64,000 nt of DNA from Planctomycetota bacterium (GTDB lineage: Bacteria > Planctomycetota > UBA1135 > UBA2386): assembly GCA_046290465.1 (NCBI GenBank), contig JBKAGP010000001.1, positions 5,088,001 to 5,152,000 of the forward strand. Direction: 5' to 3'. The translations under genes and the position numbers were made by a program. Shown here one piece after another: positions 1 through 64,000 of this stretch; the stretch's first letter is position 1; each line of letters opens with the position of its first letter. The notes beneath the pieces are model-generated. The model did no database searches, had not been told where the DNA came from, and saw only the letters and a list, made by a program, of their open reading frames with translations.

Positions 1-2
1 AG

Positions 3-1121
3 TTCGCGACCCCCGAGCTGGTCGCGCAGATGGCGCGCGAGGCCTGCGGGCTGATCTGCCTGGCGCTGGACAACAAGATCTGTGACCAGCTCGACCTGCC
101 GATGATGGTCTCGCAGAACCGTTCGCGGTTCGGCACGGCCTTCACGGTGTCGATCGAGGCCGCCGAGGGCGTGACCACCGGGATCTCCGCCAAGGACCGG
201 GCGACCACGATCCTGGCCGCGGTCGACCCGGACGCCAAACCTGCCGACTTGGCGCGGCCGGGCCACATCTTCCCGCTGCGCGCGGTCGACGGCGGCACGT
301 TGGTGCGCACCGGCCAGACCGAGGGGATCGTCGATCTCTGCCGCCTGGCGGGGCTGCGGCCGGCCGGCGTGATCTGCGAGATCACCAAGCCCGACGGCGA
401 GATGGCGCGCGTGCCGGAGCTCGAGACGTTCTGCCAGGAGCGCGGCCTCAAGATGGGCTGCATCGCCGACCTGGTCGAGTACCGGCGCCGCCGCGAACGC
501 ATGATCGAGCGCGTCGCCGTCGCCAAGATGCCGACCGAGTACGGCGACTTCGACTGCCACAGCTACCACAGCCGCGTCGACGGCCGCACCCACATGGCGC
601 TGACGGTCGGCATCGACCGGGTCGGCGAAGGCGGCCGGTTCGCACCGATCGACGACGACGTGCTGGTTCGGGTGCACTCGCAGTGCCTGACCGGCGACGC
701 GTTCGGTTCGCTGCGCTGCGACTGCGGTCCGCAGCTGCACTCGGCGATGCAGCGCGTGCAGCAGGAGGGCCGCGGCGTGGTGCTCTACATCAGCCAGGAA
801 GGGCGCGGCATCGGCCTCGCCAACAAGCTGCGCGCCTACGAGCTGCAGGACACCGGCATGGACACCGTCGAGGCGAACGTGCACCTCGGTTTCCGCCCGG
901 ACGAAAGGGAGTTCGGGACCGGCGCCCAGATCCTGCACGACCTCGGCCTGCGCCGGCTGCGGCTGCTGACCAACAACCCCAAGAAGCTCGCCGGCCTGCA
1001 GGGCTACGGCCTCGAGATCACCGGCCAGGTGCCGCTGGTCGTCGAGCCCAACCAGCACAACCAGAAGTACTTGGATACAAAGCGCGAGAAGATGGAGCAC
1101 CTGCTGCCGAAGCCCGAGTAG
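3..1121 (+). CDS. ribBA: Bifunctional DHBP synthase / GTP cyclohydrolase II (5' truncated by window edge)
   Basis: RibB motifs AFTVSIEA, GVTTGISAKDR, RPGHIFPL, RTGQTEG, VICEI. RibA motifs VRVHSQCLTGD, RCDCGPQL, QEGRGIGL, LLTNNPKK. Frame is open to the window start. Confidence 0.96.
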   Translation, partial: FATPELVAQMAREACGLICLALDNKICDQLDLPMMVSQNRSRFGTAFTVSIEAAEGVTTGISAKDRATTILAAVDPDAKPADLARPGHIFPLRAVDGGTLVRTGQTEGIVDLCRLAGLRPAGVICEITKPDGEMARVPELETFCQERGLKMGCIADLVEYRRRRERMIERVAVAKMPTEYGDFDCHSYHSRVDGRTHMALTVGIDRVGEGGRFAPIDDDVLVRVHSQCLTGDAFGSLRCDCGPQLHSAMQRVQQEGRGVVLYISQEGRGIGLANKLRAYELQDTGMDTVEANVHLGFRPDEREFGTGAQILHDLGLRRLRLLTNNPKKLAGLQGYGLEITGQVPLVVEPNQHNQKYLDTKREKMEHLLPKPE

Positions 1122-1241
1122 GCGCGGGGCGCAGGTCCTGCCGGCCTCGAACGCGCCCTGCCAACGACCCGATGGCCCGCCGTCGTCGCCAAATGCGACC
1201 TCGCGGGAAGAATCCCCGCCGGGGTCCCTTCCAAGGGGCCC

Positions 1242-1868
1242 GTGTTCGCCTTGAAGCAACGTCCCGAGACCTCTGACCGCGACCTGATCGCCGCCGTGCT
1301 CGACGGCAGCGAGGCGGCCTTCGGCGAACTCGTCGACCGCTACAAGGACCGCGTCTTCCGGCTGCTGAGCCGCTACTGCCGCGACTCGGTCGAGTGCGAG
1401 GACCTGGCGCAGGACGTGTTCCTGAAGGTGTTCCGCAAGCTGCACACCTTCAACCACGACTCGCAGTTCTTCACCTGGCTCTACCGGATCACCTGCAACG
1501 CCGCGACCGACCACCTGTCGCGCGCCAGCAGCCGCCGCCTGCGCCTGGTCGAGGACACCAACGTGTTCGAGCGCGGCGACGAGGACCACGAGAGCCCGAC
1601 CGCGCCGCTCGAGGCGCAGGAGCTGCAGCAGGTCACCCGCGAGATCGTCGACCAGCTGCCCGAGAAGTTCCGCACCATCCTGGTGCTGCGCGAGTTCGAA
1701 GGCCTCTCCTACACCGACATCGCCGAGGTCCTGGACATCCAGCTCGGCACCGTCGAATCGCGTCTGTTCCGCGCCCGCCAGCGCTTCAAGGACGCCCTGA
1801 CCCGACAACACCCCGAACTGCTGCCGAGCGCGGGCGCCCCCGCGACGGCACGAGGAGCGAAGCGATGA
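1242..1868 (+). CDS. ECF (sigma-70 family) RNA polymerase sigma factor
   Basis: Region 2 (EDLAQDVFLKVFRKL, FFTWLYRI) and region 4 (LPEKFRTILVLREFEGLSYTDIAEVL..GTVESRLFRAR). GTG start. Confidence 0.93.
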   Translation: MFALKQRPETSDRDLIAAVLDGSEAAFGELVDRYKDRVFRLLSRYCRDSVECEDLAQDVFLKVFRKLHTFNHDSQFFTWLYRITCNAATDHLSRASSRRLRLVEDTNVFERGDEDHESPTAPLEAQELQQVTREIVDQLPEKFRTILVLREFEGLSYTDIAEVLDIQLGTVESRLFRARQRFKDALTRQHPELLPSAGAPATARGAKR

Positions 1869-2323
1869 GCCCGTCCCGCGACGATCTGATGGTCCAGCGC
1901 TACGTCGACGGCCAGCTGCCGGAGGCCGAGGCCGCCGCGTTCGCCGCGCGCATGCTGCAGGAGCCGTCGCTGCGCGAGCGCGTCGAGGAGCTGCAGCGGT
2001 TTGCGGTCGGCTTCGCCGAGGACGGCGATGCGATCGCGGCGCCGGCCGGCTTCACCGCCAACGTGCTCGCCGAGGTCCGGCGTCTGCCCGACCGCGCCGA
2101 GCTCGAGCAGATGGACGTCGCCGCCGGCGCCGTCAAGCTGTGCGTTCGCGTGCTGCTGGCGGCCGCGCTGATCCTCGGCCTCGGCCTGGCCTGGCACTCC
2201 GGCCTGCTCGACGGCAACCGCGCCGATACGCTCGAAGCCGCTCCCGACGCCATCGAGAAGGAGATGGACCGGCTCGACCAGCTGATCCTCGAGTCGATGG
2301 AGGAGCCGCGCCGCGGCAAGTGA
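1865..2323 (+). CDS. Putative transmembrane anti-sigma factor
   Basis: ATGA overlap with the sigma gene. N-terminus resembles an anti-sigma domain (VQRYVDGQL..EA). Contains APAGFTANVL and one TM helix. Confidence 0.7.
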   Translation: MSPSRDDLMVQRYVDGQLPEAEAAAFAARMLQEPSLRERVEELQRFAVGFAEDGDAIAAPAGFTANVLAEVRRLPDRAELEQMDVAAGAVKLCVRVLLAAALILGLGLAWHSGLLDGNRADTLEAAPDAIEKEMDRLDQLILESMEEPRRGK

Positions 2324-2733
2324 GCGTGAGCCAGCCGGTGCGGGTGTGGATCCTGACCGTCGCCCTCGGCAGCTTCGTCGCGGGTCTGGTGGTCGGGTTC
2401 GCCCTGCCGGAGCTGCTCGCCGCGCCGCGCATGTCGGACGGCCCCGAGGTCTACGCGCGGCACCTCGCCGACAAGTACGGACTCGACGCCGGCCAGTACA
2501 AGAGCCTGCTGATGGTGCTCCAGGAGGGCGAACGCCGCGAGCTGGAGATCCTCAAGAACGCCAACTGGAGCCAGCTGCCGCCCGCGATGCGGAGCGCCCG
2601 GCTGGAGGCCAACCGCAAGACAGAACAACGCATCCGTTTCGTGCTCGACGAGAGGCAGCGCGCCCTCTACGACCGCGACAGCAGACCCCCTGGTTCGAGC
2701 CCGCAAGCCGCGGGCGAACCGCAGAACAGGTGA
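2320..2733 (+). CDS. Hypothetical membrane-anchored protein (possibly Spy/CpxP-like accessory)
   Basis: GTGA overlap. N-terminal TM, helical remainder ending IRFVLDERQRALYD. Third gene of an ECF triplet. Confidence 0.6.
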   Translation: MSVSQPVRVWILTVALGSFVAGLVVGFALPELLAAPRMSDGPEVYARHLADKYGLDAGQYKSLLMVLQEGERRELEILKNANWSQLPPAMRSARLEANRKTEQRIRFVLDERQRALYDRDSRPPGSSPQAAGEPQNR

Positions 2734-2737
2734 TCCC

Positions 2738-4795
2738 ATGGTGAGGAGTATTGGCATCGACTCGGGCGACCGGGCCGTCCACGTCGTCGAACTCGACGGC
2801 AGCTACCGCAAGACGCGGCTGGTCGACGCACACCACGCACCGATCGGTGCAAACGACGACCCGATGCGTCCGGACATCGTCGCGGACGCGGTCCGCGAGG
2901 CGCTGGACGGCGGCATGAAGGGGCCGCTGACCCTCGGCCACCCCTGCCGCGAGGCGGTGCTGCGCACCATCGAGCTGCCGTTCAAGGGGGCCGACGCGAT
3001 CAAGAAGGTCGTCAAGTCGGAGATCGAGGGCGAGATCTACACGCACTCGGTCGACGATATGGTGGTCGACTTCCACGAGATCGGCGCCGGCGCGAGCGGT
3101 GGCACGCGCGTGATGGTGGCGTCGGTGCCGAAGATCGGCCTGCGCAACCAGCTGACCTCGTTCGCGGCGCAGAACATCGACCCGGAGTCGATCGACCTCG
3201 ACACGATGGCGCTGTGGCGCGCCGCCGACTGGGTCGGCGCGCTGGAGTCGGACGACGACGCGGCCGGCGGCGACAAGCCGGTGCACGCGGTGATCGATCT
3301 CGGTTCGCGCAGCGTCAAGGTGATCCTGACCGAGGGGGACCAGCTGGTCGACATGCGCGTGCTGCGGCTCGGGGACCACGTGGTCGCCGACCAGGTCGCG
3401 CGCCAGCACGGCATCCACAGCGAGCAGGCCCGCGCGGCCATCGCCGAGAGCCTGCGCACCGGCAGCGACAGCTACGTCGACGTCGAGGCGGTGCCGCAGC
3501 TGGCGGCGCCCGCGGACGAGCTGGCCGGTGAAGAGACGGCCGGTGACGAGGTGTCCGGCGAAGGGTTGGCCGGCGAAGGGGCTGGCGGCGAAGCGGCGGC
3601 CGAGGCCGTCGAACCCGACGCGACGCCGTCGGTCGGCGCGACGCTGGTTCCGTACAGCGACATCGACGCGGCGCACACCAAGTACCTGAAGCGCCTGGCG
3701 CGCGAGCTGACCCGCTTCCTGACCGCGACCGGCATGGCCGCGCGGATCCGTTCGCTGTGGATCAGCGGCACCGCCAGCCGTGCTCCGGGTGTCAGCGAGA
3801 TGCTGCACGCGGTGTTCGGCGTGCACGCGCAGGAGCTGGACGTGCTGTCCCACCTGGCGCACGACCTCGACGAGGAGGAGGCGGCCGAGCTGTCGCCGCA
3901 ACTCGCGGTCGCGGTCGGCCTCGCGCTGGAGCGGCTCGGCGGGCCCGAAGGCTTCGAGCTGCGTCAGGAGGACCTCGCGCAGAAGGGCGGCTTCGACGTC
4001 ATCAAGTTCCCGCTGGCGATCGCGTGCATGGTCGGCCTGCTGGCGATGTTCGTGTTCGCCAACAAGAAGTCGATGGAGCTGAAGAAGCTCGAGCTCGAGA
4101 TCGGCCAGCAGCACATCGACCCGAAGCGCCCGAAGGCGGCGATCTTCCACGGCCTGCTGAACCCGCTGTTCCGCAACAAGTGGCTGGAGGACAAGCGCTA
4201 CTTCGGCATCAAGGGCAAGAGCGGTCGCACCACCTACGCGTTCGACGAACTGCTCGACGAGGTGTCGAAGGCGCCGGTGGCCGACCGCGTCGGCATCATC
4301 CGTCGCCAGATGCGCGCGGTCGCCAAGCAGAAGCAGAAGGAGACTGGCGTCTACGAGGACGTCAAGATCGAGTCGGGGCTGTCGGTGCTGGTGCGCTGGG
4401 CGGAGATGCTCAAGTCGGTCGAGCCGCAGCTCGGCCGCTACCTGGTGCCGTCGCTCGATCTCAACATGAAGCCGAAGTCGCGCAAGCTGACGTTCGTGGT
4501 GGCGTTCCGCGGCGAGGACTTCCGCGCCCGCAGCACCGTGCTGCAGACCGCGATCCGCGCCGAGGCCAACAAGGCGGACTCGCCGTTCCTGCAGCTCGAA
4601 GGCGTGCCGCCGGAGTCGCTGTTCACCGACCGCGACGAGACGGGGGTGACCGGTGCCTACTTCACGTTCGAGATCCCGATCAAGGAATCGTTCAACCCGT
4701 TCGGCCCGAGTGCGCGGGTCGGCGCGCTCGACGTCGCCAGACCGCAGCGTGACTACCTCGCGATGACCGACGACCGCACGGAGGAAGGACGATGA
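2738..4795 (+). CDS. PilM/GspL-like protein: actin-fold cytoplasmic domain, TM and periplasmic domain
   Basis: SIGIDSGDRAVHVVEL, LRTIELPF and AVIDLGSRSVKV resemble PilM/FtsA motifs. LAVAVGLAL is followed by a TM (FPLAIACMVGLLAMFVF). Confidence 0.75.
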   Translation: MVRSIGIDSGDRAVHVVELDGSYRKTRLVDAHHAPIGANDDPMRPDIVADAVREALDGGMKGPLTLGHPCREAVLRTIELPFKGADAIKKVVKSEIEGEIYTHSVDDMVVDFHEIGAGASGGTRVMVASVPKIGLRNQLTSFAAQNIDPESIDLDTMALWRAADWVGALESDDDAAGGDKPVHAVIDLGSRSVKVILTEGDQLVDMRVLRLGDHVVADQVARQHGIHSEQARAAIAESLRTGSDSYVDVEAVPQLAAPADELAGEETAGDEVSGEGLAGEGAGGEAAAEAVEPDATPSVGATLVPYSDIDAAHTKYLKRLARELTRFLTATGMAARIRSLWISGTASRAPGVSEMLHAVFGVHAQELDVLSHLAHDLDEEEAAELSPQLAVAVGLALERLGGPEGFELRQEDLAQKGGFDVIKFPLAIACMVGLLAMFVFANKKSMELKKLELEIGQQHIDPKRPKAAIFHGLLNPLFRNKWLEDKRYFGIKGKSGRTTYAFDELLDEVSKAPVADRVGIIRRQMRAVAKQKQKETGVYEDVKIESGLSVLVRWAEMLKSVEPQLGRYLVPSLDLNMKPKSRKLTFVVAFRGEDFRARSTVLQTAIRAEANKADSPFLQLEGVPPESLFTDRDETGVTGAYFTFEIPIKESFNPFGPSARVGALDVARPQRDYLAMTDDRTEEGR

Positions 4796-5418
4796 GCTTC
4801 TTCAAGGAAATGGATCTCTACAAGGGGATCATCCTGCTGTCCGTGATCCTGCTGCCGCTCGGCGGCTGGTGGATCAGCAACCTCGACGAGGAAATCAGCC
4901 AGTGTGAGGCGGCGCTGCGTCAGGCGACCAAGCGCGGCGGCTACATCGAGGAGATCGGCCGGCTGCAGAAGCAGATCGAGGTCGTCGCCAAGAACACGCG
5001 TTCGGACTCGATCATCCGCGACCCGCGGACCTACTTCGAAGGCCAGATCCTCGCGGTCAGCGAGAACCTCAAGTCGGACCACTTCTCGCCGTCGGCGCCG
5101 AGGGACGAGATGGTCACGATCGGTCGGCAGAAGGCGACCGACAAGGTGGTCACGATCGACTGGGGTCGCGGCAGCGATCGCAAGGAGGTCCAGATGGACT
5201 TCGTCTACGCGGTGCTGTTCAACTGCGAGTCGGGGGCGCGCGCCGGTGGCGGCGCGGTCAACGCCTCGCCGTCGGTCTGGCGCCTGCGCAGCCTCAAGCT
5301 CGCGAACGTCACCACCGACAAGATCCTCGGGCGGGAAAAGACGCCGCCGCCCGAACTCGAAGACCGGTGGTACATCCGAGAGATGAAGTTCGCGCGCCGC
5401 GAGCCGCGCGCGAAGTGA
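4792..5418 (+). CDS. Bitopic membrane protein, possible PilO/GspM-like partner
   Basis: ATGA overlap, RBS GGAGGAAGG, N-terminal TM followed by a coiled coil. Functional call rests on position only. Confidence 0.55.
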   Translation: MSFFKEMDLYKGIILLSVILLPLGGWWISNLDEEISQCEAALRQATKRGGYIEEIGRLQKQIEVVAKNTRSDSIIRDPRTYFEGQILAVSENLKSDHFSPSAPRDEMVTIGRQKATDKVVTIDWGRGSDRKEVQMDFVYAVLFNCESGARAGGGAVNASPSVWRLRSLKLANVTTDKILGREKTPPPELEDRWYIREMKFARREPRAK

Positions 5419-5864
5419 GCCGACGCCGGCTGGCGACGGCGGGCCTGCTGGTGCCGCTCATGTTCGGCGGCGCCTGCACGTCGGTGGTGCGCTACACCGA
5501 CGAGCTGGTCAGCAACCAGCACGGTCGCACCTACTTCACCCGGGCGCCGTCGGCGCTCGGTGGCGGGGTCGGGTTCACGCTCGGGATCCCGATGGACCTG
5601 CTGTCGCTGCCGGTGACGTTCGTCGTCTACCGTTCGCAGCCGCCGGCCACCCGCGACCCGCTGTCGGTGTTCCTGTTCCCGTCGTTCGTGCTGTGGAAGG
5701 TCGGCAACCTGTTCGGGGCGCCGTTCGACGCGGTCGAATGGGCGCTGTGGCGCTCGTGGCAGCCGGAGGTGCCGGTGACCGCCGAGGAGCGCGAGGCGAT
5801 CGAGCGCAAGTGGGACGCGCGCGAGTTCTCGGAGTATCCGGTCACGCCGATCTACCCGCGCTGA
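5415..5864 (+). CDS. Hypothetical lipoprotein / membrane protein
   Basis: GTGA overlap, signal peptide ending FGGAC, hydrophobic internal segments. Confidence 0.6.
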   Translation: MSRRRLATAGLLVPLMFGGACTSVVRYTDELVSNQHGRTYFTRAPSALGGGVGFTLGIPMDLLSLPVTFVVYRSQPPATRDPLSVFLFPSFVLWKVGNLFGAPFDAVEWALWRSWQPEVPVTAEEREAIERKWDAREFSEYPVTPIYPR

Positions 5865-5937
5865 TCTAGCCGGGCTGGTCTAGCCGGGCTGGTCTAGCCG
5901 GGCTGGTCTAGCCGGGCTGGTCTAGCCGCGCTGGTCT
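5865..5937. repeat. Intergenic 14-bp tandem repeat (TCTAGCCGGGCTGG) x5
   Basis: Four identical units at 5865, 5879, 5893 and 5907, a fifth at 5921 with one mismatch, then a partial TCT. Confidence 0.97.
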
Positions 5938-6013
5938 TCGCGGCGGTCCGCAGCTTTTTGCTCCCGGAACCATTCTTACGGACCGGGGGCCGGTCCTCTA
6001 GATTGGGGCGGAC

Positions 6014-7045
6014 ATGGACGCTGCCTCGGTCGTGCTGAAGAAGTTGCGCGAGCAGGTGCTCGAGAACGACGGGGACGTGCCGCTGGCGCTGCTGCTCGAG
6101 CTGCTGGTGCCGGTCGAACGGCTGCGCGAGCTGGCGCACGAGTTCGGGGTGACGCCGAAGGGCGGCTTCCGGATCGAGCGGGCGCCGGCCAAGGTGCTGG
6201 CGCCGAAGCTGGCCGAGGAGCGCGACGGCAAGCGGCTGGAGCAGGTGCTGCGCACGATCGCCGAGCCGCCGACCCAGAAGGACGCGCCGCCGCCGATGGA
6301 CGAGCAGGCCCAGCGGCAGCAGGCCGAGTCGCTGCGCGAGGCGCGCGCGCTGCTGGCGCTGCGCGACCAGGAGGTGCAGCGGCTGCGCAGCGAACTCGAG
6401 CGTTCGCGCGAGGGGCAGTCGCGCGCGCAGGAACGCGAGCGCGAACTCGAACGGCAGCTCGGTGCCGCCCGCGACGAGCTGACCCGGGCGCAGCGCACGG
6501 CCGAGGAGGCGCGCCGCGCCGCCGACGCGCCGTCGCCGACGCCCCGCGACGACAAGCAGTTGCAGCACCGGCTGCGCGAACTCGAGGGGGAGCGCGAGGC
6601 GCTGCTCGCCGCCGACGAGGCGATGCGCCGCCAGCTGGCGCGCGACCGTTCGCGCCAGCGCGAGCTCGAGGACGAGGTCGCCGAGCTGGAGTCGCTGATC
6701 CCGGCGAGCCGCCGCCGCAAGAAGAAGCCGCTGCCGCCCGAGCCGCCGCAGGAGCGCCGCTTCCTGGTGCCCTACCTGCAGCCGTCGTTCTACAAGTCGC
6801 TCGACGGCAAGGAGCGCCGCTCGGTCGAGCGCGCCTGGCAGGCGCTGCTGCTGTTCTGCACCGAGGGGCACGGTTACCCCGGCCTCGAGGTCAAGCCGAT
6901 GGGCGGCCAGGACACCTGGAGCCTGCGCGCGTCGCTCGGCCTGCGCGTCTATTTCCGCCCGCGCTCCGACGGCGACATCGACGTGCTCGAACTCGGCAAT
7001 CGCGAGGACCAGCGCACGCTGCTGCGCCGGCTGAAGGACCGCTGA
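6014..7045 (+). CDS. Coiled-coil protein with C-terminal RelE/ParE-like domain
   Basis: Central E/R/Q-rich coil. C-terminal ~85 aa (PSFYKSL..YPGLEVKPMGGQDTWSLRASLGLRVYF..IDVLELGNRE) follows the RelE-superfamily pattern. Confidence 0.65.
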   Translation: MDAASVVLKKLREQVLENDGDVPLALLLELLVPVERLRELAHEFGVTPKGGFRIERAPAKVLAPKLAEERDGKRLEQVLRTIAEPPTQKDAPPPMDEQAQRQQAESLREARALLALRDQEVQRLRSELERSREGQSRAQERERELERQLGAARDELTRAQRTAEEARRAADAPSPTPRDDKQLQHRLRELEGEREALLAADEAMRRQLARDRSRQRELEDEVAELESLIPASRRRKKKPLPPEPPQERRFLVPYLQPSFYKSLDGKERRSVERAWQALLLFCTEGHGYPGLEVKPMGGQDTWSLRASLGLRVYFRPRSDGDIDVLELGNREDQRTLLRRLKDR

Positions 7046-7746
7046 TGGCGAGCCGCCCGCCCAAGCCGCCGGTGTTCCTGAGGCCGGGCGACCCGGTGTC
7101 GTTCCCCGATCCCAACGGCTTCGACAAGGAAGGGCTGGTGGCGGTGGGTGGGGACCTCGCCCCCGATCGCCTGCTGGCCGCCTACGCGACCGGCATCTTC
7201 CCGTGGTACGACGAAGGCTACCTGCCGATGTGGTGGTCGCCCGACCCGCGCGGACAGTTCGTGCCGGAGCACCTGCACGTCTCGCGCAGCCTCGCCAAGG
7301 TGCTGCGGCGGAAGGAGTTCCGTCTCAGCTGGAACGAGGACTTCGACGCCGTCATGGCGGCGTGCGGCGATCGGCGCGATACCGGCACGTGGATCATCCC
7401 CGAGATGCTCGAAGCCTACCGGCAGCTGCACCGGCTCGGCTGCGCGCACAGCCTCGAGGTCTGGATCGGCGACGAACTGGTCGGCGGCACCTACGGCGTG
7501 CAGGTCGGGGGGCTGTTCGCGGCGGAATCGAAGTTCCACCGCCGAACCGACATGTCGAAGGTCGCGTTGGTCGCCCTCGTGCGTTCGCTGTTCCTCGCCG
7601 GGATCCGTCTGCTCGACGTGCAGTTCGTCACCGACCACCTGCGCAGCATGGGGGCGCGCGAGATCGATCGTCGGGAATACCTCCGTCGCCTGGCCGTCGT
7701 TCGAAACCTCGAAATCGACCTGACGGAACTCTCGCCCGCGGTCTGA
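7045..7746 (+). CDS. aat: Leucyl/phenylalanyl-tRNA--protein transferase
   Basis: GLVAVGGDL, AYATGIFPW, WWSPDPR, TWI, AHSLEVW..LVGGTYG, FAAESKF, LLDVQ..TDHLRSMGAREI. Confidence 0.96.
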   Translation: MASRPPKPPVFLRPGDPVSFPDPNGFDKEGLVAVGGDLAPDRLLAAYATGIFPWYDEGYLPMWWSPDPRGQFVPEHLHVSRSLAKVLRRKEFRLSWNEDFDAVMAACGDRRDTGTWIIPEMLEAYRQLHRLGCAHSLEVWIGDELVGGTYGVQVGGLFAAESKFHRRTDMSKVALVALVRSLFLAGIRLLDVQFVTDHLRSMGAREIDRREYLRRLAVVRNLEIDLTELSPAV

Positions 7747-7822
7747 TCGTGAGTTGCCCTGACCGGGCTAGTTCGAATCGGGCCGACTGATTACGTTGCG
7801 TAGCCCTCCGAGGAGAATCGTC

Positions 7823-10800
7823 ATGCGCGCCAACCTGCTCCTTCTGTCCGCCGGGGTGCTCGCCCTGGGCGGTGTGCTGCCCGCCCAGAACCCGACCCCG
7901 GTGATCGAACTGCCGACCGGGATCGACCCCGCCGACCTGCCGCCCGAAGTGCGCGCGCGCCTCGAACAGATGCAGGCGCAGGGTGCCCAGGGCCCGCAGG
8001 GCCAGCAGCCGGCAGCCGGCAACAACGCGCAGGACCAAAAGCAGGCCGCCGAGGCGGCGAAGCTGCAGAAGCGGCTGGTCGCGTTCAAGAAGCTGGTGTT
8101 CGACCGGCGGCCGTCGTCGATCCTCAAGGCGTGGGCGCAACCGGAGCTGAAGCCGTACGACCCAAAGGAGGAGGAGAAGAAGGGCAAGGACGGCAAGCCC
8201 GCCGGCGGTGCCGCCCAGCCGGGGGGACAGCCGGGGGGACAGCCGGGGGTGCAGCCGGGCAGCCAGCCCGGCACCCAGCCCGGCACAGCGTCGCCGACCA
8301 CCACCGGCTCGGCGCTGCAGCCGTCCTCGCGCGCGATCCGGATCTCGCGCACCAGCTCCGGCGCGACGCTGACAGCGCCGGCGCGCCCCGCCGCGACCAC
8401 GACTCCGGCGCAGCCGGTCGCGACCGGGACGCCGTCGAGCACCCCATCGAGCAGCTCGTCGAGCGCGATGAGCCCGGCGCAGATCCAAGCGCTGATCGAC
8501 GCCGAGACCGGCGGCAAACCCGCCGAGGCCCAGCCCGCGGCGAACGGCGCCGCCGCCGCCGCCGCGCCAGCCGGCCCCAAGGCCGACCCGGCGCTCGAGG
8601 CCAAGATCCTGCAGCGTGAGTTGGAGATGCTGCAGCGGGACGTCACGCTGAGCCGCTGGGACGAGGTCGCGAAGTTCTTCGACACGCTCGCCGAGAAGGA
8701 CCGCAAGGGCGCCTACGAGCACTTCCTGAAGACGCTGCTGCGCCACCCGAACAAGCCGCCGAGCCGGCTGCCGGCCAACCTGCAGGAGAAGAACCGCTTC
8801 TCGTTCGACGAGGCGTTCGTGCTCGCCGGCATGGCGCCGGGCGGCTTCGACAAGCAGCAGGCCAAGCTGCTCGGCCCGATCGTGCAGCGCGCGATGGACG
8901 GCGGCGGCGTGCGCGAGGAGTGGATCCGCCTGCTCGGCATCGAGGTTGGCAAGGCCAAGGAGACCCGTCGCGTCGATCGCCGTGAGGCGGCGCTGATCCT
9001 GTCGGCGCTCAACATGAACGACGAGCTCGGTGCCTTCCTGCCGACGGCGTCGCAGGCCGAGAAGAACGACGACCGCGAGGCGTTCAACCTGCTGGCGCGC
9101 CACGCGCTGGCGATGTACGCGAAGGACAACCGCGGCGATTGGCTGGAGACCGCGTGGGAGGTCACGCAGGCGGCGCTCGCCAAGGGCGAGATCCAGAAGG
9201 CGCAGAAGGAGGAGGCCCTGCGCCGTGCCGTCGACCTCGCGCCGAAGGTCCGCGCCGAGCTCGGTCCGGCGTGGCTCGAGAAGTCGTTCACCGAACGTCC
9301 CGAGCGCGGCATGGAGATCGTCGCGACGATCGGCGGCCAGGTCGCGTCCGGGTTCGCGACGCAGGCGCGCAACGCCAGCTATCGCGCGACCGGCCTGAAG
9401 CTGCAGAAGACCGCGGTCGAGGCGCTGCTCGCGACCGCGCCGAAGCTCGCCGACGAGTGGAAGGAGACGCTCGAGCTGCTGGCCGCCGGCTGGGTGCAGG
9501 AGGCGTCGCACAGCAACCGCTACTCGAAGACGACCTCGTACGGTTCGTACATGGAGCGCGACTCGTTCGGCAACGTCTACTGGACCAACCGCCGCATGGG
9601 CGGTGGGGGCCAGGTGACGGCGATCGAACCCGAGGACCTGCTCGAGTCGCAGCCGAGCGATCGCTGGGCGTCGCTGCTCGGCGCCGACCTGCGGCCGAAC
9701 TTCACGACGGTGTCGGCGCAGCTGTGGCTGAAGGTCAACGAGTACGACAAGGCGTTCCCGTACATCGAGCGCCTGGCGACCACCAACGGCCGCAAGGCCA
9801 AGGAGCTCGCCGACGAGTTCCTGCGGGTCTGGAAGCGCAACAACAACCCCAACGCGTCCAACCGCGGCAGCAACTACATCTACGTCTACGGCTTCAGCGA
9901 TCGTGCCAACTCGATCCCGCTGACCCGCAGTAAGCAGGAGCGCAACCTGAAGGAGCTGTCCGACTACGTCGCGCGGCTGCGCGCGCTGCCGATGGAGCCG
10001 GTCGACGCCAACCTGCTGACCGAGGCGTTCGTCGCTGCGCACAGCCTCGCCGAGGTCTACCAGCTCGACACGATCCGGCAGGTGTTCGGCGAGATCTCCG
10101 AGCTCGACCCGATCGTGCTCGGCCAGCTGATCGGCCGCATGCGCATGAACCTCGCGACGGTCTGGCGCACGCCGTCCGTGCAGCAGCAGGCCAAGACGCG
10201 CCGTTCGCAGAAGGAGATGATGCAGGAGGTCGCCAACGGCTACGCCACGGCGCTCAAGCTCGCGCAGGACTCGCTGATCTCGCGCGGCCGCCACTGGTCG
10301 CTGTTGACCGCGGTCGCGACGCTGCTGCACGACCAGAACAACTTCAAGAAGGAGATCATGCCCGACAGCTCCTTCAGCGAGGTGCGCAAGGGCGCCTTCG
10401 AACTGCTCGCCGAGGCCGCCGACCACTACGCGTCGGTGTGCGCCGACATGACGCGCAACGAGGAGACCGACACGGTCTTCACCAGCTGGTTCTACGCCGC
10501 GCTCGGCGCGTCGGACCTCGGCGCGATCGACGAGACGATGGTGGTCGCCAACAGCCAGCTGCCGCGGATCAAGGAGGCGATGGAGGCGCTGCCGGACGGC
10601 AGCCGCGAGCGCATGCAGGCGCGCTTCGCCAACCTGCTGTTCACGCGCATGTCGTCGGTCAAGCCGGACATCAAGTTCCGCTACCTGAAGGCGGGCTTCG
10701 AGATCACCGGCGACCACGAGCAGACCAAGAAGGCTCGTGAGGTCTGGCAGTACTACCAGGACCTGATCGGCGAGATCCGCCTCGAGGTCGTCGTCGACGG

Positions 10801-11950
10801 CTCCTCGCAGGTCGGCACCGAGCCGTTCGGCGTGCGCATCGACATCGTGCACACCGACGCGGTCGGCCGCGAGAGCGGTGGCTTCCAGAAGTACGCGACC
10901 AACCAGAACAACATGCAGTACGCGTACAACTACGGTCGCCCGACCGAGAACTACCGCGACAAGTTCCACGACGCCGCGATCGCGTCGCTGCAGGAGAACT
11001 TCGAGATCCTCAGCGCGACGTTCAACAGCGAGAACATGGAGCCGCTGCAGGGCGACGAGGACGGCTGGCAGCGCACGCCGTATGCCTATCTGTTGCTGCA
11101 GGCTCGCGGCCCGCAGGTCGACCGCATCCCCGAGGTGAAGCTCGACCTCGACTTCAAGGACACCACGGGCTTCTTCATCATGCCCGTGGTCTCGTCGCCG
11201 GTCGCGGTCGACGCGTCGCGCGAGCAGCTGCAGCGGCCGTTCGAAGGTCTCGAGGTGTCGCAGCTGCTCGACGAACGCAAGGTCGACGAGGGCAAGGTGA
11301 CGCTCGAGATCAAGGCCAAGAGCGAAGGCCTGGTGCCCGACCTCGAGGACATCCTCGAGCTGGAGACGCCCGGCTTCAAGGTCAGCAAGATGGACGACCA
11401 GGGGGCCGCGGTGGTGCGGTTCTCACCCGACCAGGACGCGATCGAGAGCGAGCGCGTCTGGCTGATCGCGCTCGAGCCGGAGAGCGCGGGCGCGAGCCCC
11501 GGCAGCTTCCGCTTCGGCCAGCCGAAGCTGGACGACATGAAGACGACCTACCAGCGCTACGACGACGCCGACCTCGAGACGGTCACCGCCGAGATCGCGC
11601 TGCGGCGCGGGCCGATCGGCTCGAACCCCTGGTGGGCCTGGCTGCTGCTCGGCGCTGGCGCGGTGCTCTACCTGGTGTGGTTCTTCTTCGCCAAGCCGGC
11701 CGACAGCGCGCCGGTCGAGGACGTCGCCGCGCTGCGCATGCCCGAGTCGGTGACGCCGTTCTCGGTGCTGGCGCTGCTGCACCAGATCCGGATGCGCGGC
11801 GACTTCGTCGACGAGCAGCGCACGTTGCTCGAGGTCGACATGCGCCGCATCGAGGCCGGGTACTTCGACAAGGCCGCCGAGGCCGCCGAGTCCGGCGAGC
11901 GCGCCGACCTCGAGAAGATCGCCCGCCACTGGCTGAGCAAGGCGAGCTGA
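7823..11950 (+). CDS. Large exported, C-terminally membrane-anchored protein (1375 aa) heading the MoxR-vWA cluster
   Basis: RBS AGGAG at 7811, signal peptide, QPG[GVST] repeats, helical middle, beta-rich BatD-like segment, TM near the C-terminus. Confidence 0.8.
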   Translation: MRANLLLLSAGVLALGGVLPAQNPTPVIELPTGIDPADLPPEVRARLEQMQAQGAQGPQGQQPAAGNNAQDQKQAAEAAKLQKRLVAFKKLVFDRRPSSILKAWAQPELKPYDPKEEEKKGKDGKPAGGAAQPGGQPGGQPGVQPGSQPGTQPGTASPTTTGSALQPSSRAIRISRTSSGATLTAPARPAATTTPAQPVATGTPSSTPSSSSSSAMSPAQIQALIDAETGGKPAEAQPAANGAAAAAAPAGPKADPALEAKILQRELEMLQRDVTLSRWDEVAKFFDTLAEKDRKGAYEHFLKTLLRHPNKPPSRLPANLQEKNRFSFDEAFVLAGMAPGGFDKQQAKLLGPIVQRAMDGGGVREEWIRLLGIEVGKAKETRRVDRREAALILSALNMNDELGAFLPTASQAEKNDDREAFNLLARHALAMYAKDNRGDWLETAWEVTQAALAKGEIQKAQKEEALRRAVDLAPKVRAELGPAWLEKSFTERPERGMEIVATIGGQVASGFATQARNASYRATGLKLQKTAVEALLATAPKLADEWKETLELLAAGWVQEASHSNRYSKTTSYGSYMERDSFGNVYWTNRRMGGGGQVTAIEPEDLLESQPSDRWASLLGADLRPNFTTVSAQLWLKVNEYDKAFPYIERLATTNGRKAKELADEFLRVWKRNNNPNASNRGSNYIYVYGFSDRANSIPLTRSKQERNLKELSDYVARLRALPMEPVDANLLTEAFVAAHSLAEVYQLDTIRQVFGEISELDPIVLGQLIGRMRMNLATVWRTPSVQQQAKTRRSQKEMMQEVANGYATALKLAQDSLISRGRHWSLLTAVATLLHDQNNFKKEIMPDSSFSEVRKGAFELLAEAADHYASVCADMTRNEETDTVFTSWFYAALGASDLGAIDETMVVANSQLPRIKEAMEALPDGSRERMQARFANLLFTRMSSVKPDIKFRYLKAGFEITGDHEQTKKAREVWQYYQDLIGEIRLEVVVDGSSQVGTEPFGVRIDIVHTDAVGRESGGFQKYATNQNNMQYAYNYGRPTENYRDKFHDAAIASLQENFEILSATFNSENMEPLQGDEDGWQRTPYAYLLLQARGPQVDRIPEVKLDLDFKDTTGFFIMPVVSSPVAVDASREQLQRPFEGLEVSQLLDERKVDEGKVTLEIKAKSEGLVPDLEDILELETPGFKVSKMDDQGAAVVRFSPDQDAIESERVWLIALEPESAGASPGSFRFGQPKLDDMKTTYQRYDDADLETVTAEIALRRGPIGSNPWWAWLLLGAGAVLYLVWFFFAKPADSAPVEDVAALRMPESVTPFSVLALLHQIRMRGDFVDEQRTLLEVDMRRIEAGYFDKAAEAAESGERADLEKIARHWLSKAS

Positions 11951-12007
11951 TCGCCAGCCGCGCTCCCGCAATCCACCCGCACGACCCCTCCGCAGCTCTT
12001 CGTCACC

Positions 12008-13009
12008 ATGACCGCTCCTGAAGCCCCCGCCGCCCGTTTCACCGAGACGCGCGAGTTCCTCGATCAGATCAAGTCCAAGGTCGGCACCGTCGTGGTCGGT
12101 CAGGACGTCGTCGTCGAGCGCGTGCTGATCGCGCTGCTGACGTCCGGCCACCTGCTGCTGCAGGGCGTGCCGGGCCTGGCAAAGACGCTGCTGGTCGCGG
12201 CCGTGTCGAAGACGGTCGACCTGGCGTTCGCGCGTATCCAGTTCACGATCGACCTGTTGCCGTCGGACATCGTCGGCAGCGAGATCCTCGACCAGAAGAC
12301 GCACGAGTTCCGGATCCACCAGGGCCCGATCTTCACCAACCTGCTGCTCGCCGACGAGATCAACCGCGCCGCCCCGAAGGTGCAGTCGGCGCTGCTCGAG
12401 GCGATGCAGGAGCGTCGGGTCACGATCGGCGGCGAGAACTTCGCGCTGCCGGCGCCGTTCCTGGTGATCGCGACGCAGAACCCGGTCGAGCAGGCCGGCA
12501 CGTTCGAGCTGCCCGAAGCGCAGCTCGACCGCTTCATGCTGCTGCACCGCCTCGAGTACCTGAAGCCCGAGGAAGAGAAGGAGGTGCTGCGCCGCAACAC
12601 CAAGCTGGGCGTACGACGTGAGGGCAAGGGCGCGGTCGCCCGCACCGAGTTCGACGTGCTCGACGGCCAGGACAAGGGCAGCGTCAAGCAGCTGGTCAAG
12701 GCGATGGAGGACGTGCAGGAGGTGCACGTCAGCGAGACGTTCATCGAGCACGTGATCGAGATCGTCAACCGCACCCGCAACCACCCGCTGCTCGAGCTCG
12801 GCTGCAGCCCGCGCGCCGGCATCTCGCTGGTCAAGGCTTCGCGCGCCCGCGCGCTGATCCACGGTCGCGACTACGTCGTGCCGGAGGACCTGTTCGCGCT
12901 GGCCGAGGACGTCATCCTGCACCGCATCCGCCTCAGCTATGAGGCGGTCGCCGACGGCTACACCAGCCAGCAGGTCCTGCAGGAGATCCTCAGCGAAGTC
13001 GCCAAATGA
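12008..13009 (+). CDS. moxR: MoxR-family AAA+ ATPase
   Basis: Walker A GVPGLAKT, RIQFTIDLLPSD, Walker B LLLADEINRA, ATQNPVEQAGTFELPEAQLDRF, SPRA. Confidence 0.96.
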   Translation: MTAPEAPAARFTETREFLDQIKSKVGTVVVGQDVVVERVLIALLTSGHLLLQGVPGLAKTLLVAAVSKTVDLAFARIQFTIDLLPSDIVGSEILDQKTHEFRIHQGPIFTNLLLADEINRAAPKVQSALLEAMQERRVTIGGENFALPAPFLVIATQNPVEQAGTFELPEAQLDRFMLLHRLEYLKPEEEKEVLRRNTKLGVRREGKGAVARTEFDVLDGQDKGSVKQLVKAMEDVQEVHVSETFIEHVIEIVNRTRNHPLLELGCSPRAGISLVKASRARALIHGRDYVVPEDLFALAEDVILHRIRLSYEAVADGYTSQQVLQEILSEVAK

Positions 13010-13962
13010 GCGGGGACGTGATCGACATGGGCGGTGGCGCGATGCCGCCGCCGCCGCCGCTGCCCCGCAAGCAGCGGCTCAGCATCCGCGAACGCGAGGC
13101 CAGCCTGCCCGGCATGCTGCCGGCCATCGAACCGTCGGCTGCGCGCAAGTTCGTGATCGCGATCCGTCGCCTGGCCGACGACCTCAGCTACGGACTCGAC
13201 GGTTCGCGCTTCCTCGGCTCGGGCATCGACTACGTGCAGTCGCGGCAGTACCTGCCGGGCGACCCGGTCAAGTCGATGGACTGGCGCGTCACCGCGCGCA
13301 CCAACCGCTACCACATCAAGGAGTACGAGGCGCAGCGCCGGATCCCGGCCTGGTTCCTGATCGACACGTCGGCGTCGATGGTGGTGTCGTCGACGAGGCG
13401 CAGCAAGTACGAGGTCGCGCTGCAGGTGGCCGGCGGGCTGGCGCTGGCGTGTCTCGATCGCACCAGCCCGGTCGGCGTGCTCGGCTGCGGCACGCGCGAC
13501 GTGCACATCCATCCGAGCCTCGCCAAGGACCAGGTGATGCAGTGGCTGCTGCGGCTGCGGCGCCACGCGTTCGACGAGCGCACGATGATGACGCGGCGGA
13601 TCCGCGAGCTGCGGCCGACGCTGCAGAGCCGTTCGATCCTCGTGATCCTCAGCGACCTGCACGAGCAGGGGGCTGCGCACAGCGCGGCGCTGCTGGCGCA
13701 GGAGCACGAGGTCGCGGTGATCCAGGTGCAGGACCCGGCCGAGGCGTCGCTGCCCGCCGGCGGCTTCCTGCGCGCGCAGGAGGCCGAGACCGGCCGTCCG
13801 TTCACCGCGCGCGGGCGCCGGCAGATGGTCGACCAGCTGCGCATCGAGAACGAGCTGCGCAAGGGCGGCGTCGACCACCTGATGCTGCGCACCGACGAAC
13901 CCTACCTGCACAAGCTGCGTCACTTCTTCCGCTCGCGCGGGATCTCGGGAGGCGGAAGGTGA
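13006..13962 (+). CDS. DUF58 domain protein
   Basis: GSGIDYVQSRQYLPGDPVKSMDWRVTAR, DTSASM and ILSDL. Lies immediately after moxR. Confidence 0.92.
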   Translation: MSGDVIDMGGGAMPPPPPLPRKQRLSIREREASLPGMLPAIEPSAARKFVIAIRRLADDLSYGLDGSRFLGSGIDYVQSRQYLPGDPVKSMDWRVTARTNRYHIKEYEAQRRIPAWFLIDTSASMVVSSTRRSKYEVALQVAGGLALACLDRTSPVGVLGCGTRDVHIHPSLAKDQVMQWLLRLRRHAFDERTMMTRRIRELRPTLQSRSILVILSDLHEQGAAHSAALLAQEHEVAVIQVQDPAEASLPAGGFLRAQEAETGRPFTARGRRQMVDQLRIENELRKGGVDHLMLRTDEPYLHKLRHFFRSRGISGGGR

Positions 13963-14774
13963 ACCACGTGACGTTGCGATTCCTGGCGGCGCTGCTGCTG
14001 TGCGCGGTGGCCGCCACCGCGCAGGTGCGCGACCAGCGCGAAGCCACCGTCGGCATGCGGGCCTACGTCGAGCAGGTCGTGCTCGAGGGCTCGGAGCTGG
14101 TCGCCGCGCCGACGACGATCCAGGCGCCGGTGCTGGTGCGCATCCTGCGCACGTTCGCGCATGGCGACCACCTCCGCTACGACCTCGAGTGGGTCGGCTT
14201 CGAGGAAGGCACCTATGACCTGACCGACTACCTGGTCCGCAAGGATGGCTCGTCGACCGAGGGGCTTCCCGACGTCGAGGTCGAGGTCGTCAGCGTGCTG
14301 CCGGGCGACATGTTCGAGCCGAGCGAGATCGATCCCGAACAGGGCCAGCGTCTCGGTGGTTACTCGGCGCTGCAGGTGGTGGTCACGGTGATCTGGGTCG
14401 CCGGCCTGCTGGCGATCCTGTTCTTCGGGCGCAAGCGCAAGGTCCGCGTCGACACGGCGCCGCCGAAGCCGACGCTCGCCGACCGCCTGCGCCCGCTGGT
14501 CGAACGGGTCACGTCGGGCGACGCCGAGGAGGCCCAGAAGGCCGAACTCGAACGGTTGCTGGTCGCGTTCTGGCGGGCGCGTCTCGACCTCGGCGACCTG
14601 AAGGTCGCCGACGCGGTGATGGCGATCCGTCGCGACGACGAGGCCGGCAAGCTGCTGCGCCACATCGAGACGTGGCTGCACGCACCGGAGCCGCCGAAGG
14701 ACGTCGATCTCGGCAAGCTGCTCGAGCCGTACCGTTCGGTCACCGCCGACCAGTTCCAACCGGAGGCCCGCTGA
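13959..14774 (+). CDS. Exported membrane-anchored accessory protein of the MoxR-vWA cluster
   Basis: GTGA overlap, signal peptide, one TM (VVVTVIWVAGLLAILFFG), cytoplasmic helical tail. Confidence 0.75.
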   Translation: MNHVTLRFLAALLLCAVAATAQVRDQREATVGMRAYVEQVVLEGSELVAAPTTIQAPVLVRILRTFAHGDHLRYDLEWVGFEEGTYDLTDYLVRKDGSSTEGLPDVEVEVVSVLPGDMFEPSEIDPEQGQRLGGYSALQVVVTVIWVAGLLAILFFGRKRKVRVDTAPPKPTLADRLRPLVERVTSGDAEEAQKAELERLLVAFWRARLDLGDLKVADAVMAIRRDDEAGKLLRHIETWLHAPEPPKDVDLGKLLEPYRSVTADQFQPEAR

Positions 14775-15695
14775 ATGTTCGCCCGTCCCTGGTTGTTGCT
14801 GCTGCTGGCGCTGCCGGTGATCCACCTCTACTGGGTGTGGGCGCGCCGCAGCGGTCGCTTCTCGATGCCGTTCGACTCCGACGGCAGCCGGCGCCTCGGC
14901 AGCGGCTGGTTGATGCGCGGCCTGCTCGGTATCGGCGAGTCGCTGCCGGCGCTGCTGTTCGCGGTTGCGATCCTGCTGATCGCGCTGCCGCAGGAACTGG
15001 CGGCGCCGAAGAAGAAGCGCGCGTTGACCAACATCCAGTTCCTGGTCGACATCTCCGGCTCGATGAGCGCGAAGTTCGGGGAGGGCAACCGGTTCGACGC
15101 CTCGATGAAGGCGATCGACGAGTTCCTGTCGTTCCGCGAGGGCGACTCGTTCGGGCTGACGTTCTTCGGCAACAACTACCTGCACTGGTCGCCGCTGACG
15201 AGCGACCCGTCGGCGCTGCGCAACGCGCTGCCGTTCATGGGGCCGGGCAACGCGCCGCCGGGATTCGGTGGCACCGAGATCGGCAAGGCCGTGCTGGGGG
15301 CCCGCGAGGTGCTGACCTCGCGGCCGGATGGCGACCGCATGATGATCCTGGTCACCGACGGCGACAGCCCCGACCTCGAAGGTGGCGCCGCGATGCAGAT
15401 CGCCAAGCGGCTGCGCGCCGACGAGATCCGGCTGTTCGCGATCAACATCCAGGACCGTGAGGCGAAGGCGCCGCTCGTCAACCTCGCCCGCACCAGCGGC
15501 GGCGAGGTCTGGAACCCCGGTGATCGCTCGGCGCTCGCCAACGTGTTCGCCGAGATCGACAAGATGAACAAGGCCAAGATCGAGCAGGGCACGGCCGAAC
15601 TGGTCGACTGGTTCTTCCCGTTCTGCGTCGCCGGCCTGAGCGTGCTCGGGGCGTTCGTCCTGTTCCTGCTCGGATGGAGGCACACGCCGTGGTAG
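14775..15695 (+). CDS. vWA domain membrane protein (BatA-like)
   Basis: BatA-type N-terminus MFARPWLLLLLALP, MIDAS DISGSMS, GGTEIG, LVTDG, C-terminal TM. Confidence 0.9.
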   Translation: MFARPWLLLLLALPVIHLYWVWARRSGRFSMPFDSDGSRRLGSGWLMRGLLGIGESLPALLFAVAILLIALPQELAAPKKKRALTNIQFLVDISGSMSAKFGEGNRFDASMKAIDEFLSFREGDSFGLTFFGNNYLHWSPLTSDPSALRNALPFMGPGNAPPGFGGTEIGKAVLGAREVLTSRPDGDRMMILVTDGDSPDLEGGAAMQIAKRLRADEIRLFAINIQDREAKAPLVNLARTSGGEVWNPGDRSALANVFAEIDKMNKAKIEQGTAELVDWFFPFCVAGLSVLGAFVLFLLGWRHTPW

Positions 15696-16666
15696 CGCTC
15701 TACGTGGCGCTCGGCGTCTTCCTGGTGGCGATGATCGGCGAGGTGCTGCACGCACGTCGCGTGCACCGCGTCCGCCACCTGGTGTTCGGCCCGACCGGCG
15801 CGCCCGCGAAGTGGGCCGTGGTCGCGCCGTTCGTCCGGATCCTGTCGGGCAGCTTGCTCGCCTGGGGGCTGACCACCCTGATCTACGTCGAGCCGCAGGT
15901 GCACGCCGGCGAGGAGATCCCCGACGAAGAGTGGCGTCACCTGCTGCTGGTCTACGACGTCTCGCCGAGCATGCTGCTCAAGGACGCCGGCGCCAGCGGC
16001 GACCAGACCCGCCACGAACGTGCCCGCGAGCTGATCGAGTCGATGTTCGAGCGCGTCAAGATCGGCCAGTACAAGGTCACGGTGATCGCGACCTACAACG
16101 GCGCCAAGCCGGTGGTCACCGACACCAAGGACATCGAGGTCGTGCGCCACATGCTGAGCGAGGTCGACCTGCAGTACGCGTTCAAGGTCGGCAAGACCAA
16201 GCTGTTCGACGGCATCGAGGTCGCGTGCCAGATCGCCCGGCCGTGGCGCGTCAACAGCGCGCTGCTGGTGGTCGTCAGCGACGGCGACACGGTGCCGGCG
16301 ACCGGCATGCCCGAGCTGCCGCCGTCGGTCGGCGGCACGCTGGTCATCGGCGTCGGCGACCATCTGTCCGGCAGCTTCATCGGCGGCCAGCAGTCGCGGC
16401 AGGACGAGAGCACGCTGCGCCAGGTCGCGATCCGGATGGGCGGCGAGTTCCACAACGGCAACCGCCGCCAGGTGCCGAGCGACATCCTCGATGCCGCCGC
16501 CAAGGACTCGCGCAAGCCGCTGCTCGAGCAGCTGACGCTGCGCGAGTACGCATTGATCGCGGTGCTGCTGTCGTCGCTGCTGCTGGCGTTGCTGCCGGTG
16601 CTGCTGCACTACTTCGGCACCAGCTGGCGTCCCGGCGTCCCGGCGGCGCGTCGCGTCGCGGCGTAG
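15674..16666 (+). CDS. vWA domain membrane protein (BatB-like)
   Basis: Two N-terminal TMs, MIDAS DVSPSM, VVSDGD, C-terminal TM. The true start may be the GTG at 15689. Confidence 0.85.
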   Translation: MEAHAVVALYVALGVFLVAMIGEVLHARRVHRVRHLVFGPTGAPAKWAVVAPFVRILSGSLLAWGLTTLIYVEPQVHAGEEIPDEEWRHLLLVYDVSPSMLLKDAGASGDQTRHERARELIESMFERVKIGQYKVTVIATYNGAKPVVTDTKDIEVVRHMLSEVDLQYAFKVGKTKLFDGIEVACQIARPWRVNSALLVVVSDGDTVPATGMPELPPSVGGTLVIGVGDHLSGSFIGGQQSRQDESTLRQVAIRMGGEFHNGNRRQVPSDILDAAAKDSRKPLLEQLTLREYALIAVLLSSLLLALLPVLLHYFGTSWRPGVPAARRVAA

Positions 16667-16670
16667 GGCG

Positions 16671-17216
16671 ATGCCGTTCTCGACCGACATCGCGCTGCGC
16701 CGCGAGGCGGAACCGCGGTTTCCGTCGCAGTGCGTGCGGTGCCTCGCCGACGATCCTGACCGGATGAAGTTCTCCGGCAGCCGCTTCTCGTGGGCCGAGG
16801 TGTTCTTCTTCTGGCTGTGGCTGTTCCGCAAGCGCGTGCGCGTCGAGGTGCCGGTCTGCGACGCCTGCCGGCCGGCCGTGCGCTGGCGCAAGTGGCTCGA
16901 GCTGGCGGTGTTGCTCGGCGCGACGATCCCGGCGGTCGTGCTGCTCTACCCGTGGCTGAAGCAGTTCGACCTCGGCCGGCAGTGGAACAAGCTGATCGTG
17001 TTGGCCGTGGTCGTGGTCGCGCTGATGCCGTACTTCCTGTGGTCGGTGCTGCGGCCGCCGGCGTTCGACATCACGGTGCGCGACGAGGTCATCGAGTACG
17101 AGTTCGCCAACGCCGACTACGCCACGGTGTTCTGGGAGCAGAACCAGGAGATGGTCGAGCACGTCGAGGGCTTCGACGACGACGACGGCGATGATAACGA
17201 CGAGGAGCCCAGGTGA
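16671..17216 (+). CDS. Hypothetical membrane protein with two CxxC motifs
   Basis: CVRC and CDAC, two TM helices, acidic tail. Confidence 0.7.
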   Translation: MPFSTDIALRREAEPRFPSQCVRCLADDPDRMKFSGSRFSWAEVFFFWLWLFRKRVRVEVPVCDACRPAVRWRKWLELAVLLGATIPAVVLLYPWLKQFDLGRQWNKLIVLAVVVVALMPYFLWSVLRPPAFDITVRDEVIEYEFANADYATVFWEQNQEMVEHVEGFDDDDGDDNDEEPR

Positions 17217-17638
17217 GCGGGGAGCCGCCGCCGCTGCCGAAGCCCCGCACCGGTCGCAGCCGGGCCGGGGTCCTGCTGCAGATCGGCCTCGTCGTCGCGC
17301 TGGGGCTGCTGTCGCGCCGCTTCCCCCTGCCGGGAATCCTTGCCGAGCACACCGGCGACGCGCTCTATGCGGTCGCCGCCTACTTCGCGACCGCGTTCGT
17401 GTTCCCGGCGGCGTCGCGGCCGGCGCTGGTCTGTGCGGCGTTTGGCTTCAGCGCGGCGGTGGAGTTCTCGCAGATGCTCAGCTGGCCGTGGCTACGGGAC
17501 TTACGTGCAACTCGGCCGGGCGCGCTGCTGCTCGGGCAGGGCTTCCAGCGGGCCGATCTGGTCGCCTACGCGATCGGCGCGGTGCTGGCGGGGCTGGGAG
17601 ATCGTTGGCGCCCACACCGCGACGAACCGGCGCCGTAA
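17213..17638 (+). CDS. DUF2809-like membrane protein
   Basis: GDALYA, VEFSQ and LRATRPGALLLGQGF..DLVAYAIG match the DUF2809 pattern. Confidence 0.8.
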   Translation: MSGEPPPLPKPRTGRSRAGVLLQIGLVVALGLLSRRFPLPGILAEHTGDALYAVAAYFATAFVFPAASRPALVCAAFGFSAAVEFSQMLSWPWLRDLRATRPGALLLGQGFQRADLVAYAIGAVLAGLGDRWRPHRDEPAP

Positions 17639-17723
17639 CAAATGTGATGGGTTCGCCCGGAGGCGGTCCAGGGCCGATAGACTCGACACTCCGCGCCGGT
17701 GGTCGGCGCACCCCTCAGAACAC

Positions 17724-18437
17724 ATGCGCAACATCCTGCTGGTCGGATGGCTCCTGCTCCCTGTCGGGGCGTGGGCCTATCACGAAGGGCCGGGCCAGGA
17801 TCGCGTCGCCCTCGAAGAGGCGGACGCGGTCATCCTGGCGGCCCACCAGGCGGCGAGCGACGGCGACTGGAAGGTCGCCATCGCCGAATACGAAGCCGCC
17901 CTCGAGAAGCTGCCGAAGGACCCCGATGCCTACGACAAGCGCATCGCGCAGCGTCTGCAGATCGAGCTCAACAAGGCTCGCATGAAGTCGGAGGGTCTGA
18001 TCGAGGCCCGCGACGAGCTGGCGACGCTGGTCGAGCAGATGCAGGGCGAGGAGGACAGCGACCCGTCGCTGCTCCGCGATGCCCGCCAGGCCCTGGCCCG
18101 CACGCAGTTCTACAAGACGTGGCTGATGCGGCTCGAAGGCCTCGACCGCAAGGTCTGGGAGCCGGAGATCGAGGCTGCTCGCCAGAACTGGCGCCTGCTG
18201 GCCGAGACGGCCGCGAGCGACACCGAGAAGACGCTGCACCAGGAAGACCTGGAAGCGGCCGTGCGCCTCGCCCGCCTGGAGATGGAGGACCTGCAGGGCC
18301 TGCCGCTCCCCGGCGAGTGAGCAGGTTGAAAGAGCGGTAACAAGGCCGGTCGGCCTCGTAAGAGCAAGAGCAAGTCGAAGGGTAAGCCGAGCAACGGCGC
18401 TGGTTCGGGTCCGAAGTTCGGACGCGGCGGATCCTAG
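17724..18437 (+). CDS. Putative selenoprotein: N-terminal anchor, TPR-like helices, C-terminal UxxU motif and basic tail (237 aa)
   Basis: ORF from ATG 17724 reaches TGA 18318-20, then GCA GGT, TGA 18327-29, then 35 open codons to TAG 18435-37. SECIS-like hairpin at 18343-18356. Without recoding the CDS ends at 18320. Confidence 0.72.
18343..18356 (+). promoter_or_regulatory. Candidate bacterial SECIS hairpin AGGCC-GGTC-GGCCT
   Basis: 5-bp stem with a GGUC loop starting 28 and 19 nt after the two TGAs. Same closing pair and loop as the hairpin at 26006-26023. Confidence 0.65.
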
Positions 18438-18483
18438 CCCCCAGATTCGTATCCCCTCGATCTCCTACCTGTTTCCACACACG

Positions 18484-18511
18484 AAAACGCGGCCCATTGG
18501 GCCGCGTTTTT
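18484..18511. terminator. Bidirectional rho-independent terminator
   Basis: AAAACGCGGCCC-ATT-GGGCCGCGTTTTT between convergent genes. Confidence 0.88.
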
Positions 18512-18563
18512 CGTTGTACGGCGCGTTCGCCGATCCGGTTGCGTCGCGCGGTCGCGCCGCCGG

Positions 18564-21500
18564 CTACCTTGCCGGCGGGTTGATCTCGCGGATCACCGCG
18601 CCACGCTGTTCGTCGAGCACCAGCACCGCGTAGCGGGTCGCGCCGCGGTTGGGGTCGTCGGACAGGCTGACGTAGTCGAAGCGGCCGCGCAGGTCGGTGT
18701 AGCCGTCCTTGTGGAAGCGCACGGTGCCGTTGGGCAGGCGCGCGAACACCTTCACGTAGGTGCGTGACAGCGGCTTGTCGGTCTTCGGCTCGCTGACCGC
18801 GACCTGGCCGTAGGACTCGAGGAAGCGCACGTCGAGCGCGTTGGCGAAGTACTGGCGCGAGCGCACCAGGCCGCCGGCGCGGACCTCGACCAGCACGTTC
18901 TTCTGCCAGAACTGCTGCGGCAGTTCGTAGGCGAGCTGGGTGCCGCCCTTGGGCAGCGAGCGGGTCTCGCGGAAGTTCGGCTTCACGAACGCGGCCGAGG
19001 CCCCGTCCGGGCCGGCGAACGGCTGCGCCGAGAACGCGAACTCGACGTCGAGTTCGTAGTAGCGCACCTCGACCTCGCTGAGGTTCTTGTAGCTGACGGC
19101 GACGTCGCGGCCCTCGACCGCCAGCTCCAGCGCCGGCGCGGTCGCCGCCAGCGTCGCCGGCGTCTGCTCCTCGGCCTGCGGGCGCGCCTTGCCCTCGGCC
19201 TCGTCGAGCTGCGTCAGCACTTCGCGGAAGCGCTTGCGCCAGTGCATCGCGACGTGGTCCTGGTGGGTGCTGGCGATGCGCCGCGCCTTCTGCGTGTCGC
19301 CGGTGAAGAAGCACAGGTAGGCCGACAGGTAGTCGTACCGGACCCGGGCCTCGATGCCGTTCGGGTCGATCTCCGCAAAGGCCTCGAGCGCTTCCTCGAC
19401 GCGGTCCTGCAGCAGGAAGTAGTAGGTGACCGCGAGCCAGTCCGCGCTGTCGAGTTTCGGCCGGTAGCCGAGCAGTTCCATCAGCGATGCGTACTGCTTG
19501 GCCAGGTCCTGGTTGCCGAACACGCGCTGGCTGCCGAGCTGGTGGGCGCGCTGGTGGACCAGCGGGCTCAGCTCCAGGTGCTGGAAGCGGGCGCGTTCCT
19601 TCGGATCGATGTTCGCCAGCGGCGACTCGAGCCACGTGCCGCACTGGTCGAGGAAGTCGTCGCGGTGGCGCAGGTAGTCGGACGTCGCCTGCGCGTCGCG
19701 GTGCAGCAGCGAGTACGACCACAGGGTCGGGTCGAACGCGTGGCGCTGCTGCAGCTTGGGCAGCACCGCCTGGTAGAACGCGCGGTCGCGCATGCGCCAG
19801 GCGATCTTGCTCAGGTCGAGGCGCTGCACGTTGTGGCCGTCGAGGAACTCGAGCACCTCCTGCGGCGAGCCCTGCTGCGAGACGTGCTCCCACGACGTCG
19901 TGTCGATGCGGCTCGGCTCGGCGACGACCTTCAGCGTGCGCGGCGTCGCGAACGCGGCCAGCTTGCCGTTCTCGGCGGCGTGCACCGGGTAGTGCGCGAA
20001 GCGGCCCTCGGACGGGAAGTAGAACGAGTACTCGATCGTCTGGGTCGCGTACGGCGCCAGCGCGACCTGGCGGCCGCGGGTCCAGAAGCCGTTCTGCAGC
20101 GGCACGGCGCCGGCCGGCACCTGCAGCAGCACCTCGGCCGTGCGCAGGCTCGACGTCGGGTTGGTGACCACGACCTGGCAGCCGTAGGCGACGTCGACCA
20201 GGAACTCGTCGGTCACGAACGCATCGCGGCGCTTGCCGTCGACGAATCGGTAGCGGTCGTCGAGGCGGAAGAAGTTCTGTCCGAGCAGCAGCGGCTCGGC
20301 TTCGTTCGCCTCCTCGGTCGGCGCGATCTCCTTGCGCACCAGCAGCAGCGGCGTGGCCGCCTTCATCGTGGTGCCGTAACCGTCGGCGGTGACCTCGTGC
20401 GCGCCGGCCTCGAACGGCAGGTCGAGCACCGCCAGCGCGAACATCATCTCGACGAAGCTGTTGCTGGCCTGCACCAGCGCCGGCGACACGAACGGCTGCC
20501 CCGGCCTGGCGGACGCGAAGTCGAGCCAGAACTGGTTGGCCTGGATGGCGTCGGTGGTCGGGTTGCTGATCTTGCGCTGCCAGTAGTTGTGCTCGACCAG
20601 CAGGCGGGTCTTCTCGACCGCGGTGTAGAGGCGACGCACGCTCTTGCGTTGCTGCATCTCGAGGCCGAGGTGGCGGACCGCGCCGCCCTCCATCTCCTCG
20701 AGCACCTCTTCCTTGCTGGCCTCGTTGCGCTCCTCGGCGACCCGCTTGCTGTCCTTGCTCTTCTTGGCCATCTCGGCGGCCTTCTCGGCGGGTGCCGGGC
20801 TGGACGGGCCGGTGGGGCCGCCGGTGGTCGGGCCGCCGGTGGTCGGGCCGGCGGTCGTCGGACCGGAGGGCCGGCCGGCGCTGAGGCGCGGCGTCTGGTT
20901 GGGTTCGCGGGCCGGCGCACCGTCCGCGTTGCGACGCATCTCGAGCAGCTGGCCGAACGACTTGTCGCGGCCCTCGGCGTCGAGCGCCTCGCTCAGCAGC
21001 GACAGGTCGAACAGCTGCGCCAGCTGTTCGGTCGTCATCGGGCGGATCTCGAGCGCCTCCTTCAGCATGCGCGCGACCGCCGCCGGCTCGTCGCCGCCGA
21101 TGCGCCGCGCGAGCAGGATCTTCTCGACCAGGTTGAGCCTGGCGAACCGCCACGGCTCGAGGTAGCTGCGCAGGTCACGTTCGAGCAGCCACTCGTCGAG
21201 GAACGTCTTGTCGAGCTTGTTGGCCAGGAACGGTCGCACCACCGTGCGGAAGAACTCGGGGTCCTTCTGGTGCAGGAAGAAGTGCAGTTCGTGGCAGGCG
21301 TGCTCGCCGTAGAGCTCGAGCTTGCGGTCGCGGGCCAGGCCCGGCCACTCGAGCACGAACGCGAACCGCTGCAGCGATGGATCATTGCGGATCGTCGTGA
21401 ACAGCTGGAACGCGCTGCGCAACGAGTCGTGCACCTCGACCTCGGCGGCGCTCTGGGCGTCGAGCGCCACCTCGGCGCCGGCGGCGACGAACTCGATCCG

Positions 21501-24500
21501 CCGCGTCTCGATGAAGTGCCGGTCGTTGGCGAGCGCCTTCGGCAGCACGCGCGAACGCGGCTCGAGGCGGGTCTCGGCGCGCGTCGTCGTGTCGTAGACG
21601 GCCTGCGCGCCGTCGAGCGCGATCACGTGCACGTGCTGGCCTTCGCCAAGCTGCGCCAGCGGGATCGTCACGACGCCGTCGTCGTCGGGCGTCAGGTTGC
21701 TCAGCAGGCGCGAGCCTTCGGGCAGGTAGTCGAGGTTGGCGCTGACGCCGGCGTTCGGGCCGCCCTGGCCCTGTGCCAGCGCACGACGGTCGACGCCGCC
21801 GCCGCGCCGGCCGCGCGTCCGCCCGCCGAACTTGCCACCGCTGCCTCCGCCGAGGCCGACCGCGGAGTTCCAGGAATCCTGGTCGAGCTCCATCGGGTTG
21901 AGCAGCAGGCTCGGGCGGTCGAGCATGTTGCCCGGGTACTTCTTGGCGAACCGGCGCTCGAGCACGTAGCGGTATTCGTCGCTGAGCTTGCGCCCGGCGT
22001 CGTAGCTGCTGGCCAGGCGGTCGAGCGGCATCACCGCCGGGCCGTCGCCGGCCATGCCGCGCAGGCCGTCGAACAGGTCGTAGGCCGGCAGGTAGCGGGT
22101 CGCGACGACGTGCACGCGGGTGCCTGCCGTGGTGTTGGCGAGCTGCACGCGCACCGCGTCGTCGGTGGTCTGCAGATCGACCACGTGCAGCGGGCGGGTC
22201 GGCGTCGCCGACAGTGCGCGGTCGCTGCCGATCAGGTAGCGGTCGTCGCGTTCGCCGCGGGTGATGCGCACGGTGACGCGCTGGTCGGTCGCGTGCAGGC
22301 GCAGCTGGTAGTCGCCGGGCGGCAGATCGCGCAGCTCGACGAAGCCGTCGGCGATCGCCAGGTGTTCGAACGCATCGCGGTTGTTGCCGAGCAGCGAGAA
22401 CTCGGCGCGCGTCGGCGCGGTCTCGTCGCCCTGGTAGGGGATCCGGATCGTGCCGCCGGTGGTGCCGTGCAGCTCGCCGGGCAGGCGCACGCGCGCGTCG
22501 GTCAGTTCGAAGGTGCCGCCGCTGCCGCCGTCCTTGGTGACCTGCACGCGGTAGATGCCGGGCAGGCGGCCGAGCGTGATGCGGCCGTTGTCGTCGGTCT
22601 GCAGCGCCACCTGCACCGCTTCGCGGTAGTCGCGGTGGAACAGGTTCATCCGGCAGACGCGGCCCCGCTGCGGTTCGCCGCTCTTGCCGCGCAGCTCGAC
22701 GGCGTAGCCGGCGGTGGTGCGGACCAGCATCGGGATGCCGGTCTCGGCGGTCTTGTCGATCTGGTTGAAGTGGAACGAGTAGCTGCCGCCGGCGAGCGTG
22801 ACGGGCTTGCCGTTCATGCCCTGCACGCGGCCCGTCAGGCGGACGTCGAGGCGCGCCATGCGCGGCGGCACGCGGAACGCGTGGGTCAGCTCGCGGCCGT
22901 TGCGCAGCTCGAGATCGCGCACCTCCTGGGTGGTCGACTTGCCGTCGAGGTCGGTCGCGACGATCGTCAGCAGCGGCTGCTCGAGCAGTTCGAGCGAGAC
23001 CGGGTGGCCGGCCAGGTGCAGCTGGGTGCGCAGCACCAGGTTGGCGGTGTTGCCGGCGATGATCGACTCGCGGTCGACGTGCACGCTGCCCTGCAGCTCG
23101 TACGACTCGCCGCGGTGCGCGAACGGCGCGAGCGACGAGCGGTTGCCCTGGCGCAGCACCAGCTGCTTGTTGCCGGGCGCGGTCGAGAACGGCACCAGGA
23201 TCTCGCCGCGGTCGTCGGCGCCGTACTCCCGGCCGCCGAACCACGCGGTGGCGTCGGGCAGGTGTCGGCCGGCCTCGTCGTAGACCCGCACGACCTGGCC
23301 GGCGGCCGACGTGCGCTCGACCATGCGCAGCTCGCCCTTGTGCACGACGGCGCGGCTCGAGATGCCGTTGCCGACGAAGTCGACCACGTAGGTGCCGGGG
23401 TTGCGCAGCATCGGCAGGTCGAACGTCCGGCGCACGCGGCGCATCGGCGCGTCGTCGTACTGGAACGTCTGCTCGAAGTTGGCGACCACGCCGTCGAGGT
23501 CGATGGTCGCGTCGACCGACTTCTGCCGTTCGACGTGGTAGCGGAAGGTGTCGATCTCGAAGACCTTCACCAGCAGCGCCTTGACGTTCTTGGTGTCGAG
23601 CTCGAGGCGGACCGCGTCGTCGGCGCCGTAGGTGCGCTTCATGGTCGGCGGGAAGCGCAGTTCGACGCGCTTCTCGAGCTGCTCGAGGCGGGCCGGGTCG
23701 TCGAGCAGCGAATACCACCGTTCGGCGTCGCCGACGCCGGCCAGCAGCTTGGTCTCGGCGAGCACGGTCTCGAGCCAGCGCTGGTCGAGGTAGTCGCTGT
23801 AGGCCGCGACGGCGTCCTCGCCGACGAAGAAGTGCTCGAGGCAGGCGCGGACCAGCGCGGTGTCGGAGCCGATCGGATCGAGCAGCGTCGGATAGCGGCG
23901 GCGCAGGTCGACGTGCTCGGCGCGCTGCTGGAAGCGTTCGAGGTGCGCCTTGCTGGCGTAGCCGGTGCGGCGCGGCAGGCGGATGTAGGCGAGGAACCGC
24001 TCCTTGTCGGGGGCGCCCTGCATCAGGTCGTGGCGCAGCCAGTGGTAGAGCACGTGCGCCTTGAGCGAGTTGAACGACGGGCTCAGGCTGCGCACGAACG
24101 TCCAGACGCGCTGCAGGTGCTGTTCGCGCAGCTCGGCGTCGTCGTACCACGCCGTGTCGGCGTCCGGCTGCATGCGCGTCAGGTAGGCGGCGACGAACTT
24201 GCCGTTCTGCAGCAGGTCGCGGCGGAGCTCCAGGCACTGGTCCAGCTGGCCGCGGCGCAGCAGGCCGTGGATCTTGAGCGAGCCGAAGCCGCGGCTCTCG
24301 CGTCGCGACAGGTCGCGCACGATCAGCGCCGGCAGGTTGGGGACGTCGGGGCGGTCGAGACGGCGCAGCAGGCTGTGCAGCTGCTTGTCGTCGAGGTCGG
24401 CCGCGCACAGGCGCGCCAGCGCCGCGTCGGTGAAGCCGTCGACCGTGCCGCGGTGCCGGTTGAGCGCGCGCTCCGTCATGGTGGTCGGCGACAGCAGCGC

Positions 24501-24920
24501 CGGGTCGAGGCGCGTCGAGAGGTCGCTGCGCGCGCCGGGCACGATGCGCTCGTGCTGGAAGCGCAGGCCGAGCCGCTGCCGCAGGAAGTCGTAGGTCCGT
24601 TCCTGGTCGTCGCCGTAGCTGAGCAGCGCCTCGCGGTTCTCGATCTCGATGACGCGGTTGGTCCGACCGTGCCGCTTGATCCAGGTCGGCAGCACCTTGC
24701 GGACCGTTTCGAAGTCGCGCGCGTCGAGGCGTTCACGGCAGTGGTAGTCGTACCAGTCGGCGGTGCCCGGGATCAGTTCGGCGACGACGGCCGCCCGGTC
24801 CTTGGCCAGCGCATACGTCTCCTCGAAGCCGACGGGGATGCCCTGGGCCGTCAGCGCCGCCGAGCAGGCGGCGAGGGTCAGCAGGGCTGTGAGCGGGCGT
24901 CGTGGTGCGAATCTGGACAT
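18564..24920 (-). CDS. Very large exported hypothetical protein (2118 aa)
   Basis: ATG at 24920 followed by a signal peptide (possible LAAC lipobox). Coding-type codon bias throughout. C-terminus YVKVFARLPNGTVRFHKDGYTDLRGRFDY. Beta-rich macroglobulin-like segments are an inference. Confidence 0.85.
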   Translation of the reverse strand: MSRFAPRRPLTALLTLAACSAALTAQGIPVGFEETYALAKDRAAVVAELIPGTADWYDYHCRERLDARDFETVRKVLPTWIKRHGRTNRVIEIENREALLSYGDDQERTYDFLRQRLGLRFQHERIVPGARSDLSTRLDPALLSPTTMTERALNRHRGTVDGFTDAALARLCAADLDDKQLHSLLRRLDRPDVPNLPALIVRDLSRRESRGFGSLKIHGLLRRGQLDQCLELRRDLLQNGKFVAAYLTRMQPDADTAWYDDAELREQHLQRVWTFVRSLSPSFNSLKAHVLYHWLRHDLMQGAPDKERFLAYIRLPRRTGYASKAHLERFQQRAEHVDLRRRYPTLLDPIGSDTALVRACLEHFFVGEDAVAAYSDYLDQRWLETVLAETKLLAGVGDAERWYSLLDDPARLEQLEKRVELRFPPTMKRTYGADDAVRLELDTKNVKALLVKVFEIDTFRYHVERQKSVDATIDLDGVVANFEQTFQYDDAPMRRVRRTFDLPMLRNPGTYVVDFVGNGISSRAVVHKGELRMVERTSAAGQVVRVYDEAGRHLPDATAWFGGREYGADDRGEILVPFSTAPGNKQLVLRQGNRSSLAPFAHRGESYELQGSVHVDRESIIAGNTANLVLRTQLHLAGHPVSLELLEQPLLTIVATDLDGKSTTQEVRDLELRNGRELTHAFRVPPRMARLDVRLTGRVQGMNGKPVTLAGGSYSFHFNQIDKTAETGIPMLVRTTAGYAVELRGKSGEPQRGRVCRMNLFHRDYREAVQVALQTDDNGRITLGRLPGIYRVQVTKDGGSGGTFELTDARVRLPGELHGTTGGTIRIPYQGDETAPTRAEFSLLGNNRDAFEHLAIADGFVELRDLPPGDYQLRLHATDQRVTVRITRGERDDRYLIGSDRALSATPTRPLHVVDLQTTDDAVRVQLANTTAGTRVHVVATRYLPAYDLFDGLRGMAGDGPAVMPLDRLASSYDAGRKLSDEYRYVLERRFAKKYPGNMLDRPSLLLNPMELDQDSWNSAVGLGGGSGGKFGGRTRGRRGGGVDRRALAQGQGGPNAGVSANLDYLPEGSRLLSNLTPDDDGVVTIPLAQLGEGQHVHVIALDGAQAVYDTTTRAETRLEPRSRVLPKALANDRHFIETRRIEFVAAGAEVALDAQSAAEVEVHDSLRSAFQLFTTIRNDPSLQRFAFVLEWPGLARDRKLELYGEHACHELHFFLHQKDPEFFRTVVRPFLANKLDKTFLDEWLLERDLRSYLEPWRFARLNLVEKILLARRIGGDEPAAVARMLKEALEIRPMTTEQLAQLFDLSLLSEALDAEGRDKSFGQLLEMRRNADGAPAREPNQTPRLSAGRPSGPTTAGPTTGGPTTGGPTGPSSPAPAEKAAEMAKKSKDSKRVAEERNEASKEEVLEEMEGGAVRHLGLEMQQRKSVRRLYTAVEKTRLLVEHNYWQRKISNPTTDAIQANQFWLDFASARPGQPFVSPALVQASNSFVEMMFALAVLDLPFEAGAHEVTADGYGTTMKAATPLLLVRKEIAPTEEANEAEPLLLGQNFFRLDDRYRFVDGKRRDAFVTDEFLVDVAYGCQVVVTNPTSSLRTAEVLLQVPAGAVPLQNGFWTRGRQVALAPYATQTIEYSFYFPSEGRFAHYPVHAAENGKLAAFATPRTLKVVAEPSRIDTTSWEHVSQQGSPQEVLEFLDGHNVQRLDLSKIAWRMRDRAFYQAVLPKLQQRHAFDPTLWSYSLLHRDAQATSDYLRHRDDFLDQCGTWLESPLANIDPKERARFQHLELSPLVHQRAHQLGSQRVFGNQDLAKQYASLMELLGYRPKLDSADWLAVTYYFLLQDRVEEALEAFAEIDPNGIEARVRYDYLSAYLCFFTGDTQKARRIASTHQDHVAMHWRKRFREVLTQLDEAEGKARPQAEEQTPATLAATAPALELAVEGRDVAVSYKNLSEVEVRYYELDVEFAFSAQPFAGPDGASAAFVKPNFRETRSLPKGGTQLAYELPQQFWQKNVLVEVRAGGLVRSRQYFANALDVRFLESYGQVAVSEPKTDKPLSRTYVKVFARLPNGTVRFHKDGYTDLRGRFDYVSLSDDPNRGATRYAVLVLDEQRGAVIREINPPAR

Positions 24921-25117
24921 GGGTCTGGTCGGGTAGCGGTCTTGCGTTGGCGACGGGCGCGCCGGAGTGCGGCTCGATGCCACCGTCGGGAATTGTCGGG
25001 GTCCGAGCCGCGGCAGCAATGCGTTCCCGGGCTGAGGGTTCCGGGAAAGTTCGCGGCCGGATTGGGCTCGCATCGGGGCGGGCTGGACTGGGGCCTTCCC
25101 CCAACCCGGAGAATCCC

Positions 25118-26326
25118 ATGCAGATCTGCACGACGAACATCGTCCTCGGGCTGCTGGCGGCCTCCCTCCTCGTCTCCCCGTCCCTGCTCGCGCAGGAAGG
25201 CTCGGCCGACGCCGGGTCGATGGCGGCGATCGAGAAGGAATACGACGCCGCGAGCAGCAAGTGGATGGAGTCCTACCGCGCCGCGTCCAAGGACGAGCGC
25301 ACCAGGCTGATGGCCGAACGGCCGACCCCCGAGAAGTGGATGCCGCGCGTGCGCGCGATCCTCGACGCCAGCGCGGCCAGCGAGAACGGCTGCGCCGCGG
25401 CGGTCTGGATCGTTCGCGTCGCGCGAGCCAGTGGCGACGACCTCGGCCACGCGCTCGACGTGATGGCGGCGCACCACCTGGACAGCGACCAGCTCGGCGA
25501 CCTGATGGCGTCGCTGTCGCGCAACCCGTCGCCGATGGTGGGGCGGTTCCTGGACAAGGCCGAGGCGGCCGCCAAGGGCGAGATGCTGGCCAAGACGTGC
25601 TTTGCGATGGCGTCGCACCTGAAGTCGGCGGCGTCGACGGCCAACACGCTGAAGGACGCGACCGCCGAGGACAAGGAGCGCTACGCCGGCTACTACGGCA
25701 AGGAAGCGGTCGACGTGCTGTCGGTCGCCGACGCGGCTGCGCTCGAAGAGCGGGCGGCCAGCTACTTCGAGCGGATCCTCGCGGACGAGGGGATGAGCGC
25801 GGTCCCGCACTACCGCGAGACCTTGGGGGTGGCGGCGAAGAACAACCTGTTCGAGCTGCGCAACCTGTCGATCGGCAAGGTGGCGCCGGACATCGTCGGC
25901 GAGGACATCGACGGCACGCCGATGAAGCTGAGCGACTACCGCGGCAAGGTCGTGGTGCTCGACTTCTGGGGCGACTGGTGAGGCCCGTGCCGGGCCATGT
26001 ACCCACACGAGCGGTCGCTCGTGAAGCGTCTCAACGACAAGCCGTTCGCCCTGATCGGCGTCAACTCCGATCGTGACCGCGAGAAGCTCAAGCAGGTCAT
26101 CAAGGACAAGGGGCTGACCTGGCGTTCGTTCTGGAACGGCGGCAGCACCCAGGGGCCGATCTCGACCCGCTGGAACGTGCGCGGCTGGCCGACGATCTAC
26201 GTGCTCGACGAGCACGGCGTCATCCGCTTCAAGAACGTTCGCGGTGAGGCGATGGACAAGGCCGTCGACTCCCTGCTCGCCAAGCTGGAGAAGTCCGCGG
26301 GCGGCGATCAGGGCGGCGAGCGCTGA
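25118..26326 (+). CDS. Exported TlpA/ResA-family thiol-disulfide oxidoreductase, selenoprotein (UxxC), 402 aa
   Basis: RBS GGAGA and signal peptide. GKVAPDIVGEDIDGTPMKLSDYRGKVVVLDFWGDW-TGA-GPC continues in frame to RAMYPHE..GVNSD..WNVRGWPTIYVLDEHGVIR. TGA 25979-81 occupies the first Cys position of CxxC. Confidence 0.92.
26006..26023 (+). promoter_or_regulatory. Candidate bacterial SECIS hairpin CACGAGC-GGTC-GCTCGTG
   Basis: Perfect 7-bp stem with a G-initiated loop starting 32 nt after the TGA. A second hairpin, GGCCCG-TGC-CGGGCC, lies at 25982-25996. Confidence 0.75.
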
Positions 26327-26340
26327 GCCGGGCTGGCCGT

Positions 26341-26384
26341 CGCAGGTCTGGTTCGTGAGGCCTCGTCCCGGAACCAGACCTGCG
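26341..26384. terminator. Intergenic stem-loop between convergent genes
   Basis: 14-bp perfect inverted repeat CGCAGGTCTGGTTC / GAACCAGACCTGCG with a 16-nt loop and no U-tract. Confidence 0.6.
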
Positions 26385-26386
26385 GA

Positions 26387-27655
26387 CTAGATGAGGCCGT
26401 GGATGCGGGCGTCCAGGGCGTTCTGGTCCTGGGTGAAGCTGGCGAGGGCGGCGGCGGTCAGCACGCCGTCCCAGCTGCAGGTGCCGGCGCGCACGCGGTC
26501 GATCCAGGTCTTGTAGACCGGGATCTTGCCTTCGCCGGCGACCTTGGCGGCCTCCTCGGTCGAGAACTGCGGGAACAGGTCGCGGGCGCCGCTGTCGGCG
26601 AGCGTGGCCAGCACGTCCTCGGCCGTCGCGCGGCTGGCGTCGAGGCCGGCGGCGTTGGCGGCGGCGGTCTCGAACTGGTTGTCGATGTCCCAGAAGCAGT
26701 TGAGGCGGTCGGCGTCGACGTCGACGCCGCCGGCGAACTGCACCTCCGGATCGTTGCCGGTCTTGTCGGCGATCGACGCCGCGTCCGGGTTGAGGTCGAG
26801 GAAGCCCTTGGCCGCGCCGGTCGGCATCGTGAACACGTCGAGGCCGAGCAGGTCGTGCACCTGGTCGCCGTTGCGCATCGACGCGCCGATCTGGCGAACG
26901 TCGGCGCCACCCTGGTTCTTCAGGCGGCGCAGGCCGCGCTGGCTCGCGAGCGTCGCCTTCTCGCCGGCGTTCTTGCCGTCGCCGAGCTCGTTGTCGCTCA
27001 AGAACGCGTTGATGCGACCCATGAACACGTTGACCCAGGTCGGCCGGGCCAGCGACGCGATCAGCCAGTTCTGGCGCGCCGAGAAGCCGAGCGTGAAGTT
27101 GAGCCGGATGCCGTCGTCCGACAGGCGTCGCGCGGCCAGCAGGCCGGCCGGCGTCAGCGGCACCTTGACGATGAAGCGGTCCGGGCAGATCGCGTGGAAG
27201 CGCTTGCCGTACTGGTAGCTGGCCTCGGCGTCGTGGCTGATCGCGGTGTGCAGTTCGACCGACACGTCGGCGTCGAACGTCTTGACCAGCTTCAGGCCGT
27301 GCACGGCGTTGAGCACGAACGCGATCTCCTGCACGACGTCGTCGCCGTCGACGCCCTTGTCGCGCAGCAGCTTCGCCGTGCCCGGCACCAGCTCGTCGTA
27401 GATGCCCTTCTGGACCTCCTTGTTGAGCAGCGTGTTGTTGGTCGTCAGCGCGACGAACTCCTGCACCCACAGCTCCTTGGCGGCGTCGACGTCGCCGGTG
27501 TCCAGCCACAGCGACGTGCCGGTCCCGGCGACCGCGGCCCACAGCTCCGAGTTGGGGAAGCTCGAGCGGCTCTGCTGGGCGTCGGGGACCTGCTGCAGGC
27601 AGAAGCCGGCAACGTCTTGGGCGAGGCTGGAATCGTGGTTCGGGGCGTTCGACAT
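26387..27655 (-). CDS. tal: Transaldolase family protein
   Basis: LWLDTGD, ALTTNNTL, VSVEL, IVKVPLTPAG (Schiff-base Lys), NFTLGFS, FMGRI, GASMR. Confidence 0.88.
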   Translation of the reverse strand: MSNAPNHDSSLAQDVAGFCLQQVPDAQQSRSSFPNSELWAAVAGTGTSLWLDTGDVDAAKELWVQEFVALTTNNTLLNKEVQKGIYDELVPGTAKLLRDKGVDGDDVVQEIAFVLNAVHGLKLVKTFDADVSVELHTAISHDAEASYQYGKRFHAICPDRFIVKVPLTPAGLLAARRLSDDGIRLNFTLGFSARQNWLIASLARPTWVNVFMGRINAFLSDNELGDGKNAGEKATLASQRGLRRLKNQGGADVRQIGASMRNGDQVHDLLGLDVFTMPTGAAKGFLDLNPDAASIADKTGNDPEVQFAGGVDVDADRLNCFWDIDNQFETAAANAAGLDASRATAEDVLATLADSGARDLFPQFSTEEAAKVAGEGKIPVYKTWIDRVRAGTCSWDGVLTAAALASFTQDQNALDARIHGLI

Positions 27656-27730
27656 CGTGATCGTTCGGGCGGCGGGATCGCCGCGACCGATCCTACGGGT
27701 TCGCCTGCCGATTCCGAGGCCGAACGGCCG

Positions 27731-28921
27731 CTACTGCTTCGGCAGCAGCCCGCGCCGCTCGAGCGCCGCGCGCATGCGCTGCAGCAACAGGTCGTGGCCC
27801 TTGGCGTTGCAGTGGGAGTCGAGCATCGAGTTGGTGATGCCCTGCGCCAGGTCCTGTTCGGACAGGTAGAACGGCTCGTAGGCGATGCCGTGTCGGTCGC
27901 AGAACGCGCGCAGCGACTCGACGCGCGGCAGCGTGTGGTCGAACAGCACCAGCGGCACGTCGGCCTCGCGGCACATGCGCTGCACGTCGAGCAGCGCGGC
28001 CTGGCTGCGGGCCCAGCCGCGCGGCCCCGACGCGAACGTCTCGGGCGTGTAGCTCGCCCCGTCGGGCAGCGTGCGCTGCACGCGGGCCTCGAGGTCGGTG
28101 TAGCGGTGGATCAGCGCCCCGGTCGCCGGCAGCACCGGCTGCAGCCACTCGGCCAGCCCCGAGCAGAAGTCGTTCGGGATCGTGACCTGCTCGTCGGGGT
28201 AGGGGTGTTCGCCGGTCAGCAGCTGGAAGATCGTGTCGCGCGTCGGCTCGGCCAGGTCGTTGGTGACGTAGGTCAGCACGACCAGGTCCGGCTCGAGGCC
28301 GAGCCCGATCTGCCGCAGCATCGCGGCCTCCTGGTTGGTGTCGTACTTCGGCAGCCCGGTGTTGACGACCTCGAGCCGCGTCTTCGGTCGGCGCGCGTTC
28401 CAGGTCGTCTCGAGGCGCCGCGCGAACGTGACCTCGTCGTCGACCCCCCAGCCGAACGTCACCGAGTCGCCGAGCATCACGATCCGGAAGGTGTGCTCCG
28501 GCTTCGGCGTGACGACCTGCGGCCCGCGCAGGCCGAGCGCATTGGTCTTCAGGTGGAAGCTGCCGATCGACACGTCGAGGTTCGGCTTGTGCACGAACAG
28601 CATGCCGTCCATGCGCGGGTCCTCGCGCATCGCGGCGATCGCCAGCTGGCGCTGCTCCGCCGGCAGCGTGGCCGGCACCGGCGGCGGCATGTCGTAGGCG
28701 ATCGCCGTCGTGAAGTAGTGCAGCGTCTCACGCTCGTAGTAGCGGCCGATCGGGTCGGTGATGCGCAGCGTCACCTCGAGCAGCGTGACCGCGAGCGCGA
28801 GGCCGAACGCCATCGCGAACAGCGCCATCAGGCGGCGGCGACGCCGACGACGCCTGGCCGCGTCCGCTGTGGGGGCCGGCGGGGAGCCCGGCGAAGATCC
28901 CGGCGGCGCGACGTCACCCAT
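27731..28921 (-). CDS. SGNH/GDSL hydrolase family membrane-anchored protein
   Basis: N-terminal TM, RIVMLGDSVTFGWGV, EVVNTG, VTND, DSHCNAKGH. Confidence 0.88.
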   Translation of the reverse strand: MGDVAPPGSSPGSPPAPTADAARRRRRRRRLMALFAMAFGLALAVTLLEVTLRITDPIGRYYERETLHYFTTAIAYDMPPPVPATLPAEQRQLAIAAMREDPRMDGMLFVHKPNLDVSIGSFHLKTNALGLRGPQVVTPKPEHTFRIVMLGDSVTFGWGVDDEVTFARRLETTWNARRPKTRLEVVNTGLPKYDTNQEAAMLRQIGLGLEPDLVVLTYVTNDLAEPTRDTIFQLLTGEHPYPDEQVTIPNDFCSGLAEWLQPVLPATGALIHRYTDLEARVQRTLPDGASYTPETFASGPRGWARSQAALLDVQRMCREADVPLVLFDHTLPRVESLRAFCDRHGIAYEPFYLSEQDLAQGITNSMLDSHCNAKGHDLLLQRMRAALERRGLLPKQ

Positions 28922-28925
28922 TGGA

Positions 28926-32255
<3,330 letters not shown>

Positions 32256-32334
32256 TGTCGGGCAAAGACTACAGCGAGTGGCCTGCCCGGGCGCGAGAGG
32301 AAACTGGGTCGTTGCGACGGTTGTTCGGAATGCT

Positions 32335-33099
32335 TCAGGTCTGCCGCCAGCGTTGTTGAAAGTCTGCTCGATGGCTGCGCCCGAGCGGCACGCGCGCGCC
32401 GCTCCGCAGGACCAACTCGTGGTCGCCACCGGGGCGCCGGTCGAGCTCGCAGACCTCCGGCAGCGCGACGATCGCGGACCTGTGGACACGCTGGAATCGC
32501 GGTTCCGGCAGGGTCTTGGCGAGGCTGGTCAGCGTGCGACGGACCAGGAACGGGCCGTCGGGGTGGTGCAGGTGCACGTAGTTGCCGCGTGCCTCGATCC
32601 ACTCGACCTCGTTGGCGTCGACCAGGCGGAGCCGGCCGGCGTGCTTGCAGACGAACCGTTTGCTCGGCCGTTCTTCGGTCGCCTGGTCGAGCAGGTCCTG
32701 CATGCGCCGGTCGTCAGCGCCGAGCCGCTGCAGCGCCCGGTCGAGGGCGGCGAGCAGCCGGGCGTCGTCGAACGGCTTGAGCAGGTAGTCGACCGCGTGC
32801 AGGTCGAAGGCCTGGATTGCGTAGTGCTCATAGGCCGTCGCGAACACGACGGCGGGCCGCATGTCGGCCTCGACCTGCGCCAGCGCCTCGAGGCCGTCGC
32901 AGCCCGGCATCTGCATGTCGAGGAACACCAGCTGCGGCCGCAGCCGCTCGATGGCCTCGATTGCGGCGATGCCGTCGCCGGCCTCGCCGACCACCTCGAA
33001 GCGCGGCTCGCGTTCGAGTACTTCGCGGATGGCGCGGCGCGCGAGCGGCTCGTCGTCGACGACCAGCACGCGCACCGGCGGGGTTGCCTCAGGCGGCAT
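32335..33099 (-). CDS. LytTR-family response regulator
   Basis: Receiver domain ([28 protein letters not shown]) and LytTR domain ([19 protein letters not shown]). Confidence 0.95.
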
Positions 33100-34126
33100 C
33101 CCGCGCCTCCTCGAAGGGCAGGCTGACGGTCGCGACGGTGCCGCGCAGGTCGCCGGCCGCGAGCGTCAGCTGTGCGCGCTCCCCGAACAGCGCCCGCAGC
33201 CGCGAGCGGGTCGTGCCGAGGCCGACGCCGTCGGCGATCGGCCCGGCCGCCGGACCGCCGCCGTCGTCCGCGACCTTGAGCTCGAGGCGATCGCCGTGGC
33301 GCCGCGCCGAGATCCGCACCGAGCCTTCGCCGGGCTGCTTCTCGATGCCGTGCAGCAACGCGTTCTCGACCAGCGGCTGCAGGATCAGATCCGGCACGGC
33401 CGCCGACAGGACGTCGTCTGGCAGGTCGATCTCGACCGTCAGGCGGTCGGCGAAGCGCAGCCGCTGCAGCTCGAGGTAGGGCTCGAGCAGATGGTGCTCG
33501 TCGGCGAGCGTGACCAGCTGGCCGCTGCGTTCCCGCAGAGTCTGGCGCAGCAGATCGCCGAGCAGCGTGATCATGCGCACCGCGGTGTCCGGCTCGCTGC
33601 GCACGGAGGCGCTGATGCCCTGCAGGCTGTTGAACAGGAAGTGCGGCTGCAGCTGGTTGCGCAGCGCGCGCAGCTGGGCCTGCAGCAGCTCGCCGCGGGC
33701 GGCTTCGCGGCTGCGGTAGATCTCAGTCGCAGCGGCGACCCCGGCGAGCGCGCAGTGGCGGAAGAAGTAGATGGCGGTCCAGAACCCGAAGGCCCATGGG
33801 GTATCGGGGAAGATGACGGTGAGCGCCGTTGTGTAGATCAGCTGGTGCGTAAGGCTCACCAGCAGGCTGACGCCGGTGAGCTTCGCGGCGAAAGCGAGCC
33901 ACGATCCCTGCCGGCGGCTGAAGCGACGCGAGCACTCGAACAACACGACCGTGCAGGCGCTGTAGCAGAGGACGCCGAGTGCCTGCAGCGCCAGTTGGTC
34001 CGTCCACACGACGTCCTGGACTTCGAGGTTGATGCCCGTGCTGATCGCCGTCATCACCGTCCAGAACAACACGCTGACTCCGAAGAACCTCCAGGTCAGC
34101 CACGACTTGCTTGCGTTCGTTTCCAT
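33089..34126 (-). CDS. LytS/YehU-type sensor histidine kinase
   Basis: About four N-terminal TMs, LRNQLQPHFLFNSL, LQPLVENALLHG, VADDG, GVGL..TRSRL. Confidence 0.94.
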   Translation of the reverse strand: METNASKSWLTWRFFGVSVLFWTVMTAISTGINLEVQDVVWTDQLALQALGVLCYSACTVVLFECSRRFSRRQGSWLAFAAKLTGVSLLVSLTHQLIYTTALTVIFPDTPWAFGFWTAIYFFRHCALAGVAAATEIYRSREAARGELLQAQLRALRNQLQPHFLFNSLQGISASVRSEPDTAVRMITLLGDLLRQTLRERSGQLVTLADEHHLLEPYLELQRLRFADRLTVEIDLPDDVLSAAVPDLILQPLVENALLHGIEKQPGEGSVRISARRHGDRLELKVADDGGGPAAGPIADGVGLGTTRSRLRALFGERAQLTLAAGDLRGTVATVSLPFEEARDAA

Positions 34127-34170
34127 ACTGTTCCTCTACGGCGCCCGCTGCCAACGCCCGACGCCTCTGG

Positions 34171-34201
34171 GGCGAACGGCCCGTTCGACGGGACGAACGG
34201 C
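34171..34201 (-). promoter_or_regulatory. Candidate LytTR binding boxes (GCCGTTCG direct repeat, 21-bp period)
   Basis: CGAACGGC at 34173 and 34194. The minus-strand reading CCGTTCGTC equals the AlgR box core. A third, opposite-strand copy CCGTTCGAC is at 34181. Confidence 0.6.
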
Positions 34202-34298
34202 GCCGCGATCGTTCCTTCACGTGCCCTGGGCCCGCTGGCGCCATCCAGGATCCGCCGTAGCATGCCTCGCCAGGGCCGATCGCCCCTGCGCCCGATCC

Positions 34299-35840
34299 AT
34301 GAAATACCCCCGATCCCTCGCGGCCCCGCTGCTGCTCGCAACGAGCCTGGTCGCGCCGCTCTCCGCCCAGCAGGGCGAGAACTGGCCGTTCGGTCTGCCG
34401 GCCGACGCGGGCGCGCTCGCCAAGAAGCGCGACCTGTTCAACCTCGGCCTGCTCGGCGTCAAGGCGTGGGACGCCGATCTGCCGGAGCCGGCGGCGAAGA
34501 TGGCCGGCGGCCGGCGCGCGGTCGCGAGCGAGCCGTTCGACGGCAACGACGACGGGCCCGAGCGGCTGGTCGTCAAGGCGCTGCTCGGCGGCGGTCCCGG
34601 CCAGCAGGCCGGCCTGCAGACCGGCGACGTGATCGTCGGCGTCGGCCGCAAGAAGTTCGCCAAGGCCGGCGGCAGCTTCGAGCCGCTCGCCGACGCGCTG
34701 CTCGCCGCCGAGAGCAAGAAGGGAGAGGTGGTGCTGCTGGTCGAGCGCGACGGCAAGGTCGTCAAGGTCACCTGCACGATCGCCAGCAACGGCGCGGCGG
34801 CGAAGAAGCCGACCGTCGGCGCCCAGCAGCGCAAGATCGTCGACGACGCCTGCGCGTTCCTGGCCGGTCGGCAGCAGGGCGACGGCGGCTTCCGCGCGAC
34901 CCTCGGCGGCATCAACGGGCAGGTCGTCAACACCTGCCTCGCCGGCCTCGCGTGGCTGGCCGGCGGCAGCACGCTGGATGGCGGAGCGCACCAGGACAAC
35001 CTGAAGAAGGCGCGCGACTACGTGATCGGCGCGCTCGGCAAGCCCGACGCGTTCGGTGCGGCGGCCGGTGGCGATGCCAACTGGGATCAGACCAACTGGC
35101 GCTACGCCTACGCCGGCATCTTCCTCGGAGAACTCGCCCAGCAGAGCAAGGACGAGGCCCTGCACGCAGCCGTGCAGGAGATCGCGACGACGCTGTGCGC
35201 GCGGCAGGAGGCGAGCGGTGGCTTCGCGCACGGCCCCGGCGGTCCCAACGCGCTCGGCTACCTCGAACTCAACATCGTCGGCGGCTTCGTGCTGTCGGCG
35301 CTCGGGCAGTGCAAGCGCGCCGGTGCGACGTTCGACGAACAGGTCGTCGAACGGCTGGTCGACTACCTCGAGAAGTCCGGCGGCGGCTCGGGCGGCGTCG
35401 CCTACTCGACCAAGGACGGCCAGATCGGCCAGCCCAACGTCGGTCGCACCGCCGTCGCCTGGCTCGGCCTGGTCGGCATGGGGCAGGGCGGCAAGCCGTT
35501 CGCGAAGAAGATGAAGAAGTGGCTGTCGGGCCACGTGCACGACGTGATGGGCGGCCATGCGTCGCTGATGCAGCACATCATGCTCGCCGGGGTGGCCGCC
35601 AACGCGCTCGGCAGCAAGGCGCAGAAGGCCTACTGGAAGGTGCTGCAGCGCGACCTGACGCTGTGCCGCTGCCCGGACGGCTCGATCCAGATGCGGCCGT
35701 GGCACGAGTCGCTCAACATGCAGAGCAACTCCGACGTCACGATGGGTCAGATCTGGAGCACCGCCTCGTGGGCGATCGTGCTCGCCGCCGACGGCTTCAA
35801 GGACCGCACCGGCGGCCTCCCCGGCTGGTGCGGAAAGTAG
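34299..35840 (+). CDS. Exported PDZ + alpha/alpha-toroid (prenyltransferase-repeat, DUF6288-like) protein
   Basis: Signal peptide, FNLGLLGVKAW, PDZ segment GGPGQQAGLQTGDVIVGVG, repeated QxxxGGF motifs (QQGDGGF, QEASGGF, CPDGSI). Confidence 0.75.
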   Translation: MKYPRSLAAPLLLATSLVAPLSAQQGENWPFGLPADAGALAKKRDLFNLGLLGVKAWDADLPEPAAKMAGGRRAVASEPFDGNDDGPERLVVKALLGGGPGQQAGLQTGDVIVGVGRKKFAKAGGSFEPLADALLAAESKKGEVVLLVERDGKVVKVTCTIASNGAAAKKPTVGAQQRKIVDDACAFLAGRQQGDGGFRATLGGINGQVVNTCLAGLAWLAGGSTLDGGAHQDNLKKARDYVIGALGKPDAFGAAAGGDANWDQTNWRYAYAGIFLGELAQQSKDEALHAAVQEIATTLCARQEASGGFAHGPGGPNALGYLELNIVGGFVLSALGQCKRAGATFDEQVVERLVDYLEKSGGGSGGVAYSTKDGQIGQPNVGRTAVAWLGLVGMGQGGKPFAKKMKKWLSGHVHDVMGGHASLMQHIMLAGVAANALGSKAQKAYWKVLQRDLTLCRCPDGSIQMRPWHESLNMQSNSDVTMGQIWSTASWAIVLAADGFKDRTGGLPGWCGK

Positions 35841-35912
35841 CCGTACGGTATGCGGTCCATCCTCCACCTTCGCGGCCGCAGAGCGGCCGCGACAGGTGGA
35901 GGATGGACCGCA
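35837..35912. repeat. GTAG-initiated palindromic REP-like element, copy 1
   Basis: 19-bp outer and 10-bp inner stems (35851-35912). Sequence closely matches 47089-47160. Confidence 0.8.
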
Positions 35913-35919
35913 GTCGAAT

Positions 35920-35957
35920 GCCGAGGGGCCGTCTCCCGCAGGAGACGGCCCCTCGGC
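35920..35957. terminator. 17-bp perfect GC-rich stem-loop between convergent genes
   Basis: GCCGAGGGGCCGTCTCC-CGCA-GGAGACGGCCCCTCGGC. Confidence 0.7.
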
Positions 35958-35969
35958 GTTGCGATCGGA

Positions 35970-37121
35970 TCAGTAGCCGATCGTGGTGTTGTTGCCGTTC
36001 GACAGCACCAGGAGCGGAGCACCCGGGTCGAAGGCGACGGCCTGGGCCGACAGCGCCGCGCCGGTCAGCGCCGCGTTGTTCGGCATCGCGACCGACGTGC
36101 TGGCCATGCCGCCCGTCGGAGCGCCGATCGCGTACATCCCGAACGCGGCGTCCATGTGCGCCTCACAGGTCGGGCCGAACAGCGTCGGGAACAGCACGCC
36201 GACCGGGGTCGGCGGGACCGGCATGCCGTAGGCGATGAACACCGGCAGCGGTGCCGGGGCGGTCACGCCCGAGACCTCCATGCTCCAGTTCGTGCCGACG
36301 AACGGCGGACGCGTCGTGACCAGCGTCAGGCCGCAGCCGGTGCCGACGTCGGTCGTCGAGCCGCAGTCGAGCGGCGTCGGGACGCACAGCCAGCCGGGGC
36401 TCAGCGGGGTCAGCGTCAGCGTCGTGTTGTTGAGGTCGAAGTTCGGGTCGGGCGTGTTCGAGCCGGCCGGGCCGGGCCCGATGAACTCCTCGAACACCGT
36501 CGCGTTGGTGGTCGTGACGACCGTGCTCAGGTCGGACGGGCCGGCGGCGACGTTGTTGAGCGTGTGCACGCCGACGATCGTCTCGAGCGCGCCGAACGTC
36601 GAGCTGGTGTTGTTGCAGCGGTCGTCGAGGCGGATGCGGATCTCGCCGCTCGGGAACAGCGTCACCGAGACCGAGAACGCGCCGGCCGCGTAGCTCAGGT
36701 ACGGCTCGTTGTCGATCCACGACACGGTGCAGCTGGCCGGGTCGGTGTTGTCGACCCAGATGCCGGCGTTCGGCGACGTCGGCGCGCCGAAGCCCTGGGT
36801 GCTGTGGTCACCCCAGTAGGCGAAGATGCAGTCCGCGCCGAGGGTGTCGAGGTTGGCGGCACCGGGCGTGTAGGTCGACGCGCCGCCGATCGGCGTCGGC
36901 GTCGTGCCGTTGGACAGCGCGATGATGCCGTGGTCGCTGATCCACATGTCGGTGTACGTGGTCCCGTTGAACGGGAACGCGAAGCCGATCGGGACCGGGG
37001 CGGTCGTGAAGTTGTCGATCGGCGGGGCCGTGTCGAGCGTGCCGAACTCCTGCAGCGTGCACTGGGCGATCGCGAGCGGCGAGAGGGCCGCCAGGGCGAG
37101 AGACGTGAGAACGTGGTTCAT
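35970..37121 (-). CDS. Secreted hypothetical protein (NIDO-like N-terminal region) with the shared C-terminal domain
   Basis: Signal peptide AIA|Q. PIGFAFPFNGTTYTDMWISDHG and IFAYWGD resemble nidogen-N-like bacterial domains. C-terminal GTGC..SN domain. Confidence 0.75.
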   Translation of the reverse strand: MNHVLTSLALAALSPLAIAQCTLQEFGTLDTAPPIDNFTTAPVPIGFAFPFNGTTYTDMWISDHGIIALSNGTTPTPIGGASTYTPGAANLDTLGADCIFAYWGDHSTQGFGAPTSPNAGIWVDNTDPASCTVSWIDNEPYLSYAAGAFSVSVTLFPSGEIRIRLDDRCNNTSSTFGALETIVGVHTLNNVAAGPSDLSTVVTTTNATVFEEFIGPGPAGSNTPDPNFDLNNTTLTLTPLSPGWLCVPTPLDCGSTTDVGTGCGLTLVTTRPPFVGTNWSMEVSGVTAPAPLPVFIAYGMPVPPTPVGVLFPTLFGPTCEAHMDAAFGMYAIGAPTGGMASTSVAMPNNAALTGAALSAQAVAFDPGAPLLVLSNGNNTTIGY

Positions 37122-37248
37122 GGTGGACTTGGTCCTGACAAGAGACGTTGGGGCATGGGACGGCGCCGTAGGGCTTGGCGTCGCTACCCGGAAGCGTAGC
37201 TGCCTTTTGCCGCGGCGCGAAGGGGGGGGACAGGTCATCTCGCGGCAG

Positions 37249-38979
37249 CTACCGCCGCTTCTTCCCGGCCGCGTCGCCGTCCTTGGGACCGTTCTCGAAC
37301 GGCCACGGCTGCACGCCGACGCGCCGCGCCCACGCGTTCCATTGCGCGGTCATTGCGCGCAGGCGTTCGGGATACTCGCTGGCAAGGTCGGTCGACTCGG
37401 TCCGATCGGCGACCATGTCGTACAGCTCCCAGGAGATCGGCCGCTGCTTGCGGTAGGCCGAGACGATCTTCCAGCGACCGTCGCGCAGGCCGAGGTTGCC
37501 GTGGTGTTCGAAGCAGATCGGATCATTGCGCTCGACCGCGCCGCCGCGCAGCGCCGGCAGCAGGTCGATGCCCTCTGCCGGCTGCACCGGCTGGTCCCCG
37601 TTGTGCGCCGGATAGGACGCGCCGGCCGCGGCGAGCACCGTCGGCAGCACGTCGATCAGGTGCGCGGGCGTGTCGACGATGCTGCCGTGCCGCGCCGCGT
37701 CGAGGCCGCGCGGCCAGTGCACGATCAGCGGCGTGCTGATGCCGCCTTCGTAGGCGTCGTGCTTGTAGCCACGGAACGGCGTGTTCGAGACGTTGGCCCA
37801 GCCGCGGCCGTAGCCGATGAACGTGTCCTCGCCGCCGGCCATCGCGCCGGGACCGGTGCGCACGGCGCGGCCGTCGCGGGTCTGCATCGGCGGCCAGATC
37901 TTCTTCTGCAACCCGTCCCTGCCGAGCGGCTGGTAGGTCTTGCCGCGGATCTGCTCGGCGTTCGACCGGCGACCGAACGCCTCGGCGCAGCCGCCGTTGT
38001 CCTGCAGGTAGACGATCACGGTGTCGTCGAGCCGGCCCTGCCGTTCGAGTTCGGCGACCAACCGGCCGATGCCCTGGTCCATGCGGTCGATCATCGCCGC
38101 GTAGACCTGCATGTTGCGCGCCTCCCACTGGTGGTTCGGCGTCTTCGCCCACGGCGCGGGCAGCGCCGACAGCGGCCACTTCGGGTCGAGCACACCGAGC
38201 TCCCGGGCGCGCCGCAGGCGCTGCGCGCGAATCGGTTCGAAGCCGTCGTCGTAGACGCCCTCGTACTTCGCGATGTCGCGCTCGAGCGCGTGCATCGGCC
38301 AGTGCGCCGTCGTGTAGGCGACGTACAGGAAGAACGGCTCCGCCCCGTGCTGCTGCTGGTGCTCCCGCACGAACCGCACCGCCTGGTCGCTGATCGCGTC
38401 GGTGTAGTAGAAGCGCTCGGGTCGGTACTCGGGGTCGTTCTCCGGCGTGACATAGCGGTTGTCGCGGCACAGCGTCGACGGGTCGAAGAAGCTGCCGGCG
38501 CCGATGATCGTGCCGTAGAAGCGGTCGAAGCCGCGCTGCAGTGGCCAGTTGTGCTTCGGTCCCTCGGGCCCGACGTGCCGCGTCACGTGCCACTTGCCCG
38601 CCATGTAGTTGCGGTAGCCAGCGGGCCGCAGCGCTTCGGCGATCGTCACGCAGCGACGGTTGAGGTCGCCGCGGTAGGCGTCGTAGCCACGGTCGCCGGT
38701 CATCAGGCCGATGCCGGCCTGGTGCGAGTAGAGCCCGGTGAGCAGCGACGCGCGCGTCGGGCAGCAGCGCGACGTGTTGTAGAACTGCGTCATGCGCACG
38801 CCGCCGGCCGCCAGCCGGTCGAGCGTCGGCGTGTGCACCTCGCCGCCGTAGCAGCCGATGTCGGTGTAGCCCATGTCGTCGGCCAGGATCAGCACGACGT
38901 TCGGGCGCGGGCGCTGCGGCGTCTGCTGCGACGGCAGCGCTGCACAGATGGTCAGGACGAGCGCGAGGACGCGGGGCAT
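37249..38979 (-). CDS. Arylsulfatase (formylglycine-dependent, family S1)
   Basis: RPNVVLILADDMG, CCPTRASLLTG, GKWH, AHWPMH, DNG, YEGGISTP. Confidence 0.95.
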   Translation of the reverse strand: MPRVLALVLTICAALPSQQTPQRPRPNVVLILADDMGYTDIGCYGGEVHTPTLDRLAAGGVRMTQFYNTSRCCPTRASLLTGLYSHQAGIGLMTGDRGYDAYRGDLNRRCVTIAEALRPAGYRNYMAGKWHVTRHVGPEGPKHNWPLQRGFDRFYGTIIGAGSFFDPSTLCRDNRYVTPENDPEYRPERFYYTDAISDQAVRFVREHQQQHGAEPFFLYVAYTTAHWPMHALERDIAKYEGVYDDGFEPIRAQRLRRARELGVLDPKWPLSALPAPWAKTPNHQWEARNMQVYAAMIDRMDQGIGRLVAELERQGRLDDTVIVYLQDNGGCAEAFGRRSNAEQIRGKTYQPLGRDGLQKKIWPPMQTRDGRAVRTGPGAMAGGEDTFIGYGRGWANVSNTPFRGYKHDAYEGGISTPLIVHWPRGLDAARHGSIVDTPAHLIDVLPTVLAAAGASYPAHNGDQPVQPAEGIDLLPALRGGAVERNDPICFEHHGNLGLRDGRWKIVSAYRKQRPISWELYDMVADRTESTDLASEYPERLRAMTAQWNAWARRVGVQPWPFENGPKDGDAAGKKRR

Positions 38980-39011
38980 GCCGTCATGGTAGCTGGCCGT
39001 CATGGTAGCTG
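38980..39011. repeat. 16-bp tandem duplication upstream of the sulfatase
   Basis: GCCGTCATGGTAGCTG x2, followed by GCACGGGAC x2 (39012 and 39028), also 16 bp apart. Confidence 0.85.
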
Positions 39012-39070
39012 GCACGGGACCTTGCGCGCACGGGACACTGCGCGACCACGCGTGCCGTCCCGCGAACCCG

Positions 39071-41869
39071 CTACTTCGACAGCCGCTCGATCGCCTCGCG
39101 CGCGATCTCGGCGTCCTTGCCGTAGCGGTCCAGCTGCAGCATGCGCTCGTAGCACTGCCGCGCCTTGGCCGGCTCCTGCGGGAACGCGCGTTCGGCAGTG
39201 CGCGCCAGCGCCAGGTAGAGGCGGGCATCCCGCGGGTGGAGCTGCACCGCCTTCATGCCGTCCTCGAACAGCTGGCCGGTGTCGTCGTCCGCGAGTCGGT
39301 GCAGGCGCGCGTTGAGCAGCGCGACGCGGTCGACCGCGGTGGCGTGCTGCGAACGGTCGAAGTGCCGCGCGATCTCGAGGATCGCGTCGAACCGCTCGAA
39401 CTCGGCCAGCGTCAGGTAGCAGTCCTCGCGCAGCCGGTCATTGTGCGGGTGCGCGTAGAGCGCGTCGGCGACCACCTTGGTGCGGCCCTCGGCGGCAGCC
39501 TCGCGCAGCCCCGGCACCACCAGGCTCTGCGCCCTTGCGACCAGCGTGCGGCGGTCGACGCCGACCAGCAGCGGTACGCCGCGGCGCGACGCGGCGGTGC
39601 GCGTCAGGTGGTCCGAGTAGCCTTCGGAGTCGTCGAGCCAGGTGACGACCACGCTGCTCGGCGCGATCGTCGCGGCGAAGGCGTCGTCGGCCGGCAGCTG
39701 CGTCGGGGCCAACCAGCGGTCCCACGAGCCGTTCTCGGCCGGTTCGACCCAGGTGCCGCCCTGCGCGAGCAGCGCGCGCGCGACCAGCAGGGCCAGCAGG
39801 CGACGGCCGTTGCCGTTCGGCGATGCCAGGGCTTCGTTGACGCACGCGATCAGCGCCTGGGTCGCGACACCGGTGGCGGGCAGCGTCGCGCCGACCTGCT
39901 CGGTGGCGATCGCGTCGGCGCGCGCCAGCACCGCCTGCAGCTGGGTGTGCGTGCGGGGCGGCGTCGGTTCGGCGGCCAGCAGCGCTGTGCCGATCGCGTC
40001 CAGGGCCTCGATCGAGAACGGTTGGCAGCCGGCGCCGTGGTCGAGGCAGTCGGCGCGCGACGTGCGCACGATGCGCGTCCTGCCGTTGCCGAGCGTGATG
40101 GCGTAGGTCAGTTCGCGGTCCGTGCACGCGATGCCGAACAGGCCGCTGCCGGTCGCGAGCACCTGCATCTGGCCGTCGGCGCGCACCAGCCAGATCCCGG
40201 TCGGTCGGCCGACGGGCGTGCCGGTGACCAGCCAGCCGTCGCTGGTGGCGGCGACCTGGTTGCAGGTCCGCCAGGCGCCGAGCGGCGCCCGTTCGCCGTC
40301 GGCGGTCGAGACCACGACGACCTGCTGCGGCCATTCGAGCGGCGACAGCAGGCCGGCCTGCCGCGAACGCACCGCGACGTGCGCGCCGCTCGGCGACGCC
40401 ACCAGCTGCTGGATGCGCAGGTCGCCGAGGTCGGCGAGGCGCTGTTCGCTGCCGTCGGCGCGGCGGCGGACCAGCGTCTGGCGCACGTCGTCCTGCGCGC
40501 GCCAGTTCCTCTCGAGGCCGATGCGCGGGCGCGGTCGGGTCTGCACCACGAACAGGTCCTCGCCGCAGGCCGCCGCCGCCTGCGCGTCGCACAGCTTTTC
40601 GCCGACCTTGCCGTCGACGATCTTGCACAGCTTGCCGTCCTGGCACAGCAGCAGGCCGCCGCCGTGCGGCACGACGCACCACTGCCCGTACTCGTTGCTG
40701 CGGTAGACGGCCTTGCGGCCGTCGTCGTCGATGCGCCACGCAGCGCGGTGCTCGCAGACCACCACGCTGCCGTCGTCGAGCTGCACGGAGCCGTTCGGCG
40801 ACCACATCTCGAGCTCGGCCAGCTGCCGGCCACGACCGGCGAACGCGCGGGTGCGCGCCGGCCATTCCGGTTCTGCGGGCGGCGTGGCGCCGACGTCGGG
40901 CAGCGTCAGCGGCGTCGGGCCGGCGACGACCGCGATGCTGCGCAGCAGGGCGTCCCGCACCGGGCGCGCGTCGCCGGCCTTGCCCGGCGCGAAGTAGCGC
41001 ATCATCAGGGCGCTGCCGTTGCGCTGCATCAGCAGCGAGTGGGTGGTGTGCTGCTTGCTCTGGCAGATCATCAGCGTCGCGTCGCAGTCCGCCAGCGCGA
41101 ACGGCTTGCGCGACAGCTCCACGGTGCTCTCCTCGTATTCGGTCAGCGCCTGCAGCTCCTGACCGAGCAGGTAGTCGGCGTTGGCGCCGTGGTCGGTCGT
41201 GTAGACCATCACGATGTGGTCGCCGTCCGGCGACACCAGCCGGACCTGCTCGTCATACTCGTTGGGCTCCTTGCAGAGCATCACCGGCGCCGCCTCGAAC
41301 GTGATCCGCAGCGACCCATCGCGGGCCTCGTGGCGGATCGGCTTCGCTGCCGTGCGCCAGGTCGCATCGGCCGCAGGGAACGAGAAACCGTCGTGCAGCG
41401 CCTTGCTGCGCTCGGCCAGGAAGCGGCGATCCTTGCGCGGCGACCACGTCAGCACGTGGTAGGCGAGCCCCGGCTGGACCAGCAGGTCGGAGTGGAACAC
41501 GACCTGCACGCCGTTGACCTTGGCCTCGATCCGGCGCGAGGCGCGTGTCCACTGCGCCTCGGCGACCACCTCGACAGGCTCGCCGATGCCGACCGTGGTC
41601 AGCCAGTCCAGCGCGCGCACGTAGTCGCCCTCGTTCTCGTAGATGCCCTGCAGCTCGCGCACGGTCGCGTAGACCTCACGGCGCCGGAACAGGCTGCCCT
41701 TGGAGCCGTTGAACTGGTCGGCGTCGTCGTCCTTGTCGAGCGTCTGCCGCCGCCAGCCGTCGTCGAGCTTCAGCGTGGCGCCGACCGAGCCGATATCGTG
41801 CGCCTTCTGCGCGGCCAGCGCCGCGGCCAACAGTGCGGTGGCGAGGATCCCTCTGCGAGCGGTGTGCAT
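39071..41869 (-). CDS. Secreted hypothetical protein with propeller-like middle and C-terminal TPR
   Basis: Signal peptide LAA|Q, C-terminal KAVQLHPRDARLYLALA..ARQCYERMLQLD. Confidence 0.75.
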   Translation of the reverse strand: MHTARRGILATALLAAALAAQKAHDIGSVGATLKLDDGWRRQTLDKDDDADQFNGSKGSLFRRREVYATVRELQGIYENEGDYVRALDWLTTVGIGEPVEVVAEAQWTRASRRIEAKVNGVQVVFHSDLLVQPGLAYHVLTWSPRKDRRFLAERSKALHDGFSFPAADATWRTAAKPIRHEARDGSLRITFEAAPVMLCKEPNEYDEQVRLVSPDGDHIVMVYTTDHGANADYLLGQELQALTEYEESTVELSRKPFALADCDATLMICQSKQHTTHSLLMQRNGSALMMRYFAPGKAGDARPVRDALLRSIAVVAGPTPLTLPDVGATPPAEPEWPARTRAFAGRGRQLAELEMWSPNGSVQLDDGSVVVCEHRAAWRIDDDGRKAVYRSNEYGQWCVVPHGGGLLLCQDGKLCKIVDGKVGEKLCDAQAAAACGEDLFVVQTRPRPRIGLERNWRAQDDVRQTLVRRRADGSEQRLADLGDLRIQQLVASPSGAHVAVRSRQAGLLSPLEWPQQVVVVSTADGERAPLGAWRTCNQVAATSDGWLVTGTPVGRPTGIWLVRADGQMQVLATGSGLFGIACTDRELTYAITLGNGRTRIVRTSRADCLDHGAGCQPFSIEALDAIGTALLAAEPTPPRTHTQLQAVLARADAIATEQVGATLPATGVATQALIACVNEALASPNGNGRRLLALLVARALLAQGGTWVEPAENGSWDRWLAPTQLPADDAFAATIAPSSVVVTWLDDSEGYSDHLTRTAASRRGVPLLVGVDRRTLVARAQSLVVPGLREAAAEGRTKVVADALYAHPHNDRLREDCYLTLAEFERFDAILEIARHFDRSQHATAVDRVALLNARLHRLADDDTGQLFEDGMKAVQLHPRDARLYLALARTAERAFPQEPAKARQCYERMLQLDRYGKDAEIAREAIERLSK

Positions 41870-41889
41870 GCCGCGCGCATCCTACCGGC

Positions 41890-42561
41890 CTACTCGCGCA
41901 GCCGGTAGCCGACGCCGTGCACGGTCAGCAGCCACGCGGGCGCCTTCGGGTCGCGCTCGATCTTCTTGCGCAGCTGGAACACGTGGGTGTCGACGGTGCG
42001 GGTCGTCGGGGTCGCATCGTACCCCCAGACCGCGCGCAGCAGGTCGTCGCGGGAGCAGGCCTGGCCGCGGTGGCGCAGCAGGTGCGCGAGCAGTTCGGCC
42101 TCCTTGGGCAGCAGCCGATGCTCGGCGTTGGCGCGCAGCACCCGGTGGCCGGCGATGTCGATCTCGGCGTCGCCGAGGCGCAGGCTCGCCGACGGCTGCT
42201 CGACGCGACGCTGCACCGCCTGGATGCGCGCGTCCAGCTCGTGCACGCTGAACGGCTTGACCACGTAGTCGTCGGCGCCGGTCTGCAGGCCGAGCACGCG
42301 CTGCTCGGTCTCCCCGTGCGCGGTCAGCACGATCACCGGGGTCTTGTCACCGCCGCGACGCAGCGCGCGCAGCACGTCGAGGCCGTCGCCGTCGGGCAGC
42401 CGCAGGTCGAGCAGCACCATGTGGAAGCGCTGCTCGGCGAGGGCGCCGTCGGCGTCGGCGATCGTCGCGCAACCCCGCACGTGCCAGCCGCGGCCGACGA
42501 AGTAGTCGACCAGGCTCTCGCGGATGCTCGCGTCGTCCTCGACCACCAGCAGCTGGTCCAT
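41890..42561 (-). CDS. OmpR/PhoB-family response regulator
   Basis: LLVVEDD, LLDLRLPDGDG, GADDYVVKPF, TRTVDTHVFQLRKK, LTVHGVGYR. Confidence 0.96.
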   Translation of the reverse strand: MDQLLVVEDDASIRESLVDYFVGRGWHVRGCATIADADGALAEQRFHMVLLDLRLPDGDGLDVLRALRRGGDKTPVIVLTAHGETEQRVLGLQTGADDYVVKPFSVHELDARIQAVQRRVEQPSASLRLGDAEIDIAGHRVLRANAEHRLLPKEAELLAHLLRHRGQACSRDDLLRAVWGYDATPTTRTVDTHVFQLRKKIERDPKAPAWLLTVHGVGYRLRE

Positions 42562-44288
42562 CAGGCGCGCTCCCGGCCAGTGGCGATCGGCAGCCGCAGC
42601 GAGAACACCGCGCCGCCGCCGTCGCGGTCGTGCACCTCGACGCTGCCGCCGTGTGCCCGCGCCGCCGATGCGACCAGCGCGAGGCCGAGGCCGCTGCCCT
42701 GGATGCCGGGCGTCGCCGAGCTCGCCCGCACGAACGGCTGGAAGATCGCCGCCCGTTCGTCGCGGCGCACGCCGGGGCCGGTGTCGGCGACCTCGACCGT
42801 GACCGCGCGCGTGTCCGCCGTCGCGCGCACCGCCACCGTCGAGCCGGGCGGTGCGTACTTGGCGGCGTTCTCCAGCAGGTTGCGCAGCGCCCGCGTCAGC
42901 ACTTCGAGGTCGACGTCGACGTCCGGCAGGCCGCGCGGCGCGTCGACGTCGAGGCGCTGGTCGACCAGCCGCAGCGCCGGCATGCCGGCGCGCAGGCCGC
43001 GCGCCAGCACGCTGCGCGTCGGCACGACCTCGCGCTGCAGTTCGGCGCCGCGCTCGAGCCGGCCGAAGTCGAGGATGCGCTGTACCTGGTCGGTCAGGCG
43101 CTGCACGTCGCGGTCGAGCGCCTGCAGGTAGTGCTGCCGCCGTGCGGCCGGCACGTCGCCGCGGGCGAGCATCTCGGACTTGAGCGACAGGGCGGTCAGC
43201 GGCGTGCGCAGTTCGTGGCTGACGACGTCGACGAAGTCGCGGCGCATCCGGACCAGCGCCAGTTCGCGGCGCGAGAACCGCCAGACCAGCAAGTTGCCGA
43301 GCACCAGCGTCGCGATCGCGAGGCCGAGGCAGGTGCGCGCCGCGAGCGTCAACTGGGCGCTGGCGGGCGCGGCGGTGCGGCGGCCCTGCAGCGCGGCGCG
43401 TGCAAGGGCGGCCTGCGTCAGCTCGTGGCCGGGGTGGCCGCGCTCTGCTTCGCGCGCCGCCGCAGCGCACAGGTCCGCGACCAGCGCCGGCCCCAGGGCC
43501 GCGACCGTGCGGTCGGAGGTCGGCACGAGCAGGATGCCGCCGGTCGTCTCGATCGCGGTCTCGGGCACCGGCCGCAGCGAGGCCTGCAGCGACGCAGCCG
43601 CGGCGCTGCGCAAGGCGCGCAGGCCTTGGGCGTCGCGGCGGTCGGGCGCGGCGGCAACGATCGCGTCGGCGACCGCGCCGACGGCCGCGGCCGGCGGCCT
43701 GGTCGCGAGCTCGAGCATCGCCGCGAACCCGTCGTCGTCGAGGCCGTCGAGGCGTGCGCGTTGCAGCGCCGCGAGCAGCGCGAACGGCAGGTCGCCGGAC
43801 CAGGTGTCCCGGTAGCGTTCTTCGGCGTCGTCGAGGAGCGCGGCCGCCGCCGCCCGGTCCGGCAGCACGGCACTGTAGGCCAGCGTGCCCTCGGGGCTCA
43901 GTCGGCCCTTGCCGGCGGCGTAGGCGAAGAACGGCAGCGCCGCTTCGGGGTCCCCGCGCAGCAGGTGGCGGTTGGCGGTCGCCTCGGCTACCGAGAGCTG
44001 GCGCGCCGAGTCCGCCCCGCCCGGGCCTTCGAACGGACCGACGAGCCGGCGCGCCGCGTCGAGTCGCAGCTGCGGCCGCTGCGCCGCGGCAGCTGCGGTC
44101 ACGCGGCGGGTGATGGCGTCGTGCGCCGCGTCGAGGAACGCCGCGTCCTCGCGCTGTTCCTGCTCCGTCGCCGCGCCGATGACGCCGCCGTAGGTCAGCC
44201 AGCCCCACGCACCCGTCAGCGCGGCCGGGATCAGCAGCGTCAGCAGCAGCGCCAGGCCGGTTCGCGACGGGAGCTTCATCGGCAGCAT
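42561..44288 (-). CDS. Two-TM sensor histidine kinase
   Basis: VSHELRTPL, NLLENAAKY, VADTGPG, GSGLGL. TGATG coupling to the regulator. Start is 44288 or 44279. Confidence 0.94.
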   Translation of the reverse strand: MLPMKLPSRTGLALLLTLLIPAALTGAWGWLTYGGVIGAATEQEQREDAAFLDAAHDAITRRVTAAAAAQRPQLRLDAARRLVGPFEGPGGADSARQLSVAEATANRHLLRGDPEAALPFFAYAAGKGRLSPEGTLAYSAVLPDRAAAAALLDDAEERYRDTWSGDLPFALLAALQRARLDGLDDDGFAAMLELATRPPAAAVGAVADAIVAAAPDRRDAQGLRALRSAAAASLQASLRPVPETAIETTGGILLVPTSDRTVAALGPALVADLCAAAAREAERGHPGHELTQAALARAALQGRRTAAPASAQLTLAARTCLGLAIATLVLGNLLVWRFSRRELALVRMRRDFVDVVSHELRTPLTALSLKSEMLARGDVPAARRQHYLQALDRDVQRLTDQVQRILDFGRLERGAELQREVVPTRSVLARGLRAGMPALRLVDQRLDVDAPRGLPDVDVDLEVLTRALRNLLENAAKYAPPGSTVAVRATADTRAVTVEVADTGPGVRRDERAAIFQPFVRASSATPGIQGSGLGLALVASAARAHGGSVEVHDRDGGGAVFSLRLPIATGRERA

Positions 44289-44422
44289 CCTAGAGCGCGA
44301 TGCCGGCGCGGCGAGCGTGTCGAAGTCATGGGGTTGTCAAAGCTGTGAGCGCAGCGCCAGGAGGACGGCACGTTTCACAGGCCCATGACAACGGTTCGGG
44401 CTCGATCGCCGTCAATGCTCCC

Positions 44423-47092
44423 ATGAGAGACAAGTGGACTTCGGGCGCCGTGGCGCTGTTCTTGACCTGCGGCGCCGGGATCGCCCAGGATCGCATCGAC
44501 GAGCAGATCACGCGGGCGCGGCTGCTCTACACGCGCGGCGAGCTGCAACAGGCCGAGCGGTCGCTGCGCGGCGCGGTGCAGGACGGCAGCGACGCGCAGC
44601 GCCAGCAGGCGCGCGCGCTGCTGGCCCAGCTGCACGGCGAGGCGCTGGTCGCGGCAGAGCCTGCCGCCGTCGCGGCGACCGGGCAGGACCCGCAGGCATC
44701 GGGCGACGACCCGATCTACGCGCTGATCCGGGTGCTCAACCGCGGCTCCCAGGGCAAGGAGATCCGCGACGCGCGCGACGAACTGCGCAGCCTGGGCGAG
44801 CTGGTGGTGCAGCACCTGATCGACACGTTCCCGAAGCTCGGCCCGTTCGGCGTGCAGAACGTGCTCGGGCTGCTTCGCTACCACGACGACCCGCGCGTCA
44901 CCGCGATGCTGCAGCACCAGGTCGAGAACGGCCGGCGCGAGGTCGTCGCGTCGATCGCCAAGAACCTGGGCAAGCTGCACATGAGCGTGTCGCGGCCGCT
45001 GGCGAAGCGCTTTGCCGAGGCCGGCCAGCCCGACGAATACCGGTTGGCGGCGCTCGGCGTCATGCTCAAGGACGCGCCGGAGTCCGGGGAGTGCCAGCAG
45101 CTCGAAGCCGCGCTGCTCGCGAGCGAGGACGCCGATGTGCGCGGCGAAGCGCTGAGCATCGCCGTGCTGGCGGGGCGCATGGAGCAGCCCGCGGCGCTCG
45201 CGGTGCTCAACGGCCTGCCGCAGTCGCAGCAGGCCTGGCGTCCGCTGTACTGGGCGGCCGCCCACGACGACTGGCTGGAGGTCGCCAAGGTCGGCGCCCG
45301 GGCCGCGCTGTCCGAGAGCGGTTACGCCCAGTCGCTGCGTCAGTACGTCGACGAGTTCGAGTGGTGGCGCGGTGACGATGAGGGCATGGAGCTTGTGCTG
45401 CGGATGGCCGAGCGCTCCGACAAGGCCTTGCAGGCAGGGCGCGTGGTCCTGTCCCGGGCCGTCGAGCGCGGCTGGAAGGTGCCCCCGTCGATGGACAACC
45501 GCATCTGCGAGTTGATCGGTCGGACCAACGCCTCCCAGTTTTACACGTTCGTCAACGGTCTGCCGGTCGACGGTGAGGCCCGCGCGATCGCGATCTGGGA
45601 GCGTTACCCCCAATACCGCAAGGAGCTGATCAACGCCGTCCGCGGTCTGTCGCGGCCGTGGCACCGACTGATGGTGAAGCACCTGCTCTCGATCGCGAAC
45701 GGCTGGGAGATCGACCAGGGCATCGTCGGCCGCGACTGGTCGGGTGCGTCGCAGGACGTGATCGCCGACCTGAAGCGGTTCACCGCGAAGTGGCCGAAGA
45801 TGGCGTCGGGCGTGTCCGACCAGTGGATGGGCAGCCTGGCGGCCGCCTACCGGTCTTACGACGAGATCGGCCTCGACGTCGTGGAGCCGCAGCTGTGGGC
45901 CGGCAACCAGCGCGTCTGGTCGGTCGTGATGAACGTCGATCCGACGGGCGTGCTCGAGCGTGCGGCGGCGATCGAGGAGTTGCCGGTCGACGTCGCCGAA
46001 CAACTCGCCAGGTTGCTCTACGAGCACGGTCGTCGGCGAGATCTGCCGCTGGCGCTGCGGCTGATGAAGTTGCCGGTCGATGCGGCGGCGTGGGACTTCC
46101 TGGGCTCCTACGCGATCATGCATGCCGCCGGCAGCCTCGAGCTGCTGCAGCTGGTCGCGAATCCCGAAGGGCTGACCAGGGAAGGGCGCGCGAAGGCCGC
46201 GGAGATGGCGCATGTCGCCTGCCGCGGCGCCGACGTCGCCAACCTCGATGCCTACCTCGCCGTCGTTCCGGACCTCGGCCTCGACGCGATGCAGAGTGTC
46301 TGGCGCTCGTTCCACGGCCGCGTCGGGCCGGCCCACGTCGACGCCCTCGCAGCCGCGCTGCGTGCGCTGGCCGAAGCGGACTGGAAGGTCCGCGGCCGCG
46401 ACAGCAACGGCAAGCGCGCGGCGCTGCTCGGACGCGGCCTGATCACGTTGCTGGCATCGACCAGCACGGTGCGCGCGGTGCCGGCGCTGCGCGCGGTCGT
46501 CGCGGATCGTTCGTCGTCGGACGCCAACGTCTACCTGGCCGTCGACGCGCTGCTGAAGGTGGCGGGGGACGAGCGCAACGCGATCGTCGCCGAACTGCTG
46601 CGTTCGGAGCGCGCCGAGGCGGCCATCGGGGCGCTGCAGGACGACGGCATTCCCGCCAACCGGGAACTGCAGGGTCTCGCGCTGGAGGTGGTGCTGCGGC
46701 TGGCGCAGCACACGCGAGGCGTCGAGGTGATCTTCGGCAGGCTCTCGCGCGAGGACCGGCAGCGGTTCGCCAAGGCCGTGCTCGAGCACCCCGACATGCC
46801 GCGCTTCCGTCGCGACGTGATGTTCGCGGCGCTGGAGTCGTATGCGGGCAGCAAGGACACGACGTTCCTGCCGCAGATGAAGCTCGCCACCACGCACGAG
46901 GACGAACGGGTGCGCAGCACGGCGGCGGGCCTGCTCGGCAAGACGTTCACGCGGGAGGCGGTCGAACCGCTGCTCGACCTGCTTCGCGACGACCACTCGT
47001 CGGTCCGCAAGTCCGCCCAGTCGAGCCTCGACATGATCGCCAACTACCTCGAGCAGCGCGAGAAGTGGGAGCAGCGCTTCCGCCGGAAGTAG
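44423..47092 (+). CDS. Secreted HEAT-repeat protein
   Basis: Signal peptide GIA|Q, HEAT motifs SEDADVRGEAL, HEDERVRSTAAGLLG and LRDDHSSVRKSA. Confidence 0.8.
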   Translation: MRDKWTSGAVALFLTCGAGIAQDRIDEQITRARLLYTRGELQQAERSLRGAVQDGSDAQRQQARALLAQLHGEALVAAEPAAVAATGQDPQASGDDPIYALIRVLNRGSQGKEIRDARDELRSLGELVVQHLIDTFPKLGPFGVQNVLGLLRYHDDPRVTAMLQHQVENGRREVVASIAKNLGKLHMSVSRPLAKRFAEAGQPDEYRLAALGVMLKDAPESGECQQLEAALLASEDADVRGEALSIAVLAGRMEQPAALAVLNGLPQSQQAWRPLYWAAAHDDWLEVAKVGARAALSESGYAQSLRQYVDEFEWWRGDDEGMELVLRMAERSDKALQAGRVVLSRAVERGWKVPPSMDNRICELIGRTNASQFYTFVNGLPVDGEARAIAIWERYPQYRKELINAVRGLSRPWHRLMVKHLLSIANGWEIDQGIVGRDWSGASQDVIADLKRFTAKWPKMASGVSDQWMGSLAAAYRSYDEIGLDVVEPQLWAGNQRVWSVVMNVDPTGVLERAAAIEELPVDVAEQLARLLYEHGRRRDLPLALRLMKLPVDAAAWDFLGSYAIMHAAGSLELLQLVANPEGLTREGRAKAAEMAHVACRGADVANLDAYLAVVPDLGLDAMQSVWRSFHGRVGPAHVDALAAALRALAEADWKVRGRDSNGKRAALLGRGLITLLASTSTVRAVPALRAVVADRSSSDANVYLAVDALLKVAGDERNAIVAELLRSERAEAAIGALQDDGIPANRELQGLALEVVLRLAQHTRGVEVIFGRLSREDRQRFAKAVLEHPDMPRFRRDVMFAALESYAGSKDTTFLPQMKLATTHEDERVRSTAAGLLGKTFTREAVEPLLDLLRDDHSSVRKSAQSSLDMIANYLEQREKWEQRFRRK

Positions 47093-47160
47093 CCGCACGG
47101 TACGCGGTTCATCCTCCAACATTCGCGGCCGCGAATGTTGGAGGATGAACCGCGTACCGT
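47089..47160. repeat. GTAG-initiated palindromic REP-like element, copy 2 (contains a perfect 64-bp palindrome)
   Basis: 47097-47128 is the exact reverse complement of 47129-47160. Confidence 0.85.
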
Positions 47161-47168
47161 ACCGCAAC

Positions 47169-47954
47169 TCAGCGGATGGCGTCGATCTTCCAGGTGCCGG
47201 ACTTCTTGACGAACTCGAACGTGAGCGGTTCGCCGTCGGTGCTGCCGTCCTTGCGCGTCAGGATGGTGCGGATGCGCTGGGTGGCGCGGTCGTCCGCGAC
47301 CTCGTGGCCGGAGAACTGCCACTTCTGGATCGCGATCTCGCCGGACACGAACAGCGGCGTGAACGCGCTGCGCGACGCCTGCTGCTGCTGCTTGCCGGCG
47401 TCGGTCATGTTGGCGGTCATGCCGCCGAGGTCCTGGAGCTTCGACGCCGCGACGTAGGCAGTGACGATCGGGCCGAGCTCGGGGTGCGGCGTGGTCTCGG
47501 CGACCGCGCTCGCCAGCCGTTCGCGCGCCTCCGCCTCGAGGTCGGCGAAGCGGCGCACGTCGCCGCCGCGTTCGCGCGCGAAGCCGCTGACGCCCCAGGC
47601 GAAGTCGTCGAGCTCGAGCTGCAGGAACAGCGTCTGCTCGCCGCGTTCGCCGGCGATCGCGACCTCGACGACGCCCTGGTCCCCGTCGCGCTCGGCGCCG
47701 CGCACCATCACCCTGGACGGATCGCGGACCTCGCGTTCGAGCAGCAGGCCGTAGAACTCCTGTTCGGCGGCGAAGTAGCCGCGCGCGGACGGCGCCGCGG
47801 TGGCCGTCGCCGCGGCGAAGTCCTGGGCCTCCATCGCGTTGGCGAACCGGGCGGCGGTCTGGCGCAGCGCGACCAGCAGCTCTTCGTCGGTCGGCACGGT
47901 CGTGGACTCGCAGGCGCACAGCGCCAGCAGCAGGACGAGCGAGGGCTTGTTCAT
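47169..47954 (-). CDS. Lipoprotein with two NTF2/DUF4878-like domains
   Basis: MNKPSLVLLLALCAC signal. Two halves end in WGVSGF and WKIDAIR. Confidence 0.7.
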   Translation of the reverse strand: MNKPSLVLLLALCACESTTVPTDEELLVALRQTAARFANAMEAQDFAAATATAAPSARGYFAAEQEFYGLLLEREVRDPSRVMVRGAERDGDQGVVEVAIAGERGEQTLFLQLELDDFAWGVSGFARERGGDVRRFADLEAEARERLASAVAETTPHPELGPIVTAYVAASKLQDLGGMTANMTDAGKQQQQASRSAFTPLFVSGEIAIQKWQFSGHEVADDRATQRIRTILTRKDGSTDGEPLTFEFVKKSGTWKIDAIR

Positions 47955-47989
47955 CCCGGCAACGTCGCCGAACGGCGGCGACGACTCAA

Positions 47990-50167
47990 TCAGTAGTCCA
48001 CGGTCGCGCGCACGATGTTGCTGGCGGCGACCCCCGGCAGCGCCGGGCAGCCGACGTAGAGCACGTGAAACGAGACGAACTGGAAGTCGAACGCGAAGCC
48101 GACCAGTGCCGGCGTGCCCGGGATCGCCAGCGACGTCGCCGCGGTGCCCGCGGTGTTGGGCACGAACCACGCGTTGCTCGGGTCGACGAAGTCGCAGACG
48201 CCACAGCTGAGCCGTGCGCCGGGCATGCCGACCAGCGCGAACGGCACCGCCAGCGGCTGTGCCCCGAACAGTTCGAGCGGCGCGCTGCCGTTGCCGAGCG
48301 CGAACGGGCCGCTGCTGGTCGCGAGGCCGCCGGGCCCGCAGCCGCCGCCGAGGTCGACGATCGCGCCGCCGGGGCCCATCGCCTCGATCGGCTGCAGGCC
48401 GACGTCGCTGTCGTAGGTCGCCGCGGTGTCCTGGTCGGCGAACACCACCAGGCCGTCGTCGAGCGGCGTCGACGGGTCGCCGGCACGGCGGCCGATCAGC
48501 CGCGGCGCGTGCTCGTACGTGTAGTTGGGGCCCGGCGTCAGGTCGAGCGGCAGTTCGTTGCCGACCGGGGCGCCGGCGCTGTCGAGCACCAGCGCGAAGC
48601 TGTCGTCGTCGAAGATCGCGGTGGGGTCGGCGCGCATGAACGCGAGGCCGAACTGCTCGCCGAGCACCGCGACGTCGGCGGCGTAGTCGATCTGGCCCGG
48701 CTGCGCGGCCAGGTCGAGCGCGCCGCCGATGCTGGTGATGCCGGCCGCTCCGACGGTGATCACCTTGCCGCGCACGTCGGTGGTCGACGGGTTGGCGGCC
48801 TCCTGCTCCTCCCACGCGACGAAGAAGCGGAAGCCGTCGCCGTCGACCGCCGGATAGCCGGTGTCTTGCGACGTGTTCTGGATCCAGGCGGAAGGGCCGA
48901 GCAGCTGCATGTCGTGGTCGACGACCTGCGCGCGGATCGCGCCCGGCAGGCCGAGCGGCCGGTTGGTCCAGGCGATCACGTGGTGGCCGAGGCTGCCGCC
49001 CTGCTTGCTGATCGCTGGCTCGTAGACGTCGCCGGCGGCGATCTGCACGAACGGCGCGACCGTCGGCTGCAGCTGCGCGTCGATCGTCACGGTGGTGCCG
49101 AGCAGGCCGAGCGAGCTGTCGAGCCACGCGACCAGGCAGTCGTCGTCGAGCACCGTGGCTTCGCCGCTGACGACCGGCGAGCCGACGTCGTACGGGCCGT
49201 CGATCGGGAACACGTTGCTCGCCTGCGCCTGCACCGGTTCGAGGGCGAGGCCCTGCACGTAGTTGCCGTTCTGCGTGTACTCGACCCAGACCAGCACGAA
49301 CACGCCGAGGCCGGCGATGTTGGTGACGCGGATGCTGTCGGCGTCGCCGCCGTTGATCGCGAACGCGTAGCCGAACCCGAGCGGCGTCGCCAGCCAGACG
49401 CTGCCGACGACGCCGGTCTGGCCGCCGCCGAGGAACTGCGTCCAGACGACGCACCAGGTGTCGGACGCGGCGTCGTAGGCGACGTCGGGGAAGTCGTTGT
49501 CGGTGCCGGCGTAGGCCTGCGTGATCGTGCCGATCAGCGGGTCGAGCTCGAGCGGGTAGCTGGCCGCATCGACGAACGCACCGGGCAGCTCCAGCTGCAG
49601 CCGGCCGTCGACGAGGCGCCGTTCGCCGCGGCAGCGCGCCCCGCTCGCATCGATCGCCACGACCTCGCCGATCGCGACGCCGAAGCCGTCGTCGTCGAGC
49701 CAGCGGGCGCCGGTCGCGTCGGGCCGCAGCGACGTGGTCACGTCGAGCGACACGCGCAGGTCGCCGCCGCCGGCGGGGCGTTGGGCGAACACGAACGACT
49801 GCTTCAGGCCGTCGGGGCGCGTCTCGTAGCGCTCCTCGAGCGCGGGCCATGTGTAGCTCGCGCTGGTGCGGGTGTGGGTGCGGGTGGGGGTGTGTCGGTC
49901 GGCGCGCAGCAGCGTCCGGTCGCCGCGGCGGACCTCGGCGAGCTGCAGCGCGAGGGTGTGGGCGCGCGGGGCGTGCCGCCCGAGCGCGGGTTGGTAGGTG
50001 GTCTTGCGGTCCCCGAACGTCGCGCGGTAGCCGTGCGCGACCCCGGTCACGACGCCGCCGGTCTCGTGCACGCCCGCGGCCTGCCGGATCGACACGGCGG
50101 GGCGCTGGGCGTTCGCGGCGGCGCAGGGCAGCGCAGCCGCGAGCAGGATCGGGAGCAGTCTCGACAT
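47990..50167 (-). CDS. Secreted beta-rich protein with the shared C-terminal domain
   Basis: Signal peptide ANA|Q, ASYPLELDPLI linker, propeller-like repeats (PDVAYD, PAVDGD), C-terminal GGGC..SN domain. Confidence 0.8.
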   Translation of the reverse strand: MSRLLPILLAAALPCAAANAQRPAVSIRQAAGVHETGGVVTGVAHGYRATFGDRKTTYQPALGRHAPRAHTLALQLAEVRRGDRTLLRADRHTPTRTHTRTSASYTWPALEERYETRPDGLKQSFVFAQRPAGGGDLRVSLDVTTSLRPDATGARWLDDDGFGVAIGEVVAIDASGARCRGERRLVDGRLQLELPGAFVDAASYPLELDPLIGTITQAYAGTDNDFPDVAYDAASDTWCVVWTQFLGGGQTGVVGSVWLATPLGFGYAFAINGGDADSIRVTNIAGLGVFVLVWVEYTQNGNYVQGLALEPVQAQASNVFPIDGPYDVGSPVVSGEATVLDDDCLVAWLDSSLGLLGTTVTIDAQLQPTVAPFVQIAAGDVYEPAISKQGGSLGHHVIAWTNRPLGLPGAIRAQVVDHDMQLLGPSAWIQNTSQDTGYPAVDGDGFRFFVAWEEQEAANPSTTDVRGKVITVGAAGITSIGGALDLAAQPGQIDYAADVAVLGEQFGLAFMRADPTAIFDDDSFALVLDSAGAPVGNELPLDLTPGPNYTYEHAPRLIGRRAGDPSTPLDDGLVVFADQDTAATYDSDVGLQPIEAMGPGGAIVDLGGGCGPGGLATSSGPFALGNGSAPLELFGAQPLAVPFALVGMPGARLSCGVCDFVDPSNAWFVPNTAGTAATSLAIPGTPALVGFAFDFQFVSFHVLYVGCPALPGVAASNIVRATVDY

Positions 50168-50275
50168 GGGGCTCTTGTCGAGAAACCTACCTCCGGTTGG
50201 CCGGTCCGGTGCGGGAGTGGCCGCGCGGTGCCGATGGCAGCGCGGCTTGCGCGCCGGCGATTCTGCGCGGCGCCG

Positions 50276-51751
50276 CTACCAGGTCAGCCGCGCGTCGCCC
50301 TGCTGCAGCCGCCCGGCCGGGCGGATGCCGCTGCCCTTGGTCTTGGTCAGCTTGTCCCCGAGGTCCTGGCGCGCCGCGTCGGCGAGCTTCTGCAGCCGCG
50401 CGACCACCTCGGGATGCTTCGCCGAGACGTCCGTGGTCTCCCCCGGATCGTTCTGCAGGTCGAACAGTTCGAGCCCGATCGAGGCCTGCGAGTACGGGTT
50501 GGGGCTGCCGTCCTTGCCGCCCGGCTTGCCCGCCATCGTGCGGTAGCGGTGCGGGAAGTGCAGCTTCCAGCGCGGGTCGCGGATCGCCTGCAGCTGGCCG
50601 CCGGCGTAGTAGTGCAGGAAGAACTCGTGCGGCGACTTCGCCCCTGCCTCGCCGAACAGCAAGGGCGCGATGTCGCGGCCGTCGATCTTGTGGTCCGGCA
50701 GGGTCGCGCCGATCAGCTTGGCGAACGTCGGCAGGATGTCGATCGTCGACGCGAACTCGTCGCAGGTCCGGCCGGCGGGCACGCGGCCCGGCCAGCGCAC
50801 GACGGTCGGCTCGCGGATGCCGCCCTCGAACATCGTGCCCTTGCCCTCGCGGTAGATGCCCGACGAGCCGGCGTGGTGGCCGTAGCTCAACCACGGACCG
50901 TTGTCGGACGTGAACACGACCATCGTGTCGTCGTCGATGCCGTGCTCATTCAGCGCGTCGAGGATCTGCCCGACCGACCAGTCGATCTCCATGACCACGT
51001 CGCCGAACAGGCCCTTGCCGCTCTTGCCCTTGAACCGGTCCGAGACGAACAGCGGCACGTGCACCATCGAGTGCGGCACGTAGCAGAAGAACGGCTCGTC
51101 CTTGTGGCGCTCGATGAACGACACCGCCCGTTCGGTGTACCAGGTCGTCAGCATCTCCTGGTCCTCGCCGCTGACCTCGGTGTCGACGACCTCGGTGCCT
51201 TCGATCAGCGGCAGGTTCGGGTAGCCCTTCTTGCGCCGTTCGGCTGCGGTCGGCAGGTGCGCGTAGGCAGGGTGCAGCGGCCACATGTCGTTGGAGTAGG
51301 GCAGCCCGAAGTACTCGTCGAAGCCGTGGTTGGTCGGCAGGAACTTCGGGTGGTGGCCGAGGTGCCACTTGCCGTAGCACGCCGTCGCGTAGCCCTTCTG
51401 CTTGCAGACCTCGGCCAGCGTCATCTCGCGCTCGTGCAGGCCGTGGTTGGCGCGCGGGCCGAGCGCCCCGGAGATGCCGACGCGGCGGTGGTAGCAGCCG
51501 GTCAGCAGGGCCGCGCGCGACGCCGAGCAAACCGCGGTCGCGACGCTGAAGTCCGTGAACCGCATGCCTTCGCCGGCCATCCGGTCCAGGTTCGGCGTCG
51601 GGATCTCCCCGCCGAACGGCCCGATGTCCGCGTAGGCCATGTCGTCGATGAAGATGACGACCAGGTTGGGCAGGCGGTCCTGCGCGACGGCGGCGGGGGC
51701 GGCGAGCGCGGCGGCGAGCGCGAGCGCGGAGGCGATCTGGGCGGAGCGCAT
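50276..51751 (-). CDS. Sulfatase (family S1, arylsulfatase A-like)
   Basis: PNLVVIFIDDM, VCSASRAALLTG, GKWHLG, LPYSNDM, FTSDNGPW, FEGGIREP. Alternative start at 51760. Confidence 0.95.
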   Translation of the reverse strand: MRSAQIASALALAAALAAPAAVAQDRLPNLVVIFIDDMAYADIGPFGGEIPTPNLDRMAGEGMRFTDFSVATAVCSASRAALLTGCYHRRVGISGALGPRANHGLHEREMTLAEVCKQKGYATACYGKWHLGHHPKFLPTNHGFDEYFGLPYSNDMWPLHPAYAHLPTAAERRKKGYPNLPLIEGTEVVDTEVSGEDQEMLTTWYTERAVSFIERHKDEPFFCYVPHSMVHVPLFVSDRFKGKSGKGLFGDVVMEIDWSVGQILDALNEHGIDDDTMVVFTSDNGPWLSYGHHAGSSGIYREGKGTMFEGGIREPTVVRWPGRVPAGRTCDEFASTIDILPTFAKLIGATLPDHKIDGRDIAPLLFGEAGAKSPHEFFLHYYAGGQLQAIRDPRWKLHFPHRYRTMAGKPGGKDGSPNPYSQASIGLELFDLQNDPGETTDVSAKHPEVVARLQKLADAARQDLGDKLTKTKGSGIRPAGRLQQGDARLTW

Positions 51752-51786
51752 CCGCGGCATGCTACCGCCGCGGCGGCGGCTGCGCC

Positions 51787-52830
51787 TCAGTTGGTGCAGT
51801 CGAGCCGGACCCCGTTGCTGGCGCGCACCGCGAGCAGACCGTTGACGGCGGCGATCGGCAGGAACTGCACGAACGAGGTGCCGACCGCGGTGGTCGGCAC
51901 GTTCCAGCTGGTGGTCGCGTTGCCGGACGCGTCCGCGGTGACGAGCTCGAGCGTGCTCGCGTTGCTCAGCAGCGAGCAACCGCTGAGCAGCGGCAGCGAG
52001 AGCTGCTGGTCGCCGATCGCGACGATCACCGGGCTGCTCGGCCAGCAGCCGGTCCCGAGCATGAAGATCGTGCGCGTGTTGCCGACCACCAGTTCGTTGC
52101 CGGCCAGCTGCGCGCCGGCGCAGCCCTGGCCGTAGTTGGTGAACGTGCAGGTCGCGGTCTGGTCGGGCAGGAAGCCGGACCACAGCTCGGTCCACGTGTA
52201 GACCGACGTGCCCTGGCCGTCGCCGTCGCTGCGGCACGCGCATTCGATGTAGACGTCGACCTGGCCCGACGGACCGAACGTGTACGGCAGCGTGATCGTC
52301 GCCGCGGCGCTCTGTGCGACCTCGAAGGTGCCGTCGGCGTCGACGTCGACGCGCACGAACGCGGTGCCGTTGGGGCCGACCGTGGTCAGGTTGTTGCGCC
52401 AGTCGAAGCGCAGCACGCCGGCGGTGCCCGGCGCGGCGCCGAACGTCGCGGTCACGCCGTGTCCGGCGAAGCCGGCGCCGGTGCTCGCGGGCGACGCCGA
52501 GCTCCCGGCGGCGTCGCCGATCGGCGCACGCGCGGTGGCGCGCTCGAAGAAGTTGAAGCCGGCGCCGCCGTTGTAGGGCTGCGTCGGGTAGACGATCGTC
52601 GTCGCCGACAGGTGGTCGCCGCCGGGCGATTGCGACGTCGACTGGAACACGTTGTTGGGATAGCTGCCGATCGTCTGGCCCTGCGCGGTCACGACGAACG
52701 TGTCGCCGGCGAGCGCCGAGCTGGTCCGCGAGCCGAGCGGCGTCGCGGCGGTGATCGACAGCGTGGTCTGGGCGGCGACGTCGACGCCAGACAGGAGCAG
52801 AGCGGGCAGCAGCAGCGTGCGGATCGACAT
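51787..52830 (-). CDS. Secreted hypothetical protein with the shared C-terminal domain
   Basis: Signal peptide VAA|Q, C-terminal YGQGC..GC..SNGV domain. Confidence 0.78.
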   Translation of the reverse strand: MSIRTLLLPALLLSGVDVAAQTTLSITAATPLGSRTSSALAGDTFVVTAQGQTIGSYPNNVFQSTSQSPGGDHLSATTIVYPTQPYNGGAGFNFFERATARAPIGDAAGSSASPASTGAGFAGHGVTATFGAAPGTAGVLRFDWRNNLTTVGPNGTAFVRVDVDADGTFEVAQSAAATITLPYTFGPSGQVDVYIECACRSDGDGQGTSVYTWTELWSGFLPDQTATCTFTNYGQGCAGAQLAGNELVVGNTRTIFMLGTGCWPSSPVIVAIGDQQLSLPLLSGCSLLSNASTLELVTADASGNATTSWNVPTTAVGTSFVQFLPIAAVNGLLAVRASNGVRLDCTN

Positions 52831-52892
52831 GGAGGTCACCTGGTATCGGGGAGTCCGTATCGTAGCGCCGCCGAGCCGGTATCCTGCGTCCC

Positions 52893-54131
52893 ATGCGCCT
52901 CCGATCCGTCGCCTGTGCCCTGACGTTCGCCGCCGCGCCCGTGGCCCAGCAGGCGCCGACCGCGCCACCGCCAACCGAGCCACCGCCAACCGAGCGGCCG
53001 TCGACCGTGCTGCCATCACCCGGGCCGATCGCCGGCCTGGACCTCGGCGCCGATCCCGCGCAGAACGGCTGGACGTTCGAGTCGATCGGCTGGGCGCGCG
53101 ACGTCGGCCGCAAGCGGGTGCTGCGCGTCGGGCCCGAGGGCGACGCGGCGATGGCTGCCGGCGATGCCGACGGCGTGGTCCTGCGCGGCACGTCGCCGAC
53201 CGCGCGCGGCGACCTGGTCTCGCGGGGCTTCGCGCTGGGACCGCTGCGCTGGGTCGACGTCGAGGTCGAGTACCGACACCTCGAAGGCGAGGCGGCGCTG
53301 TTCGTCGGCCTGCGGCCGGTCGCCGACCGGCGCCAGGTCGACCTCGAGTCCGTGCCCGTTCGCGGCGCCAAGGCGCGCAGCGGCCGCGCCTCTGTCCGTC
53401 TGCACTCGGGGCTGGCCGAAGGCCCGTATGCGTTGTCGCTGTCGATCGCCGGTCGCGGGGCGGTGCAGATCCGGTCGGTCTCCGCGTCGATCGCCGGCGC
53501 CTACCGAGCCCCGACCAGGCCGCTCTGCGTGATCGACATCCGCACGACCAAGGACACCGCCGGCCCCAACCCGAACTTCGCCCGGGTCGCGTCGGTGTTC
53601 GGCTTCCCGTCGGTCGAGTACCTGCACTACACCCGCTACGAACGCGCCGCGCTCGACCAGATCGACCCGGCGCTGATCGTGCTGCCGGGCCTGATCTCGC
53701 TGAAGGGCGCCGACAGCGCCAAGATCGACGCGGTGGTCCGCGACGCGGTCCGCTTCGACGCGCCGGTCGTCGGCGTCTGCCTCGGCCACCAGGTGCTGGC
53801 GCGCGCGCACGGCGCGTCGCTGCGAAAGGGCGAACGCGAGTGGGGGCCGACCCGCATCGACGTCGTGCGCAAGGACCCGCTGTTCGCGGGGCTGCCGCGC
53901 GGCCGCGGCTTCTTCGCCTCGCAGTCGCATCGCTTCGAGGTGCGAGAACCCGTCGGCAAGATGCAGCGGATTGCGTCGTCGGACACCTGCCGCAACCAGG
54001 TGTTCCGCTACCGCGGCAAGCCCTGGTACACGTTCCAGGGGCACATCGAGCGCGGCTGGGAGGTCGCGTCGCCCGAGTCGTGCCTGCTGTGGAAGAACAT
54101 GCTGCGCGGCTGGCGGCTGATCCCCCGCTAG
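52893..54131 (+). CDS. Exported protein with C-terminal class I glutamine amidotransferase-like domain
   Basis: Signal peptide, Pro-rich linker, PVVGVCLGHQVLA, SQSH, FQGHIE (Cys-His-Glu triad). Confidence 0.8.
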   Translation: MRLRSVACALTFAAAPVAQQAPTAPPPTEPPPTERPSTVLPSPGPIAGLDLGADPAQNGWTFESIGWARDVGRKRVLRVGPEGDAAMAAGDADGVVLRGTSPTARGDLVSRGFALGPLRWVDVEVEYRHLEGEAALFVGLRPVADRRQVDLESVPVRGAKARSGRASVRLHSGLAEGPYALSLSIAGRGAVQIRSVSASIAGAYRAPTRPLCVIDIRTTKDTAGPNPNFARVASVFGFPSVEYLHYTRYERAALDQIDPALIVLPGLISLKGADSAKIDAVVRDAVRFDAPVVGVCLGHQVLARAHGASLRKGEREWGPTRIDVVRKDPLFAGLPRGRGFFASQSHRFEVREPVGKMQRIASSDTCRNQVFRYRGKPWYTFQGHIERGWEVASPESCLLWKNMLRGWRLIPR

Positions 54132-54162
54132 GAGCGCGTCCACTACCTGGACGCGCTCCTAG
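54128..54162. terminator. 15-bp perfect stem-loop overlapping a stop codon
   Basis: CTAGGAGCGCGTCCA-CTACC-TGGACGCGCTCCTAG. Confidence 0.6.
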
Positions 54163-54204
54163 GGCCACTTGTCGGGTCGGAGGCGGCCTGCTAGCGTCGT
54201 CGAC

Positions 54205-55662
54205 ATGGGAAGAAACTCGATCGCAGCCATCGCGATCCTCGCGACCACCGTCTCGGCGCAGGTCCCCAGCTTCGGCGTGGAGACCCCGACCGCACTGGCC
54301 AACCGGGTCTTCGTTCGTTCGGCCGTCGCCGACCTCGACGGCGACGGCGACCTCGACCTGTTCGGCGTCAGCCAGGCCCCCAACGTCTACAGCGTGTTCC
54401 GCAACGACGGCGACGTCCTGGGCCGCCTCCGGATGACCAACGTCAGCAACGCTGCGTTTGCGTCGGCGACCGTGCGCGGCAGCTGTGAGGCGCTGTTCGA
54501 TGCGGACGGCGACGGGGATCTCGACCTGTTCGTCGGCGGCGGCGGCACGTTTGCGGGGATGTACCGCAACTCGGGCTCGGGCACGTTCACCAAGGTCCAG
54601 TCGCTGCTGTTCGCGGCCTGGCCGTCGGCGGCGACCGCGGCCGACCTCGACGGCGACGGCGACCTCGATCTGGTGCTGTCCGGCGATGGCGACACCAACG
54701 CCGAACACGAGATCGCGATCAACGACGGCACCGGCACGTTCTCCGCCGGGCCGTCGTTCGGCATCCCGTGGCGCGGTCGCATGGTGGACATCGACTTCGA
54801 CTCGGACGGCGATCGCGACCTGCTGATTGTCGAACGGCTGTCGTCGACGGTCGTCGGCAGCCACCGGCTGCTGCGCAATGACGGCGGACTGACGTTCACC
54901 GACGTCAGCGCGGCGCAGCTGCTGATGTCGCCAGCGCCGCAACCGACCCAGCTGCTGGTCCGCGACGTCGACGGCGACGGCGACGAGGACGTCGTGATGG
55001 CGTCCCAGTACTACGCCCTGATCCTCGACAACGACAACGGCCAGCTGCGCGACGGCCACGGCATGAACGGCGGCAGGTCGGTCGCGGTGACCGACGTCGA
55101 CGGCGACGGCGACCTCGACATTCTGCGGCTGAAGGGCACGCCCGCCACCCTGCACCTCGAACGCAACGACGGACAGGGCGGCTTCCAGTCCTGGAACGTC
55201 GTGCCGAGCTACTGGGCCGAGCACCTGACCGTCGCCGACTTCGACCGCGACGGCGACGACGAGGTCGTGCTCGGCAGCCCGCTGGCATTCGTCAACGTGC
55301 TGCGCAACCGGCAGCTCGACCTGGTCGTCTCGACGCCGACGGTCGGCCAGAGCTGGTCCGTCGAGGTGCGCAGCTACCCGGGGTATGCGACGGCGGCGGC
55401 GCCGATGCTGCTCGCCGTCGGGCTCGCCCGGCTGCCGCAAGCGGTCGAACTGCCGCCGCTCGGCGTGCTGCACGTCGACCTGTCGCTGCCCAACCTGCAG
55501 GTCGCCGACGTGCTGCCGGCGCCGGCCGGCCAGCGCACGTCGACGTTCGCGATCCCGAACGTCGCCGGGCTCGCCGGCATCGCGCTGCACACGCAGGTGT
55601 TGGTCGACCGCGGCCCGCTGCCGCCGCGGCTGACCGCGGTGCGTTCGGTGGTGGTGCAGTAG
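54205..55662 (+). CDS. Secreted FG-GAP/VCBS repeat protein with the shared C-terminal domain
   Basis: Seven DxDGDGDxD-type repeats, signal peptide VSA|Q, C-terminus FAIPNVAGLAGIALHTQVL. Confidence 0.9.
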   Translation: MGRNSIAAIAILATTVSAQVPSFGVETPTALANRVFVRSAVADLDGDGDLDLFGVSQAPNVYSVFRNDGDVLGRLRMTNVSNAAFASATVRGSCEALFDADGDGDLDLFVGGGGTFAGMYRNSGSGTFTKVQSLLFAAWPSAATAADLDGDGDLDLVLSGDGDTNAEHEIAINDGTGTFSAGPSFGIPWRGRMVDIDFDSDGDRDLLIVERLSSTVVGSHRLLRNDGGLTFTDVSAAQLLMSPAPQPTQLLVRDVDGDGDEDVVMASQYYALILDNDNGQLRDGHGMNGGRSVAVTDVDGDGDLDILRLKGTPATLHLERNDGQGGFQSWNVVPSYWAEHLTVADFDRDGDDEVVLGSPLAFVNVLRNRQLDLVVSTPTVGQSWSVEVRSYPGYATAAAPMLLAVGLARLPQAVELPPLGVLHVDLSLPNLQVADVLPAPAGQRTSTFAIPNVAGLAGIALHTQVLVDRGPLPPRLTAVRSVVVQ

Positions 55663-55923
55663 CGGCGTCGCGGCCCGACAGCGTCGGGGCCGGCCGTCAG
55701 CGCTTCGCCATCGGCACCGACAGGGTCTGCATGCACAGCTTGCGGATCGCGGCCATCACCGGCCCGCCGGTGCTGGAGTGGAACGCGCCGAGCGCCGCGG
55801 TCCCGGGTGGGCGCAGAAGAACGTCAGCCCGATCCGTTCGCCGCCGTCGATTCGCCGCGCTTATCGCACCGTCCTCGGCAACCGCCCGCAACCGATCGAC
55901 CGGCGCGGCTACCTTCGCTCGTG

Positions 55924-56730
55924 ATGCGCCTGCCAACGAACGCCGTCCGCGCCGCTGCCTGCGTCGCGCTGTTGTGGTCCACGTCGTGCACGGCGATGCT
56001 CGACCCGCACCGCTTCGAGCAGGTGCGCTACGGCATGGCCCACGACGAGGTCGAGCAGGTGCTCGAGGTCGCGGTGCGCGACCGCCTGCGGGTGCTGCCC
56101 GAGCAGCCCGGCGACCCCGAGTGGCTGCTCGACGGCTACTGGTCCGAACACCCGCATCCGGTCTACGTGGTCGCCTACCGCGATGGAGAACTGGCGAGCG
56201 TGCTGCACCAGGGCGACCTGCCGGACGACCTGCGCTTCGTCGGCGCACCGATGGGGCACCAACGGATCACGCGGCTGGTCGCCACGTTCGCGGCGACCCG
56301 CCATCCGCTCGCCTGGGCCGAGCTCGAGCCGATCGACGCGACCGCCCGGCGCGACGGCCTCGATCCGACGACCCACACCGTGCTGCTGCTGGTCGTGTTC
56401 CCGCCGGCGCTGGTCGGTCTGGCCATGCTGCCGGTCGTCTGGCTGACGATGCCGCTGTTCGAGGGCGACGTGAGCGAACTTCGCATGCAGCTGTCGGCGC
56501 GCGCGCTGTCGTTGCCGGCGGGCTGCACGCGCGAACGGGCGGCGGCGACGCTCGGTGAGCCGAGGGAGCGGCGGCCGGTCGACGGCGAACCGGACGTCGA
56601 GCTGTGGGACTACTGGGTCGAGGACAACCTGAGCTCCGACTTCAGCTGCCGGCTCGGCTTCGTCGGCGACCGCCTGCGGTGGGTGCAGGCGAGCCGGCCG
56701 GGGGCCACCGTGCGATCCTCGCGGCCTTGA
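55924..56730 (+). CDS. Hypothetical lipoprotein with BamE/SmpA-like segments
   Basis: STSC lipobox-like motif, FEQVRYGMAHDEVEQVL and GCTRERAAATLGEP..ELWDY, internal hydrophobic stretch. Confidence 0.6.
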   Translation: MRLPTNAVRAAACVALLWSTSCTAMLDPHRFEQVRYGMAHDEVEQVLEVAVRDRLRVLPEQPGDPEWLLDGYWSEHPHPVYVVAYRDGELASVLHQGDLPDDLRFVGAPMGHQRITRLVATFAATRHPLAWAELEPIDATARRDGLDPTTHTVLLLVVFPPALVGLAMLPVVWLTMPLFEGDVSELRMQLSARALSLPAGCTRERAAATLGEPRERRPVDGEPDVELWDYWVEDNLSSDFSCRLGFVGDRLRWVQASRPGATVRSSRP

Positions 56731-56734
56731 GGAT

Positions 56735-56968
56735 ATGCGTGCGGGCTATCGTGAACGGCTGCGACAGCGATACCCCGGCGATGTGGAGTTGCGATCGTTG
56801 ATGACCTTGGGCTGGGCGATGCATTGGGCCGAGTGCGAGCCCGGCGAGCAAACCGTGGAACGCATGTTGGAGCGGTTGGCGGCTGCCCGCGACGCCGGTT
56901 CGGAGTCGGTCGTCGTCTGGCGACTCGATTCGCTGGCCGAGGCCCTGCGCAAGCAGTTCGGCCGCTGA
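56735..56968 (+). CDS. Small hypothetical protein, weak resemblance to a serine recombinase fragment
   Basis: 77 aa containing SVVVWRLDSLAEAL. GAGG lies just upstream. Confidence 0.35.
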   Translation: MRAGYRERLRQRYPGDVELRSLMTLGWAMHWAECEPGEQTVERMLERLAAARDAGSESVVVWRLDSLAEALRKQFGR

Positions 56969-57009
56969 CCTTCCGGTCGCGGGGCCGCGCCGCTACGCTC
57001 CCTCGCCCA

Positions 57010-58743
57010 ATGCGTCTCAGCAACATTCTGATCCAGACCCTCCGCGAGGACCCGTCCGACGCGGAGATCCCGAGCCACAAGCTGCTCGCGCGCGCGGGCT
57101 TCATCGTCAAGACCGCCGCCGGCGTCTACACCTACTCGCCGCTGATGTGGCGCGTGGTGAAGAAGTTCGCGCAGATCGTGCGCGAGGAGCTCGATCGCGA
57201 GGGTGCCAACGAGGTGATGCTGCCGATCATCCAGCCGAAGGAGCTGTGGCAGTCGAGTGGCCGCTGGGATCGCTACGTCAGCGACGGGATCATGTTTACG
57301 TTGAAGGACCGCAAGGGCTCCGACATGTGCCTCGGCCCGACGCACGAAGAGGTGATGACCGACTTCGTCAGCTCGCAGGTCAACAGCTACAAGCAGATGC
57401 CGGTCAACTGCTACCAGATCCAGGACAAGTTCCGGGACGAGATCCGGCCGCGCTTCGGGCTGATGCGCGGACGCGAGTTCATCATGATGGACGCGTACTC
57501 GTTCGACGCGGATGCCTCGGGTCTCGACGTCGCCTACCAGAAGATGCGCGACGCCTACTGCCGGATCTTCGAGCGCTGTGGCGTCGACTACACCGTCGTG
57601 CAGGCCGACTCGGGCGCGATCGGCGGCGCGGGCAGCGAGGAGTTCATGGTGATTGCCGACGCCGGTGAGGACGCGATTCTGTTCTGTCGCGAGAGCGGCT
57701 ACGCGGCCAACGTCGAGAAGGCGAGCAGCCGCCTGCCCGACGCGCCCGACGGTGGCGAGGTCGCCGCGCTGGAAAAGCACGAGACCCCGGACGTGAAGAC
57801 GGTGGCGCAGCTCGAAGCGTTCTTCCCGGAGTGGGTCGCGGGCCGCATGGCCAAGACGGTGCTCTACAAGGCGACGTTCGCCGAGGAGGAGAAGATCGTC
57901 GCGGTGATGCAGCGCGGCGATCTCGAGATCAACGAGGTCAAGCTGGTCAACGCGCTCGACGCGCTCAACGTCGAGCTGGCGACCGACGAGGAGATCCGAC
58001 AGGCCACCGGTGCCGACACCGGGTTCGCCGGCCCGGTCAACCTGCCGGAGGAGGTCACGCTGCTGGCCGACAAGTCGCTCAAGGACCGCACCAACCTGCT
58101 GACCGGCTGCAACGAGACGGGCTACCACTGCCTCAACGTCAACCTCGGCCGCGACTCGCGCATGCCGGCGTTCCACGACCTGCGGCTGGCGCGCGCCGGC
58201 GAGGGCGACCCGACGACCGGCGCGCCGCTCGAGCAGGCGCGCGGCATCGAGGTCGGCCACATCTTCAAGCTCGGCACCAAGTACTCGGAGGCGATGGGCG
58301 CGACGTTCATGGCGCAGAACGGCAAGCCGACGCCGTTCGTGATGGGCTGCTACGGCATCGGCGTGTCGCGCACGCCGGCCGCCGCCGTCGAGCAGCACCA
58401 CGACGACAAGGGCATCGTCTGGCCGGTGCCGATCGCGCCGTTCCAGTGCGTGGTCGCGTTCCTCGACAAGAAGCGCAGCGAGCAGATCGAGCTGGCCGAG
58501 AAGCTCTACGGCGAACTGCAGCAGGCGGGCGTCGAGGTCTGCTACGACGACCGGATCCTGTCGCCGGGCGCCAAGTTCAAGGACCACGAGCTGATCGGAT
58601 TGCCGGTGCAGGTGTTCGTCGGTCGCAACGCCGCCGAGGGCAAGGTCGAGCTGCTGATCCGCAAGGGGCTGCACAAGGTCGAGTGCGGTGCCGACGAGGT
58701 GGTCGCGAAGGTGCGGGAAGCGCTCGCCGCCGGGCAGGCCTGA
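57010..58743 (+). CDS. proS: Proline--tRNA ligase (bacterial type with INS editing domain)
   Basis: SHKLLARAGFI, LGPTHEE, KFRDEIRPRFGLMRGREF, RGIEVGHIFKLGTKYS, MGCYGIGVSR. Confidence 0.98.
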   Translation: MRLSNILIQTLREDPSDAEIPSHKLLARAGFIVKTAAGVYTYSPLMWRVVKKFAQIVREELDREGANEVMLPIIQPKELWQSSGRWDRYVSDGIMFTLKDRKGSDMCLGPTHEEVMTDFVSSQVNSYKQMPVNCYQIQDKFRDEIRPRFGLMRGREFIMMDAYSFDADASGLDVAYQKMRDAYCRIFERCGVDYTVVQADSGAIGGAGSEEFMVIADAGEDAILFCRESGYAANVEKASSRLPDAPDGGEVAALEKHETPDVKTVAQLEAFFPEWVAGRMAKTVLYKATFAEEEKIVAVMQRGDLEINEVKLVNALDALNVELATDEEIRQATGADTGFAGPVNLPEEVTLLADKSLKDRTNLLTGCNETGYHCLNVNLGRDSRMPAFHDLRLARAGEGDPTTGAPLEQARGIEVGHIFKLGTKYSEAMGATFMAQNGKPTPFVMGCYGIGVSRTPAAAVEQHHDDKGIVWPVPIAPFQCVVAFLDKKRSEQIELAEKLYGELQQAGVEVCYDDRILSPGAKFKDHELIGLPVQVFVGRNAAEGKVELLIRKGLHKVECGADEVVAKVREALAAGQA

Positions 58744-58974
58744 GCAGCACGTTCGCGCGCACGGTCGCGGTTGCCCTGCAAGCCAGGCGGGCCCCAATTC
58801 GGCAGGCCCTGCATCGACAGGTCCTGTAACGACAGTGGCTTCCGTTGAGCCCGCGGCAACGGGCCGCGATCGGCGCCCGGAATCGCTCCGCGATCGGCAA
58901 CCTGCGCCCTTTGCCGGACTACACCCTGGTGCCCTCTCTGCCACCACGGTCGCCCGCGACCGGAGGAACGATCG

Positions 58975-61116
58975 ATGCTGCACCCATGGGGAACCGCTAC
59001 GGCCCGCGCCACGCTCGCGGGAGGTCTGCTCGCTGTCGGAACGCTCGCCCAGTGTGAGCCCGGCGGATACCCGAACCAACCGACCCCGCCGATCATCGCG
59101 CCGCGGCCGGCATCGACCGGTCCGGGGGGACCGGGCGACGTCGTGCCCGCCTCGCCGCGACCGGCGGGACCGACCACTGGCCGGCCGACCGGCCCGGCTC
59201 CGGCCACCGGTGGCCCGGCGCCCGGCCCGACCGGCGCGGCGCCGCGCGGACCGGCGGCTGCCGGGCCCGTCACCGGCAGCCCCGCAGGGCCCCGCGCCGG
59301 CGCGCCGCGACCGGCGGGTGGCGGCGCGCCGCGCACCGGCCCACGCGGCATGCCGATCGGCGAGGACCTGAGCACCTGGCGCCACTGGTGGGACTTCAAC
59401 CAGGACCGCTTCCTGCCGTTCGAGTCGGGCAAGGTGGCGCAGACCGGCTCCGACGACTTCTACCTGGGCGCGACCCGCACGCGCAGCGCGTCGGCCGCGA
59501 GCGTCGACGCCAACCGGGTGCACGACGAGGTCCTGCCGGCGCTGCGGCGCGCGATCGAAGCGGGGCCGAGCGACGTGACGGCCAACGGCCTGATCGCGCT
59601 GGCGCGCGTCGGCGTCGACCACCGCGACTGGCGCATCACCGACGTGATCGCGGCGCGGCTCGGCGACGGCGACCAGCGGGTGCGCGAGACCGCGGCCTTG
59701 GCGCTCGGCCTGGCCGGGCACACCGACGGCCGCCGCCGCATGCAGTTGATCGCGGTGCTGCGTGACGACGCCGGCGGCCGGGCGCTGGTCGGCCACGCCG
59801 TCAGCGACCGCACCCGTTCGTTCGCTGCCTACGGCCTCGGCCTGCTGGCCAGCCGCACCGACAAGAACGCGACCAAGCGCGCGGTGTTCGAAGCGCTGGC
59901 CGACGTGCTGCTCGACGAGACGGTCGTCGCGCGCGACGTGCGCGTCGCGGCGCTGCAGGCGATCGGCCTGCTCGACATCGATCGCAAGAGCTACCGCGGC
60001 GCCCGCCTGACCCAGGAGGTGCTGGCGACGCTCGAGACGTTCTTTGCCGCGGACCGCGGCGTCGGCGAGCAGCAGGTGCAGGCGCACTGTCCGACCGCGA
60101 TTGCGCGCATGCTCGACCGCGACGATCCGGGCGCCGAACGGCACAAGGAGCGCTTCGCGGCGATCCTCGAGGGCAAGGGTCTCGACGGCCGCAAGACCAG
60201 GCGCCGCGTGCAGCACGCGGTCGCGCAGTCGTGCGCGCTGGCGCTCGGCCAGCTGGTGCGCCCCAACGAGGACGGCGACGCGAGCAAGGACCGCGACGTG
60301 CGCTTCAGCGAGGTGCTGCGCGCGACCTGGAAGTCGCACAAGGACGCCCAGACCCGCAGCTTTGCGGTGCTGGCGCTCGGCCAGATCGGTGGCGCCGACA
60401 ACCGCGAGTTCCTGCTCAAGGCGGTCGACCGCGCGTCGCGCAACCTCGAGCAGCCGTGGTGCGCGCTGGCGCTCGGCCTGTGCGCCGAGCAGCGCCAGCA
60501 GCGGACCGGCGCAGTCGACACGTTCGCCGCCGAGACGCTGATGCGCTGCTTCGACCGCGCCAAGAACCCCGAGGCCGTCGGTGCGTTCGCGATCGCGCTC
60601 GGCCTCGCCGGCTGCGACGCGTCGCGCGGCAAGCTCGCCAAGGCGCTGCCCCGCAACGTCGGCAAGGACGTCGCCCCGGGGGCGATCTGCCAGGCGCTGT
60701 CGATGCTGGACGCGAACGCCTCGCAGGTCGAACTGCGCAAGGCGCTCGACAAGTGCGACCGGCGGCCGGAGCTGTACGAAGAGGCGACGCGCGCGCTCGG
60801 TCGGCTCGGCGACGCCGAGATCGCCGAGGCGCTGCTGCAGCGGCTGGTGCGCGGCGAGGCCAACTACGAGATGCAGCTGGCGCTGGCGACGGCGCTGTCC
60901 GACGTCGGCGGCGCGGCGCAGGTGGCGCCGCTGGTCGAGGTCGTGCGCGACGCGTCGCGCAGCGCGGTCACGCGCGCCGGTGCGGCCCGCGCGCTCGGCG
61001 GCATCGTCGATCGCAAGCCGATCCGCTGGAACACGCTGCTGCGCGAGAACGCCAACTACCGCGCCGCGGTGGCGACGCTGACGGACGGCAACCGCGGCGT
61101 GCTCGACCTGCGCTGA
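58975..61116 (+). CDS. Secreted HEAT-repeat protein with Pro/Gly-rich N-terminal linker
   Basis: Signal-like N-terminus, GP-rich tract, WRHWWDFN, HEAT repeats (QRVRETAALALG, TRSFAAYGLG, TRSFAVLALG). Confidence 0.82.
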   Translation: MLHPWGTATARATLAGGLLAVGTLAQCEPGGYPNQPTPPIIAPRPASTGPGGPGDVVPASPRPAGPTTGRPTGPAPATGGPAPGPTGAAPRGPAAAGPVTGSPAGPRAGAPRPAGGGAPRTGPRGMPIGEDLSTWRHWWDFNQDRFLPFESGKVAQTGSDDFYLGATRTRSASAASVDANRVHDEVLPALRRAIEAGPSDVTANGLIALARVGVDHRDWRITDVIAARLGDGDQRVRETAALALGLAGHTDGRRRMQLIAVLRDDAGGRALVGHAVSDRTRSFAAYGLGLLASRTDKNATKRAVFEALADVLLDETVVARDVRVAALQAIGLLDIDRKSYRGARLTQEVLATLETFFAADRGVGEQQVQAHCPTAIARMLDRDDPGAERHKERFAAILEGKGLDGRKTRRRVQHAVAQSCALALGQLVRPNEDGDASKDRDVRFSEVLRATWKSHKDAQTRSFAVLALGQIGGADNREFLLKAVDRASRNLEQPWCALALGLCAEQRQQRTGAVDTFAAETLMRCFDRAKNPEAVGAFAIALGLAGCDASRGKLAKALPRNVGKDVAPGAICQALSMLDANASQVELRKALDKCDRRPELYEEATRALGRLGDAEIAEALLQRLVRGEANYEMQLALATALSDVGGAAQVAPLVEVVRDASRSAVTRAGAARALGGIVDRKPIRWNTLLRENANYRAAVATLTDGNRGVLDLR

Positions 61117-61173
61117 GCAGGTCGCCGCTGTGGCGGGTGGCCGCGCTCCGGATCGCGGCGCCCGTCTCCAGCC

Positions 61174-62061
61174 CTACGAATCCGTTCGCCGGCGGAACAG
61201 CCGCGCGAAGTCCGGTTCGCCGAACGCCCGGACCGTGACCTGCTCGCCGTCGCCGGGGCTCGGGAAGCGCAGCTCGGCGCCGTGCAGCATCGTGCGCCGC
61301 ACGCCGAACGTCGCGCGCGCCTGCTCGTTCCTTGCGGCGTCGCCGTAGCGCGCATCGCCGAGCAGCGGGTGGCCGATCGCGCTCAGGTGGGCGCGGATCT
61401 GGTGGGTACGGCCGGTCTCGAGGTCGACGCGCACGTGCGTGTAGCCGGTGCGTCGCGCCAGCACGGTGACGTGCGACACGCTCGGCTGGCCGTCGTCGGC
61501 GACGACCGTCTTCGGCTGGTCGCCGCGCGGTTCGTCGGTCACGCGCAGCGGCAGGTCGATGGTGCGGCGGTCGTCATCGAGTTCGCCGACGGCGATCGCC
61601 TCGTAGGAGCGCGCGATCCGGCCGTTCTCCATCGCCGCGCCGAGCGCGCGCAGGGCGTCCGGCGTGACCCCGACCAGCAGCAGTCCCGACGCGTCGCGGT
61701 CGAGCCGGTGGGCGAGGCCGCTCTTCGGCAGCGAGTCCTGCAGCGCGTCGGCGACCGACCTGTCGACCAGCGGGCCTTGGTGCACGGCGAGGCCCGGCGG
61801 CTTGTGCAGCACCATGACGTCGTCGTTGGCGTGCACGACCGGGATGCCGAGCCGCAGCGACCAGGTCGCCAGCTGCTCGTCGAACGCGACCACGTCGTCG
61901 GTGCGCACGCGCGTGGTGCCGTCGCGGCGCACGCCGTTGAGCGCGACCGCGCCGATCGCGCACAGCTGCCGCGCCTGCTTCTGCGACAGGCCGCCGAACT
62001 CGCGCACGAGCGCGTCGAGGCGGCGGCCGCCGAGGTCCCGTTCGACGGTGCGTTCGATCAC
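61174..62061 (-). CDS. RluA/RluD-family pseudouridine synthase
   Basis: S4-like N-terminus, HKPPGL, HRLDRDASGL, LETGRTHQIRAHL, GHPLLGD..YG, MLHG. Confidence 0.94.
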   Translation of the reverse strand: MIERTVERDLGGRRLDALVREFGGLSQKQARQLCAIGAVALNGVRRDGTTRVRTDDVVAFDEQLATWSLRLGIPVVHANDDVMVLHKPPGLAVHQGPLVDRSVADALQDSLPKSGLAHRLDRDASGLLLVGVTPDALRALGAAMENGRIARSYEAIAVGELDDDRRTIDLPLRVTDEPRGDQPKTVVADDGQPSVSHVTVLARRTGYTHVRVDLETGRTHQIRAHLSAIGHPLLGDARYGDAARNEQARATFGVRRTMLHGAELRFPSPGDGEQVTVRAFGEPDFARLFRRRTDS

Positions 62062-62065
62062 GCGA

Positions 62066-63223
62066 CTAGACGCGCGTGCCTTCGAGCAGCTCGACGAACC
62101 GCTTGAACAGGTAGAGCGCGTCGTGCGGGCCGGGCGCGGCCTCGGGGTGGTACTGCACCGAGAACACCGGCAGCTCCTTGTGGCGCAGGCCCTCGACCGT
62201 GTCGTCGTTGAGGTTCTTGTGCGTCACCACGACCGAGTCCGGCAGCGAGTCGCCGTCGACCGCGTAGCTGTGGTTCTGCGAGGTGATCTCGACCTTGTCG
62301 GTGGTCAGGTCGATCACCGGCTGGTTGCCGCCGTGGTGGCCGAACTTCATCTTGTAGGTCTTGCCGCCGAACGTCTGCGCCAGGATCTGGTGGCCGAGGC
62401 AGATGCCGAACACCGGCACCGCCTGCACCAGCGTCCTGGCCGCCTCGATGCCGTAGGCGCAGACCTGTGGGTCGCCGGGGCCGTTGCTCAGGAACACGCC
62501 GTCGGGCTTGCGCTCGAGCACCGCCTCGGCCGGGGTGTCGGCCGGCACGACCGTGACGTCGAGGCCGCAGGCGGCGAGCGAGCGCAGGATGTTGCGCTTC
62601 GCGCCGAAGTCGTAGGCGACGATGCTGTGGCGCTTGCCGCCGGTGTGCAGGTGCGGCGGCGGCGCGCTGAACGTCGATTCGTAGCCCTTCTCCCACGCGT
62701 GGATCTCGGACGTCGTGACCTTCAGCACGTGGTCGACGTCGGCGACCTTCGGCGCCGCCTTGACCTTGGCGACGAGGTCGGCCTCGCTGGACGTCATGTC
62801 GCGGGTGATCAGCACGCGCTGCTCGCCGCGGTCGCGCACGCGGCGCGTCAGCATGCGGGTGTCGACGCCCTCGATGCCCGGCACGCCGTGCTGGTTGAGG
62901 TAGTCGTGCAGTTCGGTGCCCGAACGGAAGTTGCTGGCGCGGCTGCAGGCCTCGCGCACGACCAGGCCCGACAGCCACAGCCGGGTCGACTCCTCGTCCT
63001 CGCCCGACACGCCGTAGTTGCCGATGTGCGGCTGCGTCAGCAGCACGGTCTGGCCGCGGTAGGACGGGTCGGTCAGGATCTCCTGGTAGCCCGTCATCGA
63101 CGTGTTGAACACCAGCTCGCCGAAGCGGTCGTCGGCCGAGCCGAAGCCGCGTCCCACGAGCACCGTTCCATCCTCGAGCACGAGTCGGGCGGGCGGACGA
63201 ACGGGGCGGCTTTTGGTGCTCAA
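62066..63223 (-). CDS. carA: Carbamoyl-phosphate synthase small subunit
   Basis: [60 protein letters not shown]. Confidence 0.98.
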
Positions 63224-63999
63224 GGTCGGGTCTGCTGGGCGGTTTGGCGGTTGATCTGCGAGGCTAGGTAGCCGGCGCCGAAACCGTTGTCAATGTTGAC
63301 GACGCCGATGCCGGACGCGCAGCTGTTGAGCATCGTCAACAGCGCCGACAGGCCTGCGAACGACGCACCGTAGCCGACGCTGGTCGGAACTGCGATCACG
63401 GGTTTGTCCACAAGTCCGGCCACCACGCTGGGGAGAGCGCCCTCCATGCCGGCGACCACGACGACGGCGTTGGCGCGGCGGATCTCGTCGATGCGCGCCA
63501 TCAGCCGGTGGATGCCGGCGACCCCGATGTCGGTGTAGCGGGCGACGCGATTGCCGGCGATTTCGAGGGTTACGGCGGCCTCGTCGGCGACTGGCAGGTC
63601 GGCCGTGCCGGCGCTGACGACGGCGACCTCGCCGTGCCGTTCGAGTTGCTCGGGCGTGACCGTCAGGCAGCGGGCGCGCGGGTGGTGTTCGGCCCGGGGA
63701 ATCGCGGCGCGAACGGCCTCGACGTGGGCCGGCTCGGCGCGGGTCAGCAGCACGCGGTCGGCGCGGGTCAGGATCTCCTGCGCGATCGCCGCGGTGTCGG
63801 CCGGCGTCTTGTTGGGGCAGAACACGACCTCCGGAAAACCGCAGCGCTCGCGCCGATCGTGGTCGACGGTCGCGAAGCCGAGCTCGCCGTCGGCGACACC
63901 GGGCGTCGGGGCGGCGGCGACGCGCAGCGCCGTCAGCGCCTCGTCGATCGAGCGTTCGCCGCTCTGCACGGCCTGCAGCAGGTCGCGCAGCTGTCGTTC
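63220..63999 (-). CDS. larB: Nickel-pincer cofactor biosynthesis protein LarB (5' truncated by window edge)
   Basis: [72 protein letters not shown]. Confidence 0.93.
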
Positions 64000-64000
64000 G

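Follow-up and report, generated by a model that had tools for sequence, protein, structure and literature searches.

Gene content of the MoxR/vWA cluster

The window, i.e., the whole 64,000-nucleotide stretch of planctomycete DNA analysed here, carries a plus-strand gene cluster that opens with a MoxR-type AAA+ ATPase, continues with DUF58, membrane and vWA proteins, and closes with the gene of a candidate selenoprotein (Table 1). The membrane protein encoded between the DUF58 and BatA-like genes had no match in Pfam or NCBIfam, and the topology of the BatA- and BatB-like proteins was ambiguous when judged from hydropathy and K+R counts. Outside this genus, the selenoprotein gene is the immediate downstream neighbour of the BatB-like vWA gene and so takes the place of BatC in the Bacteroides aerotolerance (Bat) operon. 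Unlike that arrangement, two extra genes separate it from batB in this genus. One encodes a protein of 181 aa that has two TM segments and two CxxC pairs, and was present in 8 of 61 related loci, while the other, encoding a DUF2809 protein, was present in 17. In 53 of the 61 loci, the selenoprotein gene is preceded on its own strand by a BatB-like gene, which adjoins it where DUF2809 is absent.

Downstream, a convergent minus-strand gene (GC3 of 0.90) ends at 18564. The terminator that the preliminary description had placed 46 nt after the TAG was recovered by folding, its G+C stem beginning at exactly that distance. A simple promoter and terminator scan flagged nothing and missed this hairpin too, because its T-run lies partly inside the stem. 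No Pfam matches were obtained for the large neighbouring ORFs. Contigs from the RNA libraries of two studies span both TGA codons (e.g., 18208-18373, with no difference), although this evidence consists of contigs only (shares of 0.10-0.16), DNA carry-over is possible and uncovered parts are uninformative.

Table 1. Features of the cluster and of the selenoprotein gene, with related loci carrying Cys at the UGA199 position.
Feature	Position	Strand	Basis
MoxR-type AAA+ ATPase, first gene of the cluster	12008..13009	+	Pfam AAA_3 (1.3e-62), AAA_lid_2
DUF58 (vWA-like) protein	13006..13962	+	Pfam DUF58 (3.3e-37)
Membrane protein, signal-like N-terminus, one TM (residues 138-156)	13959..14774	+	Hydropathy
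BatA-like membrane vWA protein	14775..15695	+	Pfam VWA_2, VWA; three hydrophobic segments
BatB-like membrane vWA protein	15674..16666	+	Pfam VWA_2
Two lineage-specific inserted genes (181-aa protein, DUF2809)	16671..17638	+	Location between batB-like and selenoprotein genes
Predicted selenoprotein CDS, 237 codons, Sec at 199 and 202, TAG stop	17724..18437	+	Full-length conservation in relatives
Signal-peptide-like segment MRNILLVGWLLLPVGAWA	17724..17777	+	By eye; columns invariant in alignment A2
TPR-like all-helical body, residues 19-198, with invariant LQGLPLP at its end	17778..18317	+	AF2, Foldseek
Predicted Sec199, first position of the UxxU motif	18318..18320	+	TGA or Cys in distinct tails (see text)
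Predicted Sec202, second position of the UxxU motif	18327..18329	+	TGA in 14 distinct tails, Cys in 70
Basic Gly/Ser/Pro-rich disordered tail, residues 203-237, ending ...GPKFGRGGS	18330..18434	+	Sequence, pLDDT, in-frame indels
Predicted SECIS core hairpin, C-GGUC-G top	18343..18356	+	Association with TGA forms (see text); stem covariation
Terminator hairpin	18477..18517	.	-25.9 kcal/mol, z = -6.5; between convergent genes
Cys at the UGA199 position: P0057, P0098			
Cys at the UGA199 position: L051, L052, L063, L073, L075, L127, L137, L141, L145, L149			

Reading frame, predicted fold and annotation

The gene starts with an ATG at 17724 and stops with a TAG at 18435-18437. After ...LPLPGE, its codons are TGA, GCA, GGT and TGA, followed by 35 sense codons (18330-18434) and the TAG, which agrees letter by letter with the reading first proposed. 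The accompanying remark that the tail uses mostly preferred codons was only partly borne out, as its GC3 is 0.71 as compared with 0.91 in the body and 0.94-0.96 in the neighbouring genes. Likewise, the 35 open codons are indeed present, but the +1 frame of the same stretch is also open, so that an open run of this length is unremarkable in one genome. The feature goes beyond chance because of the comparison with relatives, not because of the single sequence.

The N-terminal segment is less hydrophobic than the TM threshold and is followed, in alignment A2, by an invariant A-Y-H-x-G-P-G-Q; we consider it a putative signal peptide. In the AF2 model, pLDDT exceeds 90 over most of residues 30-180 and falls below 50 at residues 200-230 and 235-237, with no secondary structure in the motif region. 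The best Foldseek matches, all weak (E = 7e-3 and up), were BamD, the YbgF TPR domain and designed TPRs. Similarly, the Pfam models TPR_14 (18.8 bits) and TPR_11 (17.7 bits) scored below cut-off, NCBIfam gave only a chance-level match (17.5 bits against a cut-off of 750 bits) and no thioredoxin-family model of Pfam matched the selenoprotein. The tail (residues 203-237) contains 8 Lys and 3 Arg and no acidic residues. A thioredoxin-fold UxxC selenoprotein was also considered as an identity for this protein and was rejected because of the predicted all-helical body and the location of the motif in a tail predicted to be disordered. The suggestion that the protein is of a non-thioredoxin type therefore agrees with the predicted TPR-like repeat and disordered tail.

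As had been anticipated, gene callers truncate this protein. Public gene calls end at 198 aa, under the names "hypothetical" or "TPR". Among the best 120 of 1190 matches at 90% clustering, nearly all were 198 aa long with a query coverage of 84%, and 950 representatives were obtained at 50% clustering. When compared with a protein atlas, the 198-aa form matched only its own unnamed or "TPR" clusters. No such family was found in NCBIfam or in the selenoprotein catalogues consulted.

Conservation of the tail and its TGA and Cys forms

The whole 237 residues were matched in 33 of the 61 related genomes, with one or two in-frame TGA codons in 31 of these 33, and a phylum-wide sample gave matches in 45 of 401 genomes. 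We then considered a united set of 141 loci from Planctomycetota and Verrucomicrobiota, corresponding to 111 distinct tails. The codon-199 position is a TGA in 98 of them, and so the homologues run past LPLP instead of ending near LPLPxx. The Cys-rich, Lys-rich tails that the preliminary description gave for planctomycete homologues were found as well: among the 13 tails without the TGA, 12 are Cys-rich and one has no Cys. One carrier of a TGA form, Oceaniferula spumae NT6N (locus L139, UQGC form), is cultured and has a complete genome.

In the tail alignment, 30 of 30 loci read LQGLPLP-x-x-TGA-x-G-(TGA/Cys), and all 30 end with the motif GP..(FGRGGS/PPDGSGS) directly before the stop. Conservation downstream of the second position is found in the TGA and Cys groups alike. 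No indel in the tail shifts the reading frame, and sequences of as little as approximately 45% identity still share the end motif. Within the genus, pN/pS was 0.42 for the tail and 0.29 for the body; by this measure the tail is under purifying selection. The Cys forms often have 4-7 Cys in 25 residues, arranged as CKGCCSGxCxC or as CxCxC followed by further Cys, while in two distinct TGA forms (USGTG, UDGSG) one Sec stands without any Cys. Cys is absent from 15 of 56 representatives with a recognisable tail, so the family can do without the chalcogen motif.

The genome encodes the complete set of Sec machinery genes that the proposal called for, i.e., tRNA-Sec (72.8 bits; SeC(tca) according to ARAGORN), selA (453 bits), selB (354 bits) and selD (352 bits). 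Of note, selD of this genome contains an in-frame TGA of its own. None of the five complete genomes that carry a Cys or no-Cys form had a selA match above cut-off. Across close relatives, selA was uninformative as a discriminator, since 60 of 61 have it, two carriers of Cys forms included.

Predicted SECIS hairpin and proposed decoding of the two UGA codons

The hairpin with a C(GGUC)G loop noticed in the preliminary description consists of the stem strands AGGCC (18343-18347) and GGCCT (18352-18356) around the loop GGTC (18348-18351). From the U of the UGA to the first loop G, the distance is 30 nt for UGA199 and 21 nt for UGA202, leaving 27 and 18 intervening nucleotides, respectively; the values of 28 and 19 given previously differ only in counting convention. 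Among relatives, TGA forms have the hairpin 21-30 nt downstream, counted from the U of the nearest UGA, and in a subgroup that has a second hairpin the distance is 42 nt. It was found in all 98 distinct tails with TGA199 and in none of the 13 without it. At least 12 different stem sequences occur among the tails, with the five core pairs paired almost throughout and 7-11 double changes per variable pair. The resulting covariation score of 0.62 was reached by none of 500 shuffles, and slid controls gave 0.02-0.27. The argument rests on this covariation, since the region folds no better than shuffled sequences (z = -0.74). An Rfam scan of 18200-18560 returned no SECIS family and only weak sub-threshold matches, located on the terminator. 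In a comparison with the selD SECIS of this genome, no obvious GGUC hairpin was seen.

The element resembles the fdhF-type SECIS of E. coli in being a small stem-loop just after the UGA with G and U in its apical loop. In E. coli, 11 nt separate the UGA from the upper stem-loop that holds the loop bases G23/U24 (PMC8659212). The UGA202-to-loop distance is the one described for fdhF, with the loop G at 1-based position 22, while UGA199 in UxxU forms is 9 nt farther from the loop than in the E. coli geometry. Unlike the fdhF element, the conserved core here has no bulged U, its tetraloop is closed by a C-G pair, it matches no Rfam model and it apparently serves a second UGA located 9 nt further upstream.

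It could be argued that TGA199 is a true stop and that the downstream conservation is due to an element in the RNA or to a small ORF of its own. The public gene calls all ending at 198 aa, the lower GC3 of the tail and the ordinary thermodynamics of the hairpin region would fit this explanation. Nevertheless, other genomes have Cys codons in place of the TGA within continuous ORFs, the tail keeps its frame and its end motif as described above, the hairpin is tied to the TGA, and no conserved context for an independent start codon was seen in the tail when the alignments were inspected by eye. We thus regard a true stop as very improbable. Indeed, the last gene of this MoxR/vWA "Bat-type" operon very probably encodes a mis-annotated selenoprotein whose 237 residues are cut to 198. 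As far as comparative sequence data can tell, UGA199 is a conserved sense codon in whose place organisms lacking Sec machinery have Cys, and UGA202 alternates with Cys. Taken whole, we give this explanation a probability of roughly 0.85.

The proposal of two Sec residues served by one SECIS holds insofar as a single conserved hairpin is present in 14 of 14 distinct UxxU tails; that this hairpin is shared in decoding is what we infer from that count. Another scenario is that only UGA199 is decoded efficiently, UGA202 mostly acting as a stop to yield a 201-residue protein ending in ...GEUAG, with the long tail as a minor product. The second UGA follows after three codons only, so a second SelB complex would presumably have to load very fast. 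Moreover, a sister group has two TGA codons 18 nt apart and two hairpins, the second UGA lying inside the loop of the first of these tandem SECIS hairpins, and such separate hairpins in forms with wider-spaced UGAs suggest that one hairpin may serve two codons poorly. Still, in all 14 distinct UxxU forms the tail continues in frame past UGA202 to the same end motif, the loop is at the canonical distance of 21 nt, and UxxU selenoprotein families have already been catalogued (PMC13188914). Termination at UGA202 is therefore improbable, if less so than a true stop at TGA199.

Discussion

Several known systems share part of this architecture. Bacterial UxxC and UxxU selenoproteins (thioredoxin-, peroxiredoxin- and DsbA-like proteins, the FmdB family and UxxU proteins predicted to bind metals) also have Sec first in a CxxC-type motif, Cys homologues, and a SECIS hairpin in the coding region just past the UGA, and some of them have two Sec three residues apart (PMC13188914). 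They differ from the protein described here, which has no predicted thioredoxin fold, carries its motif in a C-terminal tail that is basic and disordered and follows a TPR-like repeat, and gave no match with any Pfam or NCBIfam selenoprotein model. The protein can be likened to BatC, the TPR protein of the Bat operon, in its hydrophobic N-terminus, in a predicted helical body whose weak matches are to TPR proteins, and in its gene being next to the batB-like vWA gene of a MoxR-DUF58-vWA-vWA cluster. To our knowledge, a Sec/Cys tail has not been described for BatC, and the literature consulted made no mention of one. A functional analogy, without homology, can be drawn with eukaryotic SELENOS/VIMP, a helical protein whose disordered Pro/Arg/Gly-rich C-terminal segment carries a reactive Sec that pairs with a nearby Cys in a selenylsulfide, and whose partner is the AAA+ ATPase VCP/p97 (PMC13524514). 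In SELENOS, which faces the cytosol, Sec is penultimate and separated from Cys by a 13-residue spacer, whereas the tail here is predicted to be periplasmic, with UxxU/C at its base approximately 36 residues from the C-terminus.

In the mechanism that we propose, SelB and Sec-tRNA(Sec) would bind the hairpin to insert Sec at UGA199 and, three codons on, the same hairpin would direct Sec to UGA202 from the distance described for fdhF. The selenoprotein would be exported via its AxA-type signal peptide, and its TPR-like body would dock onto the two membrane vWA proteins, BatA- and BatB-like, that the MoxR-DUF58 cluster encodes. The U-x-x-U/C motif, located at the base of a disordered and strongly basic tail of 39 residues, would then serve as a mobile redox arm of the selenol/thiol type, switching between the reduced state and a diselenide or selenylsulfide and acting on partner or substrate proteins in the periplasm.

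The chances appear even that the Sec/Cys motif indeed functions as the selenol/thiol redox arm of a Bat/MoxR envelope complex. Bat proteins have been proposed to form an envelope complex tied to periplasmic reducing power, either reducing periplasmic proteins or exporting reducing power, and reducing agents restored a bat mutant in part (PMC3557215). On the other hand, a bat deletion in Leptospira had no oxidative-stress phenotype (PMC3557215), the 4-7 Cys per 25 residues of the Cys forms look more like metal binding, and a share of the representatives have no Cys at all, all of which counts against a redox function.

The protein could also be a real selenoprotein whose Sec/Cys cluster is not a redox catalyst but an arm for binding metals or metalloids, as in a metallochaperone or sensor. 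The MoxR-family ATPases CoxD, NorQ and MoxR help metal-cofactor insertion, and such an arm would agree with MoxR-vWA systems that mature metal centres as well as with clusters of up to 7 Cys in 25 residues. Furthermore, the table of a 2026 review gives UxxU/UxxC motifs for selenoproteins predicted to bind metals (PMC13188914), and vWA domains have metal-binding MIDAS sites (PMC3557215). However, the Sec forms keep one or two chalcogen residues only, as in the single-Sec USGTG and UDGSG forms, not enough ligands for one chain to chelate a metal, and Sec occupies the N-terminal position of the CxxC-like motif, as in redox selenoproteins (PMC13188914). We consider a metal-binding arm rather unlikely, though clearly less so than the termination scenarios above.

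More broadly, we tentatively suggest, while thinking it somewhat doubtful, that the Bat/MoxR-vWA complexes of Planctomycetota and Verrucomicrobiota may carry their own catalytic Sec/Cys-cluster arm on a secreted TPR subunit, for periplasmic redox or metal-transfer chemistry, and that a single C-GGUC-G hairpin may decode two UGAs 9 nt apart. The predicted selenoprotein would add to the non-thioredoxin families one whose Sec lies in a basic, disordered tail and which, in its design, would be the bacterial counterpart of SELENOS. It would also provide natural material for studying how two UGAs so close together share one SECIS. Hundreds of database entries end at 198 aa, which hides the only reactive residues of the protein. 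The operons concerned, MoxR-DUF58-BatA-BatB, are widespread and their function has been puzzling since 1999. The selenoprotein offers the first candidate redox or metal-binding group for a Bat-type operon, and a Sec/Cys motif on the subunit at the BatC position makes the idea of periplasmic reducing power, as well as the metal alternative, directly testable. If the catalytic-arm reading is true, selenium use would reveal what Bat operons are for.

Gene Organization and Signals Within the Genome

With TGA read as selenocysteine (Sec, U), the last gene of the same-strand cluster in the window gives a product of 237 residues, whose C-terminal part is ...LQGLPLPGE-U-AG-U-KSGNKAGRPRKSKSKSKGKPSNGAGSGPKFGRGGS. 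A strong hairpin stands between this gene and a convergent gene on the minus strand that ends at 18564. The latter is a very long ORF (18564-26006, up to 2480 aa) with a coding-like GC3 of 0.90 and without a Pfam match, and a plus-strand ORF that overlaps it (2022 aa, GC3 0.71) is probably spurious. Within the cluster, the 181-aa protein carries two CxxC pairs (QCVRC, VCDAC) and an acidic C-terminus, and a family search gave no match for it.

Features of the selenoprotein gene and its cluster (window coordinates)
Feature	Position	Strand	Basis
MoxR AAA+ ATPase	12008-13009	+	cluster gene
DUF58	13006-13962	+	cluster gene
Membrane protein, no known family	13959-14774	+	cluster gene
Membrane vWA protein, first	14775-15695	+	cluster gene
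Membrane vWA protein, second	15674-16666	+	cluster gene
181-aa two-TM protein	16671-17216	+	cluster gene
DUF2809	17213-17638	+	cluster gene
ORF	ATG 17724 to first TGA 18318-18320	+	read from sequence
Second in-frame TGA, after GCA GGT	18327-18329	+	read from sequence
35 sense codons, then TAG stop	TAG at 18435-18437	+	read from sequence
Small hairpin (stem AGGCC, loop GGTC, stem GGCCT)	18343-18356	+	sequence
Strong hairpin	18477-18517		folding, -25.9 kcal/mol, z = -6.5

An open stretch of 35 codons is ordinary at this G+C content, and frame +1 is open over the same stretch too. GC3 was 0.71 in the C-terminal tail, lower than in the body (0.91) and in neighboring genes (0.94-0.96). Shuffled sequence folded as well as the SECIS region (z = -0.74), and an Rfam scan of the tail and hairpin region returned no SECIS family match. 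RNA-library contigs from two studies run over both TGAs into the tail, among them one at 18208-18373 with 0 differences and another at 18303-18400; they are silent on translation and may reflect DNA carry-over. The two tail variants listed in them (18335 C>T, 18338 T>C) fall at third codon positions and are synonymous. Since such single-genome signals are insufficient as proof, our verdict rests on comparison with other genomes.

In-Frame TGA Codons in Homologues

A six-frame search of 61 related genomes with the read-through protein gave matches over the whole 237 residues in 33, of which 31 had one or two in-frame TGAs; the two matches without one were the most distant. All 30 loci fetched contained LQGLPLP-(S/G)-(E/Q)-TGA-x-G-(TGA or Cys), followed by a Lys/Gly/Ser-rich stretch, a conserved end of the type ...GP..FGRGGS or ...GPPPDGSGS, and the stop. 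This real stop was a TGA in 13 of the 30 loci, and every length difference was a multiple of three. In a phylum-wide sample of 401 genomes, a profile search identified 45 carriers. Scanning one genome per species gave 261 encoding stretches; the 80 retained include some from Verrucomicrobiota, namely from Akkermansiaceae MAGs and from the cultured Oceaniferula spumae NT6N.

Removal of identical tails from 141 pooled loci left 111 distinct tails, excluding one locus truncated at the edge of its contig and a single Cys form outside the motif pattern. The first position was TGA in 98 of them, as UxxC (70), UxxU as in the window (14), Ux5U (11), Ux3U (1) or a single U with no Cys (2). Twelve of the 13 tails with no TGA were Cys-rich (2-5 Cys) and one had no Cys. 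Homologues therefore do continue past LPLP with Sec codons or Cys, as the preliminary description had expected. Uncorrected pN/pS within the genus was 0.42 for the tail (body, 0.29), a value that indicates purifying selection on the tail peptide.

The O. spumae NT6N locus (L139, NZ_AP026866.1), from a complete genome, has the UQGC form and the hairpin stem UCGGGC/GCCCGA, and this cultured verrucomicrobium is a practical carrier organism for selenium labelling. Loci L076 and L077 (USGTG and UDGSG) have a single Sec, no nearby Cys and a kept hairpin; such a lone selenol would have to find its partner in another molecule. Contigs with near-identical genes of planctomycete or verrucomicrobial type also occur in MAGs labelled Luminiphilus, Rhodobiaceae and Paracoccaceae (L082, L138, L153), probably through misbinning and not through gene transfer.

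Selenocysteine Machinery

The machinery that the preliminary description had proposed to confirm is all in the genome: tRNA-Sec (72.8 bits; SeC with anticodon tca by ARAGORN), selA (453 bits), selB (354 bits) and selD (352 bits). SelA was found in 60 of the 61 relatives, the exception being an 81% complete genome with a TGA form. None of five genomes of another family (99-100% complete) with Cys-rich or Cys-free forms had selA above the cut-off. The genome's own selD (C1:1309619-1310557, minus strand) adjoins selA and has an in-frame TGA (...SSAGU...); no obvious GGUC tetraloop was seen downstream of it, so the SelB of this organism may recognize loops of more than one kind.

A Conserved Hairpin Downstream of the TGA Codons

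An invariant C-GGUC-G top on a stem of four or more pairs was present in 98/98 TGA tails and 0/13 tails with no TGA. Pairing was kept across at least 12 stem variants, among them AGGCC, GCCGC, CGGGC, GUCGC, GCCCC, AGCCC and GCCUC. In the alignment of 30 loci, pairing in the core was almost complete, and each variable pair showed 7-11 double changes, a count that exceeds the independent events as kin share changes. The covariation score in this hairpin-anchored alignment was 0.62 versus 0.20 ± 0.03 in 500 shuffles, none of which reached it, and 0.02-0.27 with slid partners. The peptide across the stem varies with it (KAGRP, GRGRG, RPGRG, GGRPN, KPGRA), thus it is the RNA, not the peptide, that is conserved there.

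The first loop G lies 21 or 24 nt from the nearest UGA in nearly all forms; in the window the distances, counted from the U, are 30 nt for the first TGA and 21 nt for the second. According to the available text of PMC8659212, the upper stem-loop of Escherichia coli fdhF starts 11 nt past the UGA, and loop bases G23 and U24 are essential for SelB; the geometry at the second window UGA is the same. Because UxxU forms conserve only this hairpin, it most likely serves both UGAs. A sister group with the motif U-x-G-N-G-T-U, comprising loci L047, L062, L123-L126, L129, L131, L133, L150, L153, L154 and L160, has two hairpins in tandem: a 7-bp one from 11 nt past the first UGA, with the second UGA in its loop (C-UGAAAC-G), and then the usual GGUC type. 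The extra 7-bp hairpin is a feature of the Ux5U forms, in which each UGA has its own element.

Together, the homologue, hairpin and Sec-machinery evidence makes it highly probable (about 0.93) that this gene encodes Sec and carries its SECIS; the selenoprotein reading of the preliminary description was essentially right.

Annotation and Novelty

Public gene calls stop at 198 aa in nearly all of the 120 best of 1190 matches, the truncation foreseen in the preliminary description, under the names 'hypothetical protein' or 'tetratricopeptide repeat protein'. No model for the family exists in Pfam or in NCBIfam release 20, the home of the curated selenoprotein models cited in the review PMC13188914. 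Term searches turned up no TPR, Planctomycetes, von Willebrand, aerotolerance or MoxR selenoprotein in the available parts of that 2026 review, of the deep-Sep (PMC12013277) and BSepDB (PMC13326102) main texts, of the GOS selenoproteome (PMC2398784) or of preprint 10.1101/2022.07.06.499078. One unnamed 'hypothetical' planctomycete candidate in Table S9 of PMC4807772, with a SECIS and a Cys homologue in Rhodopirellula sallentina, could be the present family. The GOS family 'hypothetical protein GOS_A' is another catalogued family with which it may overlap. We rate the gene as a new selenoprotein family with a known mechanism.

Protein Architecture and Possible Role

MRNILLVGWLLLPVGAWA, the N-terminal segment ahead of YHEGPGQ, resembles a cleavable signal peptide, and the selenoprotein would accordingly be exported. 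In the homologue alignment its small-x-A motif and the A-Y-H-x-G-P-G-Q next to it show little or no variation, and TM helices of neighboring proteins are more hydrophobic than this segment. The AF2 model (pLDDT 79, pTM 0.69) predicts an all-helical repeat to residue 190, and residues 200-237 have pLDDT <50 and no secondary structure, in agreement with the non-thioredoxin protein proposed earlier. Best structural matches were TPR proteins (BamD, the YbgF TPR domain, designed TPRs), with E-values no better than a weak 7e-3, and Pfam TPR matches were below cut-off. The mature body has no Cys, leaving the two Sec as the only chalcogen residues, and the tail contains 8 Lys, 3 Arg and 0 acidic residues.

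Classed by tail, the best 150 representatives at 50% identity included 32 ending at the Sec codon, 41 with 1-7 Cys, 15 without Cys and 62 unclassified by the motif pattern, the last including fragments and some variant-motif Cys-rich forms. The chalcogen motif is not essential to the family. Locus L081, representatives P0133, P0156, P0171 and P0263, and others have neither Cys nor Sec and bear acidic Gly-rich tails (GEGEGEG...). Even these members keep the C-terminal ...ARG.G...GS end motif, and within the tail this motif is thus the best conserved.

In 53 of 61 related loci the selenoprotein gene is preceded on the same strand by a BatB-like vWA gene, which is its immediate neighbor outside the lineage of the window. 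The 181-aa gene (8/61 loci) and DUF2809 (17/61) are lineage-specific insertions between the two that occur in only some members of this lineage. The selenoprotein gene accordingly takes the BatC position of Bat-type operons. As the available text of PMC3557215 describes, Bat proteins are thought to assemble as a membrane-associated complex via vWA and TPR domains, and reduction of oxidized periplasmic proteins or export of reducing power has been proposed for them. The same text reports partial rescue of a Bacteroides bat mutant by reducing agents, no oxidative phenotype for a Leptospira bat deletion, and a function that 'remains elusive'.

For the biochemical role, we favored a redox arm over a metal-binding arm. 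Metal binding, the main rival, is less probable; it is suggested by the many Cys forms with 4-7 Cys within 25 residues and by the help that MoxR systems give in metal-center assembly. A redox role is suggested by the Sec placed first in a CxxC-type motif, the forms with a single Sec and no Cys, and the fit with the published Bat hypothesis. Catalogued redox selenoproteins likewise have Sec first in such a motif (table in the available part of PMC13188914). A design analogue, with no homology, is eukaryotic SELENOS, in which helices precede a disordered Pro/Arg/Gly-rich C-terminal segment with a reactive Sec in a selenylsulfide loop, and which associates with the AAA+ ATPase VCP (PMC13524514, available text). 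We give even odds that U-x-x-U/C, at the root of the mobile, basic tail carried by a secreted TPR subunit, would cycle between a diselenide or selenylsulfide and the reduced selenol/thiol, and may thereby act as the redox arm of a Bat/MoxR envelope complex.
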